Assembly: GCA_039714295.1 (NCBI GenBank) | Contig: JBDLJP010000001.1 | Coordinates: 1-29,826 of the forward strand | Length of the DNA stretch: 29,826 bases | Reading direction: 5' to 3' | Origin: Candidatus Fermentibacterota bacterium | GTDB taxonomy: Bacteria; Fermentibacterota; Fermentibacteria; Fermentibacterales; JCC-6 | Shown: piece after piece, positions 1 through 29,826 of the stretch | Layout: each line of letters begins with the position of its first letter | Numbering within the stretch: the first letter of the stretch is position 1 | Translations under genes and position numbers: made by a program | Notes under the pieces: generated by a model | What the model saw: only the letters and a program-made list of their open reading frames with translations | What the model was told of the DNA's origin: nothing | The model's database searches: none

Positions 1-2
1 GC

Positions 3-908
3 CCCAGGGTGGGCTTTTCCGTTCCCTTCAGCGAAAATTCCGTTCTGTTCTCAACCTACGGACATCATTTCCAGATGCCTTCAATGAACTGCCTGTACAC
101 TCAGACATCCTACAACCTCGCAGGAGACAAGATAGTTGCCGGCAATCCGAACCTTGATCCCGAAATGACGCAGGTCTTTGAAATAGGGATAAGGCATTTT
201 ATCGATAACTTCACCGAATTTTCACTGGCGGCCTATTACAAGGATATTACAGGTCTTGTGAACACAGAAGACCACAGCGAGGGTACATACTACGTATTTA
301 CCAATGACGACAGCCATGGAATGGTAAGAGGTATTGAAGCAACCCTCAACAGGAGAGCGGGAAGTAATATTTCAGGGCAGCTCTCGTATGCCCTGTCCAT
401 CGCGAAGGGTAAATACTCATCAATACTTGAACGCTACAATTACTCGCAGATGGGGGTTCTGTACATTTCCAGGGAGGATAATTACCTTGACTGGGATCAG
501 ACACATACGGCATCTGCTTCTTTTGAGCTGCGCTCCTTTGAATCCGAGGGTCCCCGGCTGGCCGGATTTCATCCGCTGGAGAACATCAGGCTTGGTATTT
601 CCTGGAACTACGGCAGCGGGATACCCTATACGCTCCCTCCTGTGGAGGCGGAACTTATCGAGACCAACACGGAAAGGTATCCGTTTTCCATGCAGACCGA
701 TGTCGTTCTTTCAAGAATGTTCAGCATAGGCTCCACCGAGCTGAACCTGGTACTGGGCGTGTTCAACATATTCAACAGAATGAACGTTGTTCACATTTAC
801 GATACTTCTCTCTTCCACTCAAGCGGTGATCCCGGAGGCACCGAGGATAACCCGAGAGCCTGGTCACCAGCTCGGCATTTCGTACTGTCTGCGGGGATAT
901 CATGGTAA
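3..908 (+). CDS. TonB-dependent receptor, C-terminal beta-barrel part (5' truncated by window edge)
   Basis: Frame is open from the window start (PRVGFSVPF...YGHHFQMP). It contains the GNPNLDPE motif, AYYKDITGL, NIFNRMN and a C-terminal aromatic beta-signal (SAGISW). Confidence 0.9.
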   Translation, partial: PRVGFSVPFSENSVLFSTYGHHFQMPSMNCLYTQTSYNLAGDKIVAGNPNLDPEMTQVFEIGIRHFIDNFTEFSLAAYYKDITGLVNTEDHSEGTYYVFTNDDSHGMVRGIEATLNRRAGSNISGQLSYALSIAKGKYSSILERYNYSQMGVLYISREDNYLDWDQTHTASASFELRSFESEGPRLAGFHPLENIRLGISWNYGSGIPYTLPPVEAELIETNTERYPFSMQTDVVLSRMFSIGSTELNLVLGVFNIFNRMNVVHIYDTSLFHSSGDPGGTEDNPRAWSPARHFVLSAGISW

Positions 909-1915
909 ATAAATATAAGATGGCTTTTGCCGCGATTGCGCTTCTGATAATACCCGGCTGCACCGATCTGACGGAGTTTGACCACTCGATGATGGCAGGG
1001 ATCAGTGTTTTCCACACACCGGATCTCACCTGTGTTCATACGATAGAGAACATTTCAGGCGCAAGATCACTCTGCGCCCTTCCCGACTGCTTCATTGCCG
1101 CCACCACAGAGGGAACGGTGTTCCGTTTCGATCTTCAAACGTACGAACAGACAGGTATTTTCAACATTGGCAGCCCATCCTCTTCAGGTTACCACGAAAT
1201 CGAGTATAGTTTTTATGAGAACAGCGTTTATATCATCGGAGCATTAGGGCAGATCCTGGAAGTATCTGTTCCTGATATGGAAGTCCTAGACGCTTTCAAC
1301 GTCTGCGAAACTCCTGTGGACATTGAGGTCAGCCCTGATCCGGAGTTATCGTTCTTCTATGTGGCAGGTGCGACTTCACGCAGGATTTTCGAACTCAAGC
1401 TTGCAAGCAATGCAGTCTCCCGAAGCTGCATTCTTCCGTCCAGTCCCACATGTATGGCTATCCCTGAGAGTATGGATACTATTATGGTTGGAACACTTGC
1501 GGAAACTGAGATCGTTTCCCTCGTGACGGCATCAATGAAGCGAAGAAGAATGGATCATTTTCCCGGGATTCTGGCCATAGAAACAGTTCCGAACGATACA
1601 ACTTTCTGCGCGGTATTCAGCAGCTATTCGTTAAATAGTATCAGCACGATTCTGAAATTTTTTCCCAATCCTTTCTCGCCGGATCCTCTATATACCGGAG
1701 TAGTGAATATAGAGGGAGACATCCACTATATGGCAGCGGCGGAGTCTGACGGAACTCGTATTTACGTACTCAGCTATATGGGGAATAATGGCAGCAGACT
1801 GATATCCTACAACTGTGTTGAGTATTTCATTGAAAGTCAGATAGACCTGCCGGGTTACCCGCTTGACCTTGAGATCAGCCCTGGCGGGACGCTGCTGGTT
1901 CTTACCGCCGAATAG
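902..1915 (+). CDS. Putative lipoprotein with YncE/YVTN-like beta-propeller
   Basis: Lipobox-like LLIIPGC after a basic N-terminus. Repeated blade-like motifs (VCETPVDIEVSPD, LPGYPLDLEISPGG). Overlaps the TBDR stop by 7 nt. Alternative start at 920. Confidence 0.7.
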   Translation: MVNKYKMAFAAIALLIIPGCTDLTEFDHSMMAGISVFHTPDLTCVHTIENISGARSLCALPDCFIAATTEGTVFRFDLQTYEQTGIFNIGSPSSSGYHEIEYSFYENSVYIIGALGQILEVSVPDMEVLDAFNVCETPVDIEVSPDPELSFFYVAGATSRRIFELKLASNAVSRSCILPSSPTCMAIPESMDTIMVGTLAETEIVSLVTASMKRRRMDHFPGILAIETVPNDTTFCAVFSSYSLNSISTILKFFPNPFSPDPLYTGVVNIEGDIHYMAAAESDGTRIYVLSYMGNNGSRLISYNCVEYFIESQIDLPGYPLDLEISPGGTLLVLTAE

Positions 1916-1921
1916 TAAAGC

Positions 1922-2998
1922 TTAAGGTGTTAGCATTTCTATTGCGGCATCAATTACCGGGTCGATTCCGGCTGCGAAATCAGCCTCGGATACAGGTATG
2001 AAAATATCGGGAGCTATTCCGCAATTCAGTATAAGTGTGGTGTCCAGAGAATAGCTGACCAGCTCGGGTATCTGAATACTCCAGTCTTCGGTAAGATTAT
2101 ATGAGATGGTAGGATTGGCAAAACCCGCTGTAGTATCCCCGATCACGGTAACATGAGGCTGGGTTCGCAGAAGCAGTACAAGCTGCTCGGCGGCGCCCTG
2201 GGTATACCTGCCTGTCAGCAGGACTATGGGATTCGTGAACTGCCATGCGCCATTCCTGAAGGCAGATACCGTCAGCAGATTACCCATATCGTTTCTCCCC
2301 GGACCTACTCTGAATACTCTGTAGTAACCCGGTGCAGACTCTTCAATGAACCGTCCGCAGGCATAATATGCATGGGTTGAGGAGCCGCTTTCACCACACA
2401 TCCGCAGGTCGATAATAAGGCCATCACGATAATGTACTTCGTTTGTTACTTCGAAAAAATCAAGCCAGCTGAATGCCTCGCCCATATCACTTATGTATAA
2501 ATAACCTAAGTTACCCACAGAAACCGGGTATACAGCCTGTGCTCCAAAAACCTGAAGCGTTACGCCCGGAGGTAATGAAGACGGTCCGATCCAGCTTCGC
2601 ATATACTCCATCCATACTGATAAATCCCAGTTTACGAAATCGCCCTGGTTCCAGCTCTCATACCTGGTTCCCTCTGAATCCCGAAGGCTCAGGTTCTGAT
2701 CTTCCAGCTCACTCATCAGCTGAAGGCAGAGATCCACAAGCTCATCCCTGCTGGTAAGATTGGTAGCGGCTTCCCTGTATTTCAGGTAAGCCTCATCCCA
2801 GTCTACATTATCCTTAGCGAAAAAACCGGGATAATAAGTGTCAATCAGATCCCAGACAAGAATATATTCTGAAAAGAGCGAATCCGGCTCACCAACACTG
2901 CACGGATCCGTAACGCAGCCGGAAATGCCTGAAGCAAACAGGGCAATGCCTGCGGATATCACGATTGATAGCCATCTTAGTGTTATAATAATTCTCAT
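1922..2998 (-). CDS. S41 family peptidase-like lipoprotein, probably catalytically inactive
   Basis: Lipobox SGISGC. S41 hallmarks LWDLIDTYYPGF-like N-domain, GYLYI, LIIDLR, PIVLLT...AAE, VTVIGDTTAG, GIAPDI and DPVIDAAIEML. Start uncertain (ATG 2998 or TTG 3034). Confidence 0.85.
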   Translation of the reverse strand: MRIIITLRWLSIVISAGIALFASGISGCVTDPCSVGEPDSLFSEYILVWDLIDTYYPGFFAKDNVDWDEAYLKYREAATNLTSRDELVDLCLQLMSELEDQNLSLRDSEGTRYESWNQGDFVNWDLSVWMEYMRSWIGPSSLPPGVTLQVFGAQAVYPVSVGNLGYLYISDMGEAFSWLDFFEVTNEVHYRDGLIIDLRMCGESGSSTHAYYACGRFIEESAPGYYRVFRVGPGRNDMGNLLTVSAFRNGAWQFTNPIVLLTGRYTQGAAEQLVLLLRTQPHVTVIGDTTAGFANPTISYNLTEDWSIQIPELVSYSLDTTLILNCGIAPDIFIPVSEADFAAGIDPVIDAAIEMLTP

Positions 2999-3126
2999 CC
3001 TCTGTTTGAATGAATTCACGGCTCGGGTATCCAATCAGCTGCTTTAGCATAATAGCGTTATGCACATAATGCAATAATTTTCATACTTTCCCGTCCATAG
3101 GAGAAGGCGAAGGGAAATAACCGGAA

Positions 3127-3678
3127 ATGAACAATCAGCGAAAGTCGGTACTGGCGGAATTCTTTCATTGCAACTACAATCGTCTTGTCAATTATGTAAG
3201 AGGCATGATCGATGATTCCGCTCACAGAAGCAGCGAAGATATCGTCCAGGATGTGATACTCAGCATCCTTGACAGACCGGATCTTATAGCACCCATATCC
3301 GACCTGTCCGCCTATGTCTTTCGAGCACTCCGAAACAGGATCATCGACTACTACAGAAATCCTGATAAGGAACCCGTTTCGCTGGACACCGAGGATGAAA
3401 ACGGAATGAGCCTTTTTGATGTGCTTCCGGACGTGAAGTACCACCCTGAAGACTCCTACCGCAGGCATGCTCAGCACCGGCTGATTTTTGATCTGATCCG
3501 GAAACTCCCAAAGGCCCAGCTGGAAGTAATAATCGAAACCGAGTTCAACGGCAGAACATTCAAAGAGCTCTCGGAGCTCTGGGATGTGCCGTTGGGAACA
3601 CTTCTCGCGCGGAAGCACCGCGGCATCATGTCAGTTCGCGAGAAGCTTGAGAAGATGAAGGAGGAAGAGGATGGGTGA
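3127..3678 (+). CDS. ECF (sigma-24) RNA polymerase sigma factor
   Basis: Region 2 SEDIVQDV and RNRIIDYYR; region 4 HTH TFKELSELWDVPLGTLLARKHRG; 183 aa. An in-frame TAA at 3118 fixes the start. Confidence 0.93.
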   Translation: MNNQRKSVLAEFFHCNYNRLVNYVRGMIDDSAHRSSEDIVQDVILSILDRPDLIAPISDLSAYVFRALRNRIIDYYRNPDKEPVSLDTEDENGMSLFDVLPDVKYHPEDSYRRHAQHRLIFDLIRKLPKAQLEVIIETEFNGRTFKELSELWDVPLGTLLARKHRGIMSVREKLEKMKEEEDG

Positions 3679-3684
3679 TCTGCG

Positions 3685-4101
3685 ATGAGGGTAATGAAAT
3701 CTGAAATAGCGGGAAAATGTCCGGCTAAGGCTATTAAAATCGTTGGTTTTACTCTGCTTGGGTTAATTGGCGTTACCGTTCTTGCTATCCTGTTCGGCAT
3801 ATTTGTGAAGTTTCTCTGGAACGCGCTTCTGCCTGATATCTTCGGTCTGCCTGAAATAGGATACTGGCAGGCGGTTGGACTTGCAGTTCTGGCGCATATC
3901 TTCTTCGGAGCCCATGGCGGAACCAGCAAATACAAAAAAAGCAGAAATGTGAAGAAGTCCGAATCCGCAGAAGAGGTTGAAAAAAATGCCTTGAGCCGTG
4001 AGATGGAACTGGATTACGCGGAATTCTGGCGTGAAGAGGGACGTGAAGCGTTCAAAGCCTGGATGCAAAGGGAGAACGGCTCCGAAACTGAAGACAGCTA
4101 A
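3685..4101 (+). CDS. Membrane protein downstream of ECF sigma (WN-LP-IFGLP-I-YWQA-GL type), candidate anti-sigma or effector
   Basis: Two hydrophobic segments, motif LWNALLPDIFGLPEIGYWQAVGL and a charged C-terminal helix. Sits 6 nt after the sigma stop. True start may be ATG 3694. Confidence 0.75.
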   Translation: MRVMKSEIAGKCPAKAIKIVGFTLLGLIGVTVLAILFGIFVKFLWNALLPDIFGLPEIGYWQAVGLAVLAHIFFGAHGGTSKYKKSRNVKKSESAEEVEKNALSREMELDYAEFWREEGREAFKAWMQRENGSETEDS

Positions 4102-4123
4102 AGCTAAAGGTGCAGTGAAATGA

Positions 4124-4152
4124 GCGGACAGGCGACTCGGCCGCCTGTCCGC
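4124..4152. terminator. Bidirectional intrinsic terminator-like hairpin
   Basis: Perfect 11-bp stem GCGGACAGGCG/CGCCTGTCCGC with a 7-nt loop, between convergent genes. Confidence 0.8.
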
Positions 4153-4159
4153 CCTGTTT

Positions 4160-5728
4160 CTATCTGGCTATTACGATATTCCGTGTTTCTGAGATAGAAC
4201 CGGAGGATACCCGTGCAACATAAACCCCTGAAGGCAGATCCGAAAGAAGAAGGTTCACTCTTCCGGAAGACGCGTCATGGCTTCCGGATAGAACCTTGCG
4301 ACCGGTTAAGTCAAAGAGGGATACTTCCACATTGCCGGTAAAGCCCTGCAGTAGATCTATAGTCAGTATTGAATACGCAGGGTTAGGTGAAATACCTGCG
4401 ATCGTAAAGCCTGCAGAGGATTCTTCTCCCCCCGCTATACCGGTTGAGCTGGTGGGTACCGCAAGATATGCAACAGTTGCAACTGCCCCTTTGATACAGT
4501 TGGTTCCGAATGGGAAATAACTGATGTAATTTGCAAGAAGGTCAGTTGTCTGGTGGTAGAAAGGGTTGCTCCAGACTTCCTGCTCGATTCCGAGTACTGC
4601 CGCATAACCGTTGTTCCAGAAGGATGCATGATCGCTGTAGGTTGAGCCCGGAGAGTATTCTATATCAACCGTAAGCGCGGGAACGTATGTGTCGCATATG
4701 GCTTCCATAGCCAGCGCCAGATCGTGGGACTGCGTGTCGTAGGGTACCCACATGACTTCGTCTCCGGGAGGAGCGTACAGGAGCATGTCCAGGTTAATAA
4801 CACCAAGAATGTCATCTCCTGCTGAACTTGCCTGTGAGGCGTAGTAACTGCTTCCGTAAAGCCCCTGTTCCTCTCCCCCGAAACAGATGAACCTTATTGT
4901 ATATTCAAATTCATAGCCCGCGAGCAGCCGGGCTGCTTCAATAACAGCAGCTGAGCCGCTTGCATTGTCGTCAGCACCCGGAGCAATTGAAGGTGCGCTT
5001 CCCGATATCGAGTCAAGATGACCGCAGATGATGAATATCTTTGTAGAATCCGTTGTTCCGGGAAGTTCAGCAATTACATTCTGGCAATCATATGAACCCA
5101 TGCTGAATGTCTGCTGCTCGGCATACAGGCCGTAGTATTCGAACCTGGCCTGAACCCAGTTGCATGCCGTATCGTAGTTATCAGTGCTGGAGTAGCGCGT
5201 TCCGTAGTCTTCAAGATACTGAATGACAGCCTTTATGGAATCCTCATTAACCGCTGCAACAATATCCGAAACGTAATCATCGGTGCCACCAGCCGGCTGA
5301 CGCAGAAAGGGGATATCTGAACCATCTCCCGTACTTTTTACCCGGAGGGGCTGAAGGAAGAACACACCTTCACGTACGAATACTTCGGGAGCAGGACCGA
5401 GCAGTTTCACGATGACGATATTATCTCTCTGAAAAACCGTCACTCCGAGTTCATCCATGTGCTCGAGTCCGGCAGGAGAGGAAAGGTGGGCCAGAAGATA
5501 GTTCTCCATAAGAATGTCACCCGAATCGAGAACGGTTATGCTTGAAGCCTCGTCCAGAAGATTATCCGGAGCAATAACAACGAAATAATCAACGGCTTCG
5601 AAAACGAGCTGAATCTCATCCACGGGAAGGAGACGGCTTTCCTCTTGAAACTCTCCTTCAACAACAATTAACTCTGATGCGTATCCAATTGATACAAGCA
5701 TTATTACGGCTGCAAAAAGTTTAAACAT
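4160..5728 (-). CDS. M28 family metallo-aminopeptidase with signal peptide and T9SS type-A-like C-terminal domain
   Basis: CGHLDS, GADDNASG, GGEEQGLYGS, NLDM, SDHASF and YHQTTD motifs. C-terminal ISPNPA...LFDLTGRKV...LPSGVYVARV. AGGA RBS 8 nt before ATG 5728. Confidence 0.93.
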   Translation of the reverse strand: MFKLFAAVIMLVSIGYASELIVVEGEFQEESRLLPVDEIQLVFEAVDYFVVIAPDNLLDEASSITVLDSGDILMENYLLAHLSSPAGLEHMDELGVTVFQRDNIVIVKLLGPAPEVFVREGVFFLQPLRVKSTGDGSDIPFLRQPAGGTDDYVSDIVAAVNEDSIKAVIQYLEDYGTRYSSTDNYDTACNWVQARFEYYGLYAEQQTFSMGSYDCQNVIAELPGTTDSTKIFIICGHLDSISGSAPSIAPGADDNASGSAAVIEAARLLAGYEFEYTIRFICFGGEEQGLYGSSYYASQASSAGDDILGVINLDMLLYAPPGDEVMWVPYDTQSHDLALAMEAICDTYVPALTVDIEYSPGSTYSDHASFWNNGYAAVLGIEQEVWSNPFYHQTTDLLANYISYFPFGTNCIKGAVATVAYLAVPTSSTGIAGGEESSAGFTIAGISPNPAYSILTIDLLQGFTGNVEVSLFDLTGRKVLSGSHDASSGRVNLLLSDLPSGVYVARVSSGSISETRNIVIAR

Positions 5729-5835
5729 TATCACGTTCCTGTCAGATTAAGGTGATTTCGTACCAGTGCAGTATGCAATATCATAACAGTATAAACACAT
5801 TCTCACTAGGATAGTTTCATTCTCCCCGGGATATT

Positions 5836-6534
5836 CTACATGAGGGAGATCAGCGACTCCCAGCGCTGGTACTCTGTGAAAGCAGGCAGGTCTCTGCTCC
5901 TGAGGAACGATACTACTGAAGGTTCGTTAAGGCGAAGGAAGGGGTCTACCTTTAACTCGTCCTCCAGCGTTGCACAGACAAAGGCGGGATCGTAATTGCG
6001 CAGATATGTGTCGATAAAGCTGTTATCAGGTTCTACCATTCTGGCGAACTGCAGGTATTCTTCAACGTAGTCATGACCCGCGCAGATCAGCGTATCACCT
6101 GTTAGTTCAAGGAGTTTCCTGATCGATTCATAGAATGTTCGAATATCCCCCGTGAAGCACCTCCCGACCTTGCCGTTGAAGAGGGTGTCTCCCGAAAAAA
6201 GTATGCCATCAACATGGAAACAGACGGAATCAGCCGTGTGACCGGGAGTATGTATAATATCTATTCTGGAGCCCTCAAATGGCAGCGTCCTTATCGAAAA
6301 AAGTTCTCCAGCATCGATGACCTCCGCCTCCGTTGCTTCTGCAAGTTTTCTGTTGCCGCAGGTGTGATCTCCATGAGAATGCGTATTGGTGATTATTCTC
6401 AGTTCCAGACAATGTTCTTCCATGAACGACAGCATCTGACCCGAAGCTCCTCCGTCAATTGCGAGGGCGTATCTCTCTCCGTACATCAGGTACCCCAGAT
6501 TGTCTGCGGAATAGCCGAACTGCTTTACCTTCAT
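5836..6534 (-). CDS. gloB: Hydroxyacylglutathione hydrolase (glyoxalase II)-like MBL-fold hydrolase
   Basis: DNLGYL, THSHGDH, TPGHT, SGDTLF and GHDY motifs, with a C-terminal E-x-x-x-DPFLR. AGGAG RBS before ATG 6534. Confidence 0.8.
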   Translation of the reverse strand: MKVKQFGYSADNLGYLMYGERYALAIDGGASGQMLSFMEEHCLELRIITNTHSHGDHTCGNRKLAEATEAEVIDAGELFSIRTLPFEGSRIDIIHTPGHTADSVCFHVDGILFSGDTLFNGKVGRCFTGDIRTFYESIRKLLELTGDTLICAGHDYVEEYLQFARMVEPDNSFIDTYLRNYDPAFVCATLEDELKVDPFLRLNEPSVVSFLRSRDLPAFTEYQRWESLISLM

Positions 6535-6704
6535 GCCAGTACTCCTTTCTCTCTGCGCAATAGCATAACGCAATACAGAGCGATTAAGCAATTACCCTGC
6601 GAATGGGCTGGTTCGGCCTGTCAGGAAGCTGGGTTCCAACCATGGAAATTTTGATAATCTGTTATAGTACACATGTTGAACGATACAATCAAGGGGAAAA
6701 TATT

Positions 6705-7844
6705 ATGAAAATGTATATCTTTGCCTGCATTCTGCTGCTGATGATACTTGCCGGTTGCGGTGTAGAATCACCCTCGGAAGATGTTACTCTGAATACATCT
6801 GTTGATACTATTCTTATTGCGCCTTCGGACACTATCGGAATTCTCATGGGGGATTCCAACTACGTTTTCGGAACCATCGGTGACGCTCTTTACACTCATG
6901 ACGGAAACATAGCAGTACTGGATGAGGCTGGGTGCTGTATAAGGGTCTTCGATCCATCAGGTGAATTTCTTATGCAGATAGGAAGGGAGGGCAGCGGTCC
7001 GGGTGAGATGCTCTACCCCGGCGGAATGGTTCTGCTGTCAGACGGCTCTATCGGTGTTCTAGATCAGGCAGCTGGCGGTTTCAGCAGATTCAACGCTGAC
7101 GGTTCGTTCGACAGCCTGTATATCGACTTCCAGGGTCAGGGAGTACCCCAGTGGGCATGGGGAGTGGACGATGACGCCTTTGTGGGAGCATCCATCGTAA
7201 CAGGGATGCAGGATGATGCGATAATGGTAACTTTCAGCGTGGGAAAGTGGGAGAACTCGCCCGATCCGACTGTTGTATATTTCGAGAATGTTTTCCCGTT
7301 CAACCCGGCTGATATGGCATCCTTTCTTGAGAACAGCATCTTTTCGGTGGCTTTCGCTGCTGACAGGGATGGTGTCGTCTATATCGCTCCCGTTTCCTCC
7401 AGTGAATACAGAATAGATATTTACAGCCCGGATGGAACTCTCACGTCCACCATCGAAAGAGATTTCCCGCGCGTTGAAAAATCCCCCGAAGAGATCGATG
7501 ATGAGATCGCTGTGATCAGTGCTATTCTGCGGGAAAGGGGCGTTCCTGAACACATGATCGACTACAGCCCTGATACATATCACTGGATGATCCCGCCCCA
7601 GAGTATAGGGGCCGACGGTATGGGCAGAATTTGGGTCCAGAACGGAACAGTCGATGATCCGGTAATGGACGTTTATGCAAGGGATGGAGAACACCTTGCT
7701 GTTGTAAGGATCGATGGTGTTGTGAATCCCGACATATTGGATTTCATTAACTTCAAGATTCAACCTCTGGGAATTCTGGGGTATTCTCTGCAGGATCCGG
7801 AGTATCCCAGGCTTTACGTAATCCCGATGCCTGAAATACCCTGA
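6705..7844 (+). CDS. Lipoprotein with 6-bladed (NHL-like) beta-propeller
   Basis: Lipobox ILAGC. NHL-like segment VFDPSGEFLMQIGREGSGPGEM, then DGMGRIWV. AAGGGG RBS before ATG 6705. Confidence 0.85.
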   Translation: MKMYIFACILLLMILAGCGVESPSEDVTLNTSVDTILIAPSDTIGILMGDSNYVFGTIGDALYTHDGNIAVLDEAGCCIRVFDPSGEFLMQIGREGSGPGEMLYPGGMVLLSDGSIGVLDQAAGGFSRFNADGSFDSLYIDFQGQGVPQWAWGVDDDAFVGASIVTGMQDDAIMVTFSVGKWENSPDPTVVYFENVFPFNPADMASFLENSIFSVAFAADRDGVVYIAPVSSSEYRIDIYSPDGTLTSTIERDFPRVEKSPEEIDDEIAVISAILRERGVPEHMIDYSPDTYHWMIPPQSIGADGMGRIWVQNGTVDDPVMDVYARDGEHLAVVRIDGVVNPDILDFINFKIQPLGILGYSLQDPEYPRLYVIPMPEIP

Positions 7845-7875
7845 GAACAGAAAGAACAGAGAGAGGTAGAGTCTG

Positions 7876-8502
7876 ATGAACTTCAGAGGAGCATTTATTA
7901 CAGGAAATCCTGTCACGGATGGCAGCGGGGCAGGACCCTGGCGCTGGTCAATGTTCCTGATCAGCCCCTTCACCTATTCCTTCTCACTTGCCTGTGTTTA
8001 CCTTGGCATGAGGGGAGTGATGAAACTCGGGGGATTTGTTGCGGTGGGGGGACCTTATGAGATAGCTCATCCGGCACCGGACTGGATATGGGTATTCCCT
8101 GTTTCGATAATGTTTATGATCGGATCGATGTTCGTCTCCCTTTTTTCGGCATCCCGAATCAGCGGTCCAAATATCATGGCTCTCTCCTGGTCGGGTCTGT
8201 TCACTCTGCTTGGATGGAACTTCGTTCAATTCGGTTTCGGTATAGGTATGGGGGGAAGTCTGGCATTCGGCTGGATAATATGCGCTGTGACGTTCATGCT
8301 AATGGGTCTGATCCCTCTTATCTTCATACTCAGATCATTTTTCCGATCCCTGGCCGAAAGAATGAACTCCGGAATTGAGACAGGTACCGGATCGACAGGC
8401 ACTGACGGGCAGCTTGCATGGAGTATCTCACTGATTCTTCAGGTTGCACTCTCCGTCGCCGGTTTCTGGCTGGGGCTGGTATTCTTCAAAGCAATATCAT
8501 GA
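7876..8502 (+). CDS. Uncharacterised multi-pass membrane protein
   Basis: About five hydrophobic helices and a GGPYEIAHPAP loop. GAGAGG RBS. Its stop overlaps the next start (ATGA 8499-8502). Confidence 0.75.
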   Translation: MNFRGAFITGNPVTDGSGAGPWRWSMFLISPFTYSFSLACVYLGMRGVMKLGGFVAVGGPYEIAHPAPDWIWVFPVSIMFMIGSMFVSLFSASRISGPNIMALSWSGLFTLLGWNFVQFGFGIGMGGSLAFGWIICAVTFMLMGLIPLIFILRSFFRSLAERMNSGIETGTGSTGTDGQLAWSISLILQVALSVAGFWLGLVFFKAIS

Positions 8503-9440
8503 TAGCGGCGGATCTGCATATCCATACAACATGCTCGGACGGCGAGTATTCTCCATCTGAGATAGTCCGCGCGGCAAAGGATTTGGGTTTCAATACCATA
8601 GCAGTCACTGATCATGATACGGTTTCGGGCATATCTGAAACCCTTTCCGCCGGAAGGGATGAAGGTATTGATGTTATTCCCGGAATCGAGATTACCGTGA
8701 AATTCCGCAGGGAGTATTTCACCGGATCGCTTCATGTGCTTGTCTATTTCTCTGAGGACCTTTTTCAAGACCGGGATTTCATCACCGAACTTGATGGAAT
8801 AGTTTCAAAGGGTCGCGGCCCGGCACTTGTTAAAGAGCGGGTCAGATGCATCAACGAAGAATTCGGTCCAGCCGGGAAGACTCCTCTGCTGACACAAAAC
8901 CTCACGGTTAAGGAGATTTCCAGCTATGCGAAGAATGTTTCCCGCAGACACTTCGCCAAGGCCCTGTCGGAAAGGCATGGGTTGTCCAAAGATAAGATAT
9001 CTCAGCTTATCGGCAACGACAGCCCTGCTTATGTGCCCTCGGGTGTCGATATGAAGCTACTGAAAAATATCTTCAGAAAATATCCTGTGATACCTGTTCT
9101 CGCCCACCCGGCTGCTGGTTCTTTTCCGGGGAAGGGTCACTACAAAGAGGTTCTCCCTCCCCTTGCCACAGTAGAAAGGATCCTTCCAGAGTTTCTTGAC
9201 CTGGGGGTTAAAGGTCTGGAGGTTTTCTATCCGGGGCATACACAGGAACATGTTGAATATCTACTTGATGTAGCCGGAAAACATGGTCTTGTCATCACTG
9301 GAGGCTCCGATTGCCACGACGATACACAGCGCCCTCTGCTCAAGCCCGGAATGGTCAGGGACATTTCCGCTTTTCTATCACTATACAGATCCTGTCTGAT
9401 GGAAGCCTGCCTGCCTGACCCTCAGATTATTCAGCGGTAA
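8499..9440 (+). CDS. PHP domain metal-dependent phosphoesterase (TrpH/YciV-like)
   Basis: DLHIHTTCSDG, AVTDHD, GIEI, HVL, LAHP and GGSDCH motifs. ATGA overlap with the upstream gene defines the start at 8499. Confidence 0.92.
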   Translation: MIAADLHIHTTCSDGEYSPSEIVRAAKDLGFNTIAVTDHDTVSGISETLSAGRDEGIDVIPGIEITVKFRREYFTGSLHVLVYFSEDLFQDRDFITELDGIVSKGRGPALVKERVRCINEEFGPAGKTPLLTQNLTVKEISSYAKNVSRRHFAKALSERHGLSKDKISQLIGNDSPAYVPSGVDMKLLKNIFRKYPVIPVLAHPAAGSFPGKGHYKEVLPPLATVERILPEFLDLGVKGLEVFYPGHTQEHVEYLLDVAGKHGLVITGGSDCHDDTQRPLLKPGMVRDISAFLSLYRSCLMEACLPDPQIIQR

Positions 9441-9445
9441 TTGCC

Positions 9446-10165
9446 TTGAATACAGCTCTCTCTCTTGCTGTTCTGTTCGCTGGAGCCTTCCTGCAGGGAC
9501 TTGCGGGATTTGGATACTCCCTGTTCTCCCTGCCCCTTCTGGCATTTCTGATGCCGGTCTCCTCCGCTGTGCCCCTGCTCTGCATTACCGGTATTTTTCT
9601 TAATTTGAGTGTATTCCTGCGGGCAAGGAAAAACCTGGACCTGAAAAGAATCCTTCCTCTGCTTCTTGCAGGAACAGCCGCGCTTCCAGCAGGGGTCTGG
9701 CTGCTTCGGATCGCAGATGAATCGACACTCAGGATCAGCGTCGGCATTGTAGTAATCCTTTCTTCACTCATATACCTTTCCGGGTTCAGAGTAACCGTAA
9801 GAAGAGAAAGGCTGGCAATGATACCTGTAGGTTTTATCAGCGGTCTGCTGAACGGCGCCACTACTTTCAGCGGACCTCCGGTAATTCTCTTTTTCACAAA
9901 TCAGAGGGTGGCTAAACATCAGTTCAGAGCTAGTCTGGCTGCCTATTTCCTGCTGCTTAACATCATCGCGGTACCTGCCTTTATCGCAGGCGGTCTTCTT
10001 ACGGGTGAAGCGGCTCTCGACACGTTCTACCTTTTCCCTGCAGTTCTGCTGGGCGTACTGTTCGGAATAAAGATGGCTGATGTAGTGAGTGAAGAGCGGT
10101 TCAGATTCGCGGCGCTGATACTTCTCGGGGTCCTTGGAGTATTTTCAGTAGTTTCGGGCCTCTGA
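9446..10165 (+). CDS. Sulfite exporter TauE/SafE family protein
   Basis: GAFLQGLAGFG-SL N-terminal motif, GFISGLLNG-TTFSGPPV repeat and about 8 TM segments; 239 aa. Confidence 0.88.
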   Translation: MNTALSLAVLFAGAFLQGLAGFGYSLFSLPLLAFLMPVSSAVPLLCITGIFLNLSVFLRARKNLDLKRILPLLLAGTAALPAGVWLLRIADESTLRISVGIVVILSSLIYLSGFRVTVRRERLAMIPVGFISGLLNGATTFSGPPVILFFTNQRVAKHQFRASLAAYFLLLNIIAVPAFIAGGLLTGEAALDTFYLFPAVLLGVLFGIKMADVVSEERFRFAALILLGVLGVFSVVSGL

Positions 10166-10174
10166 ACTTCAATC

Positions 10175-11155
10175 CTATCTCTTCCCTTTACATCCGAGCT
10201 GTATGGCTATGCCGCTGCGCAGGAACGAGAACTGTTGAATAAGCTGAGCATTTCGAGAAAAAATCATTCTTATCAGTACGCCTGCCAGTCTTAGAGACAG
10301 CAGACCCGCAAGAAGGAAACGGTGCAGGAACAGCGGCAGCAGACCAAAGTGCTTTAGCACGAACCTGTGTTTCCCCTTGTAGAATTCCAGTATGAGACCG
10401 CCGCCCCAGTACTTTATTGCCGACTGGCTTCCGAAATGCGTGATTTCCGCTGTGTGTACGAACCAGACTCCCCAGCCTGCCTTATCCATGCGATAGCACC
10501 AGTCGGTCTCTTCATGGAACATCGGAAACCCTTCATCTTTCAGACCTACCTCCTCGACGGTCTCTCTCCGAACCATGACACAAGCCCCGATTATCCAGTC
10601 GGACCTGATTGTTTCATCGTGATCCCAGTATTCAAGGACAGCCTTTTTTCTCCAGCTGTTGGGCAGTCTCCTCCAGGGAAGAATATGCCGAAGCAGAAGG
10701 TATCTGGACTTAAGGTAGTTCCGGCATGACGGCTGAAGGGAGCCGTCTCCGTTAAGAAGCCTCGGAGCAGCAAGACCCGCCTCTGGATTACCGTCCAGAT
10801 AACTCACCAGTTCATCTATCCCATTTTCGCGACATACCGTATCCGGGTTCAGGCATAGAAGGTATTCTCCACGGCTCGCCTCTATCGCCTGATTGATTCC
10901 TCCGGTGAACCAGTTGTTGAAATCGTTTTCAATGCACTGTACTTCAGGGTATTTTTCCCTGACAGCACTCATGGAGCCGTCCTGCGAATTGTTGTCAACT
11001 ACTATCACTTCAAAAGGTGCCGTTTCAACCGTAGCGGATATGGATTCCAGGCAGTCCAGGAGCATTTCCCCGCCGTTGTAATTGACTATGAGGATGGACA
11101 GCTTGAATTTACATGGACGATTAAGCGGTTCAAGGACTTTTTCGATGTATTTCAC
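10175..11155 (-). CDS. Glycosyltransferase family 2 (WbbL/rhamnosyltransferase-like)
   Basis: SILIVNYN, VVDNNSQDGS, LNPDT, WIIGACVMVRR and FHEETDWC. Start uncertain: GTG 11155 chosen to avoid overlap with the upstream methyltransferase. Confidence 0.88.
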   Translation of the reverse strand: MKYIEKVLEPLNRPCKFKLSILIVNYNGGEMLLDCLESISATVETAPFEVIVVDNNSQDGSMSAVREKYPEVQCIENDFNNWFTGGINQAIEASRGEYLLCLNPDTVCRENGIDELVSYLDGNPEAGLAAPRLLNGDGSLQPSCRNYLKSRYLLLRHILPWRRLPNSWRKKAVLEYWDHDETIRSDWIIGACVMVRRETVEEVGLKDEGFPMFHEETDWCYRMDKAGWGVWFVHTAEITHFGSQSAIKYWGGGLILEFYKGKHRFVLKHFGLLPLFLHRFLLAGLLSLRLAGVLIRMIFSRNAQLIQQFSFLRSGIAIQLGCKGKR

Positions 11156-11183
11156 CTGATACTTCTTCCGGACACTGTCATTA

Positions 11184-11747
11184 TTACCCGGAAATTTTCT
11201 GGAATAAAGCCCGGTGCCGCCTGCGTGTTCCCGAGTTTTCAAGAATGGTGAAACCGCACTTAACTGCGGTATCAACAGTTGCTCTGAAATCCTGTTCTGA
11301 AACATGACCACCCGGTTCTATGACCAGCAGCTTCCCGTCTTCTTTAAGAACCCCGTAAAGTTCGGTCAGCAAAGAAGCACCATCGGGCACTTCATGAATG
11401 ACAGATGCAGCAAGGATAAAATCCGCCGCATTGGAAAGATCATCAACATTGAGAGTATCCCGCTTGCAGACCCTCGCCTCAATACTGTCCTGGAGGTTTT
11501 TCTTCTTTGCTTTTCTGTAAAGCTTCTGTACCATCTTTTCCTGTAGATCAATGCATATAACCCTGCCGTCGGGACCGACCATTTCCGCCATGGGGATACT
11601 GAAAAAACCCATAGCGCAGCCTACATCCATGACTGTCATTCCTTCTTTGATGTAAGGCGACAGATTGGTTACAGGGTTATCAAGTAATTTGCGCAGCGGA
11701 TTTGCAAGAAGATATCCAACCCATACGGGACACAAATGCTCGGCCAA
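11184..11747 (-). CDS. Class I SAM-dependent methyltransferase
   Basis: Motif I MDVGCAMGFF, post-I IDLQ, VIHEVPD and GKLLVIEP. N-terminal HLCP. Confidence 0.9.
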   Translation of the reverse strand: MAEHLCPVWVGYLLANPLRKLLDNPVTNLSPYIKEGMTVMDVGCAMGFFSIPMAEMVGPDGRVICIDLQEKMVQKLYRKAKKKNLQDSIEARVCKRDTLNVDDLSNAADFILAASVIHEVPDGASLLTELYGVLKEDGKLLVIEPGGHVSEQDFRATVDTAVKCGFTILENSGTRRRHRALFQKISG

Positions 11748-11777
11748 AATACGCCTTTCTGTGAATTCAGGAAAATC

Positions 11778-12233
11778 TCAGAGGATCATCAGATCGCTTG
11801 GGTCATCCGGATTGATTTTTACTGTTATTGTCTTTCCCACCTGCAATTGAGCGAGAGCTGTAAGGGGAATGACCTGCTTATGAACAACTTCACCGGGCGG
11901 GTGAACCGGAGAATTCACATGAAATCTGAAACGCAGTTTGGGCTGATTATTTATATATGTTCCTGTCTCGCTTATCTCCAGAATTTCAGCCTGTGCATCC
12001 ATCCAGGTTGCATCAATGCGATCCCGTCTTCTGTTCGACATCTGCACCCAGATAAGTACTGCAAGATTGGTCAACAGGAACATTCCCGCCATTAACCAGA
12101 AAAAAATGTTCAGCGGATGACCATCGTCCGTTTCGGCTGTCGGAGACACCAGAAAGCCGGCTACGATGAAGCCGACTATTATTACGGCAAATATGCCGAA
12201 TACATTCCAGTTGATTCCTCTTCTCATTCCCAT
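11778..12233 (-). CDS. Two-TM membrane protein with C-terminal OB-like domain (DUF3592-like)
   Basis: Two hydrophobic helices, then AEILEISETGTYINNQP...VGKTITVKINPDDP. Start uncertain (12233-12275). Confidence 0.7.
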   Translation of the reverse strand: MGMRRGINWNVFGIFAVIIVGFIVAGFLVSPTAETDDGHPLNIFFWLMAGMFLLTNLAVLIWVQMSNRRRDRIDATWMDAQAEILEISETGTYINNQPKLRFRFHVNSPVHPPGEVVHKQVIPLTALAQLQVGKTITVKINPDDPSDLMIL

Positions 12234-12479
12234 GAAAGAATTATATCTCTGTCTCATCGTTCGGGCAAGAAACATTTAAACAGGTCTATTTTCGAATTGC
12301 AGAAAATGATGCGTATGCTTGAATCCACTCCTCTGACTGCGGGATACCCTCAGCGAGACAGCTTTCAAAGGTTTGCAACGCTTCTGGATAGTAGTATTGT
12401 TATGGTGTCCTTAGTATGGATTTCAGCATTTCATTCAATATCGGAATTTTCATCTCTATATTCAAAGGGATTGTGAAAC

Positions 12480-13481
12480 ATGAAAAAGGCTCTCATAACC
12501 GGCATCACTGGCCAGGATGGTTCATATCTTGCCGAACTTCTTCTTGGCAAGGGGTATGAAGTTCATGGTATCGTCAGACGTTCAAGCAGCTTCAATCGAG
12601 AAAGGATAGAGCATCTTATCCAGGACCCGGATATCTACCGTACATCTCTTTTCCTGCATTACGGAGACATGACCGACTCAAGCGCTATCAACAGAATCCT
12701 TGAAAGGGTGGGACCGGAGGAGATCTACAATCTCGCGGCCCAGAGTCATGTAAGGATATCTTTTGATCTTCCCGAGTATACCGCCGATGTTGACGGTCTT
12801 GGTGTTGCACGGCTGCTGGACGCCATAAGGGAAGTTGGACTTGTGGGGGAATGTAAATTCTACCAGGCTTCCACAAGCGAGATGTTCGGTTCTTCCGCCC
12901 CTCCGCAGAGCGAGGAAACCCCCTTTCATCCCAGAAGCCCCTACGCCGCCGCAAAACTCTATTCACACTGGATGGTGGTAAACTACAGACAGGGATACGG
13001 ACTTCATGCCTCAAGCGGAATTCTATTCAATCATGAATCCCCGAGGCGAGGCAGGAATTTCGTGACCAGAAAGATTGCTCTGGCTGCGGCAAGGATAAAG
13101 ATGGGGCTTCAGGACACCCTTGCTCTTGGAAATCTTGATGCAAAGCGCGACTGGGGCCATGCGAAGGATTTCGTCAGAGCGATGTATCTCATGCTGCAGC
13201 AGAAGCAGGGGGATGATTTCGTTATTGCTACGGGGGAAACCCACTCTATAAGGGATCTTCTTGACGAAGCCTTCGGCAGACTGGAACTGAACTGGAAAGA
13301 ATATGTTACCGTTGACGAGCGATACTTCAGACCCACTGAAGTAGACGTGCTTCTGGGAGATCCGTCAAAGGCGAAAAAGCTCCTGGGATGGAAACCTGAG
13401 ATCTCCTTCGGGGAAATGGTTGACGAAATGGTTAATTACGAGATGGCTCAACTCAAATCACAGCTTTCTGAAAGGAAGTGA
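12480..13481 (+). CDS. gmd: GDP-mannose 4,6-dehydratase
   Basis: [55 protein letters not shown] and RPTEVD. Confidence 0.98.
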
Positions 13482-13482
13482 T

Positions 13483-15528
13483 ATGCTTAAACTAGGAATA
13501 TTCGTGCTTCTTGCCGCAGTGTCTATTTCACACAGCGAGAATATCGTCTTTGAATTCTCTCTGGATACCAATGAGATTCAGCTTTCACAGTGGATGAACG
13601 AAGATGTTGTCTCTATCCCTGGAGGAGTTGTTCCCTTCGAAGATGGAGATCCTTCTCTTCAGGGCATTTCCTACACTTATCTTCTTCCGCAGGGAACTAC
13701 CATAACAGATGTCGCAGTCGATGTTCACGATGAGGTAATATTTGATGGAAAATTCGATATTACACCTGTCAATTACCTCATACTCAGTGAGCCTTTCGTT
13801 TCTGCCGACAGGTCTTCCGCGTATTTTAGCGAAACACCGTTCCCCTCTTCTCCAGTCGAACAGATTGCCTGCGGTAACAGAACCGGTTTCCGCCTGGGAA
13901 GCTTTACCCTTGTTCCCTTCAGCTACAACCCGCTCTCCGGTGAGCTTTCGGTAATAACTTCGGCTACAGTCACGGTTGAATGCTCTCCGGATCCGGAAGC
14001 GCTGGATATTTCTCTGACTTCAAGGCAGATCAATACTGCCGCTGCCGGACTCCAGGGAATAGTCAACAACCCCTCAAGGATAGCGGATTATGCCCCTGCC
14101 GTCCGCGAAGCAACTGACGGCGATCCTGTCTGGGTTGCTATCGGAACAGGCACTTTCGAAACAATTCTGCAGCCGCTTGTAGATCACAGAAATCAGTACA
14201 CCGGGGAATCTGAATACGTTACTGTAGAGTGGATCGAGGCAAACTATTCGGGGTGGGATACCCAGGAGAAGATCAGAAACTACCTGAAGGACCAGTTCTA
14301 CAACCACTCCCTTGTCTACGCCCTGATGGTTGGTGATTACGGTCCGACTACAAGGATATCCTCACTGTACTATCCTGCTGCTAATGAATATCTTGATGAT
14401 GTTACCGATCATTACTACATGGATCTCGATGGAACATGGGATTACGACGGTGATCATCTGTACGGTGAAGCAAACGATGGCCTGAACTACTACTCCGACC
14501 TGTACGTCGGCAGATTCAGTACCAACAGCACAAATCTTATGCAGAACATGGTTGATAAAACCCTGTACTATGCGACAACTCCTCCTGCAGGATCCTGGCA
14601 GAAAACCGCGGTACTTATCGGCGCAGGGCTGTGGCCACCGAATTACTGGGGCAGTTTTGTATGCGAGGATATCGACGACTTCATTCCTGCTGACTGGACT
14701 GTCGAGAAACTTTACGAAACTTCCGGCGGTCACCCGAACAACCAGATCGATGTAATAAATGCCGGCTGTTCGTTCGTTGCCCCCCAGGGTCACGGATATG
14801 CGTATGGCATATTCTGGTACTATGAGCCTTATACACATATTATCTCTACCAGCAACTACACTCAGCTTACCAATATCGATCGGCTCGCAGTTTTTCACTC
14901 CATGTCCTGTACAACCGGCAAGCTTACCGCAACCAGCATCGCAGAGCGGTTGATGTTCTCTGACCTTGGCGGCGCTGTTGCTGTCATGTTCAATTCGAGC
15001 TACGGCTGGGGAACTCCCCCGGCAATGGGACCGTCCGAGTGGCTGGAAGTGCATTTCGCGGAACAGCTTTTCACGAATCAGATTTACGAGATAGGTGTAG
15101 CACAGGCGTTTGCAAAAGATGCACTGCAGGCTATGACGGGTGTACCGCTCACCGGGTGGGTAATTCAGGAGAACAATCTCCTCGGAGATCCGGCTCTTGT
15201 CTTCGTTTCCGGCCAGACCGGAATCGAGGGCGGTCAGGCAGATAACGCGCCGCAGCCTGCTCTCGGCACGCCTTTCCCTAATCCACTTTCGGGAAACTGC
15301 TCGATTTCCTACGACATGCCTGTTTCAGGTACATCTTCGATCACTGTATATGATCTTACAGGAAGAGCTGTCAGAAGTATTTATTCAGGCTCATTACCTG
15401 TTGGAACCGGTAATGTTACCTTCGACGGAAACGACGCCAGCGGCAACCCTCTGCCTCCCGGATGTTACGCTGTTGTCTTGAACAGTCCTGCTGGAACTGC
15501 TTCTACAATGATGCTGGTTGCCCGCTAA
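13483..15528 (+). CDS. C25 family (gingipain-like) cysteine peptidase with propeptide and FlgD/T9SS-like C-terminal domain
   Basis: Signal peptide and propeptide (YTYLLPQG). Then EKIRNYLK, TDHYYMDLDG, DLYVGRF, catalytic-like QGHG and SMSC, and NLLGDPAL. C-terminal PFPNPL...YDLTGRAVR...GCY. ATG lies 1 nt after the gmd stop. Confidence 0.92.
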   Translation: MLKLGIFVLLAAVSISHSENIVFEFSLDTNEIQLSQWMNEDVVSIPGGVVPFEDGDPSLQGISYTYLLPQGTTITDVAVDVHDEVIFDGKFDITPVNYLILSEPFVSADRSSAYFSETPFPSSPVEQIACGNRTGFRLGSFTLVPFSYNPLSGELSVITSATVTVECSPDPEALDISLTSRQINTAAAGLQGIVNNPSRIADYAPAVREATDGDPVWVAIGTGTFETILQPLVDHRNQYTGESEYVTVEWIEANYSGWDTQEKIRNYLKDQFYNHSLVYALMVGDYGPTTRISSLYYPAANEYLDDVTDHYYMDLDGTWDYDGDHLYGEANDGLNYYSDLYVGRFSTNSTNLMQNMVDKTLYYATTPPAGSWQKTAVLIGAGLWPPNYWGSFVCEDIDDFIPADWTVEKLYETSGGHPNNQIDVINAGCSFVAPQGHGYAYGIFWYYEPYTHIISTSNYTQLTNIDRLAVFHSMSCTTGKLTATSIAERLMFSDLGGAVAVMFNSSYGWGTPPAMGPSEWLEVHFAEQLFTNQIYEIGVAQAFAKDALQAMTGVPLTGWVIQENNLLGDPALVFVSGQTGIEGGQADNAPQPALGTPFPNPLSGNCSISYDMPVSGTSSITVYDLTGRAVRSIYSGSLPVGTGNVTFDGNDASGNPLPPGCYAVVLNSPAGTASTMMLVAR

Positions 15529-15556
15529 ACCAGCCTGATGTGCCCGGCTTGATGGT

Positions 15557-16390
15557 TTAATCCAACTCGATTACTTCAATGCCGGGCATTTCCGCTGCAT
15601 CGTACCGGACTTCAGCGTGATTCTTCATCAGAAGCTCCTCAGCTGTAACTTCTGAAGTTACCGGATCGGTTTTAATCTGCCAGAGTTCATTCTCCCTGTA
15701 AACAGTTCCGTCTATGCGGACAAATCGATGATTTCTCTCTTCCACGGAAAACCTGAAGGGAAGTGTTCTATCACACCTTATTTCCCCATGCAGGTTGTGC
15801 TCATCCACCCATGTTCTTATCTGGAAACACCATTGAGTGTTGTTTTTGAACATGAAATCCAGGTAGTTGTAGAAGACAGTGGCTCCGGTACCGAACGGGA
15901 CTGTTCTCCTGTAATCCGGAAATGGATCGAAGGAATGTCTGTGACGTTCCGTAACCGTCAGCGGAGTCTGCAGAACCATCCAGTGCAGAAGGTTCGAGAA
16001 CTGGCAGAGACCTCCGCCCACCATTGAGACAAGCTCACCGAAGGAGAGCTGCAGTCCGGGGAGGAACCCTCTTCTGAGAAGCGGTTTACCGATCAGCCTC
16101 CAGAAGGAGAATATCTCACCGGGACCGATAACCACTCCATCAACAAGAGAAGCAGCAATTTTAAGGCTTACTGCTTTGTTCCTTTGAAGAGTCGCGTCAG
16201 TTCCAGCAAGCTTTCTCATCAGAATTGATCTGTGTGCAACCACTGTTTCCGGCAGAGTATCGTCAGTTTTCTGTGTTGCAAACTTCTCCAGACCCAGATA
16301 CCATCTGAGTCTTCGAATCCCCCGGCGCAGGAATACCGACATCCGGTACATCACCGGACTGATCGACGAGAGTGGCTTTCTGCTGCTCAT
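15557..16390 (-). CDS. VanW family protein (short form)
   Basis: NLxxA-like NKAVSLKIAA, IGPGEIFSF, GGGLCQFSNLL, VTERHRHS and YLDFMFKN. Confidence 0.9.
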   Translation of the reverse strand: MSSRKPLSSISPVMYRMSVFLRRGIRRLRWYLGLEKFATQKTDDTLPETVVAHRSILMRKLAGTDATLQRNKAVSLKIAASLVDGVVIGPGEIFSFWRLIGKPLLRRGFLPGLQLSFGELVSMVGGGLCQFSNLLHWMVLQTPLTVTERHRHSFDPFPDYRRTVPFGTGATVFYNYLDFMFKNNTQWCFQIRTWVDEHNLHGEIRCDRTLPFRFSVEERNHRFVRIDGTVYRENELWQIKTDPVTSEVTAEELLMKNHAEVRYDAAEMPGIEVIELD

Positions 16391-16412
16391 AGCGCTATCC
16401 GTATCCGACTCT

Positions 16413-18089
16413 CTAGAAAAGACCCGTCACATTATCTTCATCATCAACATCCATCTTTACTGCCGCGGGAACCTTCGGCAGTCCGGGCATCCTCATGATT
16501 GATCCTGTGATGGGTACGAGGTATCCCGCTCCGGCGGATACTTCTATTTCTCTAACTGTAACAACGAAGTCCTTCGGTCTTCCAAGAAGCCTCGGATTAT
16601 CCGACAGGGATTTCTGCGTTTTCGCAATGCAGACAGGGAGTTTTTCGTAGCCGAGTCTCTTTATCATCCGCAGATCTTTTTTCGCCAGGGAAGTGTAATC
16701 GATGTGTTGGGCTCCATAAATCTCTCTGGCGACTGTTTCGATTTTCTCTTTCATACTCAGGTTCCAGTCGTAAAGAGGCTTGAAAGTGCCGATACAATCT
16801 TTTGCGTTCTCAACTACCAGGGAAGCCAGCTCTTCCATGCCGCTTCCCCCGTTTACAAATCCGTCTCCGACTGCAACTGGAACTCCCAGCTCGCAGCAGC
16901 GCTGAACCACAATATCAAGTTCAGCATCTGTATCGCTCATGAACCTGTTAACACAGATAACCGCCGGAAGGCCGAACTTGCCGATATTTTCTATATGCTT
17001 TTCCATATTGGGCAGACCTGCCGCTACAGCATCTTCATTCGGGGTTTGAAGGTCGCCTTTTGAAACACCGCCATGCATCTTAAGGGCTCTGCAGGTTACA
17101 ACAAGAACAACGAGACTTGGGCACAGTTTCCCGACCTGACACTTAATGTCGAAGAACTTCTCGGCTCCCAGATCAAAACCGAAACCAGCTTCGGTTATAG
17201 CCCAGTCGGAAAACGCTATCGCCATTTTTGTTGCAAGAAGAGAGTTGCAGCCATGTGCAATATTCGCGAAAGGCCCGCAATGAACAAACGCGGGATTCCC
17301 CTCAAGGGTCTGAACCAGATTGGGCTTGATCGCGTCCTTAAGGAGCATGGCCATGGCTCCGGTAACTCCCATTTCCTTGGCGGTCACCGCTTCCCGGTCG
17401 AATGTCAGCCCTATGAATATGCGGTCAATCCTCTTTTTAAGATCTACCATATCTGTAGCCAGGGAGAGTATAGCCATGATTTCGCTTGCTGCTGTTATAT
17501 CGAATCCGGATTCGCGCGGCACTCCCTGGGTTCTACCCCCAAGGCCAATAATTATGTCTCTTAAAGATCTGTCGTTCATATCCACTACGCGCTTGAAACT
17601 GACTGTCCTTGCATCCAGACGGGAGGGGTTTCCCCAGTGAAGGTGGTTGTCCAGCGCAGCGGCAAGAAGATTGTTTGCCGCCGTGATTGCATGCATATCC
17701 CCTGTGAAATGCAGGTTAATATCTTCCATGGGAATCACCTGTGAATAACCGCCGCCGGCAGCTCCGCCTTTCATGCCGAATATAGGGCCGAGAGATGGCT
17801 CCCTTACGGCACAGCTTACGGATTTTCCAAGCCTTGCCAGTCCCTGCGTAAGCCCTATTGTGGTTGTGGTCTTGCCGGCTCCAGCCGGTGTGGGTGTGAT
17901 AGCTGAGACAAGCACAAGTTTCCCGGCACCTCTTCTCTTCTTCACAAGGGTATCGAGATGTACTTTCGCTTTGTCATCACCGTACAGGTCGATATCCTCA
18001 GCGGAAAGACCAAGCTTCTGCGCGATCTCGATTATCGGGCGGGGAACAGCCTTGCTGGCTATTTCAATATCCGTCGGAAAAGTACTCAC
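16413..18089 (-). CDS. fhs: Formate--tetrahydrofolate ligase
   Basis: REPSLGP, KGGAAGGGYSQV, NLHFTGD, GPFANIAHG, TEAGFG-DLGAEKF and MRMPGLPK; 558 aa. Confidence 0.98.
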   Translation of the reverse strand: MSTFPTDIEIASKAVPRPIIEIAQKLGLSAEDIDLYGDDKAKVHLDTLVKKRRGAGKLVLVSAITPTPAGAGKTTTTIGLTQGLARLGKSVSCAVREPSLGPIFGMKGGAAGGGYSQVIPMEDINLHFTGDMHAITAANNLLAAALDNHLHWGNPSRLDARTVSFKRVVDMNDRSLRDIIIGLGGRTQGVPRESGFDITAASEIMAILSLATDMVDLKKRIDRIFIGLTFDREAVTAKEMGVTGAMAMLLKDAIKPNLVQTLEGNPAFVHCGPFANIAHGCNSLLATKMAIAFSDWAITEAGFGFDLGAEKFFDIKCQVGKLCPSLVVLVVTCRALKMHGGVSKGDLQTPNEDAVAAGLPNMEKHIENIGKFGLPAVICVNRFMSDTDAELDIVVQRCCELGVPVAVGDGFVNGGSGMEELASLVVENAKDCIGTFKPLYDWNLSMKEKIETVAREIYGAQHIDYTSLAKKDLRMIKRLGYEKLPVCIAKTQKSLSDNPRLLGRPKDFVVTVREIEVSAGAGYLVPITGSIMRMPGLPKVPAAVKMDVDDEDNVTGLF

Positions 18090-18104
18090 GATTATCCTCC
18101 ATCG

Positions 18105-18335
18105 TCAGAATCCGTTTGAACTGATTTTTTCCGGGGGTTCCGGTTTTTCTCTTTCCATTTCGGGTGTTATTACTTCTTCCAGCGTACCGCCCGGAGGAAG
18201 ACCGAAGCCTTTCAGTGAGTAGGTTCTGTATACCTTCTGATTGTTTTTCATACCGGAGACAATGCAGATGGATTCTCCATGAAGTTCAGCTTTTTCGGAC
18301 GCTTCCTTCAGGGCTGAGTTCAGATCAGTATGCAT
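18105..18335 (-). CDS. Small hypothetical protein upstream of fhs
   Basis: 76 aa on the same strand, 15 nt before the fhs start, with protein-like composition. No family recognised. Confidence 0.6.
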   Translation of the reverse strand: MHTDLNSALKEASEKAELHGESICIVSGMKNNQKVYRTYSLKGFGLPPGGTLEEVITPEMEREKPEPPEKISSNGF

Positions 18336-18479
18336 GATGTGTTATCCATCCTTCCGTAAGACGCAGTATTACCAGAAGAGTGCATTTTTGCAAGTCGCAG
18401 AATAAATAGGGACGGAGGCTTTTTATTTGATTTGCGCGGATAATCGGACATGTTGCTGTATTTGAACATACAACCGGAA

Positions 18480-18508
18480 GGGGGAAGGCGTTTGCAGTAC
18501 CTTCCCCC
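18480..18508 (-). terminator. Terminator-like hairpin downstream of the Spy/CpxP-like gene
   Basis: 9-bp stem GGGGGAAGG/CCTTCCCCC with an 11-nt loop, about 57 nt past the stop at 18565. Weak U-tract. Confidence 0.5.
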
Positions 18509-18564
18509 GACCTCGTTGGGACGTATGATGGTATCTATTGAGCTACAGATAACTGAGGAGGCAG

Positions 18565-19131
18565 TTATCTCATCGGATGTCCCATTCCCGAACCGTGATC
18601 CATTCCCGTGCCATGTCCCATTCCTTCGGCATGCTCATGTGCTATTTCGCTAAGCTCATCAAGCTGCTCAAGAGTTAGAACATCATGAATATCAACGATG
18701 GCTTCGAAGATAACAGCCTGCATCTCATCCCTGACCTCATTCATCCGACCCACAGCGTTTTCCAGGTCGCTGACGGTAAGGGTGGGGGAGGTGAAAATAT
18801 CCATGAAGGATGGATGGTCCTCCGGTCTTCCCGCTTCTTGCATGATCTCCATGCTCTCTGCCCTGGCGGTTTCTGTGATCGATCTGATCTCTTCAATCTG
18901 CTCGTCTGACAGGTCGATGTGCCTGAACATCTCTCTGAACCTCGCAAGGTTTTCTATTCCGAATCCGCCCTGCTGTCCGGGTCCTCCCGCTCCGGGACCC
19001 ATCTCATGTATCCTGCCGCCAGGACCGTCTGCATGAGGACTCCATCCTCCCGGACCCTGGGCTATAGCGGTACCTGCAAGCACCAGCAGTGCTAAAATTG
19101 TTATTCCTATGGTTTTCATTTTTACTGACAT
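18565..19131 (-). CDS. Spy/CpxP/ZraP-like periplasmic protein (LTxxQ) with His/Met-rich tail
   Basis: Signal peptide ending AIA, Gly/Pro-rich linker, LSDEQ and LTLEQ motifs. Tail HEHAEGMGHGTGMDHGSGMGHPMR. Confidence 0.85.
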   Translation of the reverse strand: MSVKMKTIGITILALLVLAGTAIAQGPGGWSPHADGPGGRIHEMGPGAGGPGQQGGFGIENLARFREMFRHIDLSDEQIEEIRSITETARAESMEIMQEAGRPEDHPSFMDIFTSPTLTVSDLENAVGRMNEVRDEMQAVIFEAIVDIHDVLTLEQLDELSEIAHEHAEGMGHGTGMDHGSGMGHPMR

Positions 19132-19148
19132 TTCTTCTTTCCTTTCAA

Positions 19149-20039
19149 CTAGGATTTGAGTGCAAGGATTCCCCATGCACCGGAGTCGTAATCGTCTTCT
19201 TCTTCATCAAGCATCGTATCCGCGTCAATAATATCCGCTGCCATGAACCAATGTTCCGAGGATCCTTCTATGTACCATTCGTAGCTGTATATTCCATCAC
19301 CTGCAATTCTGTCTCCCCAGAGACCGTCATCGTTCATCCAGTGACGGGACCAGACTGGGCATGGACCGTGAGCAAAAACGTAATATTCCGGTTCGTACTG
19401 CGGATTGGTGTGAAGAACCTCCACTTCAAGCCTTACAAGTGTACCTGGCTCAAGTACGGGAAGTTCCTCATCTATTTTGTAGAAAGCATCCGGGGAATCG
19501 CATTCCCACGTAAGCTCTTCACCCTGGTATATCTGCATTGACTGGATGAATACTTCCTGAGGTATACCTGAGTTCAGAGAGTATTCAGCAGGAGTGATAT
19601 GTGTGAGAATCCACCCTCCATGAGGATCAGTCGAGACTCCTGTTCTTTCTACTATGAGCCTTCTTGTACGGATATCACTGATAGGCTTGATCGAGGGATT
19701 AACTACTCCGTCATGCGTTATATCTATGTTGAAATCCGCAGACAGATTTCTTATGACTGTTACAGTGCATATTCCGATTTCCGGATCGTTTTCCAGAATG
19801 ACTTCAAACGAGCCTTCGCTGCTCAGCTCTCGCCACCAGTGCTCCGGCAATGCGTTATCCTTTCCCCCATCATCGCTTTCCCCCTGCCCCTCAAGAGGGG
19901 TCATTCGGACGTAACTGTTATTTGATAGAAGATTCTGGATATTCTCCGCATCGGTAGGTTCAGCTGAGGGTTCCGCAACGCACCCGCATGCGAGAACCAG
20001 TACCAGCACCGATGCCGCTGTCCCAAGAAGCTTGTTCAT
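19149..20039 (-). CDS. Lipoprotein with choice-of-anchor-X-like DDG..GD..AGDGIYS motif
   Basis: AGGAGG RBS before ATG 20039, lipobox VLACGC, and motif MNDDGLWGDRIAGDGIYSYEW. Confidence 0.75.
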   Translation of the reverse strand: MNKLLGTAASVLVLVLACGCVAEPSAEPTDAENIQNLLSNNSYVRMTPLEGQGESDDGGKDNALPEHWWRELSSEGSFEVILENDPEIGICTVTVIRNLSADFNIDITHDGVVNPSIKPISDIRTRRLIVERTGVSTDPHGGWILTHITPAEYSLNSGIPQEVFIQSMQIYQGEELTWECDSPDAFYKIDEELPVLEPGTLVRLEVEVLHTNPQYEPEYYVFAHGPCPVWSRHWMNDDGLWGDRIAGDGIYSYEWYIEGSSEHWFMAADIIDADTMLDEEEDDYDSGAWGILALKS

Positions 20040-20143
20040 TATGCTCCTCCTTTCAATCGTGATTTCCAGATGCTTTTTCATTGTGCGCCTCCTTTCGTCC
20101 GATGATATTCTGAGGAACAATTACGAACGGAGTATTGTCAGTC

Positions 20144-20160
20144 TGTAACAGATTGTAACA
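20144..20160. promoter_or_regulatory. Direct repeat TGTAACA-N3-TGTAACA, putative response-regulator box
   Basis: Perfect heptamer repeat with a 10-bp period in the divergent intergenic region 20040-20278. Confidence 0.45.
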
Positions 20161-20278
20161 ATCTTGAGTTCAGCATCACGATACTGCTTGAGTTATCTTT
20201 TCCGGAATATCAGTACTATGTTTGAAGTGGCCCGAATCGATGTTTCATAATTCAAAAACTAAACGGCAGGAGAATACC

Positions 20279-21697
20279 TTGATTAAAACATTTTCCGTTT
20301 TCACTATTCTGCTGATTTCATCCATGTCCTTTGCACAAGCACCGGATACTCTCTGGACAAAGATATTCAACAATGAAGCCTGGGATGAGGTGCATCGCGT
20401 TATCCAGACTCCTGATAATGGTTATATAGGTGCTGGATGCTCAGGTGCACAAATACCGGAGAATAGATTATGGGTGATCAAAACAGATCAGAATGGTGAT
20501 CTGCAATGGGAGTTGTACCACGGCGACTCCCTGAATCCCAAAACCGGGGTGTCGGTGCTGATGACATCTGATGGAGGTTACCTGGTCACGGGAGAAACAT
20601 TTTACCCGGGAACCTGGTGGTCGGACATTACACTTTTCAAGCTGGACAGTGATGGGAGTATTGAACAGGAAGTATGCTTCGATATTGGACCTATGGATTA
20701 TGTTCGCGCTTCTGAGCAAACTTCAGACGGCGGTTATATACTTGCTGGAGGTACCGCAGGCACAAACCTTGATTCTTTTCTGCTGAAAATCGATTCAGAA
20801 TACAACACTGAATGGACAACAACAACAGGAGGAAATCAGGATGAACAATTCTATTCCGTTCAGCAGACTTCAGACGGCGGTTATATAGCTGCAGGTTACA
20901 CAAGATCCTTTGGCTCAGGCAGCTCTGACCATTACATGGTGAAGTTTGATTCCTTAGGAAATGTGGAGTGGGAAGAATTTTTCGGAGGTACGGGATTTGA
21001 CATGGCATGTGCTGCACGTCAGACTCAAGACGGTGGATACATCATTGTTGGATTTATGCAGCAGGTGAGTTCAACGAAAGATCTTTATGTTGTCAAAACA
21101 GATTGCGATGGTAATACGGAGTGGGATCTTATTCTGGATCGCAGCGATTTTGACAATGCTATATCATTCCTCGAAACTTCAGATGGAAGTTACATATTAA
21201 CAGGAGTAACATCCAAAGATCTCTGGCTTCTGAAGCTGGATAATACAGGCAGCGTTCTTTGGGAAACGGCGATAGGTTTACCCAATCCGAATGAGTCTGG
21301 TCGTTCAATTCAGCAGACCGTTGATGGAGGATACATTGTTGCAGGCTCCAGAAATACCAGTGCAGGACAGCTTGATTTCTGGCTTGTCAAGTTCGGCCCG
21401 GAACTTGGTATTTCTCAAGCTCCACAAGCATTTATCGATGTTCAAATTTCCGCAGTATTACCAAACCCATTTACCTCAAGCCTTCAGATCAACTGTTTTC
21501 TTCCAAGCTCAGGACATATGAATCTGTCAGTATATGACTTTGCAGGAAGACTTGTTGAGCATCTGGAAAGCTCTGACGTTTACTCCGGAAAGCACACTTT
21601 CTTGTGGGACCCTGATCCTCTTCTTCCCTCAGGCTGTTATATGGTAGTTCTGGACGCTCTCGGGAAACAGGATGTAACATGGTGTATCAAGATTTAA
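20279..21697 (+). CDS. Secreted repeat (beta-propeller-like, TxDGGYIxxG) protein with T9SS type-A-like C-terminal domain
   Basis: AGGAG RBS plus TTG 20279, and a signal peptide ending SFA. About seven QTxDGGYI repeats at ~49-aa spacing. C-terminal LPNPF...YDFAGRLV...SGCY. Confidence 0.88.
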   Translation: MIKTFSVFTILLISSMSFAQAPDTLWTKIFNNEAWDEVHRVIQTPDNGYIGAGCSGAQIPENRLWVIKTDQNGDLQWELYHGDSLNPKTGVSVLMTSDGGYLVTGETFYPGTWWSDITLFKLDSDGSIEQEVCFDIGPMDYVRASEQTSDGGYILAGGTAGTNLDSFLLKIDSEYNTEWTTTTGGNQDEQFYSVQQTSDGGYIAAGYTRSFGSGSSDHYMVKFDSLGNVEWEEFFGGTGFDMACAARQTQDGGYIIVGFMQQVSSTKDLYVVKTDCDGNTEWDLILDRSDFDNAISFLETSDGSYILTGVTSKDLWLLKLDNTGSVLWETAIGLPNPNESGRSIQQTVDGGYIVAGSRNTSAGQLDFWLVKFGPELGISQAPQAFIDVQISAVLPNPFTSSLQINCFLPSSGHMNLSVYDFAGRLVEHLESSDVYSGKHTFLWDPDPLLPSGCYMVVLDALGKQDVTWCIKI

Positions 21698-21730
21698 TGT
21701 GAGTCTTGTTCCTGTCATAATTGCATAGCA

Positions 21731-21757
21731 CAGGGGGCCGATCTCTTCGGCCCCCTG
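21731..21757. terminator. Bidirectional intrinsic terminator-like hairpin
   Basis: Perfect 11-bp stem CAGGGGGCCGA/TCGGCCCCCTG with a 5-nt loop, between convergent genes. Confidence 0.8.
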
Positions 21758-21765
21758 AACTTGAA

Positions 21766-23085
21766 CTACCTGAAGCTTACTTCAGCACCAAGACCGAAGT
21801 ACGTGACGCTCTTGTTGTACGTGCAGGCATCAAAGAGATCGACACCCTGTCCTTCGTCGTAGAAATTATGCCCTCCAGCAAGGGTGAGCGCAAAATTATC
21901 ATTGACGGCGTAGCGGATCCCTCCGCCAATGGCGCTATAATCGAGATTGTACTCAAAGTCGTTGTAAGTACTGTCACTTCCTCCGAGATCACTGTGGAGG
22001 TATGAGAGCCCCAGGAGGATTCGCGGGGAAACCTGATAGTCTATTCCGAGTCCGATATCGAGACCGTTCTCGTAATGGACATCAATAGCGTTGAGCGAAT
22101 CTTCAGCGATATCCTCAACACAGTAGTAGTTGAAAGTAGTGCTCAGTTTAAATGCGGGTGAGAACTGGTAGGAAACTCCTCCGGCAAGTATCGCGGGAAG
22201 ATCTCTACTCTGTTTGAAACCGTCGATAGCGAAGCTGGAATCAGGAAGAGGTACAGGTATCGCAGCCTCTATCCAACCGTTCTGAGTGACACTTGTTTCA
22301 AACTCCAGAGCCGTGCTGGTTTCGTACCTCAGTGCAATGTTAAGATTCTCAACAGGTACTACATCAACACTTATTATACCGTTGAAACCGGCTGCTGTTT
22401 TTTCAACTTCCAGAACCCGGCTGGATGTACCTACCGGCACAGGAATTCCTGTGGAATCGGGAGCGAATATTGTGAAATCCCCCTGGCCATCGTAAACCTT
22501 TTTCGCTGAGGTGTAACGACCGGCAAGAGAAAAGGAGAACACATCGCTTGCGGCGAAGGAAGCTCCCACTGTACCCGCGAGATACTGTGAAGTTGCCTTC
22601 ATACTGCCTTCACTCATCAGAGCAAAGTAGTACGGGCTCATATTTATCGCCTGCTGGTATCCCGTTTCAAGCAGAGGCATCACATAAAGGCCTTCCTTGT
22701 AATCCAGGGACCCGCCGCCCGCGGGGACTGTGAAAGCGCCGAATACAGCCCAGTCGCCTGTTCTGTACACCGCGTACAGGTCCGGCAGGAACAGAGTGGG
22801 TTCCGTTGATTCGTACGTTTCCACTGAGGTTGTATCCCAGAAGGGAACAGCTTCAATGGTATAATCCTTCAGCAGGAACTGGTTGCCGAAACTGATGTGG
22901 AAACCCTCATCCAGGAAGACCAGACCTGCCGGATTGTAACTTACCAGATCCGCGCCGTCGGTAGCAGGATTACGAGCGAAATTTCTGAAGTAGTTAACAC
23001 TTCTGTTCGTCAGATAGTCGATATTACTTGCAGAAGTAATTCCAACACAGAGTGTTACAAGAACCAGTACTGCTAAGATTCTCAT
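21766..23085 (-). CDS. OmpP1/FadL/TodX family outer-membrane transporter
   Basis: AAGGAGG RBS before ATG 23085 and a signal peptide. ADLVSYNPAGLVFL hatch motif, FTVPAGGG, LNIALRYE, DLPAIL and C-terminal beta-signal GLGAEVSFR. Confidence 0.88.
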   Translation of the reverse strand: MRILAVLVLVTLCVGITSASNIDYLTNRSVNYFRNFARNPATDGADLVSYNPAGLVFLDEGFHISFGNQFLLKDYTIEAVPFWDTTSVETYESTEPTLFLPDLYAVYRTGDWAVFGAFTVPAGGGSLDYKEGLYVMPLLETGYQQAINMSPYYFALMSEGSMKATSQYLAGTVGASFAASDVFSFSLAGRYTSAKKVYDGQGDFTIFAPDSTGIPVPVGTSSRVLEVEKTAAGFNGIISVDVVPVENLNIALRYETSTALEFETSVTQNGWIEAAIPVPLPDSSFAIDGFKQSRDLPAILAGGVSYQFSPAFKLSTTFNYYCVEDIAEDSLNAIDVHYENGLDIGLGIDYQVSPRILLGLSYLHSDLGGSDSTYNDFEYNLDYSAIGGGIRYAVNDNFALTLAGGHNFYDEGQGVDLFDACTYNKSVTYFGLGAEVSFR

Positions 23086-23461
23086 ATGTTCCTCCTTGAT
23101 GAGTTGTATAGGCAACCACATGGAATACATGGCTGCAATTCTAGCTATTAGATGGATTATTAACATAGATGAAGGCTTCGTCCAGCTTAGCAGGTGAAGA
23201 GCATAGCAGAATACTGGTACCGTTAAAAATGTCTAATTATTAAATTGGATAATCTAAGATACTTCACATCCATTGTAAGATTCAGTAAATAGATCTGCTG
23301 TATATGATGGTGTTGCTGACCGGAACTCCGGAAACTAATCTGCCCCTGTTCTGCGGAGCTAGGTGAGTAACCATAAGTGAAGGCCAGCCCTGATGAACGG
23401 ACCGGCCCGACTACATTAAAGACTTACTCCGATTCTCCGTCGCAAGACCTCTCCGGGACGC

Positions 23462-23794
23462 TTAGGTGATATCCTTCACAGTCTTGCTTTTACCATTCAG
23501 CTTAACTGATGCAATACCATTTTCCCTGGATTTTGGGGAGCTGTACATCTGACTCGATCCGATGATCCTGTGATTAGCTGCCTTCAGATTAAAAGTGTGC
23601 TTTCCATTGGCAGCAACTTTCTTCTCGAAGGATCCATCCCGTCCGCAGTTTTTCTGAATAGATGCTATTCCTTTCAGCGCAGAAGTCTTCGTCTTGTAAC
23701 TCTCGCTGCTGAGAATAGTCTCAGAATTACCGGCTTTAAGTACGAAATGGAACTGGCCATTCTTGTTCTTTTTCAGCTCAAACCAACCTGCCAT
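23462..23794 (-). CDS. yegP: YegP family protein (tandem DUF1508)
   Basis: FELKK...GQFHFVLKAGNSETILSSESY, with the internal duplicate FNLKAANHRIIGSSQMY; 110 aa. Confidence 0.93.
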   Translation of the reverse strand: MAGWFELKKNKNGQFHFVLKAGNSETILSSESYKTKTSALKGIASIQKNCGRDGSFEKKVAANGKHTFNLKAANHRIIGSSQMYSSPKSRENGIASVKLNGKSKTVKDIT

Positions 23795-23975
23795 TATTTT
23801 CTCCTAACGTTGTTATGTTATTCGACTAATAAGATAACGAGTGTAAACGATAAATTAGAATAATCAAATATACTGGAGAAAACAAGCAAGCTGTGCCTGC
23901 ATCTGCTTGTCATGTTTTGTGAATGCTGCGGGTTGCTGATTGTTTCATATCTGTATAGTATGTAATATTGGAGTA

Positions 23976-23991
23976 AGCTGGTTCCGTGCCA
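23976..23991 (-). promoter_or_regulatory. Possible sigma-54 -24/-12 promoter facing yegP
   Basis: Minus strand reads TGGCACG-GAAC-CAGCT: a perfect -24 box and correct GG-N10-GC spacing, but -12 is CAGC rather than TTGC. Confidence 0.3.
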
Positions 23992-24031
23992 GATATAAGT
24001 AGTAGTACAATTATCCAAGGAGGAGGTTGAA

Positions 24032-24238
24032 ATGGACATTCAGACAACTGAGGAATTCTCCGACGAAGTCGAAGATACCGCTGATACCAGTGTTGAGGGA
24101 GATCAGGAAGAGAAACGGAAGAAATACTACAGTCCCAACGAAGTCATGAAACGCAAAGGCTGTATCGGATGCAGTGGTGGTGCGGGTTTAATTACCATCC
24201 TTGTTATCGCTCTGGTTCTCACCATCCTCCTGCATTAG
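24032..24238 (+). CDS. Small single-pass membrane protein with acidic N-terminus and CxxC
   Basis: AGGAGG RBS; 68 aa; KGCIGCSGG immediately before a C-terminal hydrophobic helix. Confidence 0.7.
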   Translation: MDIQTTEEFSDEVEDTADTSVEGDQEEKRKKYYSPNEVMKRKGCIGCSGGAGLITILVIALVLTILLH

Positions 24239-24284
24239 TTACTGATCAGCACTTAATTACACATTTAACTGAGAGGATATTACT

Positions 24285-24554
24285 ATGAGCATCATCGGTT
24301 TTATATGCACATTGATAATTACCATCTTTATTGTTGGAATCGTGGAAAAAATCAGCAAGACCAAACTTCCGTATGGATGGATCGGTAACATCATTGTAGG
24401 CTTCATTGGCGGTGTACTGGGTCAGTATGTGCTTGGCAACACCTGGGGACCATCAATTTTCGGTGTACTTATCGTTCAGGTATTTCTTGGCTCACTGGCG
24501 CTGATACTGATTGGTAAATGGGTAATGGGATTTATAGCAAAAGGCCGAGGTTAG
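24285..24554 (+). CDS. GlsB/YeaQ/YmgE family stress-response membrane protein
   Basis: GWIGNIIVGFIGGVLG motif and three TM segments; GAGAGG RBS; 89 aa. Confidence 0.88.
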   Translation: MSIIGFICTLIITIFIVGIVEKISKTKLPYGWIGNIIVGFIGGVLGQYVLGNTWGPSIFGVLIVQVFLGSLALILIGKWVMGFIAKGRG

Positions 24555-24559
24555 ACTAA

Positions 24560-24591
24560 ATCAGGCTCTACCGCCCTGATGTTGTTTTTTT
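24560..24591 (+). terminator. Intrinsic terminator
   Basis: Stem ATCAGG...CCTGAT followed by GTTGTTTTTTT, directly after the stop at 24554. Confidence 0.6.
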
Positions 24592-24635
24592 GACCTGAAG
24601 GATCCTTGCCCTGTCTGGCTACTTATTTAACCTCC

Positions 24636-25211
24636 CTAAGCCGATATGGGCTTTCGGCGGAATAGATTCAGCTTTCTCAGAAGTCTGATTCCGAATATGA
24701 GCAGAAGGGCGAGGATCATTACCGCCAGAAGCGGGATCAGAATCGACAGAACAGCCATAATCACTGAGAAAACGCTCTCAAATGCTGAAAGTATCGGATT
24801 TGCAGATCCTCCAGTTGTGGTCGTGGAACCCCAGTGAAGGAAATTGCTGGCTGCGGAGCCGGCCAGAGAAGAACCACCCCCTGCAATCACAGCCAGTGTC
24901 CAGGTAAGAAAGGGATCCAAATCCAGGAGCACTGCAGCAGTGATAACTGTACCCGCAACTACAGTCAGCGGGACTGTAACAGCATCCAGAGCATTGTCCA
25001 CAAATGGGATCAGATATCCAAGGGTCTCCGCAAGCGCAGCCACACTGAATGCGATCAGGGCGGGGGTGCTTGCAATCCAGCTGAACCCCTGGGATAATTC
25101 AAGAAATCCCAGATGCCCCATGATACTCATAACAAGCAGTGGCACGAAAATCCTGAACCCGCAGGTTGCGCTGAGACCTAAACCAATCAGTATGCTTACT
25201 ACTGTTTCCAT
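24636..25211 (-). CDS. DUF4126 domain membrane protein
   Basis: GLGLSATCGFRIFVPLL, AETLGYLIPFVDNALD and ANPILSAFE. Confidence 0.88.
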   Translation of the reverse strand: METVVSILIGLGLSATCGFRIFVPLLVMSIMGHLGFLELSQGFSWIASTPALIAFSVAALAETLGYLIPFVDNALDAVTVPLTVVAGTVITAAVLLDLDPFLTWTLAVIAGGGSSLAGSAASNFLHWGSTTTTGGSANPILSAFESVFSVIMAVLSILIPLLAVMILALLLIFGIRLLRKLNLFRRKPISA

Positions 25212-25273
25212 TGAGATTCAATCAATCGGATAACAATGAAGGACAGAATCGGAACAGGTTAAATCTCTGACAG

Positions 25274-25795
25274 TTAAAACAGTTTACCAGCCAGAGACAG
25301 TATTCCATCAAGGGCGGAGTCTTTTTCGGTGCCAAGGAGACTTTTCAGGTCGAAACCGCTTGATGAGGACTCCGAAGCTCCTTCATCTTCCTTCTCGATA
25401 GTTCCCATTGTTGCGGCGGCAACCATTGGCAGCATTTTCTTTATAACTTCGGTGTCTATTCCGGTTTTACTTGAGATTACGCCTGCTATCTGCCTGCTTA
25501 CCTCTTTGCTGCCGAATATGTGACCAAGAATAGAGTTCCCGTCCTTTACAGTCTCGCTGCTGCCGATGGATTCAGGATTATCAACATATTCCCTGTGGCT
25601 TCCAGACTGTATTACGCTGAGAAGCGATTCAAGACCGCTTTTACTCGAAGCGTTCTGATCCAGACCTTTGGACAAAGCCGGTACAAGAAGGCTGATTGCG
25701 CTTTTGGCCAGATCATCGCTGAGGCCAACTTTCTTTGCAAGTTCCTTGACAACAAGACCCTTACCCGCATCTATCACACTATCAAACAGACTCAT
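25274..25795 (-). CDS. DUF937 family protein
   Basis: GLESLL...SGSH...DGNSILGHIFGS...KKMLPMVA pattern. Confidence 0.85.
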   Translation of the reverse strand: MSLFDSVIDAGKGLVVKELAKKVGLSDDLAKSAISLLVPALSKGLDQNASSKSGLESLLSVIQSGSHREYVDNPESIGSSETVKDGNSILGHIFGSKEVSRQIAGVISSKTGIDTEVIKKMLPMVAAATMGTIEKEDEGASESSSSGFDLKSLLGTEKDSALDGILSLAGKLF

Positions 25796-26051
25796 AATCT
25801 CTCACTTTCATCTATAGTTCATTGATTTCATTGATTACCTTAACTTTATTCAAACAGTGTCCTCAAGTCAATTCAGAAATACAATATGTAAGTTTCCCAA
25901 ACGGCATCAGGGCGGGTGCATGAATAAAAGCTTAATTGCGCAGGATTGTTTCATAGAATATAGTTTAGCTGAATGTACTGCAGAACTTCCAAAACTCTCC
26001 TTTCTGTTTCTCGGTTAAACGGTCTATCATTTTTTCTCTGGAGGTATACGG

Positions 26052-26756
26052 TTGAAAACAGTTTTCTCTCTTTATGCTATCGTGCTTCTACTGGCTTCAA
26101 CAGGTGTTGCGCAAAACGGGTTCGAATCGGATAAGCCGGATAGAATCTGGATAACGCCTCTTCCTTCTCCAACTGGAACCTGGGTCGACCCCACAGACGG
26201 TACTATGGAGAATGGACTTTCTTTCATATCGGAGCCATGGCCATCCTATCAGGGAGGCGCTATTAATTATATTAACTTATACGATCCGGCTTACGGCCTT
26301 GACCCCACTAAAGAATACCGAATCATTAACGTTCAGTACTGTATTAAGGACAAGAAACCTGCTGCTACGGGATATGTCATACGGGTCATCATACAGGGGT
26401 GGGATGGAAGCGCTCCAACCGAGACGAATCTCTACGAGCAGATACTTGATAGCAGCTCATGGACCTCTCCTGATGTGTATACCTGGACCGAATCCGCACC
26501 AATCACGAACCCCAGCGTCATCCTGCCCGCAGAGTTCGCTATCGGGTGGCATACGGTCTGGCCATTTCTGACAAGATTCTGGCTCGGACTGGATACGGAC
26601 GCTGATGCTGTAAACTGGTACTATTATCAGGGAGATTGGGTCCCTCTCGGTTCATCAGGATACGGAGGCGCATTTGGTTGCAGGTTCGAGGTGGAGGAAC
26701 TAACAAGCAGTCTCGAGAACACTACCTTCGGAGCCATCAAGGCTGCTTTCAACTAA
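26052..26756 (+). CDS. Secreted protein of unknown function with C-terminal LENTTFGAIKAAFN tail
   Basis: GGAGG RBS plus TTG and a signal peptide ending GVA. Beta-rich body with a DGTMENG motif. Confidence 0.8.
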   Translation: MKTVFSLYAIVLLLASTGVAQNGFESDKPDRIWITPLPSPTGTWVDPTDGTMENGLSFISEPWPSYQGGAINYINLYDPAYGLDPTKEYRIINVQYCIKDKKPAATGYVIRVIIQGWDGSAPTETNLYEQILDSSSWTSPDVYTWTESAPITNPSVILPAEFAIGWHTVWPFLTRFWLGLDTDADAVNWYYYQGDWVPLGSSGYGGAFGCRFEVEELTSSLENTTFGAIKAAFN

Positions 26757-26993
26757 TCAGTAATCGACTTCTTTTGAAACCCCGTGCGCAATAACCGCAG
26801 GGGCATGCCTTGTATTGATTGCCTTGTTTGGCAGTAGAGCCGGTCTGCCCAGTACAATTGGATACTGATTGCCACAGTAAGTACATCTCATCTTACCCGA
26901 TCTGATGTCACCATTTCGCTTTGTCGTGTTATGAATTGACAGATGTCCCCTGCATTCTGGGCATCTGAGATATTCAAGAGCTGTACTCTGCAT
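26757..26993 (-). CDS. Trm112-like zinc-binding protein (possibly a truncated remnant)
   Basis: LEYLRCPECRG...G-MRCTYCGNQYPIVLGRPALL, with two CxxC motifs. Confidence 0.75.
   Translation of the reverse strand: MQSTALEYLRCPECRGHLSIHNTTKRNGDIRSGKMRCTYCGNQYPIVLGRPALLPNKAINTRHAPAVIAHGVSKEVDY
26780..26803. terminator. GC-rich bulged hairpin (terminator or REP-like) inside the 3' end of the Trm112-like ORF
   Basis: CCCC-G-TGCG / CGCA-GGGG with a 7-nt loop, 23 nt after the stop of the + strand gene. Confidence 0.45.
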
Positions 26994-27235
26994 AAAACTC
27001 CTTCTGTTTTGTTGACGCTATAAAATCTAATGTAACAATATGTTAGCGGAATTGTCAAGAATTGACAGGCAGGATTATGATTCGTATATAGAATGTGTAA
27101 ATTAAGTAGATCGTTTCGTATCGGATTGCGCATAACCAGTTACTACACTATTTGTTACATCTATTTCAAGGGTAGAGCCAGAGGCAGCAACTTTTCTAGC
27201 GCACAACGGTAGACAATATTCGAACTATTCTGATG

Positions 27236-27340
27236 AATTATCCTGCAGAAGTAGGTCCCTGGAGAAAACTCATCAAGTTGAACAGCATGAGATCCCTCTG
27301 AATACTCATTCTCCTGAATCTCACTGACTAGCCTACCAGA
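27236..27340 (-). pseudogene. Orphan fragment of a T9SS-type C-terminal sorting domain
   Basis: Hand translation gives SGRLVSEIQENEYSEGSHAVQLDEFSPGTYFCRII. This matches the xGRxV...GxY pattern of the three intact CTDs in this window. No ATG/GTG/TTG upstream in frame. Confidence 0.6.
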
Positions 27341-27734
27341 CCTCCGCCAATACCCCTGGAAATGGTTTATGAACCCGATGTGGATTGCATTCCATGGCAG
27401 GAAGATGTTCCGGAGATAGAGGTTGGATAAGCTATCAGCGATCTGGCTTTCATCGGTGAGGTTTGTAACAATGTTTAGTTTTCAAGGGATCGGTGGGTTT
27501 CTTCATTGACGACGGAGGAATTTAGGTAGTATTGTCAGTTTCTGTAGATTTCCACAGGACCGTAAGGGTTTTGGTTATGCTGGTAGCCGGGATCATTCGG
27601 GAACCACAAGCTTCTGGCATGCTGGTTTCAGGCAGAAATTGGAGGTTTATCGGGACGAATGGGCTGCTTTGGAGCAGGAAATGGGATTATGGAAAATCTA
27701 TTTTCCTACTGCGTGCGTTAGAATCGGTATCGCA

Positions 27735-27938
27735 ATGAATACCCGCGAAACGCCGTCGCATCATTACGCGCTTGCGCATGTGGTGTTGCGCAAGGTATTC
27801 CGTCAGAACCCTGTGAAGTTCTTCGACATCCATGACTTGAACGTGGGCACCTTCAGGATCAGAGATTTCCCCGGAATCATCCTGAAGAGCGAGTCGAATC
27901 CGGAGGATTTTGCCTTTGCCCTAGAGGACAGGCTCTGA
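27735..27938 (+). CDS. Small hypothetical protein immediately upstream of the PHP-sensor gene
   Basis: 67 aa from ATG 27735 (MNTRETPSHHYALAH...), with GC3-rich codons like the downstream gene. Stop is 2 nt before GTG 27941. The frame is open further upstream, so the start is uncertain. Confidence 0.4.
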   Translation: MNTRETPSHHYALAHVVLRKVFRQNPVKFFDIHDLNVGTFRIRDFPGIILKSESNPEDFAFALEDRL

Positions 27939-27946
27939 CCGTGCGG

Positions 27947-29826
27947 ATGAAGGTTGATTTCCACCTTCACTCCAACCTGAGTGACGGGGCCTTCTCCCCC
28001 GAAATCCTTGCAGGGAAGGTCGTGGACGCAGGCATCCGCTTTGCCGCCCTGACGGATCATAATGATTTGTCGGGCAACCGCCGGTTCATGGAGGTCTTCG
28101 AACGGCACGGCGGTACAGCCCTGACCGGAATCGAACTTTCCTCCCTCTTTCGGAACCGCGGCATCCATATTCTCGGTTACGGCCTGGATCCGGATGACAC
28201 CGGGATCCGTTCCCTCTTCTTCCGGCTTCCCAGCGCCCGGCAAATTATCGCGCATATCCATTCAGCCGGAGGAATCGCCTTCCTCGCTCACCCCCTGGAG
28301 ACATGGCCTGATCCTGACGAATTGAACGAAGCCGTGGCTGAACTGAAGAAGGTAGGCCTGGACGGGATCGAGGCTCTGTATAAACCCTATACCCCGGAAC
28401 AGCAGGCTTCACTTCTCGACCTTGCCGACAGGCACGGGCTCAAGGTCTGCGCAGGCAGTGATTATCACGGCCCAAACCTGCCGGGAAGTCCCGATCCCGG
28501 GATCGAGATTGAATCCTCCCGGTGGAAAGCTTTTCGGAATGCTCTTCCGATCTTCCACGTGGAGGAGGATGCGATGCCGGCCCCGCCACCATCGGCACAT
28601 CCTCGAATCCCTCACCATCATGCCCGCATACCGCTCCCCATCCTTCTTCCGGCCGTCGTCGCGATCACGCTCTTTCTTTTTGTCATATTCGGAATCGTCA
28701 TTCCTTCCTTCGAAGAGAATCTCCTCAACAGGAAACGGGAGATGATACGGGAACTGACCAACTCCGCGTGGAGCATCCTTTCGGAATGCAATCGGGCCGC
28801 GGAGCAGGGCCTGCTATCCGAGACCGAGGCCCGGAACACGGCCAGGAGCCAGGTTAGGGCGCTCAGATACGGGCCTGAAGCAAAGGACTACTTCTGGATC
28901 ACGGATACCGTGCCCCGCATGATCATGCACCCTTACCGTTCCGACCTGGACGGCCAGGACCTTTCGAACTTCAGCGATCCCAATGGAGTCCGGCTCTTCG
29001 TAGAATTCGTCAGGGCTGTCGAACACGACGACCATGGGTATGTCGATTACGTCTGGCAATGGAAAGACGATCCGGAGCGGATCGTGCCGAAGGAATCGTA
29101 TGTCCGCATCTTCCGGCCCTGGGGCTGGATCATCGGAACCGGCCTGTACCTTGAGGATGTCAGGACCGAGATCCAGGTCATCACGAACCGGATCATCCTC
29201 ATCTCCCTCTTCGTGGTGGCGGTCATGGCTGGACTTCTCGCGTACATGGTCCTGCAAAACCTTAAAGCGGAAGAGATGCGGCGGCTGGCCGAGGAAGGAC
29301 TTCGGGACTCCCACGACCGGTACCGGACCCTGGTGGAGACCGCTACCGAAGGGACGCTCTTGGTTCTCAACGGGCGCTGCGCTTTTGCCAATCCGACCTT
29401 CCTGCGCATGACCGGCTATTCCCCGTCGGAATTCAAGCTGCTCGATCTCGACGATTTCTTTCCCAATTCCGCCGGTCTTTTCGCTGCAGAGACGACGAAG
29501 AATCGATCGGCTTTGGAACAGGCTCCAGCCGAGGAGACAGGCGGCATCGAGACTACCCTTCTGCGGAAGCACGGCACTTCGCTCGAGGTGGTCCTAGCAT
29601 CCCATTCCGTTGATATCGGGGGCTCTCCCGGCCGAATCGTGATCATCAAGGACCTGCGCCAGGTGCGAAACCACGACCGCAACGCCATCCTCAACCAGCT
29701 CCAGACCTCGCTCCTCTTCCTTAACGAACCCCTGGAAACGGTCATGCAGCCCCTCCACACATGTCCCATGGATTGTACCGTGGAGAAGGCGGCCCGCATC
29801 ATGGTCCGCGAGAAGGCCACCATACT
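27947..29826 (+). CDS. PHP phosphoesterase-TM-Cache_2-TM-PAS-CBS multidomain sensor protein (3' truncated by window edge; not in supplied ORF track)
   Basis: Hand translation shows no stop from ATG 27947 (or GTG 27941) to the window end. PHP: DFHLHSNLSDG, LTDHND, GIE, HIL, LAHP, GSDYHG. TM1: ILLPAVVAITLFLFVIFGIVIP. Cache_2: RYG..DYFWI..MIMHPY..YVWQW..PKESY..WIIGTGLYLEDV. Then TM2, PAS (YRTLVET..FANPTFLRMTGYS) and a CBS start (TCPMDCTVEKAARIM). Confidence 0.93.
   Translation, partial: MKVDFHLHSNLSDGAFSPEILAGKVVDAGIRFAALTDHNDLSGNRRFMEVFERHGGTALTGIELSSLFRNRGIHILGYGLDPDDTGIRSLFFRLPSARQIIAHIHSAGGIAFLAHPLETWPDPDELNEAVAELKKVGLDGIEALYKPYTPEQQASLLDLADRHGLKVCAGSDYHGPNLPGSPDPGIEIESSRWKAFRNALPIFHVEEDAMPAPPPSAHPRIPHHHARIPLPILLPAVVAITLFLFVIFGIVIPSFEENLLNRKREMIRELTNSAWSILSECNRAAEQGLLSETEARNTARSQVRALRYGPEAKDYFWITDTVPRMIMHPYRSDLDGQDLSNFSDPNGVRLFVEFVRAVEHDDHGYVDYVWQWKDDPERIVPKESYVRIFRPWGWIIGTGLYLEDVRTEIQVITNRIILISLFVVAVMAGLLAYMVLQNLKAEEMRRLAEEGLRDSHDRYRTLVETATEGTLLVLNGRCAFANPTFLRMTGYSPSEFKLLDLDDFFPNSAGLFAAETTKNRSALEQAPAEETGGIETTLLRKHGTSLEVVLASHSVDIGGSPGRIVIIKDLRQVRNHDRNAILNQLQTSLLFLNEPLETVMQPLHTCPMDCTVEKAARIMVREKATI

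Follow-up and report, generated by a model that had tools for sequence, protein, structure and literature searches.

Does the open 3′ end of a contig from a Candidatus Fermentibacterota bacterium encode one protein that joins a PHP phosphoesterase to a membrane-bound sensor, and what might such a protein do? The stretch of DNA analyzed (here, the window; 29,826 nucleotides) is the entire contig C1 of a 474-contig MAG (G000). A preliminary description, made from the letters alone, had proposed such a fusion in an overlooked stop-free frame of at least 626 codons, anticipated a possible continuation into a DUF294 "GlnD-like" nucleotidyltransferase (NTase), and suggested that the two enzymes add and remove nucleotides.

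Gene structure and continuity

The overlooked frame was borne out. It runs from position 27941 (GTG) or 27947 (ATG) to the 3′ end of the window, with 626 codons counted from the ATG, which is the start chosen in relatives; residues of the N-terminal part are numbered from the GTG. The ORF list passed over it because its 3′ end is open, the window being the whole contig. The gene resumes on contig C372 of the same MAG, where the ends of C1 and C372 overlap by six bases (CATACT) and the frame is unbroken. The joined coding sequence (3192 nt, 1064 codons) has zero internal stops, equals its G003 and P0002 orthologues in length, and encodes, in order, PHP, a transmembrane (TM) helix, sCache_2, a second TM helix, PAS, a CBS pair, DUF294, and DUF294_C (1064 aa). 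The features in the window are as follows.

27639 to 27938, forward strand: upstream remnant, 99 aa, internally deleted (the intact form is a 200-aa gene with no Pfam match, directly 5′ of the sensor in close relatives)
27947 to 29826, forward strand: 5′ part of the gene, 626 codons plus 2 bases of 1064 codons (the rest lies on C372 of the same MAG; L002, bases 5 to 1321)
27947 to 28561, forward strand: PHP domain, ~205 aa, cytoplasmic (Pfam PF02811, metal ligands, Foldseek)
28562 to 28630, forward strand: Pro/His-rich disordered linker (pLDDT <50 at model residues 207 to 228; no indels in the X1 and X5 contigs)
28628 to 28708, forward strand: transmembrane helix 1 (hydropathy scan; model helix 229 to 286 leads to Cache)
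28727 to 29176, forward strand: sCache_2 sensor, extracytoplasmic, with a predicted C2/C3-carboxylate pocket (PF17200, PDB matches, pocket codons)
29177 to 29263, forward strand: transmembrane helix 2 (hydropathy scan and model)
29318 to 29656, forward strand: PAS domain, cytoplasmic (PF00989, PF13426, and TIGR00229 above cut-offs)
29738 to 29826, forward strand: start of the CBS pair, truncated by the contig end (P0002 CBS matches and PDB CBS alignments)

The linker is spanned with 0 gaps by a 1967-nt contig (run X1) and a 2751-nt contig (X5, an independent cold-seep run), and contigs from X2, X4, and X5 extend past 29823 into the start of the C372 sequence; X5 differs from this gene by 60 substitutions and 0 indels. 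Because independent metagenome contigs cross both the linker and the junction without indels, the ORF arose neither by chance nor by misassembly, and the locus is a real 1064-residue membrane receptor gene split by a contig break. The frameshift or mis-join that the preliminary description had wanted checked at positions 28560 to 28640 is thus ruled out by the gap-free X1 and X5 contigs. GC content steps up at ~27.8 kb (0.48 before, 0.59 after), which raised the suspicion of a chimeric contig; this was rejected on the evidence of the independent contigs and of a 96%-identical relative, which has the same GC pattern and is continuous both over the junction upstream and over that between C1 and C372. 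Scans for Rfam families and tRNAs detected no RNA genes in the window.

The PHP, sCache_2, and PAS domains all score above their Pfam cut-offs, and the Pro/His linker, the TM-Cache-TM arrangement, and the CBS start, all described beforehand, were confirmed by hydropathy, Pfam, and comparison with the full-length relative P0002 (94% identical). Hydrophobic segments at residues ~230 to 256 and ~413 to 441 (hydropathy scan) bracket the Cache domain, and the final ~30 residues on C1 correspond to the CBS start of P0002. The PHP domain, preceding the first helix, lies as anticipated on the same side of the membrane as the PAS-CBS-NTase part and opposite the Cache domain. The full-length AF2 model had a pTM of 0.50, too low to support any reading of domain packing.

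PHP domain

The PHP domain matches PF02811 with 33.5 bits (cut-off, 26.4). Every PHP motif listed in the preliminary description was found (H8-x-H10, D15, T38-D39-H40, E65, H76, A116-H117-P118, and D174-x-H176). Mapped onto the ligands of RNase AM (PMC9410882), all nine ligands of the trinuclear metal site are present (H8, H10, D15, H40, E65, H76, H117, D174, and H176; codons at 27962, 27968, 27983, 28058, 28133, 28166, 28289, 28460, and 28466) and invariant across 48 relatives of 41 to 47% sequence identity. Because this metal site is invariant, the domain is probably active.

Its closest fold is the PHP domain of RNase AM (Foldseek match 7UG9; TM, 0.84), and its closest relatives, 7UG9 and 9ETK, are 5′-3′ exoribonucleases. 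With TrpH/YciV (RNase AM) and Cv1693-type proteins (7UG9, 9ETK, 2YB1, and 3O0F) it shares the distorted (beta/alpha)7 barrel and the nine three-metal ligands; unlike TrpH/RNase AM, it is fused to a membrane receptor and lacks the ~70-residue insertion domain with its Arg/Phe pocket. In RNase AM, that domain bears Arg107, Arg110, Arg141, and Phe161, which form the 5′-phosphate/base pocket (PMC9410882). Here, alignments split in two, skipping chain residues ~111 to 181, and the same two-piece gap appears against this genome's own full-length TrpH-like PHP protein, encoded separately at 8418 to 9440. The best NCBIfam match is 3′,5′-nucleoside bisphosphate phosphatase, and the TrpH/RNase AM/bisphosphate phosphatase models NF047791 and NF041577 score 104 versus 400 bits and 78 versus 375 bits, respectively. 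Scores so far under the cut-offs, together with the missing insertion domain, rule out membership in a TrpH/RNase AM/CysQ-like equivalog family.

Cache sensor

The sensor domain matches PF17200 (121 bits; E, 5e-35), and its sole PDB sequence matches were 4K08 (E, 1.6e-37), 5G4Y (E, 2e-30), 2QHK, and 4EXO, with a TM of 0.92 for both 4K08 and 5G4Y. Seven ligand contacts have been defined in PscD, and acetate or pyruvate sits in the pockets of its relatives (PMC5062169). All seven contacts (Tyr90, Trp92, His103, Phe126, Tyr143, Trp145, and Lys156 of PscD) are identical here (Y317, W319, H330, F353, Y370, W372, and K384; codons at 28889, 28895, 28928, 28997, 29048, 29054, and 29090), and they are invariant in the 48 relatives. 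The matching chemoreceptor domains bind acetate, glycolate, propionate, and pyruvate, and to judge from the pocket residues, the receptor's probable ligands are extracellular acids resembling acetate. The likeness to PscD (5G4Y), McpP, and Adeh_3718 (4K08), at 39 to 44% identity, ends at the output, which is an NTase with a phosphoesterase instead of an MCP signalling domain or a histidine kinase. Met129 of PscD is replaced by Phe.

CBS-DUF294 nucleotidyltransferase module

The suggestion that the protein runs on into a DUF294 nucleotidyltransferase was confirmed, both in C372 and in >100 relatives. The C372 fragment, the sole DUF294 gene in the MAG, encodes CBS (residues 36 to 86), DUF294 (PF03445; residues 115 to 253; 159.6 bits), and DUF294_C (PF10335; residues 290 to 432; 120.9 bits). 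DUF294_C is a GlnE/GlnD-type helical substrate-binding domain (Pfam clan KNTase_C). The N-terminal cNMP-binding domain(s) canonical for COG2905, as seen in locus L086, are absent, and PHP-TM-sCache_2-TM-PAS stands in their place. The Pol-beta motif (G-S...D-x-D) is intact, with G73-S74, D85-x-D87, and D168 invariant in the 48 relatives.

A PDB sequence search returned no match reaching past the CBS domains. The model of the NTase module (pLDDT, 94; pTM, 0.91) had PDB fold matches at an E value of ≤1e-3 only to DrrA (6YX5_B; E, 5.7e-8; TM, 0.69) and to both GlnE domains (3K7D and 1V4A), and its best 30 Swiss-Prot fold matches were all GlnE, although sequence identity to GlnE and DrrA is only 13 to 18%. 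Aminoglycoside, MntA, HalB, and TUTase NTases gave E values of >0.02 and TM scores of at most ~0.3 (E of >0.2 and low TM for HalB and TUTase). The "GlnD-like" label needs amending, the nearest fold being that of GlnE and DrrA. Among GlnE/GlnD sequence profiles, the only match was to GlnD_UR_UTase in one relative, at 19.7 bits with a cut-off of 21. With GlnE (glutamine synthetase adenylyltransferase/adenylyl-removing enzyme) and Legionella DrrA/SidM, tyrosine-AMPylating enzymes that are its best and only significant structural matches, the module has in common the Pol-beta G-S...D-x-D motif and a helical substrate-binding domain. The candidate remover here is a PHP domain, unlike the NTase-fold AR domain, the PP2C-like SidD, or the HD domain of the GlnE, DrrA, and GlnD systems, and control is predicted to act through a transmembrane Cache, PAS, and CBS, not through PII and glutamine.

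Relatives, phosphoesterase partners, and symporter linkage

The PHP-Cache fusion is conserved over many phyla. A phosphoesterase is fused or adjacent in 60 of 80 related loci: PHP is fused in 25 and adjacent in 3 (locus L009 is such a natural split, with PHP as a separate adjacent gene), and where PHP is lacking, an adjacent Metallophos (23), RNase_T (7, as PAS-RNase_T), or HD (2, as GAF-HD) gene takes over the position. Several of the ~20 loci without an adjacent phosphoesterase sit at contig ends. Among cultured organisms, Desulfobacter vibrioformis DSM 8776 (L059) has Cache-PAS-DUF294 paralogues.

Monocarboxylate-type sodium symporters (SSF family) are ~95-fold enriched beside the sensor (2.48 genes per 10 kb within 1 kb versus 0.026 per 10 kb at 6 to 10 kb); 57 of the 79 classified loci have one within 5 kb, and these neighbours are of the VC_2705 family or MctC/ActP-like. 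This tie to monocarboxylate symporters was outside the view of the preliminary description, and no such partner was found in this genome. Symporters beside PHP-type sensors carry a ~170-residue soluble insertion that has no Pfam match and scores ~0.81 in Atlas, which is chance level.

Similar links are found in COG2905-type systems, which, like this sensor family, are associated with ActP/YjcH or DUF4212/SSF symporters and acs. The pairing of COG2905 with an RNase_T/DnaQ-like exonuclease (PP_0354/PP_0353 of Pseudomonas putida and Pflu5625 of Pseudomonas fluorescens) belongs to the acetate-pyruvate regulon of CrbS/R (MxtR/ErdR). The output (CBS-DUF294-DUF294_C) and the paired metal-dependent phosphoesterase are common to both, whereas the receptor described here is membrane embedded, takes its input from an extracytoplasmic sCache_2 plus PAS instead of a cytoplasmic cNMP-binding domain, and has an N-terminally fused PHP in place of a separate DEDDh exonuclease; its symporter partner was, unlike theirs, not found in this genome. 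COG2905 genes are cofit with a DUF4212/SSF lactate symporter (bioRxiv 10.1101/072470). In P. putida, a Δpp_0353 (exonuclease) mutant has the same pyruvate defect as ΔactP-I, and a Δpp_0354 (NTase) mutant has no defect (PMC9927547). Such phenotypes in Pseudomonas point to an inhibitory product of the NTase and to a phosphoesterase that lifts the inhibition.

The family is widespread and the architecture common in metagenomes. The preliminary description had raised the prospect of an architecture both common and already characterized; the first part stands, and for the second no published biochemistry was found. A literature search on DUF294 returned no biochemical study (most matches concerned DUF2946), and no paper was found that joins a PHP domain, Cache, nucleotidyltransferase, and CBS.

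Proposed mechanism and alternatives

We read the receptor as a carboxylate-gated add/remove protein-nucleotidylation switch, which is the best reading available and one to which we give an even chance of being right. The NTase would attach an NMP, probably AMP, to a hydroxyl on its target protein; PHP would then hydrolyse the resulting phosphodiester, the two forming a writer/eraser pair. Extracellular carboxylate binding, passed on via the second transmembrane helix and PAS, would tip the balance between NTase and PHP, to which the CBS pair may contribute an adenine-nucleotide (energy) input. Precedents for writer and eraser are GlnD (NTase plus HD) and DrrA with the de-AMPylase SidD, with a separate hydrolytic or phosphorolytic remover. 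In most relatives, the likely target would be the adjoining symporter system; here, this most plausible target appears to be missing, no symporter partner having been found in G000 or G003 (86 to 88% complete). The add/remove idea itself, already put forward in the preliminary description, gained strong comparative support from the GlnE/DrrA-like NTase fold and from the phosphoesterase replacement in relatives. The four unrelated metal phosphoesterases found at the eraser position narrow their shared chemistry to nucleotide removal from a hydroxyl. Two observations count against a protein target: the substrates of the nearest PHP relatives and of the RNase_T partners are RNA or nucleotides, and signalling nucleotides are often hydrolysed by enzymes of the HD_5 and Metallophos types.

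More tentatively, and less likely than not, the family could form a distinct class of transmembrane signalling, in which binding of an extracellular metabolite (acetate, propionate, or pyruvate) would be turned directly into a reversible nucleotidylation (AMPylation or another kind), one chain holding both the writer and the eraser. The target in such a class would be a cytoplasmic or membrane protein, and no histidine kinase, chemoreceptor, or cyclase would be involved.

A second-messenger pair is somewhat unlikely. The DUF294 NTase would then make a diffusible nucleotide signal in response to carboxylate (an oligonucleotide, linear or cyclic, or a nucleotide adduct), and PHP would degrade it, comparable with GGDEF-EAL and CD-NTase/phosphodiesterase pairs. 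TrpH/RNase AM-type PHP enzymes do hydrolyse pAp, dinucleotides, and 5′-P RNA; the RNase_T, Metallophos, and HD_5 superfamilies include nucleotide-signal phosphodiesterases; and the epistasis pattern in Pseudomonas is equally consistent with an inhibitory messenger. However, the only significant fold matches of the NTase are protein AMPylases, the oligonucleotide-forming HalB and TUTase being far below them, the module bears the GlnE/GlnD-type helical substrate-binding domain, and this PHP domain is without the insertion that binds the 5′-phosphate and base of small nucleotides.

We consider it unlikely that the protein remodels RNA ends, with the NTase extending the 3′ end of a specific RNA (e.g., symporter mRNA) and the phosphoesterase partner trimming it, so that symporter expression is controlled post-transcriptionally. 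The exoribonuclease activity of 7UG9 and 9ETK and the membership of the RNase_T partners in a 3′-5′ exoribonuclease/DnaQ family would fit, and Price et al. speculated that COG2905 is required for symporter expression (bioRxiv 10.1101/072470), as the P. putida authors did on mRNA degradation (PMC9927547). Against this, the protein has no RNA-binding domain and is anchored in the membrane, CCA-adding, poly(A), and TUTase NTases are not among the significant fold matches, and HD and Metallophos partners would be atypical exoribonucleases.

The copy in Fermentibacteria

The gene appears to have been laterally acquired in this Fermentibacteria lineage without the symporter. Its GC content is 0.59 versus 0.48 for the contig, and it occurs in 2 of the 19 genomes from the genus but in none of the 10 from the order. 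No gene for a DUF485 or DUF4212 small subunit or for an ActP/MctC-like symporter was found on C1, on C372, or in either carrier genome (G000 and G003; 86 to 88% complete), and no Acs was found in G000; the only SSF gene in the genome, on C259, is a distant relative (26% identity). These features, with the internally deleted upstream neighbour and the dN/dS (versus G003) of ~0.33 for the PHP and NTase domains (looser than that of the sensor, with few substitutions behind the figure), would suit a lineage-specific passenger, recently transferred, separated from its symporter, and idle or decaying. That explanation is nevertheless very unlikely: G000, G003, and several independent metagenome populations all carry the 3192-nt ORF intact (0 indels in X5), every catalytic and pocket residue is retained, and dN/dS is 0.27 for the whole gene and 0.02 across TM-Cache-TM. 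The gene is under purifying selection.

That PHP is merely an independent housekeeping pAp phosphatase or nanoRNase whose fusion to the receptor is functionally meaningless, as its best NCBIfam match might suggest, is barely credible when it scores 104 bits against a curated cut-off of 400, lacks the insertion domain, is kept with the receptor in many phyla (also as split adjacent genes), is substituted at the same position by three other phosphoesterase families, and coexists with the genome's separate full-length TrpH-like gene.

Significance

The DUF294/COG2905 family was defined in 1999 and is widespread, and in Pseudomonas its genes are among those most strongly under the acetate/pyruvate regulator CrbS/R (MxtR/ErdR). 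In the fused PHP-Cache form, one chain carries both the GlnE/DrrA-like writer and the candidate eraser, and its ligand (a C2/C3 carboxylate) can be predicted, a combination that opens a long-standing functional question to direct test. If the nucleotidylation switch is real, regulated protein nucleotidylation would join the established forms of bacterial transmembrane signalling and the control of short-chain organic acid uptake, and the orphan Fermentibacteria copy would show that the switch is able to act on a target other than an ActP-type symporter.

Gene structure and continuity

The sensor gene lies in a frame free of stops from position 27941 (GTG; ATG at 27947) to the last base of contig C1, which makes up the whole window and is part of a 2.38-Mb metagenome-assembled genome (MAG; 474 contigs, 88% complete). 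The hidden frame claimed for 27947-29826 in the preliminary description is thus confirmed, and it was absent from the default ORF listing solely because its 3′ end is open. The protein P0002, a full-length relative (94% identical, 1064 aa), runs on into a CBS pair, DUF294, and DUF294_C; the 439 residues matching its C terminus are encoded on contig C372 of the same MAG, and so the continuation into a DUF294 nucleotidyltransferase (NTase) suggested in the preliminary description is present here as in P0002. C1 and C372 overlap by CATACT (end of the former, start of the latter), the reading frame crosses this overlap, and the joined coding sequence (3192 nt) has zero internal stops; the orthologue in a second genome, G003, is equally long. 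Scaffold L004 (96% identical) bridges the upstream junction as well as that between C1 and C372.

Continuity was checked by aligning Logan contigs from four metagenome runs to 27600-29826. The X1 contig covered 27873-29820 gap-free; past 29820 (29820-29826, contig end) it consisted of Illumina adapter sequence (AGATCGGAAGAGC...), and adapter read-through probably caused the C1/C372 assembly break. The contig from X5, an independent cold-seep run, was 2751 nt long and spanned 27917-29823 with 60 substitutions and 0 indels, and contigs from X2, X4, and X5 extended into the sequence at the start of C372. With a gap-free X1 contig and no indels in that from X5, the ORF stands against the suspected frameshift or mis-join at the linker. 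One high-depth X2 contig (39×), probably derived from a related strain, had an in-frame 3-nt deletion at 28432, close to where the PHP domain ends.

Features of the contig and of the sensor protein (residues numbered from the GTG)
8418-9440, + strand, separate, stand-alone TrpH-like PHP protein, 340 aa, full-length, insertion domain kept
16413-18089, − strand, formate-tetrahydrofolate ligase
20222-21697, + strand, protein matching the T9SS C-terminal sorting domain weakly and below threshold
27639-27938, ORF of 99 aa, stops 3-9 nt short of the sensor gene
Sensor protein N terminus, + strand, PHP domain (Pfam)
Sensor protein residues 263-412, + strand, sCache_2 (Pfam)
Sensor protein residues 460-572, + strand, PAS (Pfam)

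Domain predictions

The layout proposed earlier (PHP-TM-Cache_2-TM-PAS) was borne out by Pfam matches to PHP, sCache_2, and PAS and by a hydropathy scan, which placed one hydrophobic segment on either side of the Cache domain. PDB sequence matches of the latter were restricted to 4K08, 5G4Y/5G4Z, 2QHK, and 4EXO, and its model matched 4K08 and 5G4Y with a TM score of 0.92 for both. PscD (5G4Y) binds acetate, glycolate, propionate, and pyruvate through Tyr90, Trp92, His103, Phe126, Tyr143, Trp145, and Lys156; acetate sits in 4K08 and pyruvate in a Vibrio domain (Brewster et al., PMC5062169). PscD chain numbering in the PDB alignment is shifted by 9 from the published numbering, and contacts were mapped with this offset. 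All seven are identical in the sensor protein (Y317, W319, H330, F353, Y370, W372, and K384) and invariant among 48 relatives; a C2/C3 carboxylate is strongly predicted from sequence to be the ligand.

All PHP metal-ligand motifs named in the preliminary description were present, and all nine residues that coordinate the three metals were invariant in 48 sequences sharing just 41-47% identity. The closest structures were RNase AM (7UG9, TM 0.84; 9ETK), 3O0F, and Cv1693, to which alignments split into two pieces, skipping ~70 residues of those enzymes. The skipped segment is the RNase AM insertion domain, where Arg107, Arg110, Arg141, and Phe161 bind the 5′-phosphate and base (PMC9410882). The fused PHP thus shares the three-metal ligands of RNase AM but lacks its ~70-residue insertion domain, and its NCBIfam scores reached one quarter of the equivalog cut-offs. 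Because of this combination, it is predicted to be a catalytically competent, “lidless” paralogue, and membership of the TrpH, RNase AM, and pAp-phosphatase families was rejected. The stand-alone TrpH-like protein, at 94 bits also below its NCBIfam equivalog cut-off (400), is likely the genome’s ordinary PHP phosphoesterase.

No solved DUF294 structure was found by sequence search. A model of this MAG’s own NTase module (pLDDT 94, pTM 0.91) matched just four PDB chains at E ≤ 1e-3, from DrrA (TM 0.69/0.69) and two GlnE domains; next, at E > 0.02 and low TM, came aminoglycoside NTases, MntA, HalB, and a TUTase. Since significant matches were confined to DrrA and GlnE, and the top 30 Swiss-Prot models were all GlnE (30/30), the closest folds are those of enzymes AMPylating protein tyrosines. 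The G-S...D-x-D motif was invariant among relatives.

Gene neighborhoods

Scanning species-representative genomes gave 597 related stretches; the analysis covered the best 80 loci.

Phosphoesterase partners among the best 80 loci
Sensor with fused PHP: 25 loci
Separate PHP gene, ending ~35 nt upstream of the sensor: 3 loci
Metallophos gene (~250 aa), directly adjoining: 23 loci
PAS-RNase_T exonuclease gene, immediately upstream: 7 loci
GAF-HD gene, immediately upstream: 2 loci (HD_5; L065:8678-9850 and L072:8675-9847, one a cyanobacterial and the other a Desulfocapsaceae MAG)

PHP-fused loci came from Spirochaetota, Aminicenantes, Chloroflexota, Planctomycetota, Actinomycetota, Gemmatimonadota, NC10, Sumerlaeota, and others; one locus, L009, is naturally split into a PHP-Cache gene and a CBS-DUF294 gene. 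The architecture is common, as had been considered, but not characterized, no biochemical study of DUF294 having been found in the literature. The seven PAS-RNase_T loci, all Desulfobacterales, had cNMP-CBS-DUF294, with acs and a sodium symporter (SSF) gene close by. Both GAF-HD genes lay 49-109 nt upstream of Cache-PAS-CBS-DUF294 genes, and their HD domain and the uridylyl-removing domain of GlnD are members of one superfamily. With PHP, Metallophos, RNase_T, and HD each found there, four unrelated metal phosphoesterases therefore share one position beside one NTase.

Per 10 kb, SSF gene density was 2.48 at ≤1 kb from the sensor but 0.026 at a distance of 6-10 kb. These genes were accompanied by DUF485 or DUF4212 small subunits and scored as VC_2705 family (over the curated cut-off) or nearest to MctC/ActP. 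In sixteen symporters (L050:8589-9131 and 15 others), the fifth hydrophobic segment is followed by a soluble insertion of ~170 residues. This insertion occurs in DUF485-linked MctC/ActP-like symporters beside PHP-fused sensors, has conserved residues (W276-W277, N304-G305-x-P307, and R381-P382-G383) and no Pfam match, and could be a regulatory or target domain.

Proposed function

The best-supported reading, with about an even chance of being right, is that the sensor protein acts as a switch for protein nucleotidylation, with a writer and an eraser gated by carboxylate; the GlnE/DrrA-like fold and the phosphoesterase partners support the add/remove nucleotidylation first suggested. The NTase would write a nucleotide onto a protein and PHP would erase it, the carboxylate would gate both, and the CBS pair would contribute an adenylate input, a logic analogous to that of GlnD (NTase plus HD) and of DrrA with SidD.

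In pseudomonads, a cNMP-CBS-DUF294 gene and its RNase_T neighbor (PP_0354/PP_0353; Pflu5625) are direct CrbS/R (MxtR/ErdR) targets. The pyruvate defect of Δpp_0353 is that of ΔactP-I, and Δpp_0354 has no defect (PMC9927547); COG2905 genes are cofit with a DUF4212/SSF lactate and D-alanine symporter (Price et al., bioRxiv 10.1101/072470). In our view, this pattern is consistent with two opposing enzymes: the product of the NTase would be inhibitory, and the phosphoesterase would remove it. The sensor system is a widespread variant of known kin, namely, GlnE/GlnD-like reversible nucleotidylation and COG2905 plus phosphoesterase.

The NTase fold and the lost nucleotide pocket favor a bulky substrate, probably a protein. 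NTase and PHP are unlikely to form a nucleotide second-messenger pair and somewhat less likely still to remodel RNA ends. The writer/eraser switch is open to clear, cheap experiments, for which the cultured Desulfobacter vibrioformis DSM 8776 could serve as a tractable organism. This strain carries three tandem Cache-PAS-DUF294 paralogues of 830-860 aa (L059, 549-7800).

Occurrence in Fermentibacteria

GC content was 0.59 across the sensor gene (27700-29826) versus 0.48 in the rest of the contig; L004 repeats this pattern, and the C372 and L004 flanks drop to 0.43-0.51. The gene was found in 2/19 sampled genomes of the genus and 0/10 other genomes of the order, and the closest named genome in the species-representative scan was a Candidatus Fermentibacteria MAG. 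DUF485, DUF4212, and an ActP/MctC-like symporter were not detected in either carrier (86-88% complete), nor was Acs in the MAG studied here (88% complete). Because of the GC jump and the patchy distribution, the gene was likely acquired laterally, without its usual symporter partner; if so, its target in this lineage would be something other than that symporter. That it is an idle transferred passenger is improbable: dN/dS against G003 was 0.27 overall and 0.02 over TM-Cache-TM, indicating purifying selection. That PHP is an unrelated housekeeping enzyme is very improbable.

The 99-aa ORF preceding the sensor gene is internally deleted relative to its 200-aa counterpart (no Pfam match), which lies before the sensor in close relatives (L004 818-1420). 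Upstream of it, ~0.9 kb (26757-27638) holds no ORF of ≥120 aa and gave no match to Rfam or to tRNAs; within it, 27336-27539 shares 73% identity with the L004 region upstream of the sensor, and GC skew peaks at +0.38 at 27400-27699. Elsewhere on the contig, the putative T9SS-like sorting domain (sub-threshold match) would be in keeping with an origin in the FCB group or Fermentibacteria.
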